Below are positions 1-64,000 of a DNA stretch of 64,000 nt, in pieces. This stretch comes from Sedimentisphaerales bacterium. Its GTDB lineage: Bacteria > Planctomycetota > Phycisphaerae > Sedimentisphaerales > UBA12454. The notes under the pieces are model-generated. The model did not search any database. It saw nothing but the letters and a program-made list of their open reading frames with translations, and had not been told where the DNA came from. The number at the start of each line of letters is the position of its first letter. The first letter of the stretch is position 1. A program made the translations under genes and the position numbers. Location: positions 270,477 through 334,476 of the forward strand of contig JBEKRK010000001.1 in NCBI GenBank assembly GCA_049518795.1, read 5' to 3'.

Positions 1-30
1 ATATATCGTTAAACTACAGGAGAACAAATT

Positions 31-1218
31 ATGGATAATAATCAGCCGTCAAATGAGAAGCCTGCAAACGTAAAACCTTCAGATATTCCGCCCGTTTCTA
101 ATACAAAATTTGAAACATACATCAAAATTGTTGAGTTCGGTGCGATATTTATCGCTGTTGTTTATTTCTTTGGCTTTATTATCGTTAACACTTACCTGCT
201 TAAATATGGGATTAAGACATTCTCGCTTATAAAATATGAATATGTTGCAGCAGGAGTGGCATTTCTTCTTTGTGTGGCCATTGTGGCAATCCCATCGTTC
301 CTGATAATAAAATGGTTTTCTGATAATTTTAGTAAATTGACGGTATCATCGCTGAAAAAACAAGATGTCGTTTGGTTTTTGGGTCGAGTGATTATAATAC
401 TCTCATTGTCAGCACTTCCTTTTATACTCGTGTTCCATATGTTTTTCCCCGCAGAAAATCATGATTGGAAGGAATATTATTATTGGTATATAGGCATACT
501 TGTATGCATCCTTGTAATTTTTACAATAGTGTGGATTAGGTTTACAAAGCCGGATTTGAGTGATAAAAGTATCAATAAATTTCGGATCAGTGCGGTGTTA
601 TTTTGTTTTGTTGCATTGTGCGTTGCGGTTTACATCTTTTGTGTATTTATCTCTTTTGACCCTCGGAGTTTCATATCATTTAGTTTAGCTATTTTTACTG
701 CAACATATGTCTCTCATATTACCATAAAAATACGAAACTCAACCATAACACAAGAACGCATGAAAACATGGTTCGTAGCGTTTGGAGGATATTATGTCCC
801 AGCTCTTGTCCTTATTGCCGCAGTTGGTTTCGGTCGTGGTGTATACGATAAAATGTCGTATGTAGGTGGAAGTAGGATGAAAAATGCTGTCATTTATATG
901 AAAAATAAAGACGATGTGTTAAAAGGTCGTATTATTGAGCGTACGGATGCAACTCTATTTATTAAAGACCCCTGTGACAGTAATGGTGTAGTAGAAATAT
1001 TCTTAGAGGATGTTGAAAAAATCTTATACGGCATAGACAATAATTCCATCAACCGGAGCGAGGTTAAAGCCATGCAACAAGCTGTCGATATTAACTCCTG
1101 TGAGGGTAATAGTGCAGTAGAGATATTCTTAAAGGCTAAAGATAATAATTCAATTAATCTTAGCGATATTAAAGCTGTCCAGCGGGGTACCAAAGAGGCA
1201 AATGATTTTAATGAATAA
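31..1218 (+). CDS. hypothetical polytopic membrane protein with duplicated C-terminal motif
   Basis: 395-aa ORF with AGGAG 8 nt upstream of the ATG. Multiple hydrophobic segments span the first ~270 aa. The soluble tail holds two copies of a ~25-30-aa unit (VVEIFLEDVEK..DNNSINRSEVKAMQ / AVEIFLKAKDNNSINLSDIKAVQ). No family recognised. Confidence 0.55.
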   Translation: MDNNQPSNEKPANVKPSDIPPVSNTKFETYIKIVEFGAIFIAVVYFFGFIIVNTYLLKYGIKTFSLIKYEYVAAGVAFLLCVAIVAIPSFLIIKWFSDNFSKLTVSSLKKQDVVWFLGRVIIILSLSALPFILVFHMFFPAENHDWKEYYYWYIGILVCILVIFTIVWIRFTKPDLSDKSINKFRISAVLFCFVALCVAVYIFCVFISFDPRSFISFSLAIFTATYVSHITIKIRNSTITQERMKTWFVAFGGYYVPALVLIAAVGFGRGVYDKMSYVGGSRMKNAVIYMKNKDDVLKGRIIERTDATLFIKDPCDSNGVVEIFLEDVEKILYGIDNNSINRSEVKAMQQAVDINSCEGNSAVEIFLKAKDNNSINLSDIKAVQRGTKEANDFNE

Positions 1219-1375
1219 ACCGAAATAACCGGGGAATTTTGCTTGTTTTTGATCTACTTTTTAGGGCTATTAAACTTTTTGCATTGATTGTTTAAAGTGA
1301 ACGGCAAAGTTAAGACATTTTTCTGATTTGTTGTTTTGCTCTCCTTCAGTGAAATACCTGAAATGGTCTTTTCTT

Positions 1376-2179
1376 TCATTCTAATCGAAACATTTCTATT
1401 GAATTATATTGCCAAGAATCTTTTGGGACAGGTCGCAAATCAATTATCAATTTATAAATATCAACTGAAAGATGATTTACTCTTTTAATAAAATCCCTAT
1501 TTAAATTATCCGGTGCAGGAGCAATGTCGTTCGGGTTTTTATTCCTATCCTCAAATACGTTAGAGTTTAAAGACCATTGTGAATATAAAAAATGTTCCAT
1601 TTTATTTCTTACCCACCATACCCTTTTTATTAGACTTTTATTTGTCGAATAAAAACTATCTATTTTCGAAGCCTCGTTAGGGTAAGCCAATTTTAAATAT
1701 TTGAAAATATTTTTTATATTTAAGGAAGTTCCTTTAATATTATCCTTTTTTATTAGCTCAATATCTTGAGAATTTAAATTACCGGAATGAAGTTCTAACA
1801 GCCGGCGCCCATGATTTTTTACAGCATCGTGATACGCCTTCACTATCGGTAGTAAAATGTGAGGTCTTTTCTCGTTCTCGTTTATTCCATTTGAATCCTG
1901 CCATGCTTCTTCAAGTAAATCAACTGGATAATTACTAAACGATCTCACTTCTATCTCATCTCCATTCCCATAACGGTAATATTCACAAGATGACGATTCT
2001 GCAAATGCGTATGAATTTTCACATACATTTAATTTATATTCTTTCTCGCAGACTGGGCAGGTATATCGGGATAGTCTCCCCCCATAAGGTAGATCTAATT
2101 CATTATTACATTTATTGCATAACAATGAAATTTCCCAATTACCATAATCTTTATCATCTTCACTTTTACCCATTATCAA
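1376..2179 (-). CDS. zinc-ribbon + HEPN-like (Rx4H) protein; candidate defence effector
   Basis: 267-aa ORF. N-terminal CxxC-x16-CxxC (CNKCN...CPVCE). C-terminal WWVRNKMEHF gives R191-x4-H196, the HEPN RNase signature. Co-directional with, and 74 nt downstream of, the gene at 2254..2895. Motif-based call only. Confidence 0.5.
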   Translation of the reverse strand: MIMGKSEDDKDYGNWEISLLCNKCNNELDLPYGGRLSRYTCPVCEKEYKLNVCENSYAFAESSSCEYYRYGNGDEIEVRSFSNYPVDLLEEAWQDSNGINENEKRPHILLPIVKAYHDAVKNHGRRLLELHSGNLNSQDIELIKKDNIKGTSLNIKNIFKYLKLAYPNEASKIDSFYSTNKSLIKRVWWVRNKMEHFLYSQWSLNSNVFEDRNKNPNDIAPAPDNLNRDFIKRVNHLSVDIYKLIIDLRPVPKDSWQYNSIEMFRLE

Positions 2180-2253
2180 GCTTCTTTAATCTATTATCTA
2201 CTCCATTGCGGTTTATTTTTGCCCGGCTGAATTTTTATTAATATTTTTTTATT

Positions 2254-2895
2254 TCATGTCATAGAAGTTGCTACATCCTCAATAATTTTCATGTACTCGA
2301 GAAGATAATAATATCCACTGATTCGCCGACTTGGGAGCAATAGAAACTCTCCCGGTATAGGAGTCCTTAGTGGCAGTGTTGCATAGTGCGTTTTTACCAC
2401 TTTTTTGAAGTCTTCCAATGATTCTTTGGACATGTGGGCTATATGGTTTCTAACCTTCTTCAGTTCTCTCAACTGTTCAAGGTACATTGTTATAGTTGCC
2501 TTTATAGGATATCCGTCTTTTAAATATGTCTCAGAGCGTTCCAAAAGAATATCAGGGCTGCTCCAGTCAAGAAAAGGCATTGATGATTGGACTAGTTCTT
2601 CGGCGTGTTGAATACTTTGTGGTCGCAAATGAGACTGAACGAGCTTTCTCTTGCTTGATGGTACGCCACAGCAGTAAAGTAGGAACACATTACGCAGGAA
2701 CTGTTCATATGCTCTAAAGGCTGCAAAAAATACCGTCTCCGTCAATAAATACATTTGTGTTTTGGTAAACCTACGTGAACCTTTCTTTTTTGCCAAAGAG
2801 GAGGTAAACAACTCTTGATTTTGCTTATCGATGGCTCGCAAAACTCTGAGTTTCTGCTTGAAATAAGATAAACAACCAAGAGGCTTAGACTTCAT
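2254..2895 (-). CDS. HEPN-like nuclease (RNxxAH motif; resembles MAE_28990/RiboL-PSP-type HEPN families)
   Basis: 213-aa ORF with KKVRNHIAHMSKE (R149-x4-H154). Its ATG overlaps the stop of the upstream DUF262 gene (ATGA at 2892..2895 on the minus strand), implying translational coupling. Confidence 0.55.
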   Translation of the reverse strand: MKSKPLGCLSYFKQKLRVLRAIDKQNQELFTSSLAKKKGSRRFTKTQMYLLTETVFFAAFRAYEQFLRNVFLLYCCGVPSSKRKLVQSHLRPQSIQHAEELVQSSMPFLDWSSPDILLERSETYLKDGYPIKATITMYLEQLRELKKVRNHIAHMSKESLEDFKKVVKTHYATLPLRTPIPGEFLLLPSRRISGYYYLLEYMKIIEDVATSMT

Positions 2896-3968
2896 AGCAA
2901 GCTTTGGCCCAGAGAAAATCGGATTTTTTTGCAGACAAATTCTGCTCTTTTAATACGCGACGCGGTGTCTGTTGTTCCTCGTCGAGACCGCATAATGAAG
3001 TTCTTGTAATCTTTTGGAGCATCTGGGTTATCAATATCTTCAGCAACTTTGTCATAAGTCGCACTTATATCATCAAGGCAGACCCGAAGTTTTCCTATTA
3101 CCTTCTGAGAAAGCTTAGATCTGAATGATTTGTTAATTCCGTCAAGCCTATACAAACAGTGAGCTATCGACGTGAAGAGTGTGTAAAATAGATGGATACG
3201 CGACCAGTTTGTTCCTCGTATTTCCTCAGGCGAGTAGATTTCACCAATGTATGACATTGTAGTGTCAAATTTCTGCTTTGCTTTCTCAAGTGACCCTTGC
3301 TCGTCTTCGTATTTTCTGTAGAATTGCTCAAGGGACTTGTTTGTCTGAACACCACCAATAAGTGACATAAGCATATCACCAGCAAGTTCCGCTTCTGCCA
3401 TTCGTGTCACTTTTTCTTTTGTAAGCACCTTAGCGCGAAGGAAATAGTCTACATACTTTAAACCTAGTTCATAGGCTGCTTGCTTAAAGTATCCTAAATA
3501 CCCGGCATTCAATTTTTCCTGTTTATTAAGTACGACCGTATAGGAGTTTATTCTTGCGAATATGTCCAAAAGGTCTTGATATGTCATGTTGTAAAGAACG
3601 TCAACTCCAAGTTCGTACTGCAGAAAGTCTTTCTGCTGTTGTGATGACATTGTAGTATAGCGTTTTCCCGCCAATTTTTTGTTGTGTGCTTTGGAGATGG
3701 CAAAATCTTCATTTATGAATTCTAATACTGCGCGGAGTCTTTGCTGACCGTCTACTACTGTACGAATTGTTCGTGAACCATCAAGGTGTTGGCTGATTAA
3801 TATCTTGGGAATTGGTCGTCCTCGGACAATAGAATCAATAAGATAAGACTTTGCCTTTTCAGACCAGACTTCACGTCGCTGGAAATCTGGGCTAAGTTCA
3901 AGAAGTTCATTTTTATGCCATTCAAAAAAGTCAGCAATACTATATGCCCTTGTGTCAAAATTCTTCAT
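2892..3968 (-). CDS. DUF262 (ParB/Srx-like, GmrSD N-terminal type) protein without a DUF1524/HNH nuclease domain
   Basis: 358-aa ORF. SPDFQRREVWSEKAKSYLIDSIVRGRPIPKI and VVDGQQRL (DGQQR) are hallmark DUF262 motifs. The C-terminal ~200 aa look helical and show no His-Me finger motif. Confidence 0.8.
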   Translation of the reverse strand: MKNFDTRAYSIADFFEWHKNELLELSPDFQRREVWSEKAKSYLIDSIVRGRPIPKILISQHLDGSRTIRTVVDGQQRLRAVLEFINEDFAISKAHNKKLAGKRYTTMSSQQQKDFLQYELGVDVLYNMTYQDLLDIFARINSYTVVLNKQEKLNAGYLGYFKQAAYELGLKYVDYFLRAKVLTKEKVTRMAEAELAGDMLMSLIGGVQTNKSLEQFYRKYEDEQGSLEKAKQKFDTTMSYIGEIYSPEEIRGTNWSRIHLFYTLFTSIAHCLYRLDGINKSFRSKLSQKVIGKLRVCLDDISATYDKVAEDIDNPDAPKDYKNFIMRSRRGTTDTASRIKRAEFVCKKIRFSLGQSLL

Positions 3969-4286
3969 GATATTCGCCCCTTTTTGATAGTTAACAAATA
4001 TGATCGTACCATTACTTTTATTCTCCGTTCATTTATTATTGGATAGATTATATGCAATAAACCCAGCCAATTCAAACAAATAATCTCTTCCTTTTCTGTA
4101 GAAAAGACGTAACCGAATAACGTTTGCCGTAACGAGCTGCGTACTTGTCTGTTCGTAGCCTTCTCGTCCTCCGTAGTCCCCCTGTTCTTGCTTTCGCCTG
4201 CCCCCGCGACTTCCATCGCAAGATGGAGCGGTGGGCAAGAAAGTATAGGGGGACGAAGGATGGACGGCGGAACCCTTTTATCCCGC

Positions 4287-4364
4287 GATAACCGATAACC
4301 ATTCACTGATAACCGTTCACCAATAACCGATAACTGTAAACCAATAACTGTAAACTGTTAACTG
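4287..4364. repeat. array of ~8 (G/A)ATAAC(C/T)G-type octamer repeats
   Basis: Read directly: gataaccgataaccattcactgataaccgttcaccaataaccgataactgtaaaccaataactgtaaactgttaactg. Confidence 0.7.
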
Positions 4365-4372
4365 ATCTGATA

Positions 4373-4504
4373 CCCAAACCGTTGCCGAAGCCCAAACTCA
4401 ACCTTTTTCAGCCACTTGGCCATTCTTTACCAACCAAACTCAAACCATTGCCAAAACCCCAATCCTTTTCAGCCGCTCGGCCATTCTCTACTTTGATTCT
4501 CTAC
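4373..4504. repeat. two tandem ~58-nt units, each ending in an inverted, degenerate copy of a class II tRNA 5' half
   Basis: Unit 1 is 4373..4430 and unit 2 is 4434..4491. On the minus strand they read GTAAAGAATGGCCAAGTGGCTGAAAAAGG and GTAGAGAATGGCCGAGCGGCTGAAAAGG. Compare the tRNA-Ser 5' end GGAGAGGTGGCCGAGTGGCTGAAGG at 4580. ATTCTCTAC is duplicated at 4483 and 4496. Confidence 0.55.
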
Positions 4505-4579
4505 TTTTTTAATCTACTTGCAATAATTGTTATTTGGGTGTAAGTTAATAGAAAAGATGTTTTTGGGACGGACGAATAT

Positions 4580-4670
4580 GGAGAGGTGGCCGAGTGGCTG
4601 AAGGCACCAGTTTGCTAAACTGTCCAGTGGGTAATAACCCGCTGCGCGAGTTCGAATCTCGCCCTCTCCG
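4580..4670 (+). tRNA. tRNA-Ser (anticodon GCT)
   Basis: Acceptor GGAGAGG/CCTCTCC plus discriminator G. D-arm GCCGAGTGGCTGAAGGC. Anticodon loop TTGCTAA. Long variable arm. T-arm GCGAGTTCGAATCTCGC. No encoded CCA. A T-run follows. Confidence 0.9.
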
Positions 4671-4811
4671 TTTTTTATGCTATGCCGTATTAGGGTTTTT
4701 ACAGGCAACTCGTCATTTTTTTGCTTTTAACTAAAACGAGAATTGAACAGTCAAAAACAAAAAGAACAATTCCTAAGTTAAATAAAAAAATTCAATATTA
4801 AAGGATATAAA

Positions 4812-5930
4812 ATGATTAAAATAAAAACTATTGCGGTTATGTGTATCTGGACTCCTTTTTGTCTCATCTCCATCGCTGAAAGCGAAACAGTCAAAGTTAC
4901 TAACCGCCTAAATGAAAACAGAGAAAACGAAACTATCAGCGTCAGCCTGCAAACAGTATCCACCTTGTCCCGATTCTCAACAGCTCACAAACCCTCCGTC
5001 TTCAGCGAATTCTCAAATCAATTCATCCCCTGCCAGCTAATCGACAACAACGGAGATGGAAAAAATGAAGAACTTATCTTCCAGGCTAATTTCGAGCCAA
5101 ACCAAACACAAATATTCCATATATCCGACAGCAACGAAAGCCAAGATGTAAATACCCCATTCCACACAAACGCAATGTTCGTGCCACAAAGAAAAGATGA
5201 CTTCGCGTGGGAAAATGACAAAATCGCATTCAGAATGTATGGGCAGGAACTCCAAAAAACAGAACTGACCAGCAGCGGTATTGATGTCTGGGTAAAAAAA
5301 GTCAAATACCCGATTATGCTGAATTTATACACAAAAGGACACGATTATCTTCATTCGGATAACCCTGAAGGAGTAGATTTCTATAATATCGGGCCGACAT
5401 TAGGCTGCGGCGGATTGGGCGTTTGGTCCGATGGCAAATTATACCGGTCAGAAAACTACTACCAGTGGAAAATAATCGCAAACGGGCCAATAAGGTCTAT
5501 CTTCGAACTTACTTATAAGCCATGGCAGATGGGGAATAAAAAAGTCGGCGAGACTAAAAGAATCAGCCTTGACCTTGGCTCAAATCTTAATCATATCGAA
5601 AGCCGGTTTGACGCGGATGTAAACGATGTAATATTTGCGGTTGGAATTGTAAAATGCGAAAGAGGCGGGCAGCCTTACTACGCAAGAGATAAAAGTCAAT
5701 TAATTTACTGGCAAAATCCGGATGCTAACTTCGGCATAATCGGCTGTGCGGTAATACTGCCGAATGGAGCCGCGAGAAATGAATCGGTCGATGAAGAGAA
5801 AAACTATTTACTTTTGGCGAAAACGAACGGTAAAAATTCGATAAGTTATTATGCCGGGGCTTGCTGGAATAAATTTTCAGAGTTCGAGTCAGAAGAAAAA
5901 TGGCTAAAGTTTATTGCGAAGAAGGCGTGA
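4812..5930 (+). CDS. secreted DUF4861-like protein (glycan-utilisation-associated family)
   Basis: 372-aa ORF with an N-terminal signal-like segment. The block DDFAWENDKIAFRMYG and the overall layout recall DUF4861. Family recalled from memory, not searched. Confidence 0.5.
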   Translation: MIKIKTIAVMCIWTPFCLISIAESETVKVTNRLNENRENETISVSLQTVSTLSRFSTAHKPSVFSEFSNQFIPCQLIDNNGDGKNEELIFQANFEPNQTQIFHISDSNESQDVNTPFHTNAMFVPQRKDDFAWENDKIAFRMYGQELQKTELTSSGIDVWVKKVKYPIMLNLYTKGHDYLHSDNPEGVDFYNIGPTLGCGGLGVWSDGKLYRSENYYQWKIIANGPIRSIFELTYKPWQMGNKKVGETKRISLDLGSNLNHIESRFDADVNDVIFAVGIVKCERGGQPYYARDKSQLIYWQNPDANFGIIGCAVILPNGAARNESVDEEKNYLLLAKTNGKNSISYYAGACWNKFSEFESEEKWLKFIAKKA

Positions 5931-5962
5931 TTGATAGAGACGCCGATGAAGGTGGAAGTGGA

Positions 5963-6116
5963 GTAGCCACCAAGACACCAAGGCACGAAGATAATTTAAA
6001 ATTTAATATTTAAGATTTAATATTTAAGATTTAAAACTTTTTGACGTAGCCACGAAGACACTAAGGCACGAAGATTTATTTAATATTTGATATTTAAAAT
6101 TTAAAAATTTTTAACG
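5963..6116. repeat. tandem pair of an intergenic repeat: GTAGCCACNAAGACACNAAGGCACGAAGAT followed by an AT-rich ATTTAA(T/G)ATTT tract
   Basis: Unit 1 is 5963..6045 and unit 2 is 6046..6116. The GC-rich head recurs at 23365..23392, 27369..27395 and, inverted, at 54917..54944. Confidence 0.75.
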
Positions 6117-6432
6117 AACCCGCCGGCATCCCTAAGGGATAAAGGCCGACGGGCTAAATAACGGCGAGGAATTTCGGTTGAGTTTGGGGAGAAAAGAATT
6201 GGGGTATAGGGTTTAGGGTTTAGATGTAAAATAAGTTTTGACAAAGAGATGAAAATGGTAGAGAATAAGCATACGTAAAACAGTTGCGGTTGCGCGACTC
6301 GTCACGTATTACGTTATACGGTAACGTTCACGTCCGCCGGGGGCGGATAAATATTGGCGGGGCTAACCACAAAAAGAAAAACGACCCCCGCAGTTTCTTT
6401 GCAGAAACTAAGCGCGGGGGCTAACCACGAAG
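6115..6432. repeat. cluster of REP-like GC-clamped hairpins, several followed by GGCTAACCAC
   Basis: 6115..6160: CGAACCCGCCGGC-ATCCC-TAA-GGGAT-..GCCGACGGGCTAAATA. 6334..6370: TCCGCC-GGG-GGCGGA...GGCTAACCAC. 6382..6432: CCCCCGC-AGTTTCT-TTGC-AGAAACT-..GCGGGGGCTAACCACGAAG. Confidence 0.6.
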
Positions 6433-6691
6433 TTTTAGCTCCTATAATAATTTTAAAAGATAATTCCACCTTTAGCGTCCAAAATTGTTCAAGACCTATA
6501 ATTACCATTAAGCAGGTTTTTTTATGCAAATAAAGCCTATTTAAGGGGCAATTGTAATGTTTAATGGTAAAGCAGATAAAGGTTTATGTCGAAACATATC
6601 CTGATTGCAGAAAAAGACGGAATGCAATTCCCATAGTCTCTTGTGTAGGGGGATTGGGGGTAATTAAGAAAGAAATTTTAAGGAGATAAAA

Positions 6692-7129
6692 ATGAAAGCT
6701 AAGAAAACAGTTGTCAGAGCCGGCTTCACATTGGTCGAGCTTGCGGTGGTCATCGTGATCATCGGCGTGCTGGCTGCTTTCGCAGTGCCGAAGTTCAGCG
6801 CTTCGGTAGAACGGTCGAAAGCTGCTGAAGCCTTCAACTACCTGTCAGCCATAGAGGCTGCCCAGGAGCGTTTCCATGCCAGACAAGGCACCTATGCTAG
6901 CAACCTTGCAGACCTCGATGTTCAATTTGCCCAACCGAAGTATTTCGATGTTGGCGAAGTTGCAGGCGACGATCTTGAGACTGGCTGGAGTTTGACTCTT
7001 ACGCGCAAGGGTGCTTCAGGCGGTTACGGTCTGTACACGGTAGTCTTCACGCAGGACGGCTTCGATACAGCAAACAGCACGATTGCTACTGATGAGAAAT
7101 GTGTTGCTATCAACCCGATGCAGACCTAA
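6692..7129 (+). CDS. type IV pilin / T2SS pseudopilin-like major subunit, paralogue 1
   Basis: 145 aa. The prepilin leader ends ...VRAG|FTLVELAVVIVIIGVLAAFAVPKF (G-1, F+1, E+5). AAGGAG lies 6 nt upstream of the ATG. Confidence 0.85.
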   Translation: MKAKKTVVRAGFTLVELAVVIVIIGVLAAFAVPKFSASVERSKAAEAFNYLSAIEAAQERFHARQGTYASNLADLDVQFAQPKYFDVGEVAGDDLETGWSLTLTRKGASGGYGLYTVVFTQDGFDTANSTIATDEKCVAINPMQT

Positions 7130-7180
7130 GAGCGGCTGTGAAGTAGTATGTTAAACAGGAAAGTATTTTAGGAGTAAAAA

Positions 7181-7612
7181 ATGAAAAAGATGATTACAAA
7201 AGGTGGATTTACACTGGTCGAGCTTGCAGTGGTTATAGTAATCATCGGTGTGCTGGCAGCTTTCGCAGTGCCGAAGTTCAGCGCTTCGGTAGAACGGTCG
7301 AAAGCTGCTGAAGCCTTCAACTACCTGTCAGCCATAGAGGCTGCCCAGGAGCGTTACCATGCCAAGCAAGGCACGTATGCTAACCAACTTGCCGCCCTTG
7401 ATATTCAGTTTTCCGAGCCAAAGTATTTCACTGTTGGCGAAGTTCAGGGGGATAGTCTCGAGACAGGATGGAGACTGACTCTTACACGCAAGGGTGCTTC
7501 AGGCGGTTACGGCGAATACACGGTAACGTTCACGCAGGACGGCTTCGATACTGAAAACAGCACGATTGCTACTGATGAGAAATGTGTTGCTATCAACCCG
7601 ATGCAGACGTAA
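7181..7612 (+). CDS. type IV pilin / T2SS pseudopilin-like major subunit, paralogue 2
   Basis: 143 aa, leader MKKMITKGG|FTLVELAVVIVIIGVLAAF. Shares a 97-nt identical run (7259..7355 = 6776..6872) and a 53-nt identical 3' run with paralogue 1. Confidence 0.85.
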   Translation: MKKMITKGGFTLVELAVVIVIIGVLAAFAVPKFSASVERSKAAEAFNYLSAIEAAQERYHAKQGTYANQLAALDIQFSEPKYFTVGEVQGDSLETGWRLTLTRKGASGGYGEYTVTFTQDGFDTENSTIATDEKCVAINPMQT

Positions 7613-7660
7613 GAAAGTGGTCTGTTGTTAACAACAGAAGCTCGATTAAAGTAAAAAGAG

Positions 7661-7699
7661 AAGGACGGCAAACTTTTAAAAAGTTGCCGTCCTTTTTTA
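7661..7699 (+). terminator. Rho-independent terminator after the pilin pair
   Basis: AAGGACGGCAAC-ttttaaaaa-GTTGCCGTCCTT followed by TTTTAT. Confidence 0.75.
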
Positions 7700-7723
7700 T
7701 TGGCAAGAGAGAAAGGGAATAAA

Positions 7724-7783
7724 CGAACCCCGTCATCAAATCCGCCTTTGCGGCGGATTTAAGATGACGTGGCTAACCACGAG
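7724..7783. repeat. REP-like nested hairpin with GGCTAACCAC tail
   Basis: CGAACCCC-GTCATC-AAATCCGCC-TTTGC-GGCGGATTT-AA-GATGAC-GTGGCTAACCACGAG. Same design as the elements at 6115..6432. Confidence 0.6.
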
Positions 7784-8016
7784 TGAAAACCTCAATAAAA
7801 GTAGAGACAAAATATCCCATATTGGTCGAAAGCGCGCAAGAAAAAACTTGCGCGCTTCAAAAAAAATAAAAAATTTTTCTCCTTATCCCACAAGAAGTTA
7901 CAAAATCAAGGTGATAAATTTTAGGCCAAATTTTTAATAAAACGCGCAAGTTTTCAGGTAATACGGAGGGACATATATATTTAAAATTGAATATTTAAGA
8001 TTGAAAATTACTTAAT

Positions 8017-8604
8017 TTGGAAAATGAGGGAATGGAAATGAAGACGAAAGAAGATTATTTAATAAGAAAAGTGGCAGGGCGCGAGGTCAAACTCGATGCG
8101 GACATTTTCCATCATCCGAAAATCCAAAACTCAACCCTTGTTCTTTCAAAGACAGGGCAAGTAATCGTCCGTAATAAAAGAACCAGAAAAACCACTTCCC
8201 TTGCCCGAATAGTTCTTAAAGCAAGAAAAGGACAAATAGTGGACCATAAAAACAGAGACTAGCGTGATAACCGAAGATGCAACCTGCGAATCGTCAACCA
8301 TCGGCAAAATATGCTTAACCGCATATTAAAAAATTCAACAGGCTTCATCGGCGTAAGTGTAATTAAAAAAACAAATAATAAAAAATACTGCGCAGCATAT
8401 TCTGCGGAAAGCAAAAGAGTATATTTCTACAGTCCGTTTACGCCAAACGGGTTAATCCTTGCAGCAATGGCAAGAGATAAATTCGTCATCGAAAATAAAG
8501 ACGAAGAATATGCGCCTCTGAATTTTCCAATATTCAAACAAGAACCTTTCAAAACTTTTCTGCTGAAGAGCGATTTATATGAGATGAAGACATGTTTTTG
8601 CTAA
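8017..8604 (+). pseudogene. HNH endonuclease + AP2 DNA-binding domain gene interrupted by one in-frame TAG
   Basis: ORFs 8017..8262 and 8311..8604 are in the same frame. Reading through TAG at 8260..8262 gives ...GQIVDHKNRD*RDNRRCNLRIVNHRQNMLNR...STGFIGVS...YAPLNFP. That is a contiguous HNH motif (DH-N...DNR..NLR...N) followed by an AP2-type domain. The likely real start is ATG 8038, with GAGGGA upstream. Confidence 0.7.
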
Positions 8605-8992
8605 AAATCGTTAATTGATAACTATCAATCAACGTGAGGGAGAGCGGCAGAATTTAAAAATTAAAATTGAAGATTGAAAATTTGCAGAATTGAGCAAAAG
8701 AGCACATGTCATCAGTGCACAAATTATTGGTTATCCGTTATCAGATAAGCAGGACCTATAAAAATTTTTTTAAAAAATCAGCGTCCTTTTTGCGAAAAAT
8801 TATATACATCGTCTAAAAAAAATCGGTGCAAACAAGTTTATTTTTTCGGACTAAAACAATCGTTTATTGACGCAAATAGACATTTTAAGGTCTTATAAGA
8901 ATTTAATTTAAGGGTAAGCAGTCCTTTTTTTTGAGGTTATAAGTATCATGTTAAGTCATTTTTTTAATGTGTCGAATTTATCCGTAACAGTC

Positions 8993-9020
8993 CATACTGA
9001 CAATAGCTTATGTCAGTATG
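8993..9020. promoter_or_regulatory. perfect 10-bp inverted repeat upstream of the secretion/pilus operon
   Basis: CATACTGACA-atagctta-TGTCAGTATG, ending 38 nt before the mini-pilin start. Confidence 0.35.
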
Positions 9021-9057
9021 CCTATGTGGTGAAATATTGACTATTCGGAGATAGAAA

Positions 9058-9255
9058 TTGGATAGAACGGTTGTCAAAGCCGGCTTCACTCTCGTGGAGC
9101 TTGCGGTGGTCATCGTGATCATCGGCGCGCTGGCGGCTTTCGCTATGCCGAGATTCCGCGCCCAGAACGGTTTCAATTCAACAAACAGCACAATAGCCAA
9201 CGAAGAACATATTGCTATCAACCCGATGCAAACAGAGTCAGGAGGAGGAAGATGA
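9058..9255 (+). CDS. internally deleted 'mini-pilin' (65 aa) or pilin pseudogene
   Basis: TTG start. MDRTVVKAG|FTLVELAVVIVIIGALAAFAMPRF is joined in frame to the pilin C-terminal block ...NSTNSTIANEEHIAINPMQT. A 31-nt run is identical to pilin 1. The pilin stop is lost, and the 6-codon extension supplies the AGGAGG RBS of the next gene. Confidence 0.45.
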   Translation: MDRTVVKAGFTLVELAVVIVIIGALAAFAMPRFRAQNGFNSTNSTIANEEHIAINPMQTESGGGR

Positions 9256-10781
9256 ATATTCTGACAAAACTGTGTTTTGGACGAGCTATCGGAGTGTACT
9301 TCTGCGGTGAACGTGTATGTATCACCGATACGGGTATTACCATTAAAGGCCTGACAATACTGAACCAGCAGTCATTTGAGACGGCTGGCAGCTCTTTGAC
9401 GAACATTCTTCAGGAGTATATAAAAAATCATGGAGGGAAAAATGCTTCCATATGTCTCGGCCTAAAACCAGAACAGATGTTTTTCATAACCTCACGAGCA
9501 GAGAATGAACAGGAAGAACAGATTCGCGATAAACTTCTCGACCATGCGGGATTTCATAGCGCCGAGGAACGAAACACAGTCGTCGCCGACTATCTCAGAA
9601 TAAACAAAACAAAATCATCATCGGGCCCTCTGTGCAGCATCGGCGTATGTAAAAAACAGCTTGCATCCGAACTCCATACCGCAATTAACGAGGCAGGTTT
9701 TACGGATTTCCTTTTGAAGCCAACACCGTGGTCTATGGCGGTATATTCCTCGTCAAAACTGCCAAAGAAATGCAAAAGCTGGAAAGTTTTTGTGCAGGTA
9801 TTTCTTAATGAAACAGGCGGACTTGCGGTGCTGATGCTCGAAAAACACCCTGTGTGCTGGAAAAGGTTCACCTCGACACCTGAGTCTGTGGACAAGATAA
9901 TTTCGGCCATTAGGAGTATATTTCTGCAAAGTACCGTAACGCTGTCTCATCCGATGGTTGATGGAATAATTCTCTGGGGTGCGAATGCGGAACAACTTAG
10001 CGAAAAACTTTATAACAGCCTTGGCATTGAGATTGTAATTGCCGATGGGCCCGGTTTTACCGATTCGTTTTGCAGCCACAGTTTGGCGATGTCGGCGAAG
10101 GCCAAAGACGTGGCTCAGTTCGACATGTTTCACGAATTGCGAGCCAAACCGAGCATTATGCAAATATTCCCGTGGAAAAACGCGGCGGCTGTGGCGGTTA
10201 TGGCACTGGTTATGGGATTTATAATGTGGCAAAAGGCATCAGAGCTTACCAAAGCATACGAGACTATTAAAAAACAAAATTCAGCTTATGTATGGGCTCA
10301 AAAGAAGAATACACAAGAAATTGTCAAAGCCAGGAAAGCTCTAATGGATGAAACAGAAGCGATAGGGAAATTCATTACAACGCGGATAATCTGGAGCGAT
10401 TATTTGCGTGATTTGCCGACCCGACTTCCTTCCAATGTGGGTCTTTCCAATCTGTGGGCGTTGTGCGAATACCATGAAGCGGGTGCGAAAGAAACAGGAA
10501 AAACGAAAGAAAGCAAATCCCTGGCAATGAGGGGAATAACATTGTTTGAAAAAGGCAAGGCGGCGCCGCAGCAAATAGAGACATTCATGGAATCACTCAG
10601 AAAAGTTGACCTGCTGCAGAGAGATTTTCCCAAGGTTCAATTAGCTGAAGTAAGGTGGCGACGAGAGGGCATCAGCGAAATAGCGATGTTCACGGTGCAG
10701 GCTTTACCGAAGAAGGCTGACAAGGGCAGCGGCGGCGAGAAAGGCGCAAAAGGCGAAGCCGCGAAAGGTTCTGCAGGATAG
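9252..10781 (+). CDS. PilM/PilN-like fusion (GspL-like) inner-membrane assembly protein
   Basis: 509 aa. ~300-aa cytoplasmic domain, one TM segment (AAAVAVMALVMGFIMW), then a coiled-coil/periplasmic domain and a Gly/Lys-rich tail. Its position in the operon matches PilMN/GspL. No strong motif was read. Confidence 0.5.
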   Translation: MNILTKLCFGRAIGVYFCGERVCITDTGITIKGLTILNQQSFETAGSSLTNILQEYIKNHGGKNASICLGLKPEQMFFITSRAENEQEEQIRDKLLDHAGFHSAEERNTVVADYLRINKTKSSSGPLCSIGVCKKQLASELHTAINEAGFTDFLLKPTPWSMAVYSSSKLPKKCKSWKVFVQVFLNETGGLAVLMLEKHPVCWKRFTSTPESVDKIISAIRSIFLQSTVTLSHPMVDGIILWGANAEQLSEKLYNSLGIEIVIADGPGFTDSFCSHSLAMSAKAKDVAQFDMFHELRAKPSIMQIFPWKNAAAVAVMALVMGFIMWQKASELTKAYETIKKQNSAYVWAQKKNTQEIVKARKALMDETEAIGKFITTRIIWSDYLRDLPTRLPSNVGLSNLWALCEYHEAGAKETGKTKESKSLAMRGITLFEKGKAAPQQIETFMESLRKVDLLQRDFPKVQLAEVRWRREGISEIAMFTVQALPKKADKGSGGEKGAKGEAAKGSAG

Positions 10782-10786
10782 AGATT

Positions 10787-11326
10787 ATGGAACTGGTGGA
10801 TAAACAAAAAATGATGCGGTATAAAGCGCTTTTTGAAAAGCATATGAGCGACCCGATAAAACTGCGTCTTACCACAATGGCTATTTTGTTTATTGTGTTT
10901 TTTGGCGCCATATATTGGCCTTTATCCAAGAAAATCGATGAAAACAGGAGACGCCTTGCGGCGGAAAAAGAACGCAATGGTTATATTGTTGATTATGAGA
11001 AACTCGACAAGCAGGCAGGGATTTTTCATTCTCTTATAAGCGAAAATCTAGATACTAATGAATGGGTGAAGTATCTACTTGACGGACTTAGACAATACAA
11101 GGTCAAACTGAAAACGATGGAATCAAGGCAGCCTCGCAAAGTCGGTCCATATCGGGCGGTATCCTTTTCGATGGAAATAGAAGGGACATATCCTGAACTT
11201 AAAAATTACATCGAATGGATGGAAAGCTCACAGCGGCTGATTCGCATCGATATGCTGCAATTTGAGAAAAGGTCGGATAATATTTTAATGAAAATGCTTG
11301 TTCTTGCAGTGGTGCCGCAAAAATAA
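10787..11326 (+). CDS. PilO/GspM-like bitopic assembly protein
   Basis: 179 aa. N-terminal TM (LTTMAILFIVFFGAIYW), then a coiled coil and a ferredoxin-like-sized C-terminal domain. Supported by operon context. Confidence 0.5.
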   Translation: MELVDKQKMMRYKALFEKHMSDPIKLRLTTMAILFIVFFGAIYWPLSKKIDENRRRLAAEKERNGYIVDYEKLDKQAGIFHSLISENLDTNEWVKYLLDGLRQYKVKLKTMESRQPRKVGPYRAVSFSMEIEGTYPELKNYIEWMESSQRLIRIDMLQFEKRSDNILMKMLVLAVVPQK

Positions 11327-11877
11327 TGATGAAAATACTAAATAAATTCGCTGTGTTTATCGTTATGGGAATCATAGGTTATCTTGCATATTCTTCGCTG
11401 AATGGCGCCGCGGCAAAGCCTGCCGGTGAGAGCAAGGAACTGCCGGTTGTAACGGAAAAAATGCTTGAACCTGTATTTCTTGATGCGAAAGACGGCGCAA
11501 GCCCGGCCGGCAGAGACCCGTTTGAAGTGTCGGGGTTCGGTTATGCGGATATTTCAAATGAAGCGGACGGGAACGAAAATGGAGGCGGTATTATTGATGG
11601 AAATAATGTTCATTTTCCGCAGAAGCTGATGGGAATACTCGAAGGCGACGATGGACAGCAGCTGGCTTTAATCGGCGGCGAAGTCTATGACGTCGGTTCA
11701 TTTGTCAAACAGCCGGATTCGAATGCCGTATGGGAGGTTTCTTCCATAGAAAATGAAACGGTAATCCTGACCTGTAAGGGATTGCGGGCGGTTCTTAGTA
11801 TTTTGGATTCGCCGGCGGATAACAAAGATGTTAAACAAAAAATGTCTAAAATCGCAACAGAAAAGGAATTGAAATAA
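11326..11877 (+). CDS. PilP/GspC-like periplasmic protein
   Basis: 183 aa. N-terminal TM, RDPF motif, and a C-terminal beta-domain pattern LMGILEGDDGQQLALIGGEVYDVGSFV typical of the PilP/GspC HR domain. Confidence 0.5.
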   Translation: MMKILNKFAVFIVMGIIGYLAYSSLNGAAAKPAGESKELPVVTEKMLEPVFLDAKDGASPAGRDPFEVSGFGYADISNEADGNENGGGIIDGNNVHFPQKLMGILEGDDGQQLALIGGEVYDVGSFVKQPDSNAVWEVSSIENETVILTCKGLRAVLSILDSPADNKDVKQKMSKIATEKELK

Positions 11878-13736
11878 TGGGCAAAACTCTAACATCAGAC
11901 CAGCCGCTTTTGATACAGCTGCTTATGAAACGAGGCCTTCTTAATGAAGAAGAACTTAAGATTTTTCAAGAGACCTTGAAAAAGTCCGGCGGTTCAGTGG
12001 AAGACGCTTTGCTTACTTCGAATGTAGTTACGGAGGCTGATATAGCGACAACCTATGGCGAAGAGCTTGGAATACCTATGGCGGACACAAACAGTCCTCT
12101 CGGCGGGGACAAGGAACTGGCCGAAATGATTGGCGAACCGGTTTGCCGTGAGAATAATTTTGTGCCGCTTGGCAAGGACGGGGAAAATATAAAAGTAGCA
12201 CTTGCAAATCCGACAAATCTGGCATTGTTCGAGAGAATTCAACTGTCCACAGGTCTTGTTGTTCAGCCTGTTATGGCGACTTCTATGATGATTAGCGATA
12301 CTCTCGGTGAAATGTTCGGCACGCGCGATATTGTAAAGGAAATCGCTTCGGAAGCGAAAACACAGGGCGCCGAGCAGCCGAAAGGTAAAGATGAAGAGGT
12401 TGAAGAAATCGTTGACCTTGACCATCCGCTGGCGAAAGGGCGCGACAGCCAGGTGATTCGTTTAGTCAACCACATTCTTTCTTCGTCAATTGAAAACGGA
12501 GCCAGCGATATTCATATTGAACCATTCGAGAAAAGCGTAAAGGTCCGTTTCAGAATCGATGGCGAATTAAATGAAATTTCTCCTCCGCCAAGACCAATGT
12601 ATGTTCCGATGATAAGCAGATTGAAAATTCTGGCCAAGATGGACATTGCTGAAAGGCGTGTTCCGCAGGATGGAGCTATAGCGCTGAAGATAGGAGAAAA
12701 AAGAGTGGATTTGCGCGTCAGCACAGTGCCAACGGTTTTCGGCGAAAAAATGGTTATGCGTATTTTGTCCAAAGGCGTTATACCGACGGACCTGACCAAA
12801 CTGGGCTTTTCACAGAAACAAGCAGACGATTTCAAAACGGCGGCGGAAAGTCCACATGGCTTGCTTCTTGTTACCGGCCCGACAGGCAGCGGAAAATCGA
12901 CGACACTATACAGCGTGCTTAATATGATTAACACGCCGGATGTCAATATAATGACTGTCGAAGACCCTGTTGAATATAAATTCGAAGGAATGAACCAGGT
13001 TCACGTCAGAAGCCAGGTAGGTCTTACATTTGCGGCGGCACTGAGAGCATTTTTGCGGCAGGACCCGGACATAATAATGGTCGGTGAGGTTCGTGACCAG
13101 GAAACGGCGCAGATTTGTTTAAGGGCTGCATTAACAGGACATATGGTGCTTTCGACTCTGCATACAAATGACGCACTTGCTGCTGTAAACCGTCTTGTGG
13201 ATATGGGAGCTGAAAGATTTTTGCTTGCATCTGCGCTTCGTGTTGTCGAGGCACAAAGACTTGTCCGAAGGCTTTGCGCACGATGCAAAGAAAAATATCA
13301 GATGGATAAAGAGACGGCCAGGAAATGGCATCTTGACCCCGACAAGGAATATTACCGTCCGAAAGGCTGTGAAGACTGCAGAGGCGGGGGATACAGCGGA
13401 CGAGTAGGTCTTTTTGAAGTTATAGGAATAACGCCAAAAATCAGGGATATGATAAGCGAAGGCAGCCCGCTGAATGAATTGCAAGCGCAAGCCCGTCGAG
13501 AAAAATATATGCTTATTTTAGATGCCGGTATGCAGAAAGTTCAGGAAGGACTTACCAGTCTTGAAGAGGTCCTGAGCACCTGCTCTGAAGAATCAGATGA
13601 TAATGGCGATGACAGGAAAAAAGATGAACAAGATGACAAATTGCTCGAAAAAACCGTCGGTGACGGAAAAGATATAGATGTTCAAGATGATAAAGTTCTT
13701 GAAAAAACTATAGCCTCGGCTGAGGTTGTAAAATAA
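11877..13736 (+). CDS. GspE/PilB-family secretion/pilus assembly ATPase
   Basis: 619 aa. T2SSE_N-like N-terminus, Walker A GPTGSGKST, Walker B DPDIIMVGEVRD, tetracysteine CARC...CEDC. The acidic C-terminal tail has a duplicated QDDK(L/V)LEKT(V/I) unit. Confidence 0.92.
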   Translation: MGKTLTSDQPLLIQLLMKRGLLNEEELKIFQETLKKSGGSVEDALLTSNVVTEADIATTYGEELGIPMADTNSPLGGDKELAEMIGEPVCRENNFVPLGKDGENIKVALANPTNLALFERIQLSTGLVVQPVMATSMMISDTLGEMFGTRDIVKEIASEAKTQGAEQPKGKDEEVEEIVDLDHPLAKGRDSQVIRLVNHILSSSIENGASDIHIEPFEKSVKVRFRIDGELNEISPPPRPMYVPMISRLKILAKMDIAERRVPQDGAIALKIGEKRVDLRVSTVPTVFGEKMVMRILSKGVIPTDLTKLGFSQKQADDFKTAAESPHGLLLVTGPTGSGKSTTLYSVLNMINTPDVNIMTVEDPVEYKFEGMNQVHVRSQVGLTFAAALRAFLRQDPDIIMVGEVRDQETAQICLRAALTGHMVLSTLHTNDALAAVNRLVDMGAERFLLASALRVVEAQRLVRRLCARCKEKYQMDKETARKWHLDPDKEYYRPKGCEDCRGGGYSGRVGLFEVIGITPKIRDMISEGSPLNELQAQARREKYMLILDAGMQKVQEGLTSLEEVLSTCSEESDDNGDDRKKDEQDDKLLEKTVGDGKDIDVQDDKVLEKTIASAEVVK

Positions 13737-13765
13737 AGAAATGAAATATAAGGCGATTTAAACAA

Positions 13766-14878
13766 ATGGCTGAAAGAATAGGAAATACCGAACTTAGCTT
13801 TGTGCAGAAGCACATCAGGATATCCACGAAACAGCACGCCGGCATCAAACAGGATGATAAGCTGCAGTTTTTCCATCATCTTACGACGCTGTTTGCAGCC
13901 GGAACTCCACTGCTTGAGTCTCTGCAGATAGCAACGCGTCAAACGCAGAGCCAAAAGATGCAGAAGGTTATCGGCACAATCGCGGAAAAAGTTGCAGCCG
14001 GGACATCACTGAATCAGGCTGCTAACGAGTTCCCCAAAGTATTCGAGCGGCAATGGGTTGAAGTTATCAAAACAGGAGAACTAAGCGGACAGCTCACCCA
14101 GGTTTTAAACTCGCTTACAACATATATTGAAGCAAGCAAGGAAATGAAAAGCAAGGTAATCTCTGCTATGGTATATCCGTGCATTATGTGTGTTGTGGCG
14201 GTTCTGGCAATTGTAATAATGCTGTGGAAAGTAGTCCCCGTGTTTTCTGCATTCTTTGCCGATGCCGGTTCGAAACTGCCGGGCATTACTCAGGCAGTTG
14301 TGAATGTATCAGAGTTCCTTCAGAAAAGAGGCCTTGTGCTGTTTGCGGGCATTGGCGTTTTCATATTTGCACTTCGAGCATATTTGAAGACCGACAAAGG
14401 CAAACATATCCTGGACCAGCTTATGTTAACTATACCGATGATAGGCGAATGCATCGTGTATGTAAATATGGAAAAATTCGCAACCAATATGGTGCTTTTC
14501 CTTAATAGCGGTCTACCGCTAATGGAAACGATAAGCTCTCTGCAGGGAGTATTTCATAACAATACGGTTTACAGGGAAGCAATGTATAGAATTCAGCAGA
14601 GGGTGGCCAGCGGCAACGGCTTGGCACCGGCAATAGAAGAATCAAAGCTGTTCACATCAATGGTAATCTCGATGGTCAAAGTCGGCGAAGAATCAGGCGA
14701 ACTGGCAAAAGTGCTTGACCAGGTGGCGATGTATTATCGAACCAAAGTAAAAGACATCGCAGAGCGTATAACCGGCATGATTGAGCCAATCGTAATTCTC
14801 GGTATGGGCGTCAGCGTTGCCGTAATATTGACGTCAATATATCTGCCAATGTTCCAAATGGCGGGAGGCATTCATTAA
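13766..14878 (+). CDS. GspF/PilC-family platform protein
   Basis: 370 aa, two T2SSF repeats and three TM segments, directly downstream of the ATPase. Confidence 0.9.
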   Translation: MAERIGNTELSFVQKHIRISTKQHAGIKQDDKLQFFHHLTTLFAAGTPLLESLQIATRQTQSQKMQKVIGTIAEKVAAGTSLNQAANEFPKVFERQWVEVIKTGELSGQLTQVLNSLTTYIEASKEMKSKVISAMVYPCIMCVVAVLAIVIMLWKVVPVFSAFFADAGSKLPGITQAVVNVSEFLQKRGLVLFAGIGVFIFALRAYLKTDKGKHILDQLMLTIPMIGECIVYVNMEKFATNMVLFLNSGLPLMETISSLQGVFHNNTVYREAMYRIQQRVASGNGLAPAIEESKLFTSMVISMVKVGEESGELAKVLDQVAMYYRTKVKDIAERITGMIEPIVILGMGVSVAVILTSIYLPMFQMAGGIH

Positions 14879-14879
14879 A

Positions 14880-15275
14880 ATGGAACCAATGCAGGAAAAT
14901 CAGAGATTAGTTTTTATAAGCCGACGCGAATATGAACGTGTGCCTTTTGTGAAAAGGCTTACAGTAAGGGACGTTGAAAGCGGCGGAAAATATGAAGCCA
15001 ACGGCATAGATATAAGCGTAAAAGGTATCGGATTTTATTCGAAAAAATTCTTTTCGAAAGACACCAGGGTAGCCATACAGGTCTGGCTTGACGAAGATAC
15101 GCAAAAAGACCCTGTATGGATTAACGCTACCGTCAAGTGGTCAAAACTTGAACAGGATGGGGCTGTAATGGGCGCTCAGTTCGATACCCTTGTAAAACCA
15201 ACAGAGCATCCAAAGCTGTATGAAATGATTTATAAGGTAATGCGGGTAATAACATTAGGTTCGACACTTTTATAA
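14880..15275 (+). CDS. PilZ-domain (c-di-GMP receptor) protein
   Basis: 131 aa with the canonical RRxxxR (RREYER) and DxSxxG (DISVKG) motifs. Starts 1 nt after the platform gene stop. Confidence 0.75.
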   Translation: MEPMQENQRLVFISRREYERVPFVKRLTVRDVESGGKYEANGIDISVKGIGFYSKKFFSKDTRVAIQVWLDEDTQKDPVWINATVKWSKLEQDGAVMGAQFDTLVKPTEHPKLYEMIYKVMRVITLGSTLL

Positions 15276-15288
15276 AAAAAATTAACAG

Positions 15289-17373
15289 ATGATAAAAATG
15301 GGACGAAAACACAGAATTGCAGCAATAGCCGGGCTGCTGATTTTAGGCCTGATTGTTTTGGTTTGGGCCAAGAGACCTACTCCATCAATTACAGCGGCTT
15401 CCGTCAATAAAAAATCTGTTAAAACTAATAAAACAGAAAATAAAAAAGGTAACATAACAGACAACAATCAGGTTTCAGACAGCAATGCCGTCAAAGGCAA
15501 ATCTAAAAAAGCAAAGGGTAAAAAATCGACAGACAGGAAGACTAAAATCGAAGATGACAATCAGGTATCGGACAGCAACTGGATAATGGAACTGGCTAAA
15601 GGAATTGCACCATCTGTTCTGGCTGATGTAAATGATAATAAAAATAACATATCAACGGATAGTAATGATGTCTTGGATGCCAATAAGCCTGCCGACAATA
15701 ATTTACCTGACGCCAATAATATAAAGAAAAAAGAGGACAAGCCGCCGACGGAGGCGGTTTTGCCGTTGCCTACCCCCAAATTTGCTGAACTGTCAGCAAA
15801 TTTGAGCAATACCCGAACCGGAGTTCAATCGCTTGTGTTTGTAAGGAATATGCCGATAATAGACGCACTTCAGCTTTTGGCGGTTCGATATGGCAAAAAT
15901 ATTATTCCTACATCGAGTGTAACCGGCTCTCTCAATTTCAACAGGCTCAATAACGTAAATTTCGAAGAGGCGATGAGTGCGATTCTGGGTAACGATTACA
16001 GGTATCAGCAGCAGGGGAATCTGGTAAAAGTATATTCGGTAAAGGAATATCAGAATAACGAAATGATTTGCAGAGTATTTACCCTGTATTACATTTCCGC
16101 AGCCGAGGCGAAAAAGATGATTGTTCCTGTGTTGAGTCCCGACGGCAAAATTGAAGTTACAGCCGCGGCCCAGACCGGCGTGCCGGTCGAAGAAACTGTC
16201 AGCGCGCCGTCAGGTGCGGGAGATGCCGTAGCCATAAATGATATGGTTGTAGTGTATGATTATCCGGACCGAATAGAACGGGCCGAACAGATTATAGCCG
16301 CTATAGATGTCAGACCAAAGCAGGTTCTTATCGAGGCGACAATAATGACGGCAACCCTTACTAATGGAATGCAGCTTGGCGTTGACTGGCAATATCTTGA
16401 AAAAACAGTTCTTAGCGGTCTTGTAACAACTCAATCCCGGCCAAACGGTTATATTAACGTTTCAGGCAGTTCGACGACAATGACAGGCACTACAGGTATT
16501 GACGGCGGCCTAACCGTAGGCACAACAATGGGCGGTGTGGCGGCATTTATCAAAGCTGTAGAATCAATTACCGATGTTACTATATTAGCCAATCCGAAAA
16601 TACTGGCAGCAAATAAGCAGTTAGGACAGGTATATATTGGAACAAAGGTCGCCTATCAGTCGCAGACGACGCAAAGCAGCGGCAACGACAACACAACTGC
16701 GAAAGTGGAATTCCTCGATACAGGCACGAAATTATCCTTCAGGCCGTATATCGGAGACGATGGTTATATACGAATGGATATTCATCCCAAAGACAGTTCG
16801 GCCTCTCTCAGGACGATTTCCACAGGAGTTTCGGCTCCTGATGAAACATCAGCGGAAATAGTTACAAATATAGTAGTTAAAGACGGTGAAACGATAGTTA
16901 TAGGCGGGCTTTTCAGGGATAAAATAAGCACGGTGAAAAAACAGGTGCCTTTGCTTGGCAGTATACCGGTTGTCGGCGTAGCCTTTAGCGACCATGCTGA
17001 TGAAGCCATAAGAGAAGAGGTGATTGTTCTTCTGACGCCGCATATTATTGACGAGCCAAGCCAGGCAGATGGCGCTGAAAGAGCCGAGGACGTTGCTCGC
17101 AAGAAGATGGGAGCTGAAGATGAACTTCATCCAACCAACAGGATGAAGATGGCCTCCGAGTGTTATGAAAGAGCTGCGGTATTATACGTCGGCGGCAGAA
17201 AGACCGAAGCATTAAAGGAGCTCAAGAGCGCAATTGAATTATATCCAAATTATTTAGAAGCAATTGCGCTCGAAGAAAAGATTTTCAGTGAAATAGACCC
17301 GAAGAAAAAACCGGTCAGGAAAACAATTGATAAAGCCGAAAAGCCGGAATCGAACAAGTGGCGCAGAAAGTAG
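15289..17373 (+). CDS. secretin (GspD/PilQ family) with Lys-rich N-terminal region and C-terminal TPR-like tail
   Basis: 694 aa. Signal/TM at the N-terminus, duplicated D(N/D)NQVSDSN unit, secretin C-domain ending ...VPLLGSIPVVGVAFS, then a TPR-like helix pair (ALKELKSAIELYPNYLEAIALEEK). Confidence 0.88.
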   Translation: MIKMGRKHRIAAIAGLLILGLIVLVWAKRPTPSITAASVNKKSVKTNKTENKKGNITDNNQVSDSNAVKGKSKKAKGKKSTDRKTKIEDDNQVSDSNWIMELAKGIAPSVLADVNDNKNNISTDSNDVLDANKPADNNLPDANNIKKKEDKPPTEAVLPLPTPKFAELSANLSNTRTGVQSLVFVRNMPIIDALQLLAVRYGKNIIPTSSVTGSLNFNRLNNVNFEEAMSAILGNDYRYQQQGNLVKVYSVKEYQNNEMICRVFTLYYISAAEAKKMIVPVLSPDGKIEVTAAAQTGVPVEETVSAPSGAGDAVAINDMVVVYDYPDRIERAEQIIAAIDVRPKQVLIEATIMTATLTNGMQLGVDWQYLEKTVLSGLVTTQSRPNGYINVSGSSTTMTGTTGIDGGLTVGTTMGGVAAFIKAVESITDVTILANPKILAANKQLGQVYIGTKVAYQSQTTQSSGNDNTTAKVEFLDTGTKLSFRPYIGDDGYIRMDIHPKDSSASLRTISTGVSAPDETSAEIVTNIVVKDGETIVIGGLFRDKISTVKKQVPLLGSIPVVGVAFSDHADEAIREEVIVLLTPHIIDEPSQADGAERAEDVARKKMGAEDELHPTNRMKMASECYERAAVLYVGGRKTEALKELKSAIELYPNYLEAIALEEKIFSEIDPKKKPVRKTIDKAEKPESNKWRRK

Positions 17374-17384
17374 GGGGGCGTTAA

Positions 17385-17837
17385 ATGCGGATGCCTGGGA
17401 AAAACAGTAGAGCCGGTTATACACTTTTTGAGGTGTGTGTGGCGATGATTATTATCTGTATTCTTGTCAGCATCTGCGCACCGATATACACAAAAGCTAT
17501 TGAACAGGCCCGGTTAGACAGCGCTGCCGGCAATTTGAAAACTATATGGGCGGCACAAAGAGCATATTGGCTGAAAAACAAAACATTTGCCTCGAATCTG
17601 ACATTGCTGGGGGATGAAAATTTAATAGGCACGTCTCTTGCCACGCAAAGCGAACCAAATGCGATGTATGTTTATGATATAGAAGATGCCGATGCCATCT
17701 CCTTTAGCGCATCTGCGGTAAGGAACGGGAGCAGAACCTGGACAGGCCAAATTCTAATTGATGAAAATGGTCGGCTTAGCGGCAGTATAAGCAAGGAAGG
17801 GTCTTCCATAACTCTCGAACCTCTGACATTGGAATAA
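17385..17837 (+). CDS. pseudopilin (GspG-like)
   Basis: 150 aa. Leader MRMPGKNSRAG|YTLFEVCVAMIIICILVSI (E+5 present). The Shine-Dalgarno region is an uninterrupted G6 run (17373..17378). Confidence 0.75.
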   Translation: MRMPGKNSRAGYTLFEVCVAMIIICILVSICAPIYTKAIEQARLDSAAGNLKTIWAAQRAYWLKNKTFASNLTLLGDENLIGTSLATQSEPNAMYVYDIEDADAISFSASAVRNGSRTWTGQILIDENGRLSGSISKEGSSITLEPLTLE

Positions 17838-17838
17838 A

Positions 17839-18252
17839 ATGAAAAAATTACTCTCAAAATTTCGAGGCAGAAGAATTTCGGCAGAAGCTTTCAGCCTTGT
17901 TGAGCTGGAGGTAACATTAGTGATACTTGCGATAGGTCTGTTTGGTTTCGCCGGTTTGTTCAAAGTTTATTCGCAGCAGATAAGTTTTATAGAAAGATAC
18001 AGCGAACCTAATATGTATGTGAATAATCCGGAAGAAGAAGCGATAGAATTCTGGCTTGTGTCTCAATCCAATCAATGGATGCGTCAGATTGGAGCGCCTG
18101 CAGCAATAAGCAAATCGGCAGGACAAACTGCCTGGACTCCGCCGGTGGACGGCAACGACATCGGACAATACACAGTTACAATGACTTCCACGCCTGTAAA
18201 GAATTTTGCCTTAAACAAAGCTGTTGTAAATATAAAAGTTGTGAAAAATTAA
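17839..18252 (+). CDS. minor pseudopilin
   Basis: 137 aa. ...SAEA|FSLVELEVTLVILAIGLFGF, with an atypical A at -1. Confidence 0.65.
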   Translation: MKKLLSKFRGRRISAEAFSLVELEVTLVILAIGLFGFAGLFKVYSQQISFIERYSEPNMYVNNPEEEAIEFWLVSQSNQWMRQIGAPAAISKSAGQTAWTPPVDGNDIGQYTVTMTSTPVKNFALNKAVVNIKVVKN

Positions 18253-18263
18253 AAAGAATATAG

Positions 18264-18755
18264 ATGAAAACAGATGAGAAAAATTTGCATTTATTTAGAA
18301 TGACCAAAAGCGGGTTCACGCTTATGGAACTTCTTGTCGTATCTATACTTATGGTTGTAGTGATGATGATTACGGCCCAGTTTTGGAGATGGTTTTCGCC
18401 CGGCGTCGCTGATTTAATTGCCAGAGAGCGTCTTATGCGAGAATCACGTATAATGATGCAGAGCCTTGCTTATGATTTTGGTGCGGCAAGTGAAATTTCA
18501 GGCGGAGGCCAGCTTTTTATTGACGGCAATATACGATATTATCAAGAAGGCAATGGAGACCTTAATCTTTATCGCCAGGACATTTCAGGAGGAACGGATT
18601 TTGCCATTGCCGATTGCGTATCGGATTTTTCGGTTGAAGAAAATCCGTCCGGCTCGAATCTTTGGCAAATCACTGTGCAACTTGAGGCACGCGCTTATAA
18701 AAATAATCAGCCTTTCAGGAAAGAAATAGTTTTTCACTGGAGTCCGCCGGATTAG
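18264..18755 (+). CDS. minor pseudopilin (GspJ-like size)
   Basis: 163 aa. ...MTKSG|FTLMELLVVSILMVVVMMI, a canonical prepilin site. Confidence 0.7.
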   Translation: MKTDEKNLHLFRMTKSGFTLMELLVVSILMVVVMMITAQFWRWFSPGVADLIARERLMRESRIMMQSLAYDFGAASEISGGGQLFIDGNIRYYQEGNGDLNLYRQDISGGTDFAIADCVSDFSVEENPSGSNLWQITVQLEARAYKNNQPFRKEIVFHWSPPD

Positions 18756-18764
18756 GAACAATAT

Positions 18765-19178
18765 ATGAAAAATTATTACAGGAATAAAGGCTTCGCACTG
18801 GCGGGTGCAATAATGTTTCTTCTGCTTGTGATGATTATGTGGATTGGAGTTACAAGACAGCTGGGGACGAATCTGGATATAGAAGAACATATTCAAAATC
18901 AAAAAGCATATTATGATGGCTGCGGAAAAGCAATTTCCTGGGGCCTGACGCTTTGCGAAACTGGTTATCCTTATACAGGAACCGCGTCAAAATCTTATTG
19001 GGTGCAGATAGACTCACAAAAGTATGTGATAGTATATGACAGAATACAACCTTATTTGGAAATTATTTCCCATTTTCCTTTTTTTCGAGTAGTGTATAAT
19101 TATGAAGTAACCGCAAGGCCGTATGTTACCGGTTCTGACGACAGTATCCGGGCTGCGCCGAATAGTTTTGGCACTTAA
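18765..19178 (+). CDS. minor pseudopilin lacking Glu+5 (GspK-like feature)
   Basis: 137 aa. ...YRNKG|FALAGAIMFLLLVMIMW, with no E at +5. Confidence 0.55.
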   Translation: MKNYYRNKGFALAGAIMFLLLVMIMWIGVTRQLGTNLDIEEHIQNQKAYYDGCGKAISWGLTLCETGYPYTGTASKSYWVQIDSQKYVIVYDRIQPYLEIISHFPFFRVVYNYEVTARPYVTGSDDSIRAAPNSFGT

Positions 19179-19196
19179 TCTTAATCAAGGCAATCA

Positions 19197-20519
19197 TTAG
19201 CCGGTTTTCCAGCGGCCCGGCTGCTGCTTTGCTCTGGCAAGGTCAAATATATTCAGAATATTTTTGAAATATTCCATCTCAATTCCGACATTTTGGCTCT
19301 GCTCTGTCGGCGCAGGCGTCATCCATAACATTTTCGGCTCTTTTGCCTTTGCGTAAAGTTCAATTGTTCTCATCCGGTCGGATTTGTCGTTTTTCAGCCC
19401 ATTTGTGAAAAGCACCGGGCAGGGACTTATCTGCGAAATGTCATTGTAAATTTTTTCCGCTCCCCAGTCAGTTCGGCCAATATCCATAGATATAGCCGTT
19501 CTCGTTATCTTTAATAGGGCATTTTCAAGCCATTTGGGAAGATAATCGCCTAAGCCGTCCGGCAGAGAAGCTTCATATCCGGATGCGTTGTCGATTACCG
19601 CAGCAGTCAGCCTGTAGTCCGCACCGGCGGCAGCGATAAGGGCGGCTGCGCCTTCGTTTATGCCGAGCCCAAAGACATACCTGCTCGATGCCGCATATCT
19701 GGTTTTAAGATAATCGATGGCGCAAATAATATCATTGGCTTCGTTGACTGCGAAACTGTATTTATGTCCGCTGCTGTTGCCGTTGCCGCGTGAATCGAAC
19801 AGCAGGACGTTATAGCCGTTGTTGCTTAAAACGCCGGCGTAGCTAAGGAAGAAATTTTTTGACGGGCTTCTGCCGGGAGCGATTATTACCGCCGAATCCG
19901 ATATGCCGGTTGCCGCGGGGATAAATAAGCCGTCAAGCTTTGTTCCATCGCTGCCATTAAAGCAAAACCGCTGATATTTCATATCCGCCAAATTTTGCGG
20001 GCTGCCGGCGCCTGCGAATTTTATCCAGTGAGTTGTAAAAACCGCAACTAAATACGGCACAACCACAAAAATCATAAAAGCTGTGCGGACTGCGCCTTTT
20101 ATTGCGTTTTTAGCAAATGAGTTTTTTATTCTCAGGATAAATGAAAGCGCCTGATTAAGGGTTCTGTCAAGCAGCCCAATAATCGTATAAACCGACAGCA
20201 AAAAGTAAACCGCAATCGGCAATTCAGACCAGTTAATTTTTATGTGAGGTATGAATTGCGTAAAAGCGATTAAGTAACCTGCCGCCAAAAGTGTAATTAA
20301 AATCGTTAAAACCAGGTATGGCACAATATTTTTTTTGGTAATTTGGGGTTTGAAAATAATCAGCCAGGAGAGAACAAGCGGGACAGATAAAAAATGAACT
20401 AAATCCAAAATTGAGCCGGCGCCTATAAAATATATTCCTGCAGCGAGCCAGAAAACAAAAGACAAAACAAAAAGTGAAAAACGATGAACGACTTTTGTAA
20501 ACAGCAAATTATACCTCAA
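19197..20519 (-). CDS. membrane-anchored alpha/beta-hydrolase-fold protein, nucleophile apparently substituted
   Basis: 440 aa. ~5 N-terminal TM segments, then LFDSRGNGNSSG...DYLK...VFGLGINEGAAALIAAA. The nucleophile elbow reads G-I-N-E-G instead of GxSxG. Confidence 0.6.
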   Translation of the reverse strand: MRYNLLFTKVVHRFSLFVLSFVFWLAAGIYFIGAGSILDLVHFLSVPLVLSWLIIFKPQITKKNIVPYLVLTILITLLAAGYLIAFTQFIPHIKINWSELPIAVYFLLSVYTIIGLLDRTLNQALSFILRIKNSFAKNAIKGAVRTAFMIFVVVPYLVAVFTTHWIKFAGAGSPQNLADMKYQRFCFNGSDGTKLDGLFIPAATGISDSAVIIAPGRSPSKNFFLSYAGVLSNNGYNVLLFDSRGNGNSSGHKYSFAVNEANDIICAIDYLKTRYAASSRYVFGLGINEGAAALIAAAGADYRLTAAVIDNASGYEASLPDGLGDYLPKWLENALLKITRTAISMDIGRTDWGAEKIYNDISQISPCPVLFTNGLKNDKSDRMRTIELYAKAKEPKMLWMTPAPTEQSQNVGIEMEYFKNILNIFDLARAKQQPGRWKTG

Positions 20520-20724
20520 TAATTTTATTTCAAACCCTGATTTAGAACCCCAAGATATAGCGTCATTATACCAAAAATTGAAGCGATTTTGAAGAGAAAA
20601 GCCCGAAAACGCACATTAAAAAGCGAAAAAGACGGAAATTAAGCTTCAATTCACAAAATTATAGGGTGTAATTTGAAAAATTAAGGTTAAATCCTTATCT
20701 TTAGATGAGTACGCAATCAATAAA

Positions 20725-22599
20725 TTACTTTTGGATATATCTGCGGCCTGTCTTGTAAAGTTCTATCCGGTTCTGGATTTCACTAATCAGGTTTTCCTGA
20801 CCGCTGGCTTTTGCGATGTTGACGGCTTGTTGGGCCGTTGTTATTGCGTCGTTAAACCTGCCCGCAGCGGCATAGGCAGCAGCCAAAGTATCCAAAATAT
20901 TGATGTCCTTATACCCTGTAAGTTCGCAGGCATGCTGAGCAAATTCTATAGCTTTGTTGGCATCCTGAACGGAATTGCCTGACGTAGTGGCCAACAGCCA
21001 AGCCAAATTGTTGAGAACGCCAGTGCTGTTAGGTTCTATCTCCACCGCCCTTGTCCAGTTCTGAATAGCCGGTCTATACTTACCCAGTTTATTATAAGCT
21101 ATGCCAAGATTTACATACACTTCTGCAGAGTCCTGTTTATTTTTTAAAAGCTCGTTGAAGCACCAAATGGCCTCATTAAACTTTCCTTGTTTCAGAAAAA
21201 CCGCCCCCAGATTGTCGCGGGCGTCGGCATACGTCGGATTTATCTTGACCGCATTGCTTAAGTGCAGGACAGCCTCCCTGTCACGACCCGCTTTAAACAG
21301 AACGTATCCATAATTGTTCTCCATTACCGCATTGTTTTTTGTTGTCTTCAGAGCATACTCAAACAGTGTTATACTATTTTGCCAATGCCTTACCTGCATT
21401 CGCGTGAGTATAACTAACGACAATAGTATGACTGCGGCTAATACCGCCGGGACTATTTTCCAGCGAGGCCGCTTGGCAACGAAATCTTTAACGGTCCAGG
21501 TGATGATGATAAGTAGGCCCAGAACCGGTATATACATATATCGATTGGCCATTGCCTGCGCACCAGACTGAACCAGTCCTATCATCGGGACCAGTGTTCC
21601 GACATACCATAGCCAGCCTACTGCAATATACCTTCTGCGTCGGCCGATATAAATGCTGAATACTGATAGCAGGATAAACAATAATGCACAGAACACCACG
21701 ATGGTTTCCGAAAGGTTTGTATATGGATGTGGATATAACACAGCAAGTCGGCTTGGCCATACTGTTTTGCCGATATATCTGATATAAGAGAGGAATATAT
21801 TGGCGATTCGTAAATCCAGAGACATTTTCTCTAATGGTGAGAGAGCTCCTCCAGATTGCTGCACAAAGAAAGTTACTATACTCAAAAATACCGACATTGC
21901 AAGCAAAGGAATTTTCTCGATTATCAGCCGTCGTATAGACACCTCCTGCCGGTTTTTTCCCTTTCGGACATTTTTGGTTTGTTGTCCAAATTTAATCCGG
22001 CCAAGAGGCCAGTAGTCCAACAGGAGCAGGGCAAGCGGAAGGGTAACGACAGTAGGTTTAGTCAGAATACAAAGACCGAAAACAAGTAGCAGCAATATAT
22101 ATCGTCCTGCTGACGATTTTCTGGTATAATGTATATAGGCGGCTGTTGCCAGCAGCCAAAACAAGCCGCTTAAAACGGTCTTCAATTCGGCTGCCCAGGC
22201 AACTGATTCTACCTGAAGGGGGTGCAGCGCGAAAACTGCGGCTACGAAGGCACTAGGCCAGATTGCCCCTGTCATATCTGTCAGAATCCAAAAAAGCAGC
22301 ATCGTATTGGCGATGTGGAGCAGCAAATTGATGAAATGATGCCCAACAGGATTAAGTCCAAAAAGTTCATAGTCCAGCATATTCGTGATTGTGGTCAGGG
22401 GATGCCACATATGGGAATGTGGCTGCGTGAACGCTCGGCCAAGCGATTGGAATGTTATTGGGGCTTTTACATCAGGATTTTCAGTGATGTATTTCGTGTC
22501 GTCGTAGCTGACGAAATCATTATGCCGAACCGGCTCATAAGCAATAAACGTGGCTAAACAAATGCCAATGTATATTAAAGCCTTAACGCGTAATTCCAT
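20725..22599 (-). CDS. TMTC-like polytopic membrane protein with C-terminal TPR repeats (GT-C-like)
   Basis: 624 aa. N-terminal YEPVRHNDFVSYDDTKYITENPDV, ~10 TM segments, and a C-terminal array of TPR repeats (NNYGYVLFKAGRDREAVLHL...). Confidence 0.65.
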   Translation of the reverse strand: MELRVKALIYIGICLATFIAYEPVRHNDFVSYDDTKYITENPDVKAPITFQSLGRAFTQPHSHMWHPLTTITNMLDYELFGLNPVGHHFINLLLHIANTMLLFWILTDMTGAIWPSAFVAAVFALHPLQVESVAWAAELKTVLSGLFWLLATAAYIHYTRKSSAGRYILLLLVFGLCILTKPTVVTLPLALLLLDYWPLGRIKFGQQTKNVRKGKNRQEVSIRRLIIEKIPLLAMSVFLSIVTFFVQQSGGALSPLEKMSLDLRIANIFLSYIRYIGKTVWPSRLAVLYPHPYTNLSETIVVFCALLFILLSVFSIYIGRRRRYIAVGWLWYVGTLVPMIGLVQSGAQAMANRYMYIPVLGLLIIITWTVKDFVAKRPRWKIVPAVLAAVILLSLVILTRMQVRHWQNSITLFEYALKTTKNNAVMENNYGYVLFKAGRDREAVLHLSNAVKINPTYADARDNLGAVFLKQGKFNEAIWCFNELLKNKQDSAEVYVNLGIAYNKLGKYRPAIQNWTRAVEIEPNSTGVLNNLAWLLATTSGNSVQDANKAIEFAQHACELTGYKDINILDTLAAAYAAAGRFNDAITTAQQAVNIAKASGQENLISEIQNRIELYKTGRRYIQK

Positions 22600-22619
22600 A
22601 TCCGGCCTTGAGTTAAAAA

Positions 22620-22692
<73 letters not shown>

Positions 22693-22976
22693 TTATTAAA
22701 GAGCCTATCCATAAAGATTGCTTAATTTACAGCGAAAAAACGAGTATTGCAAGGAAATTAAGGAGAACCCAGAGCAGGTGAGAAAGAACGTCAAACGATT
22801 GCGTTTGCGAGGCTCGCCCGCCGCGACTCGACGTCGCGTCGAGGCGGGTTTCGTCCATCGTAATACGGTTGCGTATGAAACCGCTGTAGACAGATAAATT
22901 TATTCGAGGTAAAAGGCTGTTTTTGGCTTGTTTTGCCATTTTATGAATATTTTTGCATAAAAATTAAACTTATTTG

Positions 22977-23004
22977 TTGCATTTGCCGTATTCTGCGGTA
23001 AAAT
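22977..23004 (+). promoter_or_regulatory. candidate sigma70-type promoter of cspA (long 5' UTR)
   Basis: TTGCAT-N16-TAAAAT, about 95 nt upstream of the GTG start. Confidence 0.35.
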
Positions 23005-23100
23005 ATTAGCTTAAGTGTAGGGAATATATTATTTCATCTCTCAATAGTACCTTCCCATCAAACATTGGCAGAGATATTAGTTTTTTTATAGGAGTTTAAA

Positions 23101-23304
23101 GTGAGTACAGGAACAGTAAAATGGTTTAATTCGGACAAAGGTTATGGTTTTATCACTCCCGATGACGGCAGCAGCGATTTATTCGTGCATCATTCGGAAG
23201 TAAAAACCACAGGTTACGCATCACTCAATGAAGGCCAAAAGGTCAATTTTGAGACCGGCCAGGGCAAAAAAGGCCCCTGCGCAAACAACGTAACGCCTGT
23301 CTAA
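23101..23304 (+). CDS. cspA: cold-shock protein (CspA family)
   Basis: 67 aa. [31 protein letters not shown] carries the RNP1 and RNP2 motifs. GTG start with GGAG upstream. Confidence 0.92.
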
Positions 23305-23328
23305 TTGGCAGCATAGTTTAAAACCTGA

Positions 23329-23356
23329 AAGGCCCGCTTAATGCGGGCCTTTTTAT
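23329..23356 (+). terminator. Rho-independent terminator of cspA
   Basis: GGCCCGC-ttaat-GCGGGCC followed by TTTTTATT. Confidence 0.8.
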
Positions 23357-23443
23357 TGCGCACGGTAGCCACAAAGACACGAAGGCATGAAGTTTTTTAT
23401 CGCTGATTACGCTGACCCGCCGGAGGCGGATAGACTGCGGGAT

Positions 23444-24640
23444 TTATTGCATTTCGAGGGTAATGAGAGTGATGTCATCTAATTCTGATGTATCTTTTGA
23501 TGATTTTGCGAGGATTTCAAATTCTGCGGTTAATTGCTTTGCAGGCATAGCTGCAATGTTTGTCCAGTCCTCGCTGAAATTCAGAGAACTTCCATTTTCC
23601 TTTGCGCCAAGGAATGGTTCACAGCCATCGGAATAAAGAATTAATTTGTCGCCGGGCTGGAGCTGGACCGAACCTTGTTCAAACAGGGCATCATCGAAAA
23701 TGCCAAGCAGAGAACCTCTTGTCTGAAGCTGAATCGGCGGATTGTCCTTTTTTATCAGAATCGGATAAGGATGGCCTGCACGGCAGTAGTCGAGCGTAAG
23801 CGTATCGGTATTTAACAGGCAGTAGCAGCAGGTAGCGAACAGGCAGCCTCGCAGGTGCTGAGCGAACATTTTCTGATTTAAGCTGGTAACGACCTCAAGA
23901 GGCGTGAAGATTTTATATTCGTTGCCGATGGTTTGACGCATCTGGATGGCCTGTTTGAGAAACATAGTCAGCAGGGCAGCAGGCATCGAATGGCCAACGG
24001 CATCGGCTATATAAAAGCCTATATGTTTTTCATCTATTCTGGTTATATCGTAGATATCGCCTGAGACCCAGTCGGCGGGCATAAAGGCGACAGACCATTT
24101 GAGTTTGTCACTGTCCGGCAGGGTTTGCGGAAGGAAATCTCTCTGAACTGCGCCAGCCATTTTTAACTGGTTTTCAAGCTGCAGAGCGTGATTGTCTTTA
24201 GCTATGTCGCCGGAATTATAATTTTTGAGTTCAGCGGTGTGCTTTCGATAAACATTGCTTATTTTCAGGACAGGTATAATCTGACGTGCGGATATTTTTT
24301 CAATTACGTTGAGCATTCTAAGATGCTCTGGATTGATGTCGGTTGTGCTTGGGCAAAGTATGGTTGGGATGTTTGCACGGTCTAAAAGTTCGATAATTTC
24401 GAGCAGTTTTTTATGGTGGGACGCGGTTATTGATTCGGCGTCGATTACGGCGGTGCCGATTTTGTCGGGATTGAATTCCATTTCGAAAAATTTGTCAAAG
24501 TCAACGATTTGCCATTTGTATGCTGTTTCATTATCTATGATTTTACGGATTTCCGGACGGACAATTTCCCCGATGGATACCAGCAGGGCATCGATGAAGT
24601 CCGTTACGTTTTTCGTTGATTTTGTAAGAATTTCGGGCAT
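23444..24640 (-). CDS. SpoIIE/PP2C-family serine phosphatase (RsbU-like)
   Basis: 398 aa. The C-terminal half has GDIYD...GFYIADAVGHSMPAALL...LILYSDG..., typical of PPM/SpoIIE. The N-terminal ~150 aa are unassigned. Confidence 0.8.
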   Translation of the reverse strand: MPEILTKSTKNVTDFIDALLVSIGEIVRPEIRKIIDNETAYKWQIVDFDKFFEMEFNPDKIGTAVIDAESITASHHKKLLEIIELLDRANIPTILCPSTTDINPEHLRMLNVIEKISARQIIPVLKISNVYRKHTAELKNYNSGDIAKDNHALQLENQLKMAGAVQRDFLPQTLPDSDKLKWSVAFMPADWVSGDIYDITRIDEKHIGFYIADAVGHSMPAALLTMFLKQAIQMRQTIGNEYKIFTPLEVVTSLNQKMFAQHLRGCLFATCCYCLLNTDTLTLDYCRAGHPYPILIKKDNPPIQLQTRGSLLGIFDDALFEQGSVQLQPGDKLILYSDGCEPFLGAKENGSSLNFSEDWTNIAAMPAKQLTAEFEILAKSSKDTSELDDITLITLEMQ

Positions 24641-24734
24641 TTTTTAAGTCACAGAGATATATAATTCTAACTGCTTTTTTGTTATAATCTTATGTCGGCG
24701 ATTTTTACGTGCGACTTAGGCAGGCGGCTTTTTA

Positions 24735-24763
24735 TTGACAATCTAAAGTGGATATTTTAAGAT
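24735..24763 (+). promoter_or_regulatory. candidate promoter
   Basis: TTGACA-N17-TAAGAT, 38 nt upstream of the 24801 ORF. Confidence 0.4.
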
Positions 24764-24800
24764 TTTATCGGTCTTTAGCTGATTATTTGGAGGTTTTACA

Positions 24801-25079
24801 ATGTATTACGGTGTTTGTCACGCGGCATCTGGTTGTGGTGCGGAAGTGGCGCCATTAGTGGCAGTCCCAATTATGATTTTTTTCTTTATGGCACTGGGGT
24901 TGTTTTTTACAGCCATTTTTCTGTTTAAACTGTTTCTGTGGTGGCGGGTTTTTTCCAAGACCGGCTACAGCGGGGCGTTTGGACTGCTTTTACTTGTGCC
25001 GTTCGGAGCGTTTATAATGCTCTGCATCCTTGCTTTTTCAACCTGGCCGATAACGAAGAAGCCTGAACAGAAAACGTAA
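24801..25079 (+). CDS. small membrane protein (2-3 TM), unknown function
   Basis: 92-aa hydrophobic ORF with GGAGG 8 nt upstream. Confidence 0.5.
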   Translation: MYYGVCHAASGCGAEVAPLVAVPIMIFFFMALGLFFTAIFLFKLFLWWRVFSKTGYSGAFGLLLLVPFGAFIMLCILAFSTWPITKKPEQKT

Positions 25080-25084
25080 AGTTG

Positions 25085-25795
25085 TCAGGCGAATACAGCA
25101 GAGCCGATTCTCAGGATTGTAGCGCCGTATTCAATTGCGATTTCATAATCGTTACTCATTCCCATACTGAGGTGTCTAAAGCCTGCGCCGGCGATTTTTT
25201 CGCCCTGAATTTCTTCAAATAATTCTTTTGCCCTGCTGAAAGACGCCTTGATAACATCTCTATTCAATGTCAGCGGAGCCATAGTCATAAGTCCGGAAAG
25301 CTTTATATTCGGCATTGTGGCGATTTGCTCGGCAAGGTGAATCGCAGCTCCTACCGATACACCGTATTTCTGCGGCTCTTCCGAGCAGTTGACCTGAATC
25401 AGAATTTCCGGGCAGATATTGAGCTTTGCGGCGTTTTTGCTGATTTCCTCTGCCAGCCGGAGCGTGTCAACTGAATGTATGAATCTTGACATTTGCAGGA
25501 GCTGGCGTACCTTGTTTCGCTGAAGATGGCCAATCATATGCCAATTGATTTCAGGAAGCTGCGGATTTTCATTTAAAAATGGTGCCAAATCGTCAAAAAC
25601 GATTTTGAGATATTGAACCCTGTTTTCGCCAAGCTGGCTGCAGCCGAGTTTTATGACCTGCTTTATGCCGTCGAGGTTAGTGGACTTTGTAACAACGACA
25701 AGGGTTATCTCGGAGCTGCTGCGTTTTGCCTTGTCGCAGGCTTTTTGAATGTTGTTTTTGACTTTTTCGAGATTTTCCGAAATTTTACTCATCAC
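25085..25795 (-). CDS. yggS: YggS-family PLP-binding homeostasis protein
   Basis: 236 aa. LVVVTKS..., HMIGHLQRNK and LSMGMSNDYEIAIEYGATILRIGSAVF match the YggS/alanine-racemase N-domain family. Confidence 0.85.
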   Translation of the reverse strand: MMSKISENLEKVKNNIQKACDKAKRSSSEITLVVVTKSTNLDGIKQVIKLGCSQLGENRVQYLKIVFDDLAPFLNENPQLPEINWHMIGHLQRNKVRQLLQMSRFIHSVDTLRLAEEISKNAAKLNICPEILIQVNCSEEPQKYGVSVGAAIHLAEQIATMPNIKLSGLMTMAPLTLNRDVIKASFSRAKELFEEIQGEKIAGAGFRHLSMGMSNDYEIAIEYGATILRIGSAVFA

Positions 25796-25800
25796 TGTTT

Positions 25801-26895
25801 TTACGGCAGAAATTGAGCCGTTTTTTTCAGCTTTTTAGGCAGGTAGTCGGTAACGACGAATTCGAGGCCGTGCTTGGCGAAAGCCTGCTGTTCGACACGG
25901 ACGCCCATATTAAGCATTTGATTTATCGCGACCTGCCAGGGTTTAAAATGTTTTACGAAGGGGTCGTTTTTCAGGGCGTCCTTGGCGCGTTTAATATCGA
26001 CGTCTTTGAGCGGATGTGTCGGCAGTTTGTAATCGATAATGTCCTGCGGCGTTACGCCGAGGAATGTTGCCTGCGGGACACAGAAATACTGATTAAGATG
26101 CGCTGCGTTGCCTGAGCCGACCTTGAGAGTTCGATAGATATTGAAATAGCCGTAGGGGTCGCCATCGACAAAGGCGTAAACGGGGGCTTTTAATTTATCG
26201 GATAATCTCCTGACAAATCTTCTGCAGGCCCTTGTCGGCACGCCGCCCATACTGATAAGGATGCAATTATTTTTGTCCCAGTAATCGTATTTGACGAGCC
26301 GCTGGAACATACCTGCTGTTTCGATGGCGAGAATGAATTTGGCGTCGCTCTGGAATTCAAGATTTTCGACGTCGATTGGTATTGAATATGAGCCTGAGCC
26401 GAATTTTGTGCAGTCGATTTTGAGTCTTTTTCCTTTCGAATCGGTGTCGATAACAAAGAGATTTCCCGCGACGTCGCCGCCTTTTTCTTCGGGTATGAAT
26501 TTTAGCTGCTCCCTGTTGATTCCGAACATTGCCTCGACGTCGTCCATAATTGTGTCGGATTCAGGCTGCTCGGCAAAACCTGCCTTGCCCCAGTTTTTGG
26601 AGATATAATACGCCTCCCTTTTGGTGGCCATATCGTTTGTGTCGATTAGCTCCTTGGAAAGCGACATCATCTTTAAAGTTTGGGCGAAGGTTTTTACAGT
26701 TCCGACCGTAAGCGTTCTTTCCTTGTTTTTGCCCGCAATTTCAAAATAACCGCTTTTTGGAAGATACTTTACGTTGCCAAGCGACCGCACAGGGGTTGAC
26801 ATAGTGGGCTTCTGCTTTTTTAAAATCTTTTCGTGTATGGACTTAGCGGTATTTACGATTTTATCGCTGACGGCTGAATCGGTTCGTTTTGTCAT
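25801..26895 (-). CDS. top6A: DNA topoisomerase VI subunit A / Spo11 homologue
   Basis: 364 aa. 5Y-CAP block KREAYYISKNW (Tyr96/97). Toprim ILAIETAGMFQRL (Glu) and YAFVDGDPYGYFNIY (DxD). Length matches archaeal Top6A. Confidence 0.8.
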   Translation of the reverse strand: MTKRTDSAVSDKIVNTAKSIHEKILKKQKPTMSTPVRSLGNVKYLPKSGYFEIAGKNKERTLTVGTVKTFAQTLKMMSLSKELIDTNDMATKREAYYISKNWGKAGFAEQPESDTIMDDVEAMFGINREQLKFIPEEKGGDVAGNLFVIDTDSKGKRLKIDCTKFGSGSYSIPIDVENLEFQSDAKFILAIETAGMFQRLVKYDYWDKNNCILISMGGVPTRACRRFVRRLSDKLKAPVYAFVDGDPYGYFNIYRTLKVGSGNAAHLNQYFCVPQATFLGVTPQDIIDYKLPTHPLKDVDIKRAKDALKNDPFVKHFKPWQVAINQMLNMGVRVEQQAFAKHGLEFVVTDYLPKKLKKTAQFLP

Positions 26896-27072
26896 TTAGA
26901 CGGCTCCCTTTGAAATTGTGCATTAGGGGAAAATTTCAGTAAAATAATACATATAATCTAAGTGGAAAAAAGGGGGAATTCAAGCCTAATTTTTTTGTAT
27001 TTTTATGCTGGAAATGGCTTGACAGGGTCGCTTTTTTCTGGTTTTATGGATTTCTGGGTTTAGGGAATTCCA

Positions 27073-27101
27073 TTGACATTGTTCTTTAAAATTGATATAA
27101 T
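27073..27101 (+). promoter_or_regulatory. perfect consensus sigma70 promoter with no downstream plus-strand ORF
   Basis: TTGACA (27073..27078), 17-nt spacer, TATAAT (27096..27101). Confidence 0.6.
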
Positions 27102-27107
27102 ACGTCC

Positions 27108-27358
27108 GGTGTAAATAGACTGCTTAACAGCAGTTTAATAAACCTCGGCGAGGCAGTGTCAAATCAGTGGTTTCCCCCCAGCCACTTTGACCGTCTCGCC
27201 ATTTTGAAGCCTTTAGGGGCTTCAAGGGGCGGCGAGAGTAAATATCCAATGACGCGGTCTCCCCCCAGCCACGTCTATATCTCGCCGTAAAATCCTCGGC
27301 GAGGAAGGAACAAAATGTGGTTGCCCCCCAGCCACTTTGTCCTACTCGCCCTTTTTTA
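27108..27358 (+). ncRNA. candidate ~250-nt sRNA with three repeated C6-loop hairpin modules
   Basis: Three modules at 27148..27201, 27232..27287 and 27299..27351. Each is GGCGAG-N13/14-[6-9 bp stem with loop (T/G)CCCCCC]-N5-8-CTCGCC. Inner hairpins: AGTGGTT-tcccccc-AGCCACT; GACGCGGT-ctcccccca-GCCACGTC; GTGGTT-gcccccc-AGCCAC. An 8-bp hairpin (27205..27226) sits between modules 1 and 2. Module 3 is followed by CTTTTTTAT. Confidence 0.45.
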
Positions 27359-27428
27359 TGCGCAGAATCAGCCACGAAGACACAAAGACACGAAGAAAAA
27401 TGATTAAGAATTAAAAAATGAGGATTTT

Positions 27429-27839
27429 TTACTGTCCCATAATCTGGATGTTGACGGTTCTTCTTCGCGGACCATCGAATTCGCAGAAATAAATTCCCTG
27501 CCAGGTGCCTAATTTCATTTTGCCGGAAGATATAAGAATTGTTTCACTGCATCCGATAATGGAGCTTTTGACGTGAGCGTCTGAATTGCCTTCTGAATGT
27601 TGGTATCCGCTCCTGTGCTGTGGGGCAAGTTCTGAAAGTGTAAGCAATATATCGTGAACGACATCCGGGTCTGCGTTTTCGTTTATAGTAATCGCCGCTG
27701 TTGTATGTGGACAAAAAACTATGACGTTGCCGTCCGATATATCTGCTTTGTCAACTAAACTCTGGATTTTGTCTGTAATATCGATAAGTTCGTTCCTTTT
27801 ATTCGTACTGACGGAAAATGAATCATTAAAAATCTTCAT
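27429..27839 (-). CDS. yjbQ: YjbQ-family (UPF0047) protein
   Basis: TTAAITINENADPDV, GNSDAHVKSS and GTWQGIYFCEFDGPRRR are family hallmarks. I prefer the start at ATG 27839 (AGGA upstream) over the tracked 27887, which would overlap argS. Confidence 0.8.
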   Translation of the reverse strand: MKIFNDSFSVSTNKRNELIDITDKIQSLVDKADISDGNVIVFCPHTTAAITINENADPDVVHDILLTLSELAPQHRSGYQHSEGNSDAHVKSSIIGCSETILISSGKMKLGTWQGIYFCEFDGPRRRTVNIQIMGQ

Positions 27840-27846
27840 AATTTTC

Positions 27847-29649
27847 CTACATCCTTTCAATCGTTTCAATGCCGAGGAGGTTTTCAAGGCCGTGGCGGAT
27901 TGTCCGTGCGGTCAGTTCGCAAAGCAGTAGCCTCGAAGGCCTAATTTCAGGCTCAGCATCGAGAACAGGACAGGCATTATAAAAGGCACTGAATTTTTGT
28001 GCTAATTCGTAAAGATAGCTTGTCAGAAAATTAGGCCGAAGGTCAGAAATAGCTGAATTAAACGCTTCATTATATCTGATTAGCTGTTTTGCAAGCTCAA
28101 GCTCAGCCGGCTCATTTAAATGAATTTCTTGGACGCCTTTCAGCTCTTTTTCTGTATCAATTCTTTTTTCCTGTCCCTTTCTGCTTATGGATTTAACCCT
28201 CGCATAAGCATATTGCATATAAGGAGCGGTATTGCCGTCCATCGCGAGCATCTTATCGAAACTGAAGATATAATCGCTTGTGCGATTATTAGAATAATCA
28301 GCATATTTTACCGCCCCGATTCCGACGGCCTGAGCTATTTTTTCTTTTTCAGTATCTTGTAATTCGGGATTTTTTTCCTCAACGACTGCCTTTGCTCTTT
28401 TGACGGCCTCATCTAAAAGCTCTTTTAGCTTTACATTTTCACCGCTGCGGGTTTTTAAAGGTTTTCCATCTTCGCCTAATACGCTTCCGAAGGTAACGTG
28501 CTGGAGTTTGATTTTATCATTTGCCCAGCCTGCCATTTTTGCCACGGCAAAAAGCATTTCAAAATGCAGTTTCTGCCTTGCATCTGTAACGTAAATAATC
28601 CTGTCAGCTTTTAGTTCGTTTATACGATACCGCAACGCCGCCAAATCCGTTGTTGCATAAAGATATGCACCATCGGACTTTTGAATAATAAAAGGCATTG
28701 GCTTGCCTTCTTTGGTTTTAAAGCCTTCGGGAAAAACACAAATCGCCCCGTCTGATTCAACGGTAAGACCGAGTTTTTTAAGGTCATTGACAACCATAGG
28801 CAACTTTTCATTATAAAAACTTTCGCCTCTAACAACTTGATAATCAAAGTGTTTGTCCGTAATTTTAACCCCGAGCCTATCGTATATTTCTTCACACTCT
28901 GCAAGCGATGCGCGAACAATACTTTTCCAAAAAGCAATTGCATCATCATATCCTTGTTGCAATTCGACTACCCATCGACGTGCTTTTTTAGCAAACTCAG
29001 GGTCGGAGTCGTAACGTATCTTAGCTTTTCTGTATAAATCTTCAGTATCAGATATCGAGAAATCACCTTCTGTATATACTTTATGACCGGTAGCTCCTTC
29101 GAAAGCAGCCGCCATTCGTCCTTCAAAAACTTGCTGTATCAGCATTCCAAACTGTGTTCCCCAGTCGCCGATGTGGTTTTGGCGAATGACTTTATGGCCT
29201 GCAAGTTCGAGCATTCGGCAGATGCAGTCGCCGATGATTGTGCTTCTTAAATGGCCGACGTGCATTTGCTTTGCGATATTCGGGCCAGAAAAATCAACAA
29301 CGACAGTTTCCGCCTTTTTTGTCTTTTCAATGCCGAGATTGTCGCTGGCGTTTATATCGAGCAGATTTTTTGCGATAAATTCCGGTTTAAGTTTGAGATT
29401 TATAAATCCTGCACCTGCGATTTGGGGTTTTTCGCAAATATCATCAATTTGCAGGTTTGCTATGATTTTTTCAGCGAGCTGACGAGGGTTGGCTTTTAAT
29501 TGTTTGGCAAGGGCAAGGGCGTTATTGCTTTGATAATCGCCGAATTTAGGGTCGGTAGCAGGGGTAACGATTGCGGGAATATGCCGGCCCGCTGCTTTTG
29601 CAATTGCTATGCAAATTCTCTCTGAAATAATTTCTATTGCAGGCTTCAT
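27847..29649 (-). CDS. argS: arginine--tRNA ligase
   Basis: 600 aa. HVGHLRS (HIGH-type), ...LKTRSGENV (KMSKS-equivalent), and a DALR anticodon-binding C-terminus ending ...ETIERM. Confidence 0.93.
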   Translation of the reverse strand: MKPAIEIISERICIAIAKAAGRHIPAIVTPATDPKFGDYQSNNALALAKQLKANPRQLAEKIIANLQIDDICEKPQIAGAGFINLKLKPEFIAKNLLDINASDNLGIEKTKKAETVVVDFSGPNIAKQMHVGHLRSTIIGDCICRMLELAGHKVIRQNHIGDWGTQFGMLIQQVFEGRMAAAFEGATGHKVYTEGDFSISDTEDLYRKAKIRYDSDPEFAKKARRWVVELQQGYDDAIAFWKSIVRASLAECEEIYDRLGVKITDKHFDYQVVRGESFYNEKLPMVVNDLKKLGLTVESDGAICVFPEGFKTKEGKPMPFIIQKSDGAYLYATTDLAALRYRINELKADRIIYVTDARQKLHFEMLFAVAKMAGWANDKIKLQHVTFGSVLGEDGKPLKTRSGENVKLKELLDEAVKRAKAVVEEKNPELQDTEKEKIAQAVGIGAVKYADYSNNRTSDYIFSFDKMLAMDGNTAPYMQYAYARVKSISRKGQEKRIDTEKELKGVQEIHLNEPAELELAKQLIRYNEAFNSAISDLRPNFLTSYLYELAQKFSAFYNACPVLDAEPEIRPSRLLLCELTARTIRHGLENLLGIETIERM

Positions 29650-29729
29650 TGCGAAAATAAAATATAAAAAATAAAATATAAAAAATACAAATTAAAAATA
29701 AAAAATTCCACAATTTTTCATTTTTAGTT

Positions 29730-30101
29730 TTAAACTTTTAGTTTTTTTGCGTCGCCCCAGAGGAGTTCCAAATCATAGTATTGTCTGAATTCCTCATCGA
29801 ATATGTGGACTACGACATCGACAAAATCGAGGAGAATCCATTTTCCCTGTTCGTAGCCTGCTCTGCCGAAGAGGCGGAGTTTATGTTTATGAGCGAATTG
29901 CGTAATTTCATCCGCGACGGTTTTTATCTGCCTGTCGCTTGTGCCGGTGGCGATTAAAAAGTAGTCTGTAGCGGGGCTTATGCCTTTCAAGTCGAGCGCG
30001 ACGATGTCGGTGCAGTGTCTTTCGAGGGCGATTTTAGCCGCCTCGGTTACTAGTTTTTTTGCTGTTAAAGGTCGTTTTTTTGCCAATTTTTCCTTATCCA
30101 A
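29730..30101 (-). CDS. rsfS: ribosome silencing factor RsfS
   Basis: 123 aa. DIVALDLKGISPATDYFLIATGTSDRQ...WILLDFVDVVVHIF..FRQYYDLELLW. TTG start. Confidence 0.88.
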   Translation of the reverse strand: MDKEKLAKKRPLTAKKLVTEAAKIALERHCTDIVALDLKGISPATDYFLIATGTSDRQIKTVADEITQFAHKHKLRLFGRAGYEQGKWILLDFVDVVVHIFDEEFRQYYDLELLWGDAKKLKV

Positions 30102-30103
30102 TA

Positions 30104-30174
30104 TAATAAAAATGGGGTCGAGAAAACTCGACCCTGATAGGATACATTTAATCGCCTTTTAAGTCAACTGTTTG
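30104..30174. repeat. ~70-bp direct repeat, copy 1 (terminator hairpin + promoter-like box)
   Basis: taataaaaatGGGGTCGAGaaaaCTCGACCCtgataggatacatttaatcgccttttaagtcaactgttt. Near-identical to 30829..30900. Confidence 0.8.
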
Positions 30175-30190
30175 TCAGAAATCGATAATA

Positions 30191-30583
30191 TCAGGGTGAG
30201 AAGATTTTATGCAAAGCAGTGCTACGAATAAAATCAGAAATGCCTTTAAAGCCTAAACTGGCAGCGGCATTTGCAATTAACAGTTTTTCCTCAGCGGTCA
30301 ATCTGACATTCACCTGGAATGTGCGTTTTTCATCAGAAGAGGGAAGGGGTGGTGTTTGACCGTTTTCGAGCATAGTAGCCACGGCTATCGTTAAGGCCTG
30401 TTCAGTAGCCTGAAAACATTTTTCAGGTGTTTTTGCGTCGGCGAAAACGCCGGGCAGTTCCACAGAACTGCCGATGTAACCAAGCCGGTCATTTTTTTCG
30501 AGAATTACACGGTATTCAGCCGCAATTTTTCCGGCCTTGTGCAGTAAAGAAGCCTTGAATGGTTTATTTAATTTATTTTTCAT
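30191..30583 (-). CDS. hicB: HicB-family antitoxin with C-terminal RHH-like DNA-binding tail
   Basis: YRVILEKNDRLGYIGSSVELPGVFADAKTPEKCFQATEQALTIAVATMLENGQTPPLP is the HicB N-domain pattern. The C-terminal part reads VRLTAEEKLLIANAAASLGFKGISDFIRS. I prefer the start at ATG 30583 (MKNKLNK). Confidence 0.7.
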   Translation of the reverse strand: MKNKLNKPFKASLLHKAGKIAAEYRVILEKNDRLGYIGSSVELPGVFADAKTPEKCFQATEQALTIAVATMLENGQTPPLPSSDEKRTFQVNVRLTAEEKLLIANAAASLGFKGISDFIRSTALHKIFSP

Positions 30584-30773
30584 AACTGTCCTGAATAAAT
30601 TTTTTAAACTTATGCACGTATTCAATATCTACTTTTCGATTCTTTACAGGTATGAGCCAGGGCAATTGACCTTCTTTAACAAAAACCCTGTAATGCCCAT
30701 AAGTTCTTTTTAATTTCCAGCCATAAGATTCAAAAAGCTTCAATACCTCTTCGAAGTCAATTTCATAGACCAT
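30573..30773 (-). CDS. hicA: HicA-like mRNA interferase toxin
   Basis: 66 aa. LKLFESYGWKLKRTYGHYRVFVKEG follows the HicA/YcfA pattern. Overlaps the hicB start by 11 nt. Confidence 0.55.
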   Translation of the reverse strand: MVYEIDFEEVLKLFESYGWKLKRTYGHYRVFVKEGQLPWLIPVKNRKVDIEYVHKFKKFIQDSYEK

Positions 30774-30791
30774 TGCAGATATTCCTATTAA

Positions 30792-30820
30792 AGTATAGCC
30801 CAGGCTTTACAAAATGTCAA
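30792..30820 (-). promoter_or_regulatory. candidate hicAB promoter
   Basis: On the minus strand: TTGACA-N17-TATACT, 19 nt upstream of the hicA ATG. Confidence 0.5.
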
Positions 30821-30828
30821 GTCTTTTC

Positions 30829-30900
30829 TAATAAAAAACGGGGTCGAGAGTTCTCGACCCCGATAGGATACATTTAATTGCCTTTTAAGTCAACTATTTA
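30829..30900. repeat. ~70-bp direct repeat, copy 2 (hppA terminator)
   Basis: taataaaaaacGGGGTCGAGagttCTCGACCCCgataggatacatttaattgccttttaagtcaactattt. On the minus strand the hairpin is followed by TTTTTTATT. Confidence 0.8.
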
Positions 30901-30908
30901 CAATCGGC

Positions 30909-33476
30909 CTATTCTTTAATCTGAGCAGCGACCGTTTCCTCCATTTGCTTCATTTCTTCTGTTTCGCGTTTTGACTGCCAAACCGCCCAGACAAGACCGA
31001 TGATGCCGACAATTATCACCGTCCAGAAAAGCTTGTCGTGAGTTTTCGGCGCGATGATTACGCCGTGTTTGCCAAGGACCTCAAGGACGGTCTTGTCGTA
31101 AGGAAGAATCAAGCCGATAATCAGCAGGCTGACCATATTCATAACTTTAATCAGCGGATTAATTGCCGGCCCGGCTGTGTCTTTTAGCGGGTCGCCGACT
31201 GTATCACCTGTAACGCTGGCCTTATGTCTTTCGCTGCCTTTGCCTGTATTGGCTTTAAGGTCGCGAGGTTCATCTTCGATAATCTTTTTGGCATTGTCCC
31301 ATGCGCCACCTGCGTTAGCCATAAACACAGCGAGCAATTGACCGGAAACAATCATTCCGCCAAGGAAACCTGCCAGCGGTATCACCCCAAGACTGAAACC
31401 TACAAGCACCGGCACTAATATTGCCAGAAGTCCCGGACCAATCAATTCCTTCTGTGCCGCTGTTGTGCAGATGTCCACAACTCTACCATAATCCGGCTTC
31501 TTTGTGCCTTCCCAGATGGCCTTATCGTGGAATTGGAGTCTGCATTCGTTCACAATTAAATAAGCCGCCCGGCCGACCGCGCGGATTGTCATCGAACTGA
31601 ACAAGAACGGCACGGCGCCGCCAAGCAGCATTCCGATAAACAACGTCGGATTTGAAATCGTCAGCATTGCCGCGACAACGTTGTATATATCGTGGCTGAT
31701 ACCTGCCGCTTCGCCTTTGCCGCCTGAGCCGACCGAAACGATAAAACTATTGAACAGCGATACTGCCGCAATCACAGCGGAACCGATAGCGATTCCTTTT
31801 GTGATAGCTTTTGTCGTATTTCCTACGGCGTCAAGGTCAGCGAGAATCTGGCGCGCTTCTTTATATTTGGTTTCGCCCATTTCTTTTTTGTCATAACCCA
31901 TTTCGCCGATTCCGTTGGCGTTATCCGCTACAGGACCGAAAACGTCCATCGAGATAGTATTGCCCGTCAGAGTCAACATTCCAATGCCGCACATAGCAAC
32001 TCCATAGGCGACAAATGTTGCATTGGTATTAGCGTAAATAAGAACGCTGCCCATAATTGCCGCGGCGATAATCAGCACGGCGAAAACCGTGCTTTCATAA
32101 CCAACCGCAAGTCCCTGAATAATGTTTGTTGCGTGTCCGGTTCCGCAGGCTTTTACCAGGCTTTTTACCGGCGAGAACTCCGTGCCGGTAAAATACTCGG
32201 TGCATTTATTCAGGAATATCGCCAGCACTATACCAATCAGGCACGTCCATGCCGGCCGCATATCCAGTCCTTCAACGCCGAGGTTTGCCCATTTTGGCAG
32301 ATTGGTAATATATGGTTTTATCGCCTCATAATTTGGATAGGTAGGGTCAAATCTGAAATACAAAAAGCCCAGCACAATGAAGCCAATTACGCTGATAGTT
32401 GAGCCGATAATAAAACCGCGGTTGACGCTCTTCATCGCTGCCGCGACCGTTCCCTTGTCGCCTGCACGAACGCTGTAAGTGCTTATAATACTTGCAATTA
32501 CGCCGATGGCACGAACCAACAGGGGGAAGATTACGCCTTTGTGGCCGAAGCTGGCAATACCAAGAATCATTGCCGCCACGATTGTAACTTCATAACTTTC
32601 GAAAATATCCGCCGCCATACCGGCACAGTCGCCTACATTGTCGCCTACGTTGTCGGCAATTGTTGCGGCGTTTCGCGGGTCGTCTTCAGGAATTCCCGCC
32701 TCCACTTTACCAACGAGGTCAGCGCCGACGTCAGCGGCCTTTGTATAAATACCGCCGCCGACTCGCATGAACAGTGCCAGCAGCGTTCCGCCGAATCCAA
32801 AACCAAGCAATGCCTCATAAGCTCGCTCGCCATAAACAAGGAATATAATTGAGCCGCCTAACAGGCCCAGACCGTCGGTCAGCATACCTGTAATTGTTCC
32901 GCTCCTATAGCCTAATTGCAAAGCTCTTCCGAAACTTGTCTTTGCGGCAGCGGCCACTCTAAGATTGCCTGTTGTTGCCAGCCGCATTCCTACAAAACCA
33001 ACGGTTGCGGAAAATGTCGAACCGACCAGAAACGCGATTGCTCGCCCCCAGGCGATCGCCTGCTCTGCCCCTGATGCTTTGGCCGCAAAGTATAATACCA
33101 CGGTAATTACCACAATCAGCAGACCGACTACGCGGAATTGCCGATAAAGATACGCGTTTGCACCTTCGCGCACTGCCCGGGCTATTTCCTGCATTTTCGC
33201 AGTGCCCTGGTCGGCTTCTCTGACCTGCTTGACTAACAGCAGGGCATAAGCCAGACCTGCCAGAGCAATGAATACGTTTGTTACCAGCGCAATTTTTTCA
33301 TACGAGGCATACTTGCTGCTGATAAGCGGTTCAAAAAGTGTAATTTTGGGTCCTTCCTCCGTTGCTGTCAGTGTCGGTGCGGTTGGCGTTGTGGGCTGCG
33401 GCGCAACAGTAAATGACCATACCGTTACCGTCAGCATACCTATTGCTAATAATGCAACAAACCAAATCCTTTTCAT
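30909..33476 (-). CDS. hppA: membrane-bound H+/Na+-translocating pyrophosphatase (long form)
   Basis: GGGIYTKAADVGADLVGK, DNVGDNVGDCAGMAADIFESY and GDTVGDPLKDTAGPAINPLIKV are V-PPase signatures. ATG 33476 (MKRIWF...) is preferred; the tracked TTG start at 33542 is possible. Confidence 0.93.
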   Translation of the reverse strand: MKRIWFVALLAIGMLTVTVWSFTVAPQPTTPTAPTLTATEEGPKITLFEPLISSKYASYEKIALVTNVFIALAGLAYALLLVKQVREADQGTAKMQEIARAVREGANAYLYRQFRVVGLLIVVITVVLYFAAKASGAEQAIAWGRAIAFLVGSTFSATVGFVGMRLATTGNLRVAAAAKTSFGRALQLGYRSGTITGMLTDGLGLLGGSIIFLVYGERAYEALLGFGFGGTLLALFMRVGGGIYTKAADVGADLVGKVEAGIPEDDPRNAATIADNVGDNVGDCAGMAADIFESYEVTIVAAMILGIASFGHKGVIFPLLVRAIGVIASIISTYSVRAGDKGTVAAAMKSVNRGFIIGSTISVIGFIVLGFLYFRFDPTYPNYEAIKPYITNLPKWANLGVEGLDMRPAWTCLIGIVLAIFLNKCTEYFTGTEFSPVKSLVKACGTGHATNIIQGLAVGYESTVFAVLIIAAAIMGSVLIYANTNATFVAYGVAMCGIGMLTLTGNTISMDVFGPVADNANGIGEMGYDKKEMGETKYKEARQILADLDAVGNTTKAITKGIAIGSAVIAAVSLFNSFIVSVGSGGKGEAAGISHDIYNVVAAMLTISNPTLFIGMLLGGAVPFLFSSMTIRAVGRAAYLIVNECRLQFHDKAIWEGTKKPDYGRVVDICTTAAQKELIGPGLLAILVPVLVGFSLGVIPLAGFLGGMIVSGQLLAVFMANAGGAWDNAKKIIEDEPRDLKANTGKGSERHKASVTGDTVGDPLKDTAGPAINPLIKVMNMVSLLIIGLILPYDKTVLEVLGKHGVIIAPKTHDKLFWTVIIVGIIGLVWAVWQSKRETEEMKQMEETVAAQIKE

Positions 33477-33635
33477 TGTTACTTTCTCGCTTAAAAAACT
33501 TTTAATAAATTGTTCATTCGCTATCGAATAACGATGTTTCAACCCATATAAAATTAGGGACAGTCTATAGGATATGTCGCTGTTTTCAAGGATTATTCTT
33601 GAATAAATCCAGTAAATAAAGACTTGTCTGGTCTG

Positions 33636-34841
33636 TTATGTGTTGTAATCGGCGTTAATACTTACATATTCAGCACTTAAATCACAGCCATAGCAGAAGT
33701 CGCTGAATTTCCCAGCCCCTAAATTTATCGTAATTGTATGCTCTTTCTGCTTTATGATTTTTGATGCTTTCTTAGCATCGAATTTTGCGGGCTGACCGTT
33801 TTTGAAAACGACTATATCGCCAATTGAGCAGGATAGTTTTTTCAGGTTTAATTTTGCTCCGCAATCGCCGACCGCGCAGATAATCCTCCCCCAGTTCGGG
33901 TCATTGCCGTGAATCGCGCATTTTAAAAGGTCGTAATTTGCGACAGCGCGGGCGGCCTTTGCCGCATCGTTTTTTGACGTAGCGCCCTGAACAACAACAG
34001 TGAACATTTTTGTTGCGCCCTCAGCATCGAGTGCCATTTGTTTTGCCAAATCGGTGGTAAGTCCTGAAAGAGCAGCAACGAATTTTTTATATTGTGAATC
34101 TGTTTTTGTTATTTGCTTATTTTCCGCAAGTCCCGAAGCGAGGATAATTGCCGTATCATTTGTGCTTTGATGGCCGTCAACGGTTAATTTATTCAGCGAA
34201 TTGCCGACAGCGTCGGCCAGTGCTTTTTGAAGCAACGATTTACTGATTGAGACATCAGTCGTAATAAAGCAAAGTGTTGTAGCCATATTAGGCCCAATCA
34301 TTCCCGCTCCCTTGACTGTGCCTGCGATAGTGATTTTTTTGCCGGCAATATTAACAGCCGCAAAAGCCTGTTTACAGCGGGTATCGGTTGTCATTATCGC
34401 CTGTGCAAAATCGTTTCCCGCTTTTGGGCTGCCTGATAATTGAGCGCAGGCCAATATGATTCCATTTATGATTTTATCTATTGGCAATTGACGGCCTATA
34501 ATGCCTGTCGAGGCGACAAGCACCTGATTTTCTTTCGCGTCAAGAAGCTGCGCAGCGGTTTGGCACATTATCTGAGCGTTTTTCAGGCCTAATTTGCCTG
34601 TGCAGGTATTGGCGATTCCCGCGTTTGCTACGATAGCTTCGATATTTGTGGTTTTTATGTGTTTTTTGCAGACCGTTACGGCTGCGGATACGACTTTATT
34701 TGTTGTCCAAACGCCGACGGCTTTGGCCCCTGTCGGACAGGCTAAAATAGCGATGTCTTTTTTGCCGGATTGTTTCAAACCGCAGCTTATTCCAGCCGCC
34801 AGAAATCCCTTCGGCGATGTTATAGTAGTGTTTTTGCTCAC
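33636..34841 (-). CDS. argJ: bifunctional glutamate N-acetyltransferase / amino-acid acetyltransferase
   Basis: 401 aa. GMIGPNMATTLCFITTD (autoprocessing Thr), and ...YVSINADYNT at the C-terminus. Confidence 0.9.
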   Translation of the reverse strand: MSKNTTITSPKGFLAAGISCGLKQSGKKDIAILACPTGAKAVGVWTTNKVVSAAVTVCKKHIKTTNIEAIVANAGIANTCTGKLGLKNAQIMCQTAAQLLDAKENQVLVASTGIIGRQLPIDKIINGIILACAQLSGSPKAGNDFAQAIMTTDTRCKQAFAAVNIAGKKITIAGTVKGAGMIGPNMATTLCFITTDVSISKSLLQKALADAVGNSLNKLTVDGHQSTNDTAIILASGLAENKQITKTDSQYKKFVAALSGLTTDLAKQMALDAEGATKMFTVVVQGATSKNDAAKAARAVANYDLLKCAIHGNDPNWGRIICAVGDCGAKLNLKKLSCSIGDIVVFKNGQPAKFDAKKASKIIKQKEHTITINLGAGKFSDFCYGCDLSAEYVSINADYNT

Positions 34842-34987
34842 GATAGTACCTCAACAAAGGTTAATGAAAAACTGCCGTTAGTATATACTGCAAAGAGGGT
34901 TATTTAAAGAAAAAAGACTTTATATTTGTCATACTTACGCTATTATATTAAAATACTTATAGATGTTATGCTTTAAAGGATTAAGTA

Positions 34988-35266
34988 GTGGCTTTGCAGT
35001 TTGAATGGGATAGCAGGAAGGCTCAAGTAAATAAGAGAAAGCATGGAATAACGTTTGAAGAAGCATCTACGGTTTTTGGTGATGCTTTATCGCTCACTAT
35101 TCCTGACCCCGCCCATTCAATCGGCGAAGACAGATTTATTACTATTGGAACATCTGTTAAAAACAGGTTTATTGTAGTTGTGCATACAGACCGTGGCGGT
35201 ATTATACGTATTATAAGCGCACGCAAAGTCACGGGAAATGAAAGAAAACAGTATGAACAGGGATAA
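34988..35266 (+). CDS. brnT: BrnT-family (DUF497) toxin
   Basis: 92 aa. FEWDSRKAQVNKRKHGITFEEASTVFGD...RFITIG...VVVHTDRGGIIRIISARK. GTG start. Confidence 0.8.
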   Translation: MALQFEWDSRKAQVNKRKHGITFEEASTVFGDALSLTIPDPAHSIGEDRFITIGTSVKNRFIVVVHTDRGGIIRIISARKVTGNERKQYEQG

Positions 35267-35290
35267 AATTCCTTTTATCAGGGAAATGTT

Positions 35291-35473
35291 ATGAGAAAAG
35301 AATATGATTTTAGCAAAGGTGTGAGGGGTAAATATGCCGCCAGATACAGGGCGGGGACTAATATCGTTTTACTTGACCCGGATGTTGCAAAAGTGTTTAA
35401 AACACCGAGGTCGGTTAATCAGGCATTAAGGTCACTGACTCATATTATCAAGGCTCAAGGACAAAAGGCGTGA
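35291..35473 (+). CDS. putative BrnA-like antitoxin
   Basis: 60 aa, 24 nt downstream of brnT. MRKEYDFSKGVRGKY is a common opening in BrnT-partner antitoxins. Weak call. Confidence 0.5.
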   Translation: MRKEYDFSKGVRGKYAARYRAGTNIVLLDPDVAKVFKTPRSVNQALRSLTHIIKAQGQKA

Positions 35474-35476
35474 TAA

Positions 35477-36100
35477 CTACCTTCGCTTTGTTCGAGGCTT
35501 TTTGAAACTAAATATGTTCCGGAGTTCTTTTTTGATAGATTCATGTATCTTGCATAATGGACAAGGTTTTTTCCGTTTTTTTGTGGCAGGTGTGTTCTTA
35601 TTCTCGCTAGGCTGAAAATAGTGAACAGCAAGGCATTCTATTTGAGGTATATAACTTCGTCCTTTAATTTTGAATATCGTAATACGTCCTTTATTAGGAA
35701 ACCACTTCTTAATGAAATGATCTTGTGGCCTATCACCGCTCGTATCTGTTCTACCAACATAGAGATATTTTTTCCCACGCTGTATTAAATAAACGCACCC
35801 CTTCTTTTTAAGCTTTTTATACCATTGCTTAAACAGTGTTCTCTTGTTATCTGTTCCATATCCTTTAATTTTCCAGTATTTCTTTTGCTTGACACGTTTT
35901 TTGAAATATTCCTTTGCCAAACTGCGGGAAAAGGCTTTAGAGGCAAGTTCTTGAAGTTTTGTTATACCTTTATCGACTTTTTCCCTATCGAATTTTGGAA
36001 GTTTTCCTGGTTTTTTGAGCCAAAGATTGTGACGCAACCAGTGGGTTCTTTGTTTGAATAAATTGTCAAGGGCAAGCTCAAACTGTTTGTGAAATGCCAT
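35477..36100 (-). CDS. highly basic GIY-YIG nuclease-domain protein
   Basis: 207 aa. GCVYLIQRGKKYLYVGRT...RPQDH...IECLAVHYFQPSENKN fits GIY-YIG (Y..Y, R, H/E, N). It is flanked by a Lys/Trp-rich N-terminal region and a CPLC plus KR-rich tail. Confidence 0.55.
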   Translation of the reverse strand: MAFHKQFELALDNLFKQRTHWLRHNLWLKKPGKLPKFDREKVDKGITKLQELASKAFSRSLAKEYFKKRVKQKKYWKIKGYGTDNKRTLFKQWYKKLKKKGCVYLIQRGKKYLYVGRTDTSGDRPQDHFIKKWFPNKGRITIFKIKGRSYIPQIECLAVHYFQPSENKNTPATKKRKKPCPLCKIHESIKKELRNIFSFKKPRTKRR

Positions 36101-36117
36101 AAATTATCTCTCCTTCT

Positions 36118-36972
36118 CTAAAGATTTTTAGTGTCTTTGCTTTTTGAATCGTTAATTTCAATCGGGCCGTTTGTTAAAATCCCCTTCATAGCAAGTTCTC
36201 TAAATTTTGCGGAAGGGTCGTAAAACGACAGCGAGGTATCAACGGTATTTAGCATTATGCCGGGCTTGTTCAGTTTCAATTCTTTAACGATTTTGCCGTC
36301 AGGCTGAATGAAGCAGGATGGGTAAGGAGCGATTTTGCCGGAGGAATTAGACAAACTTACCCAGAAATAATTCGAGGCCGCGTTTGCCTGCATAGTCTGT
36401 CTTATTATATGTTTATGCACAGATTGCTCTTTCTGCCGGGCGTTGTAAAACGACTGAAAAAGGCACTGAACGTCTAATTTTTTCAGCTCTCTATAAATTT
36501 CAGGAAAACGCAAATCAAAACATATAAGCAGGGCACATTTGACGCCGTTAAGTTCAAAAGTTACAAATCTATTGCCCGGCGTGTAATGGTTTAAATCTCT
36601 TTCCGTGCAGAAACGCTTATCGTATCTGTTTTCGATTTGGCCCTGCGGATTGATAAGATAAAGAGAGTTTGCCGGCTTGTTCGGCTCTGTTAAACGATGA
36701 TTGCTGCCGAGAATAACCCATAATTTTAGCTCGCCGGCAAGAGCCATAATTTTTTTAGTTTCTTCGATTAGCAGCGACCAATTGTATCCTTCAAGACTGT
36801 CAAAATCCACGCCTGCATAACCGCTCAATGCACATTCGGAAAAATGAACAATTTGGGCATCGAGCTTTTTTGCCTTTTGCAGGAATTTTTGAATATATTT
36901 AGAGTTTTGCTCGACAGATTCACTGACCGGAAATTGACAAGTAGCGACTTTAATCTGACCGGGATTTGACAT
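36118..36972 (-). CDS. carbon-nitrogen hydrolase (nitrilase superfamily)
   Basis: 284 aa. Glu in HFSECAL, Lys in YDKRF, Cys in LLICFDLRFPE (the E-K-C triad). Confidence 0.8.
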   Translation of the reverse strand: MSNPGQIKVATCQFPVSESVEQNSKYIQKFLQKAKKLDAQIVHFSECALSGYAGVDFDSLEGYNWSLLIEETKKIMALAGELKLWVILGSNHRLTEPNKPANSLYLINPQGQIENRYDKRFCTERDLNHYTPGNRFVTFELNGVKCALLICFDLRFPEIYRELKKLDVQCLFQSFYNARQKEQSVHKHIIRQTMQANAASNYFWVSLSNSSGKIAPYPSCFIQPDGKIVKELKLNKPGIMLNTVDTSLSFYDPSAKFRELAMKGILTNGPIEINDSKSKDTKNL

Positions 36973-36974
36973 TG

Positions 36975-37979
36975 CTATAATAGTCCTGAAATTTCGTCAA
37001 AGCCATACATTATATTCATATTCTGTATTGCCTGGCCGGATGCGCCTTTTATCAGGTTGTCAATCGCGGTAAAGACAACGATTTTGTCCTTGCAGACAGC
37101 CGGGTAAATATGGCAATAGTTTGTCTTGGCGATATCTTTCAGCATCGGCGCGGTATTTAGAACCTGCACAAAATGCTCGTTTTTGTAAAAGTTCTTATAC
37201 AGCTCCATAAGTTTTTCCGAAGTTATTTTTTCTTTCGGCTGACAATAAATCGTTGACGATATTCCGATATCGAACGGCCCGACGTGTGGCTGGAAAAGCA
37301 CATCAACATTTGCTCCTGCGATGTCGGATGCGATTTGTTCCATCTCCGGCTGGTGACGGTGTTTGCCGATGCCGTAGGCGAAAAAATTTTCATTCATATT
37401 CGGGAAATGGAAATCTTTCGTTGGGTTTTTCCCTGCTCCGCTTGTACCTGTTACGGCGTTTACAATTATCGAAGGTTCAATAAGTTTGTTTTTCAGCAGC
37501 GGGGCGGTGCCGAGCATAAAACCTGTCGGAAAACAGCCGGGATTTGCGACTAATTTTGCGTTTTTGATTTTGTCGCGGTATAGTTCGCAAAGGCCGTAAA
37601 CAGCGTGTTTAAGATTTTCAGCGTCGCTGTGCGGCTGATAGTATTTTTCATAGACTTTAATGTCTTTGATTCGATAATCTGCACTGAAGTCGATGACTTT
37701 CAATCCCGCCTTGAGCAGTTTCGGCACAAATTCCATCGAGACCTTATGTGGCAGACAGCACAAAGCGACTTTTGCCTTTGTCGTCAGTTTGTTTAAGTCA
37801 AGCGGCTCGATATCGAGGCTGCAGCGTCCCTTGAATCGCGGGAAAACGTCCGCGACGTTGCCGCATTCCTCCGGCAGGGCGGTAAGGTAAGTAAGTTTTG
37901 CCTGCGGATGGCGGAGCAGAATTTCGATAGCCTCTGCGCCGGTGTATCCGCTTGCGCCTATGATAGCAACTGTTAACAT
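36975..37979 (-). CDS. argC: N-acetyl-gamma-glutamyl-phosphate reductase
   Basis: 334 aa. IIGASGYTGAE, active-site NPGCFPTG. Confidence 0.9.
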   Translation of the reverse strand: MLTVAIIGASGYTGAEAIEILLRHPQAKLTYLTALPEECGNVADVFPRFKGRCSLDIEPLDLNKLTTKAKVALCCLPHKVSMEFVPKLLKAGLKVIDFSADYRIKDIKVYEKYYQPHSDAENLKHAVYGLCELYRDKIKNAKLVANPGCFPTGFMLGTAPLLKNKLIEPSIIVNAVTGTSGAGKNPTKDFHFPNMNENFFAYGIGKHRHQPEMEQIASDIAGANVDVLFQPHVGPFDIGISSTIYCQPKEKITSEKLMELYKNFYKNEHFVQVLNTAPMLKDIAKTNYCHIYPAVCKDKIVVFTAIDNLIKGASGQAIQNMNIMYGFDEISGLL

Positions 37980-37990
37980 ATTTAATCTCC

Positions 37991-38024
37991 AAAAATAAAA
38001 AAGGCCGCGTTCTCGTTCGCGGCC
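37991..38024 (-). terminator. Rho-independent terminator after rpsI
   Basis: Minus strand: GGCCGCG-aacgagaa-CGCGGCC followed by TTTTTTATTTTT. Confidence 0.8.
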
Positions 38025-38053
38025 ATTGTAATAATCCTGAGTATAATTTGCAA

Positions 38054-38521
38054 TCAGCGTTTTGAGAACTGGAACCGCCGCCTGGCGCCTGACTGGCCGG
38101 GCTTTTTCCTTTCAACCATCCTGCCGTCTCTTGTGAGGTATCCGCCGTCTCTGAGCTTTTGAATCAAGCTGGGGTCGTAGATTTTTAATGCTCTTGCGAT
38201 TCCGAGCATAACGGCACCGCTTTGACCTGTAATGCCGCCGCCTTTTACGTTTGCGAACACATCGATGCTTTTTTCAGTATCTGTCGCCTTTAGTGGTGCG
38301 ACAACCGCGCCGATATCCTGCGGTCTTGTGAAGTATTTAGTCAGTTCTTTGTTATTGATTCTAAACTCGCCTTTTCCGGCTTTGATTCTGACTCTCGCTA
38401 CGGATGTTTTTCTTCTTCCTGTGCCCCAGACGAAGACATTTTTTGGTTCACTCTTTTGTGTGCTTTGCCCGGCAGGCGCCGGTTTCGCAGCGGTCGGCTC
38501 ATTTTTAGGATTTTCTGTCAT
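38054..38521 (-). CDS. rpsI: 30S ribosomal protein S9
   Basis: 155 aa. GTGRRKTSVARVRI...GGGITGQSGA...RDGRMVERKKPGQSGARRRFQFSKR, with a ~25-aa N-terminal extension. Confidence 0.95.
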   Translation of the reverse strand: MTENPKNEPTAAKPAPAGQSTQKSEPKNVFVWGTGRRKTSVARVRIKAGKGEFRINNKELTKYFTRPQDIGAVVAPLKATDTEKSIDVFANVKGGGITGQSGAVMLGIARALKIYDPSLIQKLRDGGYLTRDGRMVERKKPGQSGARRRFQFSKR

Positions 38522-38538
38522 ATTTCTTTTCCGTGATT

Positions 38539-38967
38539 TTACAATTCTATTTTTTGCGGATTCTGTGCCGTTTGTTTATGTTCATTTCCGCGGTATATTT
38601 TAAGCTTTTTCAGCATATGCCTGCCGAGCGTGCTTTTCGGCATCATTCGCCGGACTGCAAGCTCGATTACTTTTTCGGGCTTTTTTGCCATCAATTCCTT
38701 AAAGCTTGTGTATTTATGTCCGCCAGGGAAATGGGTATAGTAATCGTATTCTATAGCCTCATCTTTTTTGCCGGTAACCCGGATTTTTTCAGCATTTAAA
38801 ACGATGACAAAATCGCCGGTATCGACGTTTGGAGTATAGATAGGTTTTGTTTTGCCCATCAGTATCGGTGCGATTTTAGCAGCCAATCTGCCCAGAACTG
38901 CCCCGTCTGCGTCAACGAGAAGCCATTTTCGCGTTATTTCTTCTTTTTTAGCCAGAAAACTCTTCAT
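38539..38967 (-). CDS. rplM: 50S ribosomal protein L13
   Basis: 142 aa. RKWLLVDADGAVLGRLAAKIA..LMGK.KP.YTP..D.GD.V.V.NAEKI. Confidence 0.95.
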   Translation of the reverse strand: MKSFLAKKEEITRKWLLVDADGAVLGRLAAKIAPILMGKTKPIYTPNVDTGDFVIVLNAEKIRVTGKKDEAIEYDYYTHFPGGHKYTSFKELMAKKPEKVIELAVRRMMPKSTLGRHMLKKLKIYRGNEHKQTAQNPQKIEL

Positions 38968-39199
38968 CCCGTTAGACCATCCTTTCGGTATGGGGTCGAT
39001 TGTATAAAATTGTCTATTTTTTTCATATTATATATAAGCATAAAACTACAAGGTCTAACGGGATTCATAATAGATTTATCCCGTTAGAAATTTTTACATT
39101 ATAAACTTTTGTATAAACAGGATTTATCCGTTAGAAATTATTCACGTTTAATATTTTGACCGCTTTCTAACGGGATTCATTTCCCTGAAATTTTGAAAA
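38966..39199 (-). promoter_or_regulatory. structured ~230-nt rplM-rpsI leader with five copies of a self-complementary 11-12-nt motif
   Basis: Minus-strand motifs: AATCCCGTTAGA (plus-strand 39167..39180 and 39055..39068) and its complement TCTAACGG(G)AT (39125..39138, 39078..39091, 38966..38977). The last copy contains the first two nt of the rplM ATG. Confidence 0.55.
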
Positions 39200-39205
39200 C
39201 ATCAC

Positions 39206-39233
39206 ATTATAGCCGCAAAAAAAGAGGTGTCAA
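39206..39233 (-). promoter_or_regulatory. near-consensus sigma70 promoter for rplM-rpsI
   Basis: Minus strand: TTGACA-N16-TATAAT, 50 nt downstream of the nrdJ stop. Confidence 0.6.
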
Positions 39234-39283
39234 CGCATTTTTTGATGCTTTTTGAAGCTTTTTACGACTTTTTTAGTCTAATA

Positions 39284-42200
39284 TTAACTGCAGCCCATAG
39301 AGTTGCCGCAATTGTAGCATTTATAGCAGGAGCCGTTGCGAACGGTAATCGAGCCGCATACATCGCAGGCCGGTGCATCATCCTGAAAATGCTCAAATTG
39401 TGCGTTAAACTGCTGCATAGCGGCAACATCATTTTGGGAGTCACTATCTCCTTTGACAACGTTTGTAACCATAGCGACCGCTCTGTCGGCAAGCTCGGCA
39501 AACCTGCTTTTTTCAGTTTTTGGTGGTTCGGTCTCGATGGGTTTTATGTGGAGTTTGGGCTGCACGGCCTTTGCCTCAGCGATTTTCTTGGCAAGGTCTT
39601 TTGTCTTTTCTACCAGAGTTTTTGCGGTAGTTGTAGTCTTATCGTCCGGATGATTGTTTTCAGAACGATTTGGCGTATTTTTTTCCGCGTAGCCCGGAAT
39701 AAATTCACAGCCCATCCAGCAGAAGATATAGTCGATAAGGCTTTTTGCGAAGGGGATATTTTTATTTGAAGTCATTCCTGCCGGCTCAAATCTTGCGTGC
39801 CTGAACTTATCGACAAGCGTAATCAGCGGAACACCATACTGCAGCGCCATCGAAACGCAGGTGCCGACTACATCCATCAGGCCGCCGACAGTGCTGCCTT
39901 CCTTTGCCATTGTAATAAATAATTCGCCGGGCTGACCGTCTTCGTAAAGTCCTACCGTCAAATAACCTTCGTGGCCGGCAACTGAAAATTTATGAGTAAT
40001 GCTTTTTCTCGTCTCCGGCAATCTGCGTCTGAAAGGTTTGGCAACGACCGATGCAGGCGCTGTTTTTGAATCGTCTTTATGCTCGTCCGTTTTGACAGGC
40101 TGGAGCATTTTTGAGCCGTCGCGGTAAATAGCGACTGCCTTTAATCCCATTTTCCAGCCTTCGACATAAGCCGTTTTGATTTCGTCAACCGTGGCCTCTT
40201 TCTGCATATTAATAGTTTTGCTGATGGCTCCGCTGAGAAATGGCTGAACCGCAGCCATCATTTTTATATGAGCCATATAATGAATGCTTCTTGAGCCTTT
40301 TTGCGGCTTGAAGGCACAGTCGAATATCGGCAGATGTGCTTTATTAAGTTTTCTGCTTGTTTCGATAGTGTCGTCTTTGTCGATATCGTCGCAGATATGT
40401 TTTATGTCTTCAGCATTATATCCAAGTCTTTCTAATGCCTGCGGCACAGTTCTGTTGACGATTTTCAGGATTCCGCCGCCTGCGAGAAGTTTGTATTTTA
40501 CAAGGGCAATATCCGGCTCAACTCCGGTCGTGTCGCAATCCATCATAAATCCGATAGTTCCTGTCGGGGCTAAAACGGTAACCTGTGCGTTTCTGTAGCC
40601 GAATCTTGTTCCCGCATCAAGAGCCTGATCCCAGGCGTCTTTTGCAGCGTTGAGCAAATATTCCGGACAGTGGACTTCAGAGATGTTTTTACAATGCCGG
40701 CGGTGCATATTGATTACGTTCAGCATAGGCTGAGCGTTTTCACGGTATTTTTCAAATGGTTCTTTTATTGATGCAATTTCCGCACTTACTGAGTAGGCCG
40801 TTCCAGTCAGTATTGCGGTAATAGCCGAAGCCAATGTTCGTGCTTGTTCGCCGTCATAAGGCAGGGCAAGGCTCATAATAAGGCTGCCGAGGTTGGCATA
40901 GCCAAGCCCCAGTGCCCTGAAATTATGGCTGTTTTCAGTGATAGGAACGTTTGGATAACTGCCGTTATCGACAAGTATTTCCTGAGCGATAATGAAGATT
41001 CGTATCGCGGCCTTTAGTTTTTCGACATCGAATGTGCCGTCTTCGTTTCTGAATTTCATCAGGTTCAGCGAAGCGAGATTACACGCCGAATCGTCGAGGA
41101 ACATATATTCGCTGCAGGGATTTGACGCGTGAATAACTCCGGAATTCGGACAGGTATGCCATCTGTTTATAGTGGAATGATACTGGATGCCGGGGTCGCC
41201 GCAGACCCTCGTGGCCTGAGCGATTAAGTCGAGCAGTTCGTTGGCTTTATATTCACCGCAGGGTTTGCCTGTGGTAACCTCGCGGGTTGTCCAGATTTCG
41301 TCCTTTTCAGCCGCCTGCATAAATTCATCTGTAACCCTTACCGACAGATTCGAGTTCTGGAAAAGGACACTGCTATAAGCATCGTTGTTGAATGGCCCGC
41401 CGTAACCTGCGTTAATAAGCGCTCTTGCCTTTTTTTCCTCTTCCATTTTGCAACAGATGAAATCTTTTATATCAGGATGTGTAACCATAAGCGACTGCAT
41501 CTTGGCGGCTCTTCTTGTTTTCCCGCCCGACTTAACGACAGCCGCGATTTGGTCATAGACCCTCATAAAGCTAAGCGGCCCTGACGGCTTTCCGCCGCCG
41601 GCAAGTTTTTCTCTGCTGCTTCGCAGTGTTGAAAGGTCTGTGCCGGTGCCCGAGCCGTGTTTAAACAGCATTGCTTCACTGGCGGCCAGTCTCATTATGT
41701 CTTCCATCGTGTCTTTTACCGACTGGATGAAACAGGCCGATGCCTGCGGATATTCATAGCTGCTCCTGCACGGAACAGCTTTGTTCTGCTGATTGTCCCA
41801 GTGCCAGTTATGTTCGCTGCCGTCTATATTATATATGTCTTTTAATCCCACATTGAACCACACCGGCGAATTGAAAGAGCCATACTGGTTGACGCAAAGC
41901 GAGATTAGTTCATTATAGAAATTTTCAGCGTCAGCCTCCGTGGCGAAATATCCGTCTTTTTGTCCTCTGTCGGCTATGGTTTTGCAGACTCGATGAATAA
42001 GCTGTTTAACGGAATGTTCCCTGCTGGCTTCGATGTCTCCGTAGAAGTATTTGCTCACGACGACTTTTGTGGCAAGCTGACTCCAGTTTGCCGGCACTTC
42101 GACATCATTTTGTTCGAAGATAACCTCGCCATTATCGCCTGTGATTTTAGCCTGCCTGGTCTCCCATTCAATCTCATCAAAGGGATGTACTCCGGGCGTG

Positions 42201-42322
42201 GAGAAAACCTGATTTATCTTAAGTCCTTTCGATTTCTTCTCCTTCGGGCTTTGCCAATCCTTGAAACCGTTATTTTTATCGCTTCTTTCCATTGAACCAT
42301 TTGAGCTGTTAACCGTGGCCAT
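39284..42322 (-). CDS. nrdJ: class II (adenosylcobalamin-dependent) ribonucleotide reductase with C-terminal zinc ribbon
   Basis: 1012 aa. NPCSEYMFLDDSACNLASLNL (active-site Cys/Glu block), TGTIGFMMDCDTTGVEPD, and C-terminal CDVCGS...CYKCYNCG. Confidence 0.9.
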   Translation of the reverse strand: MATVNSSNGSMERSDKNNGFKDWQSPKEKKSKGLKINQVFSTPGVHPFDEIEWETRQAKITGDNGEVIFEQNDVEVPANWSQLATKVVVSKYFYGDIEASREHSVKQLIHRVCKTIADRGQKDGYFATEADAENFYNELISLCVNQYGSFNSPVWFNVGLKDIYNIDGSEHNWHWDNQQNKAVPCRSSYEYPQASACFIQSVKDTMEDIMRLAASEAMLFKHGSGTGTDLSTLRSSREKLAGGGKPSGPLSFMRVYDQIAAVVKSGGKTRRAAKMQSLMVTHPDIKDFICCKMEEEKKARALINAGYGGPFNNDAYSSVLFQNSNLSVRVTDEFMQAAEKDEIWTTREVTTGKPCGEYKANELLDLIAQATRVCGDPGIQYHSTINRWHTCPNSGVIHASNPCSEYMFLDDSACNLASLNLMKFRNEDGTFDVEKLKAAIRIFIIAQEILVDNGSYPNVPITENSHNFRALGLGYANLGSLIMSLALPYDGEQARTLASAITAILTGTAYSVSAEIASIKEPFEKYRENAQPMLNVINMHRRHCKNISEVHCPEYLLNAAKDAWDQALDAGTRFGYRNAQVTVLAPTGTIGFMMDCDTTGVEPDIALVKYKLLAGGGILKIVNRTVPQALERLGYNAEDIKHICDDIDKDDTIETSRKLNKAHLPIFDCAFKPQKGSRSIHYMAHIKMMAAVQPFLSGAISKTINMQKEATVDEIKTAYVEGWKMGLKAVAIYRDGSKMLQPVKTDEHKDDSKTAPASVVAKPFRRRLPETRKSITHKFSVAGHEGYLTVGLYEDGQPGELFITMAKEGSTVGGLMDVVGTCVSMALQYGVPLITLVDKFRHARFEPAGMTSNKNIPFAKSLIDYIFCWMGCEFIPGYAEKNTPNRSENNHPDDKTTTTAKTLVEKTKDLAKKIAEAKAVQPKLHIKPIETEPPKTEKSRFAELADRAVAMVTNVVKGDSDSQNDVAAMQQFNAQFEHFQDDAPACDVCGSITVRNGSCYKCYNCGNSMGCS

Positions 42323-42362
42323 TTACGCCTCCCTGCAAAAAACTGCATCCTTGCAGCAAATT

Positions 42363-42408
42363 ACACTATATGTTGTAAATACCGGGGCCAAACCCCAATA
42401 TATTGGTG
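42363..42408. promoter_or_regulatory. two NrdR-box-like palindromes upstream of nrdJ
   Basis: ACACTATATGTTGT (42363..42376) and CCCCAATATATTGGTG (42393..42408, core CCAATATATTGG is a perfect palindrome). Centres are ~32 bp apart, as in tandem NrdR operators. Confidence 0.6.
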
Positions 42409-42607
42409 ATTACCACTACTTTATATACTACGTTTAGCGAGATATATAATCAATCTAAAAAAGAAAAAAATTGTTAAAATTTTGTTAGTCCTTGTAAATC
42501 CTGCACCTGCGCTAATTTTTTTCGTTTAAAACCTGATAAAATTATCACAATATTTCTAGGGCAAAAAAAATTGTTTTATATCGTCTTTTTGGTTTAAAAT
42601 AAGGTCA

Positions 42608-43948
42608 ATGAAGAAGCAAGATTTATCGGACGTTGTTGACGGGATTCGAAAGGCCATAAAAGACTTTCCGACGGGACCCGGGCTGTATTTTATGAAGGAT
42701 TCCAAAGGCACTGTCCTTTATATTGGCAAGGCCGGCAATCTTCGCTCGCGGGTTGCAAGTTATTTTCAGCCTGCTGCGGATATAATTTCTTCACGTGGTC
42801 CGCGGATAGCTGAAATGCTTACGAAGGTCAGGATAGTTGATTATCTTGAAACGAAAAGCGAGGTTGACGCTTGTTTGCAAGAAGCCCGGCTGATAAAAGA
42901 CATTCGTCCGCCGTATAACGCAGATTTAACAGATGACAAGACGTTTCCATATCTTGAAATAACAATTCGCGATGAATTTCCTGCTGTTTATGTTACTCGT
43001 AAGCCAAAAACTAACAGTCGCCTGTTTGGACCGTTTGCTAATGCCGGTGATTTGCGTTCCGCAATTGTTACTTTGCAGAAGATATTTAAGTTCCGCACCT
43101 GTCGATTGGATATTTCAGCATCTGGCGACAAGCGGCGTTTTTTCAGACCCTGCATTTTATACAGCATAAAACAATGCACAGCGCCTTGCGCAGACTACAT
43201 AAGTAAAACCGATTACCGCAAAAGTATTAATGATTTGATAGTTTTTCTTAACTATAAGCGGCCAAAGGTGTTACAGCAGCTTAAAAAACAGATGGAACAG
43301 GCTGCTGCCGCCTTTGATTATGAAAAAGCGGCAATGTATCGTGACAGGATTCGCTTGATTGAAAATCTTGATAAAAGAGGAACTGTTGCTGAAGATGTCC
43401 AGCCGGAAGTTTTTGCTGTTGAGCCGACAGAGGCTCTCGAAAAGCTACAGAAGATTTTAGATACCCCTAATCCGATTCGCGTAATGGAAGGTTTTGATAT
43501 TGCCCATATCAGCGGCTCTGAAACTGTCGGTTCGCTTGTGAGATTTATTGACGGAAGACCTTTTAAGGCTGGTTACAGGCGTTATAAAATCAAGACGGTC
43601 AGCGGAATTGACGATTATGCCTGTCTGAAGGAGGTTTTAGTCCGGCGTTTTCGCCACGCAGCAGCCGGCGAGGAGCTTTGGCCTGATTTGGTTCTGGTTG
43701 ACGGCGGCATAGGTCAGCTTCACGCGGCACAGGATGCCTTTAAGGATTTGAATGTTTTACCGCCGAAACTTGTTGCTTTAGCCAAAAAAGAAGAGATAAT
43801 TTATATTGCCGGCAGGAATGAACCTTTAAAATTGCCTGCAACCGATCCTGCCAGAAAACTATTGCAGTATGTCCGCGATGAGGCGCACCGTTTTGCTCAG
43901 CATTATCATCACATTTTAAGGAGTAAGAAGATGTTTAATGAGTCATAA
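42608..43948 (+). CDS. uvrC: UvrC-like excinuclease lacking the C-terminal (HhH)2 domain
   Basis: 446 aa. GIY-YIG (GLYFMKDSKGTVLYIGKAGNLRSRVASYF), UVR motif (FDYEKAAMYRDRIRLIENL), endonuclease domain (EGFDIAHISGSE...DDYACLKEV..RR...PDLVLVDGGIGQL...DEAHRFA). Ends shortly afterwards. Confidence 0.8.
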   Translation: MKKQDLSDVVDGIRKAIKDFPTGPGLYFMKDSKGTVLYIGKAGNLRSRVASYFQPAADIISSRGPRIAEMLTKVRIVDYLETKSEVDACLQEARLIKDIRPPYNADLTDDKTFPYLEITIRDEFPAVYVTRKPKTNSRLFGPFANAGDLRSAIVTLQKIFKFRTCRLDISASGDKRRFFRPCILYSIKQCTAPCADYISKTDYRKSINDLIVFLNYKRPKVLQQLKKQMEQAAAAFDYEKAAMYRDRIRLIENLDKRGTVAEDVQPEVFAVEPTEALEKLQKILDTPNPIRVMEGFDIAHISGSETVGSLVRFIDGRPFKAGYRRYKIKTVSGIDDYACLKEVLVRRFRHAAAGEELWPDLVLVDGGIGQLHAAQDAFKDLNVLPPKLVALAKKEEIIYIAGRNEPLKLPATDPARKLLQYVRDEAHRFAQHYHHILRSKKMFNES

Positions 43949-43972
43949 TCCGAACTTTTTAAGGAGAAATTT

Positions 43973-44470
43973 ATGACTGTAAGAACCTATATTAAGACAA
44001 TGCTGCTTGTAGGTCTGGTAACGCTTTCCATTGGGGGAATTTTACTTCATACTCGAATCCACTCTGTCAAAACCAATTATTCGAACCTTGTTCCTGCTAT
44101 TTCGTGTATTTTGAGTATTCTGGTTGTTCCGGCTCTTTTTTGTTTCAAAAAGACGATTTCTTACGGCTATGTTTTAAACGGTTTTTTAGTTATTGTCGGC
44201 ACTATCACAATGTCCCATTTTTCGATTGCTCATTGGCCGAATTCTCTGACATTGCAGGCCATTTTTATAAACACGCTGTTAGCTGATATATTGATTTTGT
44301 GGGGCAAATTTTTTGTTGGGAAGTCTATCTTCGACTTGGAATTTTTCGGCTATGACGCAAACCGTGAAAAAAAGGGTGTAACTTATCGTTATCCCAATAT
44401 GGAATGGTGGCTTGTTCATCTGGTTGCTGTAAGTATCGTTTATTACATTGGTTTTATGTTGTGGAGGTAA
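43973..44470 (+). CDS. hypothetical 4-5-TM membrane protein
   Basis: 165-aa hydrophobic ORF with GGAG upstream. Confidence 0.55.
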   Translation: MTVRTYIKTMLLVGLVTLSIGGILLHTRIHSVKTNYSNLVPAISCILSILVVPALFCFKKTISYGYVLNGFLVIVGTITMSHFSIAHWPNSLTLQAIFINTLLADILILWGKFFVGKSIFDLEFFGYDANREKKGVTYRYPNMEWWLVHLVAVSIVYYIGFMLWR

Positions 44471-44472
44471 AT

Positions 44473-44568
44473 ATGAATCAGTTTAGATGGTTCACATTAA
44501 ATTGGTGGATACTTCACATTTTGGCGATAGCATTTTTCCTCTACCTCGGCCATTCAGTTCATTTTTAA
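44473..44568 (+). CDS. candidate 31-aa hydrophobic micro-protein
   Basis: ATG 7 nt after a GGAGG that lies within the end of the preceding gene. MNQFRWFTLNWWILHILAIAFFLYLGHSVHF. Below the ORF-track cutoff, read by hand. Confidence 0.35.
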   Translation: MNQFRWFTLNWWILHILAIAFFLYLGHSVHF

Positions 44569-44597
44569 TTTACTCTTTAAAAGACATCTGGTAATTA

Positions 44598-45527
44598 TTA
44601 GCGAATAAGCCACGAGCCAATGCGGAGGAGGAGTTTTTTGCCAAGACCTTTAACTACATAAGAGGTCGCCTTCATTGTATCCCGGATAATCTGATAAAAC
44701 TCTTTCTTATTGCCTGAATAATGCGGAGCAGATGAAATATTTTTCGTTTCGTCGAACCGGTACTCGTATCCTCTTATTATTGTTACAGGAATTCCTGCAT
44801 CCGTCTGGCCGAACAGCAGGGCAGACGCTGCGGTAAGCTCAAGGCCTACCATGTCGGCACCGCCGAACTTTGGTTTTCCGAATTTGTCTTTTTTGCCGAA
44901 CACTAACGGGCAGGGATCAATGCCCGCTGAGCCGACAGCGGTATCTATTGTGCCGTAAGGAACCAGTTCAGTATCAGCCAGTATGACAGCAATTTTTTTG
45001 CCGGTAATTTTTTGTATTTCTTTTCTGATTTTGGCGGCTTCGCCGTCCGGATTATCCGGAAACAGGCTGACGATTCCTTCCGGATGGTTTGAACCGTCGA
45101 TTCCTGCGTCACAGGTATGAATGCTGCCTGTTGGGCTTTGGGTAACGAAAAGACACTTTTCATTATCGCAAAGTCTTTGACTGGTTTGGGTGTCCCCTGA
45201 GGTAGCAACGATATAATCGGTTATTGCCCCGCCAAGTGGTATTACCGCGATAATCTCGTGTCCTGCATCGAGAATCATTTGGACCCAGATGGGGTCTTTG
45301 CCGGTTTTTTTTGAGATTTTAAGTGCCTTTTCGCTTATTTTTACATCTGATTTTTTTCTTGTAAGGCCAAGAGCTTTTGAAACAATTTTACTTGTCAGGA
45401 CGATAATATCTTTTTCATTTATGCCGACATTTTCATTTTTAGCGCAATCGCAGATGATTTGAGACAGATTATCGCCTGCCTTTATTTCCGGTATTGTCTG
45501 CAAACCTAAAATTTCGATTTTTTTCAT
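44598..45527 (-). CDS. CofE-like (F420-0:gamma-glutamyl ligase family) protein
   Basis: 309 aa. N-terminal IPEIKAGDNLSQII...DIIVLTSKIVSKA, CDAGIDGSN, NPDGEAAKIRKEIQKITGKKIAVILADT, LFGQTDAGIPVTIIRG. These blocks parallel archaeal CofE as I recall it. Confidence 0.55.
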   Translation of the reverse strand: MKKIEILGLQTIPEIKAGDNLSQIICDCAKNENVGINEKDIIVLTSKIVSKALGLTRKKSDVKISEKALKISKKTGKDPIWVQMILDAGHEIIAVIPLGGAITDYIVATSGDTQTSQRLCDNEKCLFVTQSPTGSIHTCDAGIDGSNHPEGIVSLFPDNPDGEAAKIRKEIQKITGKKIAVILADTELVPYGTIDTAVGSAGIDPCPLVFGKKDKFGKPKFGGADMVGLELTAASALLFGQTDAGIPVTIIRGYEYRFDETKNISSAPHYSGNKKEFYQIIRDTMKATSYVVKGLGKKLLLRIGSWLIR

Positions 45528-46591
45528 GTAATCCCTGTTAAACGAGCATTTTTACCGAACATTTTTTTATCGCTGTAATTCTTTTTGAGACGATTATAGA
45601 TTTTTTTCATTATTTGTGAAGCTTTTACTTTGCCATTTTTAGCAAGTTTTTCATTTGAGATATAAATGATGATTTTATCAGCAAGTTTTTGTTTCAGGAA
45701 CGATGTTTCAACTTTTTCTCCGCCTTCTACGAGGATCTGCTGAATATTTCTTTTTCCAAGCTCCGAAAGCACTGATTTAAGATTTATTTTTCCTTTATAT
45801 TTTCCGACTTTTACAATTTCGACGCCTTTTTGTTTTATTTTCGCGTTGTTAATTGCCGTGAAGATGCAGACAGGCGTTTTTTTTGCTGTTTTGATTAAAT
45901 TGCAGTCTAACGGGATTTTTAATTGACTGTCGAGAACAACTCTTAGTGGCTGCCTGCCTGTGTCAGGTCTTATTGTCAGCAGAGGGTTATCTTCGAGAAT
46001 TGTATTTACGCCGACAAGGATTGCCTGCACTCTTTTTCGTATTGTTTGAACATCTTTTCTGCTTTTTGAATTGGTAATCCATCGTTTTTTGTCTGTTCTT
46101 GCCAAAAAGCCGTCTTTACTTTGAGCCCATTTAATGATTACCCACGGTTTTTTTGTTTTGGCAAATTTAAAAAATGGGGCATTTAATTTTTCAGCTTCTT
46201 TTTTGCAGATACCCGTTGATATTTTTATGCCGGCTTTCTTGAGGATTTTAAAACCTTTGCCGTTGACCTTTTTTGTCGGGTCTTTTGTAGCTGCTATGAC
46301 TTGTTTTATACCTGCTTTTATAATTGCGTTTGTGCAGGGCGGCGTTTTGCCGTAATGGCAGCAGGGTTCAACAGTTACGAACATCATTGCCCCTGCAGGG
46401 GAGGTTTTGCAGCTTTTCAGGGCGTTTATTTCCGCGTGCGGAGCGCCAAATTTTTTATGCCACCCTTGGCCGATGATTTTACCATTTTTTACAATGACAC
46501 ATCCAACAGCAGGATTTGGTTCGACGCTGCCTAATCCTTTCTCAGCGAGTGCCAGAGCCAATTTCATATATTTTTTATCGACCGAATTCAT
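45524..46591 (-). CDS. ribD: bifunctional riboflavin biosynthesis deaminase/reductase
   Basis: 355 aa. HAEINAL, TVEPCCHYGKTPPC, and a C-terminal RibD_C reductase domain. Its stop overlaps the cofE-like start by 4 nt. Confidence 0.9.
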   Translation of the reverse strand: MNSVDKKYMKLALALAEKGLGSVEPNPAVGCVIVKNGKIIGQGWHKKFGAPHAEINALKSCKTSPAGAMMFVTVEPCCHYGKTPPCTNAIIKAGIKQVIAATKDPTKKVNGKGFKILKKAGIKISTGICKKEAEKLNAPFFKFAKTKKPWVIIKWAQSKDGFLARTDKKRWITNSKSRKDVQTIRKRVQAILVGVNTILEDNPLLTIRPDTGRQPLRVVLDSQLKIPLDCNLIKTAKKTPVCIFTAINNAKIKQKGVEIVKVGKYKGKINLKSVLSELGKRNIQQILVEGGEKVETSFLKQKLADKIIIYISNEKLAKNGKVKASQIMKKIYNRLKKNYSDKKMFGKNARLTGIT

Positions 46592-46600
46592 TTTAGCTTG

Positions 46601-47203
46601 CTATAGCATTCTCCCCGCGGCGATAGCCTGTTTTTTATATTTTTCGGTTAGTGGCTGGTCTTTTTCTATGGCGACACCACCCATATAAATTTTTTTAATA
46701 ACTTTTGCACCTACACATTTGGCAGCCGATTTAAGTGTAAAAAAAGTGTTTCTGAAAATAATCCGTCCGAGCCATTCGGGACAACCGCTTGAAGTAATCA
46801 GAACAGCTTTTTTTGTTAAAGTCTTCACTCTGTTTTTTGGAATATTGTTGCCCCACGGCCAGTAGCCGTAGCAGATAAGTCTTTCGATAAATCTTTTCAT
46901 AAGGGCTGTAACGTTGAACCAGTTTATAGGTGAGGCAAGGACAATCGTGTCTGCCGAATCGACTTTATTTAGTATTTGCTCCATATCGTCGTTCTGAACG
47001 CATTTATCACGGGGGTCGTCAATCTGTTTCTGACAACAGGTTCTACAGTTAGTGCAGAACTCTATATGTTTATCTAACAGATAGATTTTTTCTGTCTCTG
47101 CGCCATTAGACTTTGCCGCATTTAAAAGCTCATCTACTGCCGTATCTATTGTTTGACCTTTTCTATATGTTCCGACAATTGCGGTTATTTTCCTGTTCAC
47201 CAA
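46601..47203 (-). CDS. flavodoxin-fold NAD(P)H-dependent FMN reductase-like protein with Cys cluster
   Basis: 200 aa. ITAIVGTYRKGQT...CTNCRTCC...IVLASPINWFNVTALMKRFIERL. Confidence 0.65.
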   Translation of the reverse strand: MVNRKITAIVGTYRKGQTIDTAVDELLNAAKSNGAETEKIYLLDKHIEFCTNCRTCCQKQIDDPRDKCVQNDDMEQILNKVDSADTIVLASPINWFNVTALMKRFIERLICYGYWPWGNNIPKNRVKTLTKKAVLITSSGCPEWLGRIIFRNTFFTLKSAAKCVGAKVIKKIYMGGVAIEKDQPLTEKYKKQAIAAGRML

Positions 47204-49692
<2,489 letters not shown>

Positions 49693-49714
49693 CTGTTTTT
49701 ATAACTATTTGTAA

Positions 49715-50518
49715 TTATTTCCCTGCAGGCACAAGATATATTTCGACGCGTCTGTTCTTTGGATTACCTTTTTTGTTGGCTTCATTAGCTTCGATAGGCC
49801 TGTATTCGCCGTATCCCTTGACGCACATTCGTGTCGGTTTTATGCCGTTTGATTCCATAAGTTTTTCAACCGAGATGGCCCTGTGAACGGACAGATGCCA
49901 GTTTGTCGGGTGCATATTCATTGTTTCGGATTTTCTGATTGGAATATCGTCGGTATGGCCGACGATGGTTATATCGAAACCTTCAGCGGCAGGCGAATTG
50001 ATAATTCCGCACAGTTTCTTCATTAGCTCTGCAGCCTGCGGAGCAACTACGTCGCTGCCTTTTTCAAACAGCAGGTCGCTTTTGAATTTGACCATACCGG
50101 TTGCCTCGTCGAAGCTGACCATATCGCTGTTTTCCGCGGCGAATTTTGCCAGTTCGCTAGCAAGTTCAGGCGGAAGCACTGCGCCGCCGAGCGCCGCCTG
50201 CATTTTCTTTATCAGCTCTTCTTTTTTCGTAATATCGTCCTGCAGTGCAGCGACTTTTTTATTCAAAGCCTCGGTATCTGCCGCACAGGCCGCTTGTGCC
50301 TCGGCAAGCTGTTTTTCAGTTTGTGCAAGTTTTAATTTTGTTACATTAAGCTGGCCTTCGAGGTCGTCTATTCTTTGCTGCTGGCTGCGGTTTCGCAGCT
50401 TTAAATCATCATATTTTTCCTGGGAGGTGCATCCGCTTAAAACAAGCGCAACTGTTAAGAGAACGATAGAGGTAAAAGAAAATCTTGAAACCTGCATTTT
50501 TATGTCCTTTCCTGACAA
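49715..50518 (-). CDS. OmpA/MotB-domain lipoprotein with coiled-coil region
   Basis: 267 aa. Lipobox LSGC, heptad-rich segment, and the OmpA_C block IVGHTDDIP...NRRVEIYLV. Confidence 0.8.
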   Translation of the reverse strand: MSGKDIKMQVSRFSFTSIVLLTVALVLSGCTSQEKYDDLKLRNRSQQQRIDDLEGQLNVTKLKLAQTEKQLAEAQAACAADTEALNKKVAALQDDITKKEELIKKMQAALGGAVLPPELASELAKFAAENSDMVSFDEATGMVKFKSDLLFEKGSDVVAPQAAELMKKLCGIINSPAAEGFDITIVGHTDDIPIRKSETMNMHPTNWHLSVHRAISVEKLMESNGIKPTRMCVKGYGEYRPIEANEANKKGNPKNRRVEIYLVPAGK

Positions 50519-50616
50519 GAATAAAATCCATTATTGAACTGCAAAACGGTATTCGATAAGAATCTACCTCTGCCGGGCGGTAAAAGCCAGAAAAAAATAA
50601 TCGAAATTATTTGATT

Positions 50617-51864
50617 TTACCCTTCCTTGGCGGGGGCTTCTTTTTCCTTTTTAGCTTTTTTATCTTTTTTAACCTTTTTTTCCTTTGGCGGTTTTGGAGG
50701 CTTTGGCTTTTTTGGTCCGCCGCCGCCCATAAACAGGCTAAACAACGCGATAAGTAAGACTAATCCTGCGCAGCCGCCGATTACATACCAGATAAGAGGT
50801 TCAATTGAAGACAAAATCTTCAGATTAAGTATAGGTTTGTATCCCGATATAACCACAATAGAGGTATAAATCAATGCGGCTAAAGGCATAAAGAGTATTA
50901 TTCCGTAGGTACTGCTTGCGGCATCGGGCGGCGGCTCAGCTATATAAGCTGCGGCCATAGTTTCCGGAGTAGCGGCCTGTTCTATTGCCGGTTGAGGCTC
51001 AGTTTCTCCAAAGATTTTTTCGGCTTCTTCGGCTACCGCACCGCTTGGCGCAGCAGGTGTCTGTTCGGCGGCAGGTGCCGCCGCAGGGCTTTCAGGGTAT
51101 ATGTCATCGAGAACTGCTCCGAGTGAAGTATCGTCTGCCTGCAGAGACAGATCGAGCAGTCCGGAGCCGCTTCCGCCGATTCCTTCAAGATTCACATCAT
51201 CATCGAGTCTTGCCGCACTTGCCTCGTCTTTGCCTTTTTCATCGAGGGCCTTCGGCTTTTTTGCAACAACTTTTGTTTCTCCGCTGGTATCATCGCTTAT
51301 CTTGAATTCCGTGTCTGATTCGCCAAGGACATTAATCGATTCTCCGCTCAGGGAGATTTTACTATCGCCTGTTTTTGTGCCTGCGAGTATATCGGTGCCG
51401 CCTGCGGTAGAGCCGCTTTTCTTCGGCGGCTGGCTTGCTTTTGTATCTGTTTTTTCAAGTTCTGACAGGTCGATTTCTTCACCCTTTTTTGTCTCGGCAG
51501 GCAAAAGAGTTGTTTCGTCTTTGTTTGGCTTATCTAAAGCCTCATCGGCCAGCAATTCTCCGGTTTCATCGAGTTTGAACTTGGATTCGTTTTTTTTGTT
51601 ATTGTCTCCCATAAGCGCATCGATTTCTTCCGGCGCAAGAGACACATCGGCATTTTCATCGATGGATATTTGCAATGAATCGCTTACGACGCTGTCTCCT
51701 TTAGGCGCTGCCGCAAGAGCGTCCACGTCTTCAGTCTTGTAAAGCTGTTTTGTCCCGTCTCGGAATTCCCTCAGTTTGCCTTCCCGGACGAGCACCTTGA
51801 TTTCCGGCTCGGTTTTGCCTAATTTCGTAAGGACTTCCTGCAATGTGTAAAACATTCCAGCCAT
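50617..51864 (-). CDS. HTH (excisionase/MerR-like) - acidic disordered - 2xTM - polylysine-tail protein
   Basis: 415 aa. N-terminal MFYTLQEVLTKLGKTEPEIKVLVREGKLREFRDG, a long D/E/T/S-rich middle, two TM helices near the C-terminus, and the tail PKKPKPPKPPKEKKVKKDKKAKKEKE. Confidence 0.6.
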   Translation of the reverse strand: MAGMFYTLQEVLTKLGKTEPEIKVLVREGKLREFRDGTKQLYKTEDVDALAAAPKGDSVVSDSLQISIDENADVSLAPEEIDALMGDNNKKNESKFKLDETGELLADEALDKPNKDETTLLPAETKKGEEIDLSELEKTDTKASQPPKKSGSTAGGTDILAGTKTGDSKISLSGESINVLGESDTEFKISDDTSGETKVVAKKPKALDEKGKDEASAARLDDDVNLEGIGGSGSGLLDLSLQADDTSLGAVLDDIYPESPAAAPAAEQTPAAPSGAVAEEAEKIFGETEPQPAIEQAATPETMAAAYIAEPPPDAASSTYGIILFMPLAALIYTSIVVISGYKPILNLKILSSIEPLIWYVIGGCAGLVLLIALFSLFMGGGGPKKPKPPKPPKEKKVKKDKKAKKEKEAPAKEG

Positions 51865-51995
51865 ATTTTTTTCCCGAATGGTTAAATATTTTAATTATAA
51901 ATTCGCTATATTACGTTAATTATAGCTTTTTGCCTGAGTTGTTCAAGTTTATTTATTTTTTGTGCAAGTCTAAGCAACAACAAGACTTGCGAAAA

Positions 51996-52586
51996 TTAAG
52001 TATGGCCGCATTTCTGCACTTTTTTTATCATCTTTTCGAGTAATTCCATACTTAAACCCATTACATTACTTTCACTTCCCTTTATATGTTCGATGAATTT
52101 ATCGCCGCCTTGCTGGATTGCGTAGGCGCCGGCCTTGCCTTGCCAGATTCCCGAAGCAATATGTTTTTCGATTTCTTTTTCGCTCATTTTTACAGGATAA
52201 ACAATAGTCGTATCGTAATCGACAATTTCCAGCCCGGCGTTTTTCTTGACGATGGCGATGCCGGTGATTATTTTATGCGGTTTGCTGAATAATTTTCTTG
52301 TTATCTGCTCAGCGTCTTTTGCGTTTTTTGCCTTTCCGATAATTTCTCCGTCGAAATCAGCGATAGTGTCGGCGCCGATAATTATTTTATCAGGGAATTT
52401 TTTTGCTATATCGTTTGCCTTTGCAAGTGCCGCCGCGCAGGCAAATTTAATTGGCGTTTTTTCTTTGTTTTTCGATTCGTCGATGTTTGATATGACTATA
52501 TCAAACTTGTAACCCGCTTTTTCTAAAAGCTCTTTTCTTCGCGGCGAAGCAGATGCAAGAATAAAATGGAATTTTTCTTCAGGCAT
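51996..52586 (-). CDS. maf: Maf-family nucleoside triphosphate pyrophosphatase
   Basis: 196 aa. ILASASPRRKELL...GADT...GKAGAYAIQ. Confidence 0.9.
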   Translation of the reverse strand: MPEEKFHFILASASPRRKELLEKAGYKFDIVISNIDESKNKEKTPIKFACAAALAKANDIAKKFPDKIIIGADTIADFDGEIIGKAKNAKDAEQITRKLFSKPHKIITGIAIVKKNAGLEIVDYDTTIVYPVKMSEKEIEKHIASGIWQGKAGAYAIQQGGDKFIEHIKGSESNVMGLSMELLEKMIKKVQKCGHT

Positions 52587-52598
52587 AATAATAAATAA

Positions 52599-53642
52599 TT
52601 ATTTTACTCTAATGTAATAAACTATTTTTCTACAGAATGCCTGATATTCAGGTTCGATTTGTTCGATATTTTCGCCGATATAGATATCGAAAAGTTTTTG
52701 AGCGATATATCTGTTCCATTGCACCGTTAGCGGGATATTTCTGTCGGATGCCATTTTCACCTCGGTTTCATCCAACGGCCATTTTCCATCCAATGCCCCA
52801 AGCAGCATTTGCTGATAATTCGGCAGTCTTTTTCCATATCCTTCTTCTCTCAAAAATCTCACAAGTGCGTAAGCCTGTGCGTAAAAGGCCATAACAGCGT
52901 TGTCCGCTTGTTCCCACATTACCACTTCTCCCGGGTTCACGGATATTAATTCGCGCAGCCTGATTAGATGGTTGTTTTCCAGGGTAAGTTTAAGCGCTCC
53001 GAGTCTTTGCAGGTTTTTCGCCGGGTTGAATACAAATTGTCCGTTATCGAATTCGCTCTGCTCAAACAATTGTGCGATTCCTTCATCCAGCCAGCTTGGC
53101 AGCCGGTATTTAAAAAATTTGTTACAGAACTGGTGCCATCCTTCGTGTCCGAGGACGCTGAATGTTCTTGTTCTGCCTATATTATACGCAACGCAGGCGC
53201 CGTTCAGATAGTATGCGCCTTTTTTAATTTTCATATATAACTGCCACTGCTCGCCGGCGAATGTTTTCGTGAACGCTTCCCATTGCTGCCGGTCTTTGAA
53301 GAGATACAGGGAGAATTTATCTTCGCTTTTCACAGCCACGGGAAGCTGGCTCTGGTATTGTTTCCAGGCAGCCTCCACAAACGCCGGCACTTGTTTGAGC
53401 ATCAAGGGTTCTAACAATGTTGTGTAAACGCGATAGTGTTGTGTTTCAATTATTAATCCATCGCTGTATGGATTGTCCCATTTTTCAACCTTTTGCACCG
53501 CAGGCAGGGGAGCGACATATTGAATTATACCCTCTATGCTTGATAATGATGCCGTTGCATTTTGCGGTTCTGTTTTTTTTGCTGTCCCTGTATTGCATCC
53601 GATGAGGATTATGATAATTATTAAAAATATTTTTTTTGTCAT
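52599..53642 (-). CDS. lipoprotein with HExxH motif (DUF1570-like putative metallopeptidase)
   Basis: 347 aa. Lipobox-like LIGCN. VLGHEGWHQF contains HExxH. Confidence 0.5.
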   Translation of the reverse strand: MTKKIFLIIIIILIGCNTGTAKKTEPQNATASLSSIEGIIQYVAPLPAVQKVEKWDNPYSDGLIIETQHYRVYTTLLEPLMLKQVPAFVEAAWKQYQSQLPVAVKSEDKFSLYLFKDRQQWEAFTKTFAGEQWQLYMKIKKGAYYLNGACVAYNIGRTRTFSVLGHEGWHQFCNKFFKYRLPSWLDEGIAQLFEQSEFDNGQFVFNPAKNLQRLGALKLTLENNHLIRLRELISVNPGEVVMWEQADNAVMAFYAQAYALVRFLREEGYGKRLPNYQQMLLGALDGKWPLDETEVKMASDRNIPLTVQWNRYIAQKLFDIYIGENIEQIEPEYQAFCRKIVYYIRVK

Positions 53643-53701
53643 ATTAAATTTTCATCTTTTCCTGATACCCTGCACCTTGGTTTCCTGATAACCTAATTTC
53701 C

Positions 53702-54253
53702 TTAATGACGTTCTTCTATTATTTCCGCAGTGAACAGATACACTTCTGTATTTTTATCTTTCCATGCGTCCGGCGATAATCCCGCTTTATGACTGCAGCA
53801 GTAAGACAGGAATTCTTCCTTGCTCCATCCTGTTTCAGTCGCGACCTGCGGCAGGAAACAGCCGCTTGCGTAGCCTTTCTTAATATATATACCATCTATA
53901 CCGAGCCGAAGGCTCAAAGAGTCGTTGGTTCTTTTTAAAGGCGACAAAACCGATATTTCAATATCGAGGTCTTTTACCTCTTTTGGCGTAATTGGGTCGT
54001 GCAGAAATCTTGGGTCGCCCGTTGCCGAAGCGACAGCCATATCGCTGACCAATTCGATAAGCGGTTTATCGGAGATAAATTGACCTATACATCCGCGAAG
54101 CTCATCTTTGTTTTTCAATGTAACAAAACAGCCGCAATGTGCGTTTAGTTCCGGCTCGCTGGTTTTGACTTTTTGAGGGCGCCCACCGTTGATAACGGTT
54201 TCGATTGTCTGGCGAGCAACTTTGAGAAGCGTTTGTTTCAAGGCTTCATTCAT
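53702..54253 (-). CDS. AMMECR1-domain protein (AmmeMemoRadiSam system protein A type)
   Basis: 183 aa. GCFVTLKNKDELRGCIG and ...GLSPDAW... Confidence 0.8.
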   Translation of the reverse strand: MNEALKQTLLKVARQTIETVINGGRPQKVKTSEPELNAHCGCFVTLKNKDELRGCIGQFISDKPLIELVSDMAVASATGDPRFLHDPITPKEVKDLDIEISVLSPLKRTNDSLSLRLGIDGIYIKKGYASGCFLPQVATETGWSKEEFLSYCCSHKAGLSPDAWKDKNTEVYLFTAEIIEERH

Positions 54254-54894
54254 ATTTTACTTCGCCTTTTTTCTCTTATTATCTCAATTACCGCCGGCAT
54301 AATTGATATTATGATAATAGCGAGGATAACCAGTGTAAAATTCCGTTTTATAACCGGGATATTCCCGAAGAAATACCCGCCGAAAATAAAAAGTGTTATC
54401 CACAGAACTCCGCCGACGACGTTATACGAGAAAAATCGCAAATAGGTCATTTTACCCACGCCCGCTATAAACGGCGCAAAGGTTCGCACTATCGGCACAA
54501 ACCTGGCCAGCACAATAGTTTTGGCGCCGTATTTTTCATAAAACTGATGTGTGCGCTCTATATGTTCTTTTTTCAAGAACCATTTGCCCTGATGTCTTAA
54601 TATTATATCTCCAAAATATTTTCCGATAGTGTAATTTGCGCTGTCGCCTAATACCGCTGCGGCAGCCAAAATGACAAACAGCCACGCTATTTCGAGCGAA
54701 CCGCCGGCAGCGAATGTTCCCAGTGCAAACAGCAGTGAGTCTCCCGGCAGAAAAGGCGTTACCACTAATCCTGTCTCAGCAAAGATAATGACGAAAAATA
54801 TCAGGTAACACCAAATCCCCCAGATTTGGATGATGTTATTAAGATGTTTGTCTAAATGAAGAACATATTCGATAAGATTCGTTATCAATTCCAT
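54250..54894 (-). CDS. DedA-family membrane protein
   Basis: 214 aa. ETGLVVTPFLPGDSLLF...GDSANYTIGKYFG...RFVPIVRTFAPFIAG. Confidence 0.85.
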   Translation of the reverse strand: MELITNLIEYVLHLDKHLNNIIQIWGIWCYLIFFVIIFAETGLVVTPFLPGDSLLFALGTFAAGGSLEIAWLFVILAAAAVLGDSANYTIGKYFGDIILRHQGKWFLKKEHIERTHQFYEKYGAKTIVLARFVPIVRTFAPFIAGVGKMTYLRFFSYNVVGGVLWITLFIFGGYFFGNIPVIKRNFTLVILAIIIISIMPAVIEIIREKRRSKI

Positions 54895-54948
54895 ATTTAT
54901 ATATCAATAATTTTTTCTTTGTGTCTTAGTGCCTTGGTGGCTGCTAAC

Positions 54949-55021
54949 TGAGGGTGTTGGGATTCGAACCCAAGACCTATGCATTAAAAGTGCATTGCTC
55001 TACCAACTGAGCTACACCCTC
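54949..55021 (-). tRNA. tRNA-Lys (anticodon TTT)
   Basis: Reverse complement: GAGGGTGTAGCTCAGTTGGTAGAGCAATGCACTTTTAATGCATAGGTCTTGGGTTCGAATCCCAACACCCTCA. Anticodon loop CTTTTAA. 7/7 acceptor pairs. Confidence 0.92.
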
Positions 55022-55117
55022 TCATAGATAATCAGGATACTTTACTGCTAAATATGGATATTTGCAACAAAATAAGGGTAAACTTCTGCAGAGCCTGGAG
55101 CGAAAACGACAGGAGAG

Positions 55118-56017
55118 TTATTTCGACAGCAGTATCAGGCACACTCCCGCCAGAATTCCCGCTAGCGCAAATGCCTTTGTGGACAGCCGCAATTCTTTAA
55201 ACAGCAGCCCGCTGGCGAGGAATGAAATAGCGATACAGCTTGCCCGCAGCGTCGATAGCATTGCTATTAACGAACCGTGACAGCTCAGCGCCCTGAAATA
55301 TAGGAAGTCCGCCGCAAGCAGAAAGCCGCCGATTGCAGGTATGCTCCATCGCCATACGAATTTAGTATATTTTTTTTCTGTTGTAGACCGGGACACAAAA
55401 ACCACTGCTCCAAGCACCGGCACAAGATAAATGCAGAACCACACCTGCACCGCGACGGGACTGTATGCTAAAGTCTGGATGAGATATTTATCATACATCG
55501 CGCTCAATGCGCCAAGCAGGGAGGCAAGCAAAATAAATACTATCCATTTATTGTTATAAAATATGATTCCCTCTTTGCTGCCGATTGTCGAAAATCCGTA
55601 ATATGAGCATACCATAAGTCCGAGTCCCGCATACTGCGGTGTTGACGGATGTTCGTGAAACAGGATTACCGCTCCGATGAGCGTCCAAATCAGTCCAATC
55701 GCGCCTAAAGGCGAGGCAATTGAAATAGGCAGATTTTTAAAAGCGTAATAACTGAATACCCACGATGCTGCGACGATTACTGCTTTAAGGAATATATGCA
55801 GATGGCCTGTTGTCGATAGCGCGGGTATGAAAATCTGGCTCGGCAGAATCTCCGGCCAGAATCTGGACATTATTATCGCCGGCAGCACCAACAAACCGGC
55901 AAAAGCTGTTGACAGAAACAAAACAGGCAGGACCGCATTTTGCTGTAATGCGTGTTTTCTGCTTATATCATACATTCCGAGAAATATAGCGGAAAATATA
56001 CCTAAATAAATCCACAT
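55118..56017 (-). CDS. EamA/DMT-family transporter
   Basis: 299 aa, ~10 TM segments in a two-repeat arrangement. Confidence 0.7.
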   Translation of the reverse strand: MWIYLGIFSAIFLGMYDISRKHALQQNAVLPVLFLSTAFAGLLVLPAIIMSRFWPEILPSQIFIPALSTTGHLHIFLKAVIVAASWVFSYYAFKNLPISIASPLGAIGLIWTLIGAVILFHEHPSTPQYAGLGLMVCSYYGFSTIGSKEGIIFYNNKWIVFILLASLLGALSAMYDKYLIQTLAYSPVAVQVWFCIYLVPVLGAVVFVSRSTTEKKYTKFVWRWSIPAIGGFLLAADFLYFRALSCHGSLIAMLSTLRASCIAISFLASGLLFKELRLSTKAFALAGILAGVCLILLSK

Positions 56018-56127
56018 AGACTTGTTCGCCTCCGGCGAGACTTGTTAACCTTATATCGGCACTAAGGAATGGAAAAGGAAAATATGATACCCGTTTTTTC
56101 TCTTTTTGCAAGGGAATTCGCGGATTT

Positions 56128-56427
56128 TTAAAATACCAGTCGTTTAATCACTATAAACGGCAGGGCAAGAAAGAGAAACAGTATTATCATTGTTGGCAGC
56201 ACTAATGGCAGGGCGATTAACCCTAATATTAACAGCAGGATACAAACGACAGCCCCAGCTGGAAGCAGAATCGCTAAAAATGCCGGCAGGAATAATAATG
56301 ATAATATTATTCCCAGAAAACCGAATAGAAGATTAAAGACAAGTTTTATCGCAAAAAATGCTATTTTAACAAATATTGCTGCTCCCAAAAGCAGCATCAG
56401 CATCAAAATAAATAATGTTGTCGCCAT
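56128..56427 (-). CDS. small very hydrophobic membrane protein
   Basis: 99 aa, almost entirely L/I/F/A. Confidence 0.4.
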   Translation of the reverse strand: MATTLFILMLMLLLGAAIFVKIAFFAIKLVFNLLFGFLGIILSLLFLPAFLAILLPAGAVVCILLLILGLIALPLVLPTMIILFLFLALPFIVIKRLVF

Positions 56428-56645
56428 AATATTTACCCTGCAAATTATTTAGAATAAATATAGCTTATTTTTAATATTATGTCAAACATAATTAGCAGGG
56501 GTTGCTTGCCCCGTGAGATGCCGCTTCGGCTATCTCATTCGGGGTCTAATTTGTCATACCAATTAAGTTTCATAAAGATGGACGTGATGATGACCGTCGC
56601 GTCTATTGATATAAGCATTGTCCGGACTTTCTTTTTTCGTTTTTT

Positions 56646-58505
56646 TCAGTGCAAAGTCGCTACCCTGAGGTTCTCTTTTTCCTTGCTTTCCATCTCTGCA
56701 GCGATGTCCTTTGGCCACGATTCCAACTTGTTAAACCAGTTCTTCTTGAGGAATATCGAAGTTGCCGCCAGCACCGCAGCCGAAATCGCCATTGCCCCCA
56801 ATTCCCGGATAATAATGTAAATAGGTATAGTTACCAGACTTATCTGCCATACCGTACCAACAACCACATTGACCATGTCCCGTTTGAAATTTTTGTTCCG
56901 CTCAAAATTAGGCTCCCGCTGCCTGATACCTTCATACACCGGCCGCCAGAATCCCCAGGGCCTAACCTGTCGGTAAAACTTTTCCAATACCTCTTTCTCT
57001 TCCGGCTTAGTCAGCAAGCTAACGATGATAGAAGCTGCTGCACTCAAAACTAAAATTATGGGAAAGCTGTTAAGAGGCGATACTTGTGGCATTATCTTCG
57101 GCAGCACAAGTGCCGCCCCGATACCCGTAATCATGCCGGCAAAATATCCCTGGCCGTTAAATCGCCACCAATACCACTTCAGCACATTCGGCGCAATATA
57201 CCCACCGTAAAGCCCCGCCACGATCCACTGTAATACCGAGTTAATCGACTCGGTAATGAAACCAAACCCAATGCCAACAATTACTACCAGTATCGAGCAG
57301 GCATAACTCATACGGACGTATTTCTGCTGGCTGGCATGCGGATTGATGTAACGCTTATAAATATCGTTAACTATGTATGCCGCCCCCGCATTCGTCGTTG
57401 AATTAAAAGTGCTCATAAACGCGGCAAAAAGGCCCGCCAGCACCATTCCCATCACGCCTACCGGGAAGAAATTATTTATCACCAAAGGCAATATCCGCTC
57501 AAAATCCACTGAACTTCCCATTGCCTTAAGGTCAGGCTGGTAATAGACCAGCGCCAGAACCGTTACCCCAGCCACCATCATATATCGCGGCATAAACAAC
57601 ACCACCGACACAAACCAATTCATCAACGCTGCCTGTTTTGGAGTCTTGTTTGCCAACACCCGCTGCATATCGTAATTCGGGCATGGCCCAGCCGCCGCAG
57701 CCAGCACTCCTTTAAAAAGCATCATCATAAAAAATATCGTAAATAAGGACCAGCCATCCTTTTGTATCGCGTTATTTACCGCATCGAGTCTTCCTGTCCA
57801 ATCTATGCCGACTTTCCATCCGAAAAATATATTCGTCCAGCCATTCGGCACGGCGGCGACGATTTGTGCGTGGCTTGTCCGCATCATTGCTATAATGCCG
57901 ATAATGATTGACACTGTTACCGTCAGGAAGAATTGCAGCAAGTCTGTAATTACCACGCTAGTCATTCCGCCGATAATGACGTAGCAGGCGGCCAATGCCA
58001 TAATTATAGTTGCATAAGTATTAGGATGCAGGTTCCAGGGCAAAAATACCGCGGCAAATTTACCGATACCCTGAAAAGCGTAAGCCGAAAATCCTACTAC
58101 GCTTACCAGTGCAAAAATTACCACGCTGATATATGACAGTTCAGCTCCCTTTCCTAAGCCGAACCGCGTCTGAATCCATTCGGCACCTGTGAGTACGTTT
58201 GAACGCCGAAGCCATATAGACAGAAAGACCATCATAAAGACCTGATTAAAAGTCGGCCAGAGCCACGGTATCCATACGCTTTTGAGGCCGTACACAAACA
58301 GCAGATACACCAGCCACATTGTGCCGGATATATCGAACATTCCCGATGCATCAGACAATCCCAGTACCCACCATGGCAGGCGCTTACCACCCAGAAAATA
58401 CGAATCAAGATTTTTAGACGCACGTTTGGCTACCCAGAAACCCGTAATGATCATCAGCACCAGGTAGCCGAACATAATACCGATATCAATGACATGAATT
58501 TTCAT
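56646..58505 (-). CDS. sodium:solute symporter family transporter
   Basis: 619 aa, ~14 TM segments. N-terminal ...YFLGGKRLPWWVLGLSDASGMFD is typical of SSF. Confidence 0.8.
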   Translation of the reverse strand: MKIHVIDIGIMFGYLVLMIITGFWVAKRASKNLDSYFLGGKRLPWWVLGLSDASGMFDISGTMWLVYLLFVYGLKSVWIPWLWPTFNQVFMMVFLSIWLRRSNVLTGAEWIQTRFGLGKGAELSYISVVIFALVSVVGFSAYAFQGIGKFAAVFLPWNLHPNTYATIIMALAACYVIIGGMTSVVITDLLQFFLTVTVSIIIGIIAMMRTSHAQIVAAVPNGWTNIFFGWKVGIDWTGRLDAVNNAIQKDGWSLFTIFFMMMLFKGVLAAAAGPCPNYDMQRVLANKTPKQAALMNWFVSVVLFMPRYMMVAGVTVLALVYYQPDLKAMGSSVDFERILPLVINNFFPVGVMGMVLAGLFAAFMSTFNSTTNAGAAYIVNDIYKRYINPHASQQKYVRMSYACSILVVIVGIGFGFITESINSVLQWIVAGLYGGYIAPNVLKWYWWRFNGQGYFAGMITGIGAALVLPKIMPQVSPLNSFPIILVLSAAASIIVSLLTKPEEKEVLEKFYRQVRPWGFWRPVYEGIRQREPNFERNKNFKRDMVNVVVGTVWQISLVTIPIYIIIRELGAMAISAAVLAATSIFLKKNWFNKLESWPKDIAAEMESKEKENLRVATLH

Positions 58506-58557
58506 AAGTTTATACCTTCAAAAAGGTTAGTGTCGATTGGATGAATGTGAATGTTCA

Positions 58558-61440
58558 TTATCTGTCCTTTCCATACCATTGTCGAATAAGCTGTTCGGCA
58601 GGTTTGCCGTAAACGCCGAAACCTATATTTTTATCAGCTTCCTGCAAATTATACAAGTGCGACGACCATTCCCACCAGGCAAAACCGATAAACCACGGCT
58701 CATTCCAAAAGGTCTCTATTGTGGCCTGGTAGTATCGTTTCTGCTCGTCGCCATCATAAATCATATTCGGCTCTTCGTGCGTCCACGGCGCAGCAGAACA
58801 GCCTTTTGCGCTGCATACGCCAAGCTCGATAAAAAGCATCGGCCGGTCGAATTTTTCGCTGATTTTTTCCAGCCTTTCCTTAATCGGCTTCCATCGGCGT
58901 TTGAGGGCCTCAACAGAACTATCCGACGGCGGGACTTTACTGAGGTCATCCTTGAGGGCTATCAGAACATCATCCGTTCCGACCGGATAATATGCGCTTA
59001 TACTGATTACATCCAGCGCGTCAAACCAATTTACCTTGTCTTCTCTGCCGTGATTGACATCGTAGGTTATAACGCCGCCGTAAATTTGCCGGATTTCTGC
59101 GATGAGATTTCGCCACCGCCATTCAAAATCTTCCGTTGAAATCATTTCACAGCCGAGACAGAGCATTTCGCAGTTTGTTTCCTCGGCGATTTTGGCGTAA
59201 TGTAGCAGAAAGAGCCGAAAATCGCTCCACCATTTGTCCCACGCCTGCATATCGGTTTTGCCGGTCTTTGTTTGAAACTTAATCCACGCCCGCCAGGTGC
59301 CGTCATAAACATTTACGACAGGTTTGAGAATAACCTTGAGATTATTATCACGTGCAAGTTGAATCGCCCGGCGGATTTCATCGTCTGTTACCATTCGCTT
59401 ATAGGAGTCGCCCCAAAAAATCTGCGGCTGATTGGGCGTTGCCATTTCTGCACCGAAAGATATGCAGACCCAGTTTGAGCCGGTATCGGCAAGTTTTTTC
59501 ATTGAGTCGGCCGGGGCATCGCCGAGATATTGGCCCCGCCAGCCGCTCCAGCCCCAGCTAAACCCTTTGACGAAACCGATAGGCGAATTTGTATGGCTGA
59601 ATTTTGATTGCTGTTTGCCGTATTTTATTTCCACTCGTGAAATCTGAGCTTTTGAAGTGTATTCGATTTTCAGATACTTATAATTTTCCGGCGAAACAAC
59701 GCCGCTGTAAAGCACCGGCCTGTAATATTCGTAATTTTCTTTGCCTGCGTAGTAGTCTTTATATTCGTATTTTATCGCCTTGAATTTTTTGCCGTCCTCC
59801 GAAGCGGAAAATTTGAAATGATGAATACTGTCGGGGAAAAACGCATATAATTTCCAGGAAAATACAGGCTCATTTACGCAATAGACTATTGATGCGCCAT
59901 TATCGCCAGCAAGCCTGTGAGTGTCTTCCTTGAACTTGCGGGCCTGGTTTGTTTCAAGAGATACCTTGCCTTTATAACTGTCAATCAGACTTAAATCCTG
60001 CATTTCATCGACGAGCGTCCGGCAAAATGCGTAAACAGGCCCAACGACATTGGAAGGTTCAGAAACACCGGCGGCGTTTTTTGCTCTGACGCGATAGTAG
60101 TATTTTATGTTCGGCTGTGCCGTAGTATCCGCGAATAACGGACGGTATTGAACCACGGTATCCGATATGTCGTTTCCGCAAATAATCCAGGGACCGTCTT
60201 TATCGGAGGCGCGTTCGACAATATAACTTTGAGCGCCTGTGCTTCCCTGCCAGGATATTTGCGAATTGTCTGTTATATCTAATAGCAGGGGAACATCGGG
60301 TTTTTCAATGGGCGGCACTTTAATATTTCTAATTTCAAAGGCTTTATTTCGCATCAGGGTCATCAGATTTTTTTCGTCATAAGCATTACCTGAATCAAAT
60401 CCCGGCCAGTGATACGCCTTGAACAAATCGCCGCCGGCAGGCTCGCTGTGCCAGTAAAAGCCGCCGTCGCGATTGTGAAAACGAAGCGACCATATTAACG
60501 CTCCGGCCGCATTCTGCTCGATAACGGCATTTAAAATCGTCTCGACGTCTTTAGTTGGGACAAAGCCGAATTCGCCGATGAAGTATGGTTTTTTGCCGCG
60601 GCTCATCTTGGTATTCTGTTTTATCTGTGAAATAGTATCCTGCGGATTTTTCGCGTAGTGATGTGTCGTAACAATATCTATATTCTTATCTTCGAGCGAT
60701 TGAGGCCGAAGCAAAGTGCTGTGAAAGCCGTCGATAACGAGATGGTTTTTGTCGATGCTTTTTATAAAAGCGGCGGCCTTGGCTGTCCATTCGGCAGGGC
60801 AGGTCAGCTCATTTCCTGTTTCCCACGCGAGAATCGCCTTGTCGTCTTTGTATTTTATGCCGGTGATAGTATTAGTGCGGTTAATTACGAAACTGACTAT
60901 CTGCTTGTAATCTTCGAACAATTGCGCATCAGTCCAGAAGTCCTGCTCTTTTTTGTCCCTGAACTCAGCAACGGCTTTTATTCCTCCCCACCATTTCCAG
61001 TTGTCAATAAACGGTATGATAACGCGGATTCCTTTTTGATTGGCGACAGCAAGAATGCGGTCGAGAGGCTCGAAAGCCTTTTCGTCGAACTGTCCCGGCC
61101 CCGTTATATGCCTCGGTATGCAGGGGTCTTCGCCTTTTATGCGGAGCGAAAGCGAATATGTCCGCACAACTTTGCCGCCCATCTGGCGAATTGTCTCGAG
61201 CGCATCGTTAATTTCATATTCATTAGACAGCCGCCAGGGACTGGTTTGCTCAAAAGCCATATTGTCTTCGTTATAGTGCAGGCAGGGGATATTAAAACTG
61301 GTAAACCTGAGTTCGCCATTTTCATCCATCAGTTTATCATCGTGACGATAGACAAAACTTTTAAAGACGCTGCTGCTGTCGGCAGCGAAAACGGCAGTTA
61401 TACAGAACAGGATAATCAGCGCCAGAATACTTTTTTTCAT
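58558..61440 (-). CDS. secreted multidomain glycoside hydrolase (GH5-like clan GH-A barrel + Fn3 + beta-sandwich + second TIM-barrel-like domain)
   Basis: 960 aa. Signal peptide. LAWETGNEL (acid/base NE) and YFIGEFGF (nucleophile E). Fn3 segment (SWQGSTGAQSYIVERA...YYYRVRAKNAAGVSEPS). The C-terminal ~330 aa have a barrel-like pattern (LKVILKPVVNV..., MLFIELGVCS). Confidence 0.65.
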   Translation of the reverse strand: MKKSILALIILFCITAVFAADSSSVFKSFVYRHDDKLMDENGELRFTSFNIPCLHYNEDNMAFEQTSPWRLSNEYEINDALETIRQMGGKVVRTYSLSLRIKGEDPCIPRHITGPGQFDEKAFEPLDRILAVANQKGIRVIIPFIDNWKWWGGIKAVAEFRDKKEQDFWTDAQLFEDYKQIVSFVINRTNTITGIKYKDDKAILAWETGNELTCPAEWTAKAAAFIKSIDKNHLVIDGFHSTLLRPQSLEDKNIDIVTTHHYAKNPQDTISQIKQNTKMSRGKKPYFIGEFGFVPTKDVETILNAVIEQNAAGALIWSLRFHNRDGGFYWHSEPAGGDLFKAYHWPGFDSGNAYDEKNLMTLMRNKAFEIRNIKVPPIEKPDVPLLLDITDNSQISWQGSTGAQSYIVERASDKDGPWIICGNDISDTVVQYRPLFADTTAQPNIKYYYRVRAKNAAGVSEPSNVVGPVYAFCRTLVDEMQDLSLIDSYKGKVSLETNQARKFKEDTHRLAGDNGASIVYCVNEPVFSWKLYAFFPDSIHHFKFSASEDGKKFKAIKYEYKDYYAGKENYEYYRPVLYSGVVSPENYKYLKIEYTSKAQISRVEIKYGKQQSKFSHTNSPIGFVKGFSWGWSGWRGQYLGDAPADSMKKLADTGSNWVCISFGAEMATPNQPQIFWGDSYKRMVTDDEIRRAIQLARDNNLKVILKPVVNVYDGTWRAWIKFQTKTGKTDMQAWDKWWSDFRLFLLHYAKIAEETNCEMLCLGCEMISTEDFEWRWRNLIAEIRQIYGGVITYDVNHGREDKVNWFDALDVISISAYYPVGTDDVLIALKDDLSKVPPSDSSVEALKRRWKPIKERLEKISEKFDRPMLFIELGVCSAKGCSAAPWTHEEPNMIYDGDEQKRYYQATIETFWNEPWFIGFAWWEWSSHLYNLQEADKNIGFGVYGKPAEQLIRQWYGKDR

Positions 61441-61522
61441 TTTTTGCCCTTATTTATTTTACTGTTATCAACTCTGACTCTTTTTTATATATGTTGTTTA
61501 AAGACCAACCGGCTTCTCCATA

Positions 61523-64000
61523 CTATTGAGTGACAAAAGCAATCTCCGCCCAATAGGCTGCTTCATAAGACCATCCTGTCGGCTGGTTCACCACTTCCAC
61601 ATTCAATGGTTTGCCGGCATAAGCGGACAGGTCGAGTTCCTCAGTCAGCCACCCATCTTTTGCAGTCTGGCTGCTGACCGGTTTGCGGAGGAGCTGCCTG
61701 CCGTTGGCGCGAACAATCAAATCGAAGTCCCCCTGCGGGTCATTGCCGACTACTATTCGCAGCGTTATCTTTTTGCCTGCGGGCGGCATGAGCTTTCTGC
61801 TCAGCACGCACCCCGTGTCAGGGTCTAAAGGATGGGTTACCAGGACATTCTTTCTGCCTCTGTATTCGGCACGCAGGCCCGGGTTCATATCCGTGCCGCA
61901 ATCAGCGATTTTCCAGCCGGGGGCAAATTTAGCCACTGCCTTAGGCATATGTTCCGGCAAATTTCGCCTGGTAATCTGTTTCTTTTCGGCTTCGGTGAAG
62001 CGGCTGTCGGCGATAGGCTCAGGCGCCCAACTCAGCTGGAGTCTGCTCGGCACGACAGGGCGGACAGGAATAACAAAGACTTCCTGACCATCGGTGTCTT
62101 TTTCCACTTTTCCGCCGGCGTTGGCGATGACCTGCCGGGCCAGTTTTTCGCAAACGTTAATCAGGGCGGGAAAGCTGTAAGCCGTGTTGCTGAAGATAGT
62201 TTTTTTATTGAGCTGCTCCGTAAAATGCTCCGGCAGCCCGGAAAAACCCACCGTCGTGAAAATTACTCCCGCGGCACTCGAAGGATCGCAATCCGAATCC
62301 TGGCCGCATCTGCAGGCGATGGTCATAGTCTGGTCAAGATCCCCTTTGCCATAGAGCAGCCCCATCAGCACATACGCGCCATTGATTTTGCAATCGATGC
62401 CGCCGTTGGAAGCTTTTTGGTATTCCGGGTTCTCGCGATATTTCTTCTGCGCTAAATGCCAGGTCTTTTCCCAATCGTCCGGATTTGCCTGATACCACGC
62501 GAGCATATCGCGCACCATTTCCGCATATTGGCTGCCGGCGGGGATGGCTTTGAGTGCGGATTCGATAATTTTGACGGGGTCTGTTTCAAAAAACGCCGCT
62601 GAATACATCGCGCCTATGAATTGGCCAGCATACATTCCATCCCCATAATTCATCAATCGGCCGAACTTCTCACCCATAACGACAGCATTCTGCGGCAGGC
62701 CCGGCGCAATTAAGCCAGAGTAATCCGCTTCGATTTGGTAGTCAATGTCGTCGGGGCACCTGTTGAATTTGGGGTGGCTGGAATCCGGCGGGGCGATGCC
62801 CCTGCGAAGATTTGTCCGGCCCGCATTGTTGGCACACCAAAGCGGATATCCGCTGTTGGCAAAATCGATTCCTGCCTGCCGGATGGAAACGCCTATGCCA
62901 TATTGCTCCAGCGTCCTCAGGAAAGTCATTTCCACATACAGGTCATCCTGCGCAAAAGCGTCATTAATCAACTTTGGCTTCCATTTCGGCATCGCGTCGG
63001 CAGGGATGATTTTGTCTGCGAACTTGAATTCTGTCGGCGCGCCGAAAGAGACCCCTGCCATCTGGCCGACCCAGCCGGCCATCATTTTGTCGCGATATGT
63101 TTTCACGGATATTTTTTTGAAGTTTTGGGTATTTTGTGTGAGGCCTGCATTTGCCGGCGGCACAGGTAGGGAGGTATCATTGTTATCAACTCCATCGTTC
63201 CATTTTAGCGTAGCCAGATATACGCCGCCCTGACCCCAGCCGCAATGGCTTATAAACCAATTGCCATCTGTATCGCGGAGGACTTCCGCGGCGTGGGAAT
63301 TAATTTTTGCGACGAGATTTTTATTTTTGAATTCGAAGGGATTTTCGCTTCTATAAACGCAGGTTCCCCTGTAATTATCTCGCGGGCCGATGAACAGATA
63401 ATAATATTTGCCTCTGCGTATCACAGTAGGCGATTCTGTCGGGCCGCCCCAGGTGCTGACGCAGGGGTCAGTGAAAACTATTTTTTTATCTTTCCAGTGA
63501 ATAAGGTCTGTGCTTGTAACCGCCGCGACAATGTGATTTCCGCCGGTGGGCTTGCTCGTTGCGGTATAATACATTATCCATTTATCGTTGAGACGGAGGA
63601 TATAAGGGTCGCGGGCATCGAAACCATCCACAACCATCGGGTTAGCCGGGTGCCGCTGCCAGTCGTAAAGATTTTTGGATGTCGCAAGGTGAATCTTGTA
63701 TTTGCTGTGGTTTTTATCGCCGGCGCAGTAATACATATAATATAAGCCGTTATGAAATATCACATCCGGCGCCCAGAGATGCTCTTCGTGCCAGTTTGGG
63801 TCAGTTGAAAGGGCGAATGGCTCTTTTTTCCAGGGGCTTTGAGTAAGTTTCGCCGCTGTCGCGTGTGCGAAATTGTCCTCATCTATCGGGTTGGCCGGCT
63901 CCTGATGTGTTATGCCGAAGAGATGCCAGGTACCTTTTGTGTCGTAAATAAAGCAATGGTCGTTGATATACCATTTTTCCTTTTCGCCGACACTGGGGTC
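61523..64000 (-). CDS. GH43-like beta-propeller + ADP-ribosylglycohydrolase-family domain + C-terminal beta-sandwich fusion (5' end beyond window)
   Basis: The frame stays open from 63763 to the window edge. My hand translation is DPSVGEKEKWYINDHCFIYDTKGTWHLFGITH...HLWAPDVIFHNGLYYMYY. Propeller blocks: DARDPYILRLNDKWIMYY and GPTESPTVIRRGKYYYLF. ARH-like block: DDLYVEMTFL...DDIDYQIEADYSGLIAPG...YGDGMYAGQF. Confidence 0.65.
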   Translation of the reverse strand, partial: DPSVGEKEKWYINDHCFIYDTKGTWHLFGITHQEPANPIDEDNFAHATAAKLTQSPWKKEPFALSTDPNWHEEHLWAPDVIFHNGLYYMYYCAGDKNHSKYKIHLATSKNLYDWQRHPANPMVVDGFDARDPYILRLNDKWIMYYTATSKPTGGNHIVAAVTSTDLIHWKDKKIVFTDPCVSTWGGPTESPTVIRRGKYYYLFIGPRDNYRGTCVYRSENPFEFKNKNLVAKINSHAAEVLRDTDGNWFISHCGWGQGGVYLATLKWNDGVDNNDTSLPVPPANAGLTQNTQNFKKISVKTYRDKMMAGWVGQMAGVSFGAPTEFKFADKIIPADAMPKWKPKLINDAFAQDDLYVEMTFLRTLEQYGIGVSIRQAGIDFANSGYPLWCANNAGRTNLRRGIAPPDSSHPKFNRCPDDIDYQIEADYSGLIAPGLPQNAVVMGEKFGRLMNYGDGMYAGQFIGAMYSAAFFETDPVKIIESALKAIPAGSQYAEMVRDMLAWYQANPDDWEKTWHLAQKKYRENPEYQKASNGGIDCKINGAYVLMGLLYGKGDLDQTMTIACRCGQDSDCDPSSAAGVIFTTVGFSGLPEHFTEQLNKKTIFSNTAYSFPALINVCEKLARQVIANAGGKVEKDTDGQEVFVIPVRPVVPSRLQLSWAPEPIADSRFTEAEKKQITRRNLPEHMPKAVAKFAPGWKIADCGTDMNPGLRAEYRGRKNVLVTHPLDPDTGCVLSRKLMPPAGKKITLRIVVGNDPQGDFDLIVRANGRQLLRKPVSSQTAKDGWLTEELDLSAYAGKPLNVEVVNQPTGWSYEAAYWAEIAFVTQ

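Follow-up and report, generated by a model that had tools for sequence, protein, structure and literature searches.

Bacterial RNAs such as RsaE/RoxS, RNAIII and CcsR ('cuckoo') have several hairpins with C-rich or CCUCC motifs that are able to mask the Shine-Dalgarno sequence, and in the case of CcsR the genes consist of tandemly repeated units. In the 6C sRNA, C-rich loops pair with G-rich ribosome-binding sites, for example AGGGGGG, without the help of a chaperone (PMC6486639). In RepG, the C-rich loop of the terminator hairpin has as its pairing partner a G-repeat in the leader of an mRNA (PMC8295292). An element reminiscent of these RNAs is located in a 64,000-nucleotide stretch of DNA from a Sedimentisphaerales bacterium (phylum Planctomycetota), here called the window. 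Judged from comparative evidence, the plus strand from 27108 to 27357 very probably constitutes a stand-alone sRNA gene of about 250 nt, and the same high confidence applies to the strand and structure of the gene and to its membership in a family. The RNA represents a new family of a known general kind, and the window holds an expanded variant with three modules, each of them a hairpin with a run of six C in its loop.

The resemblance to 6C, an sRNA of Actinobacteria (B11 in Mycobacterium), lies in loops with at least six C, a stand-alone gene and conservation across a large taxon. The differences are the phylum and the G+C content (43.5% in the window), the lack of any Rfam match in sequence or structure, and a basic unit that is a single C-loop hairpin doubling as terminator and placed after a variable hairpin, with one to three modules per RNA. 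RepG of Helicobacter pylori, a conserved and abundant sRNA, also carries its C-rich loop in the terminator hairpin. Its sequence is unrelated, however, and its loop is C/U-rich with one known G-repeat target, whereas no conserved G-repeat target was found for the window RNA in the limited DNA available. RsaE/RoxS, RNAIII and CcsR differ in that the loops of the window RNA are homopolymeric C6-C8 runs and not UCCC or CCUCCUCCC; again there is no Rfam match, and the hairpin that surrounds the loop is nearly invariant in the new family. The CsrB/RsmZ sponges share with it the repeated stem-loops, the single conserved loop motif and a repeat number that varies by lineage, but their GGA loop motif is absent from the plus strand of the window RNA, which gives no Rfam match in this case either, and no link of the locus to CsrA was found.

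A search of the whole window against Rfam 15 at gathering thresholds yielded three tRNAs only. The preliminary description of this DNA, which had placed the RNA in a functional class of C-rich-loop sRNAs, had suggested a cmscan. Run with E up to 10 on the RNA region of the window and on a one-module relative (L018), it matched no known family; the permissive listing consisted of chance matches to eukaryotic families, outside the hairpins. Full-text literature searches for sRNAs in Planctomycetes or Phycisphaerae gave nothing relevant, and the family is apparently undescribed.

The gene is located in a gap of about 530 bp, flanked on either side by a minus-strand gene, one for subunit A of topoisomerase VI (25801-26895) and one for a YjbQ/UPF0047 protein (27429-27887), the latter convergent with the RNA. 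The gene order in the window is argS, yjbQ, RNA, topoisomerase VI-A and yggS, with all proteins encoded on the minus strand, and the gap contains no credible plus-strand ORF. Pointing into it is the plus-strand promoter P2 (27073..27101), TTGACA-N17-TATAAT with a TG-extended -10 element, which matches the consensus at 12 out of 12 positions, is the sole perfect sigma-70 site within 26000-28500 and has its predicted start near G27108. It is kept as TTGACT-N17-TATAAT in the related loci L002, L003, L006, L007, L063 and L065. A second promoter-like site further upstream on the same strand (P1, 27019..27047), read from the sequence as TTGACA-N17-TTTTAT, recurs as TTGACA-N16/17-TyTTAT in L002, L003, L006 and L007 and is confined to the clade of the window. 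In the family as a whole, TTGAC[AT] occurs with a peak at 75-90 nt upstream in 143 out of 209 distinct loci; in 114 of these 143 it is combined with TAnnnT, the spacer being 16-18 (17 in 92 of them), as compared to 4 out of 482 random 140-mers. The window's own -35 element, 74 nt before module 1, lies at the edge of this peak. The RNA is predicted to be, probably, highly expressed. A cis-regulatory leader or riboswitch was considered and rejected, since yjbQ, which comes next, runs towards the RNA on the opposite strand and the unit ends with a terminator.

The predicted transcript, all features of which are on the plus strand, begins with a 5' hairpin, UAGACUGCU-UAAC-AGCAGUUUA (27116..27137, MFE fold), which aligns to helix 1 of the covariance model R1 that is introduced below. 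This is followed by an unpaired linker, AUAAACCUC (27138..27146), the CCUC of which is nearly invariant across the family. Module 1 (27147..27200, with C6 at 27174-27179) is built up of a clamp GGCGAGG/UCUCGCC, a middle stem GUCAA/UUGAC and an apical stem GUGGUU/AGCCAC, with UCCCCCC as the loop. A linker hairpin, GAAGCC-UUUAGG-GGCUUC in the MFE fold (27206..27223), leads to module 2, and in L002, L003, L007, L065 and L071 this position holds a hairpin of other sequence. Module 2 (27230..27287, with C6 at 27261-27266) combines a clamp CGGCGAG/CUCGCCG with the apical stem-loop GACGCGGUCU-CCCCCC-AGCCACGUC. Module 3 (27298..27350, with C6 at 27324-27329) has a clamp GGCGAG/CUCGCC, stems GGAACAAA/UUUGUCC and GUGGUU/AGCCAC, and a loop GCCCCCC. 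It doubles as the terminator hairpin: a terminator scan picks up its apical hairpin, and a C and then T6 (27351..27357, T6 at 27352-27357) follow as the putative U-tract of an intrinsic terminator. The plus strand of the window presents three C6 loops, UCCCCCC, CUCCCCCCA and GCCCCCC, and the C-runs are unpaired with a probability of 0.84-1.0.

Most of this outline had been drawn before. The consensus promoter with its 12 matches, the gap devoid of a credible plus-strand ORF between two minus-strand neighbours, the three modules of about 54 nt with a GGCGAG...CTCGCC clamp and a C6 loop, and the C plus T6 terminator after module 3 all figured in the preliminary description and are found where it had placed them. 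Its remark that the inner stems differ in sequence yet keep their pairing is borne out by the alignments and folds of the relatives. The 5' hairpin, the linker hairpin at 27206-27223 and the second promoter-like site at 27019-27047 were absent from it, and so were the wider one-module family, of which the three-module form is an expansion, and the near-invariance of the hairpin beyond its loop.

The locus can hardly be due to chance. Three copies of the 12-mer CCCCCCAGCCAC are present in the 64-kb window, all of them at the RNA locus, with an expectation of 0.06, and three occurrences were reached in none of 100 shuffles. The plus strand of the 253-nt region folds at -104.5 kcal/mol (z = -7.9), a value equalled by none of 200 shuffles, while the minus strand of the same 253 nt has a z-score of -3.3. 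Taken singly, modules 1, 2 and 3 have z-scores of -6.0, -4.3 and -5.5 on the plus strand versus -2.4, -3.3 and -2.7 on the minus strand. The pair that closes the loop is U·G in 95 out of 98 family sequences, and in 201 out of 209 distinct family loci the module is followed by a T-run of four or more T. The assignment of the plus strand is based on this conserved U·G pair, on the T-run and the promoter of the family, and on the perfect promoter of the window.

The family extends far beyond the window. A pattern scan of one genome per species, in which clamp and loop were fixed and the inner stems left free, gave at least 120 stretches; among those listed, three, which come from other phyla, are clearly false positives. 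The RNA is thus present in at least 117 species-level genomes, almost all of Planctomycetota and mostly of Phycisphaerae/Sedimentisphaerales. The MAGs of Planctomycetota are labelled Phycisphaerae, Sedimentisphaerales, Phycisphaerales, Planctomycetota or, for one MAG series, Pirellulales. A metagenome scan, in which the apical stem-loop alone was fixed and the clamp left free, returned the same RNA with its GGCGAGG...CCUCGCC clamp in 110 out of 114 matches. The window is part of a metagenome-assembled contig of 455 kb, and its proteins have their closest counterparts in Sedimentisphaerales/Phycisphaerae (Planctomycetota). In the relatives that were fetched by means of topoisomerase VI-A (86-93% identity), the corresponding gap contains the element as well, in the orientation of the window and with its promoter preserved. 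Of about 120 loci, nearly all have the RNA between yjbQ, usually accompanied by argS, and yggS, on the opposite strand, with topoisomerase VI-A inserted between the RNA and yggS in part of them, and the flanking proteins are only about 55-70% identical to those of the window. The locus is a concrete and strongly supported sRNA candidate for Planctomycetes/Phycisphaerae, fixed at one chromosomal position, and its conservation across the recovered genomes of Phycisphaerae/Sedimentisphaerales makes it accessible in nearly every MAG of this group.

The usual layout within the family is simpler than that of the window: a variable 5' hairpin, AACCUC, one 54-nt hairpin and U5-6. The consensus of the one-module hairpin is GGCGAGGCAG-YGUGG-NNNA-CCGGUYU-C7-A-GCCGG-NN-CCAC-CA-CCUCGCC. 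The C-run is C7 in 196 out of 208 family loci and ranges in length from 6 to 8. The CCTC directly 5' of the hairpin, which formed no part of the search pattern, is either fully constant or conserved to at least 90% across 110 sequences.

The covariance model R1 was built from 32 one-module RNAs, none of which belongs to the clade of the window. It nevertheless matches the 5' hairpin and module 1 of the window (27111-27208) with 65.2 bits and E = 7e-16, and a second time 27243-27358 with 37.3 bits and E = 5e-8, module 2 being treated as an insertion. No other credible match exists in the rest of the 64-kb window. Family members score between 59 and 119 bits, and 100 related loci (707 kb, both strands) give exactly one match per locus, which indicates a single-copy gene and not a dispersed repeat. 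In an alignment of 100 sequences, 99.1% of the cells are in standard pairs, as compared to 93.4% in shuffles and 37-62% with slid partners. Two-sided changes are seen at 10 out of 21 pairs, and none of 500 shuffles attains any of these measures. This alignment was fitted to R1, which favours the structure, and it is for this reason that the stem swaps at the level of the clade matter as independent evidence. The apical stem is GUGGU/GCCAC in the clade of the window and CCGGU/GCCGG elsewhere, the middle stem GUCAA/UUGAC as opposed to GUGG/CCAC, with pairing kept in both cases. Among the eight distinct three-module RNAs, the clamp of module 2 is either GGCGAG/CUCGCC or GACGAG/CUCGUC and its apical stem has four sequences. 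The module 2 of L007 and L071, with the clamp GACGAG/CUCGUC and AUAGUUU/AAACUGU or AUAUGGUUU/AAGCCAUAU as the apical stem, exemplifies these compensatory changes. All five pairs of the 5' hairpin helix also show two-sided changes across the family. Where the stems change, the loop together with its closing pairs, GGU-Y-N-C6-8-A-GCC, does not. The covariation in homologous intergenic regions that the preliminary description had proposed to look for is present, with modules and C loops conserved. Its proposal of an independent plus-strand sRNA gene, as opposed to a REP element, is strongly supported by the conserved promoter and terminator, the covarying structure, the synteny and the presence of one copy per locus.

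The three-module form is a lineage-specific expansion of the much wider one-module family. One module is the usual number, and two or three are found in the clade of the window; RNAs with multiple modules are confined to the window, L002, L003, L007, L063, L065, L071 and L096. Within this clade, L002, L003 and L007 have three modules, while L006 has one, followed directly by the terminator; L006 and L024 are one-module members that carry the stem sequences of the clade. The third module of L096 has its own 5' hairpin and a ACGAACCUC linker, which shows that whole units were duplicated in tandem. In the eight three-module RNAs the C-runs are located in hairpin loops and are unpaired with a probability of about 1.0, with the exception of the decayed module 2 of L063, which has no 3' clamp and a C-run with an unpaired probability of 0.40. 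Together, the one-, two- and three-module RNAs provide a natural experiment on the relation between seed copy number and regulation.

The best explanation as a whole, for and against which the balance is about even, is a C-loop sRNA gene the product of which pairs with G-rich mRNA in trans. The basic unit of the family is very probably a transcription unit of about 110 nt, with a sigma-70 promoter, a short leader, the variable 5' hairpin, an unpaired AACCUC and the 54-nt hairpin. This hairpin, with its C6-C8 loop and the U-tract that follows, would also terminate transcription. A trans-acting role of the RNA is probable, in which its exposed C-rich loops may pair with G-rich mRNA leaders or ribosome-binding sites, perhaps together with the unpaired CCUC; this pairing would change the translation or the stability of the mRNA. 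Three loops per transcript would offer more pairing sites per molecule. The loop pairing mechanism and the targets, which are proposed by analogy with 6C and RepG, are to be seen as possible rather than probable. If C-loop pairing is true, the strategy of 6C and RepG reaches a third, unrelated phylum and a low-G+C background.

Three G6+ runs are present in the window outside the RNA locus, and two G-tracts in the window had been put forward as targets. The first, G6 at 17373-17378, immediately succeeds the stop codon of a secretin gene, at a distance of 6 nt from the ATG of the pseudopilin gene that comes next (17385), and had been taken for a Shine-Dalgarno sequence that the sRNA could target. 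It is absent from three orthologous secretin-pseudopilin junctions (57-71% protein identity), one of which shares a contig with the one-module RNA of L006; the orthologues of the pseudopilin gene have AGGTAAAGAGTT or AGGTAGGAGATTTTTG in its place. The second, GGGGGATTGGGGG in a pilin leader (6648-6660), fares little better, as its first G5 alone is kept in two close orthologues (79-81%) and neither G5 in a 74% orthologue. A count over 1.69 Mb of related DNA shows no enrichment of G6+ runs ahead of ORF starts (8.3%, versus 7.6% for A6+ and 12-17% for SD-like pentamers); many of those that do occur there are the antisense of the RNA itself, and no recurrent G-run context was found in these loci. 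The two window candidates and the 1.69 Mb of syntenic DNA have therefore given no supported mRNA target, although these tests are weak, as they cover syntenic loci and not whole genomes. The ordinary Shine-Dalgarno sequence of the neighbouring genes is GGGAG, to which a pure C-run is a poor match. A cis target in the neighbouring divergent 5' UTRs was dropped, the runs there being C-rich on the mRNA strand.

A different role, which we consider rather unlikely, is that the RNA binds or titrates a protein. A conserved RNA-binding protein or machine would then dock onto the near-invariant 54-nt hairpin with its poly-C loop, and tripling of the module would allow more protein to be bound per transcript, in the manner of the CsrB/RsmZ-type sponges with their varying hairpin number. 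What keeps this model alive is mainly the constraint on almost the whole 54-nt hairpin, which stands against a 5' hairpin and neighbouring proteins (about 60% identity) that diverge freely. The clamp GGCGAGG/CCUCGCC recurred in 110 out of 114 matches of the scan that did not require it, and in the scan that left them free, the identity of the middle and apical stems exceeds 90%. This near-invariance exceeds what a loop seed needs. The change in module number from one to three between lineages and the failure to support an mRNA target point in the same direction. On the other hand, no candidate protein is tied to the locus, the neighbours argS, yjbQ, yggS and topoisomerase VI-A being housekeeping genes, and in the clade of the window both inner stems were replaced with compensation, so that the stem sequence as such is dispensable. 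To our knowledge, there is no precedent for a bacterial poly-C-loop sponge. It is unlikely, in the more specific form, that the RNA is one half of a new class-wide ribonucleoprotein that binds, or perhaps titrates, a planctomycete protein, with a dose tuned by one to three hairpins. If protein binding were true, it would suggest a new global post-transcriptional regulator in a phylum of which the RNA biology is almost unknown.

Far less probable than a trans-acting RNA is an element without an RNA function of its own, which would serve solely as a strong terminator or insulator, or act at the level of DNA, where the convergent yjbQ operon ends. The last hairpin with its T-tract is indeed a textbook intrinsic terminator, the locus is convergent with yjbQ, and a DNA-palindromic TGCGCA is found 3' of the T-tract in 139 out of 209 loci. 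The T-tract, however, is on the strand opposite to that of yjbQ, on which the hairpin is followed by GAGGUU and not by U residues. Furthermore, the element is driven by a conserved promoter at a fixed distance, no gene on the same strand precedes it, and the covarying 5' hairpin and the invariant loop would be superfluous for termination.

It is highly improbable that the functional transcript is the minus strand, in which the G-rich loops UGGGGGGA could serve, for instance, as GGA-type sites for a CsrA-like protein. This strand does fold better than shuffles, both overall and per module, and its loops would end in GGA. The z-scores of the plus strand are much stronger, though, and the conserved U·G pairs turn into C·A mismatches on the opposite strand. 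No promoter-like site at the locus points in the minus direction, nor does a U-tract follow the hairpins that way, whereas promoter and T-run are found family-wide on the plus side.

That the modules represent a REP- or MITE-like dispersed repeat, as the three similar tandem units might suggest, or that the region codes for a small proline-rich peptide, as might be read from an ORF through the C-run in some relatives (39 aa in L018), hardly deserves consideration, given the conserved promoter, the lack of a further R1 copy in the 64-kb window or in the 100 loci, the confinement of the 12-mer CCCCCCAGCCAC to the RNA locus, the 121 out of 208 loci in which no ORF of 20 or more codons that starts with ATG spans the C-run, the different frames used by the others, and C-run and module lengths that vary by single bases. 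The peptide FPPQPIPPP, read through the C-run of L018, was rejected since it has no conserved start or frame and is subject to single-base length changes. An 83-aa ORF on the minus strand gave no match in Pfam.

Finally, two features of the family stand without explanation: the near-invariance of the whole hairpin, and a conserved TGCGC after the U-tract. In the window, the latter is part of an ATGCGCA motif just 3' of the U-tract (27358..27364, plus strand), and TGCGC is present within 16 nt 3' of the hairpin in 139 out of 209 distinct loci. No further conserved RNA is present in the 230 nt 3' of the terminator, which consist mostly of the 3' ends of convergent genes; in this stretch TGCGC alone is kept.

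Upstream of the perfect promoter of the three-module RNA gene, a second promoter-like site, P1 (TTGACA-N17-TTTTAT), is present at a distance of 54 bp (27019-27047). P1 is conserved in four related loci from other genomes (L002, L003, L006 and L007), while no counterpart of it is found in the one-module family, and from this distribution the clade of the window may have tandem promoters. Two further elements are found in the same region: the palindrome GGAATTCC (27064-27071), which adjoins the -35 element of the perfect promoter, and a second box, AATTCAAGCCTAA (26977-26989), located about 30 bp upstream of the -35 element of P1. Both are conserved in close relatives and could be regulator sites. 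The divergent intergenic region of one-module loci often contains, some 20-40 nt ahead of the -35 element of the RNA promoter, a putative short hairpin of the form GGGG(U)GG...CCCC with T-rich sequence on its 3' side (e.g. in L020, L028, L029 and L031).

The RNA gene is flanked on both sides by short repeats with a period of 8 nt. The upstream set (27035-27066) reads TTTCTGG/TTTTATGG/ATTTCTGG/GTTTAGGG, and the downstream set (27370-27396), which is found in L003 as well, consists of AGCCACGA/AGACACAA/AGACACGA. Directly 3' of the terminator U-tract lies ATGCGCA (27358-27364), with the core TGCGC, a DNA palindrome situated past the predicted 3' end of the RNA. A motif with this core directly follows the U-tract in 139 of the 209 distinct loci of the family.

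In the multi-module RNA of L096 (2341-2597), the third module has its own 5' hairpin and ACGAACCUC linker, which shows a tandem duplication of the whole unit. In that of L063 (3151-3401), the 3' clamp of module 2 has been lost and the C-run of this module is partly paired.

Between the RNA and yggS, the window contains a gene for a bacterial topoisomerase VI subunit A (25801-26895; domains TP6A_N, Topo_VI_alpha and Toprim), an arrangement that is shared by only part of the loci of the family. In one relative (L003, 2313-2958; also in L004 and L005), argS and yjbQ are separated by an inserted nucleotidyltransferase/HepT-like toxin-antitoxin pair, which the window lacks.

The G6 run at 17373-17378, proposed as a target in the preliminary description, is located in an operon (15289-19178) that begins with a secretin gene and continues with four genes for prepilin-type proteins (pseudopilins). 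It lies directly 3' of the secretin stop codon and constitutes the sole Shine-Dalgarno-like sequence of the first pseudopilin gene. Elsewhere in the window, two tandem pilin paralogues (6692-7129 and 7181-7612) are 86% identical, and the leader of the first contains the block AGTCTCTTGTGTAGGGGGA, which is conserved in orthologues at 79-81% identity. The G/C-rich intergenic stretch upstream of these pilin genes harbours two copies of GGGGCTAACCAC, 58 bp apart (6359-6370 and 6417-6428).
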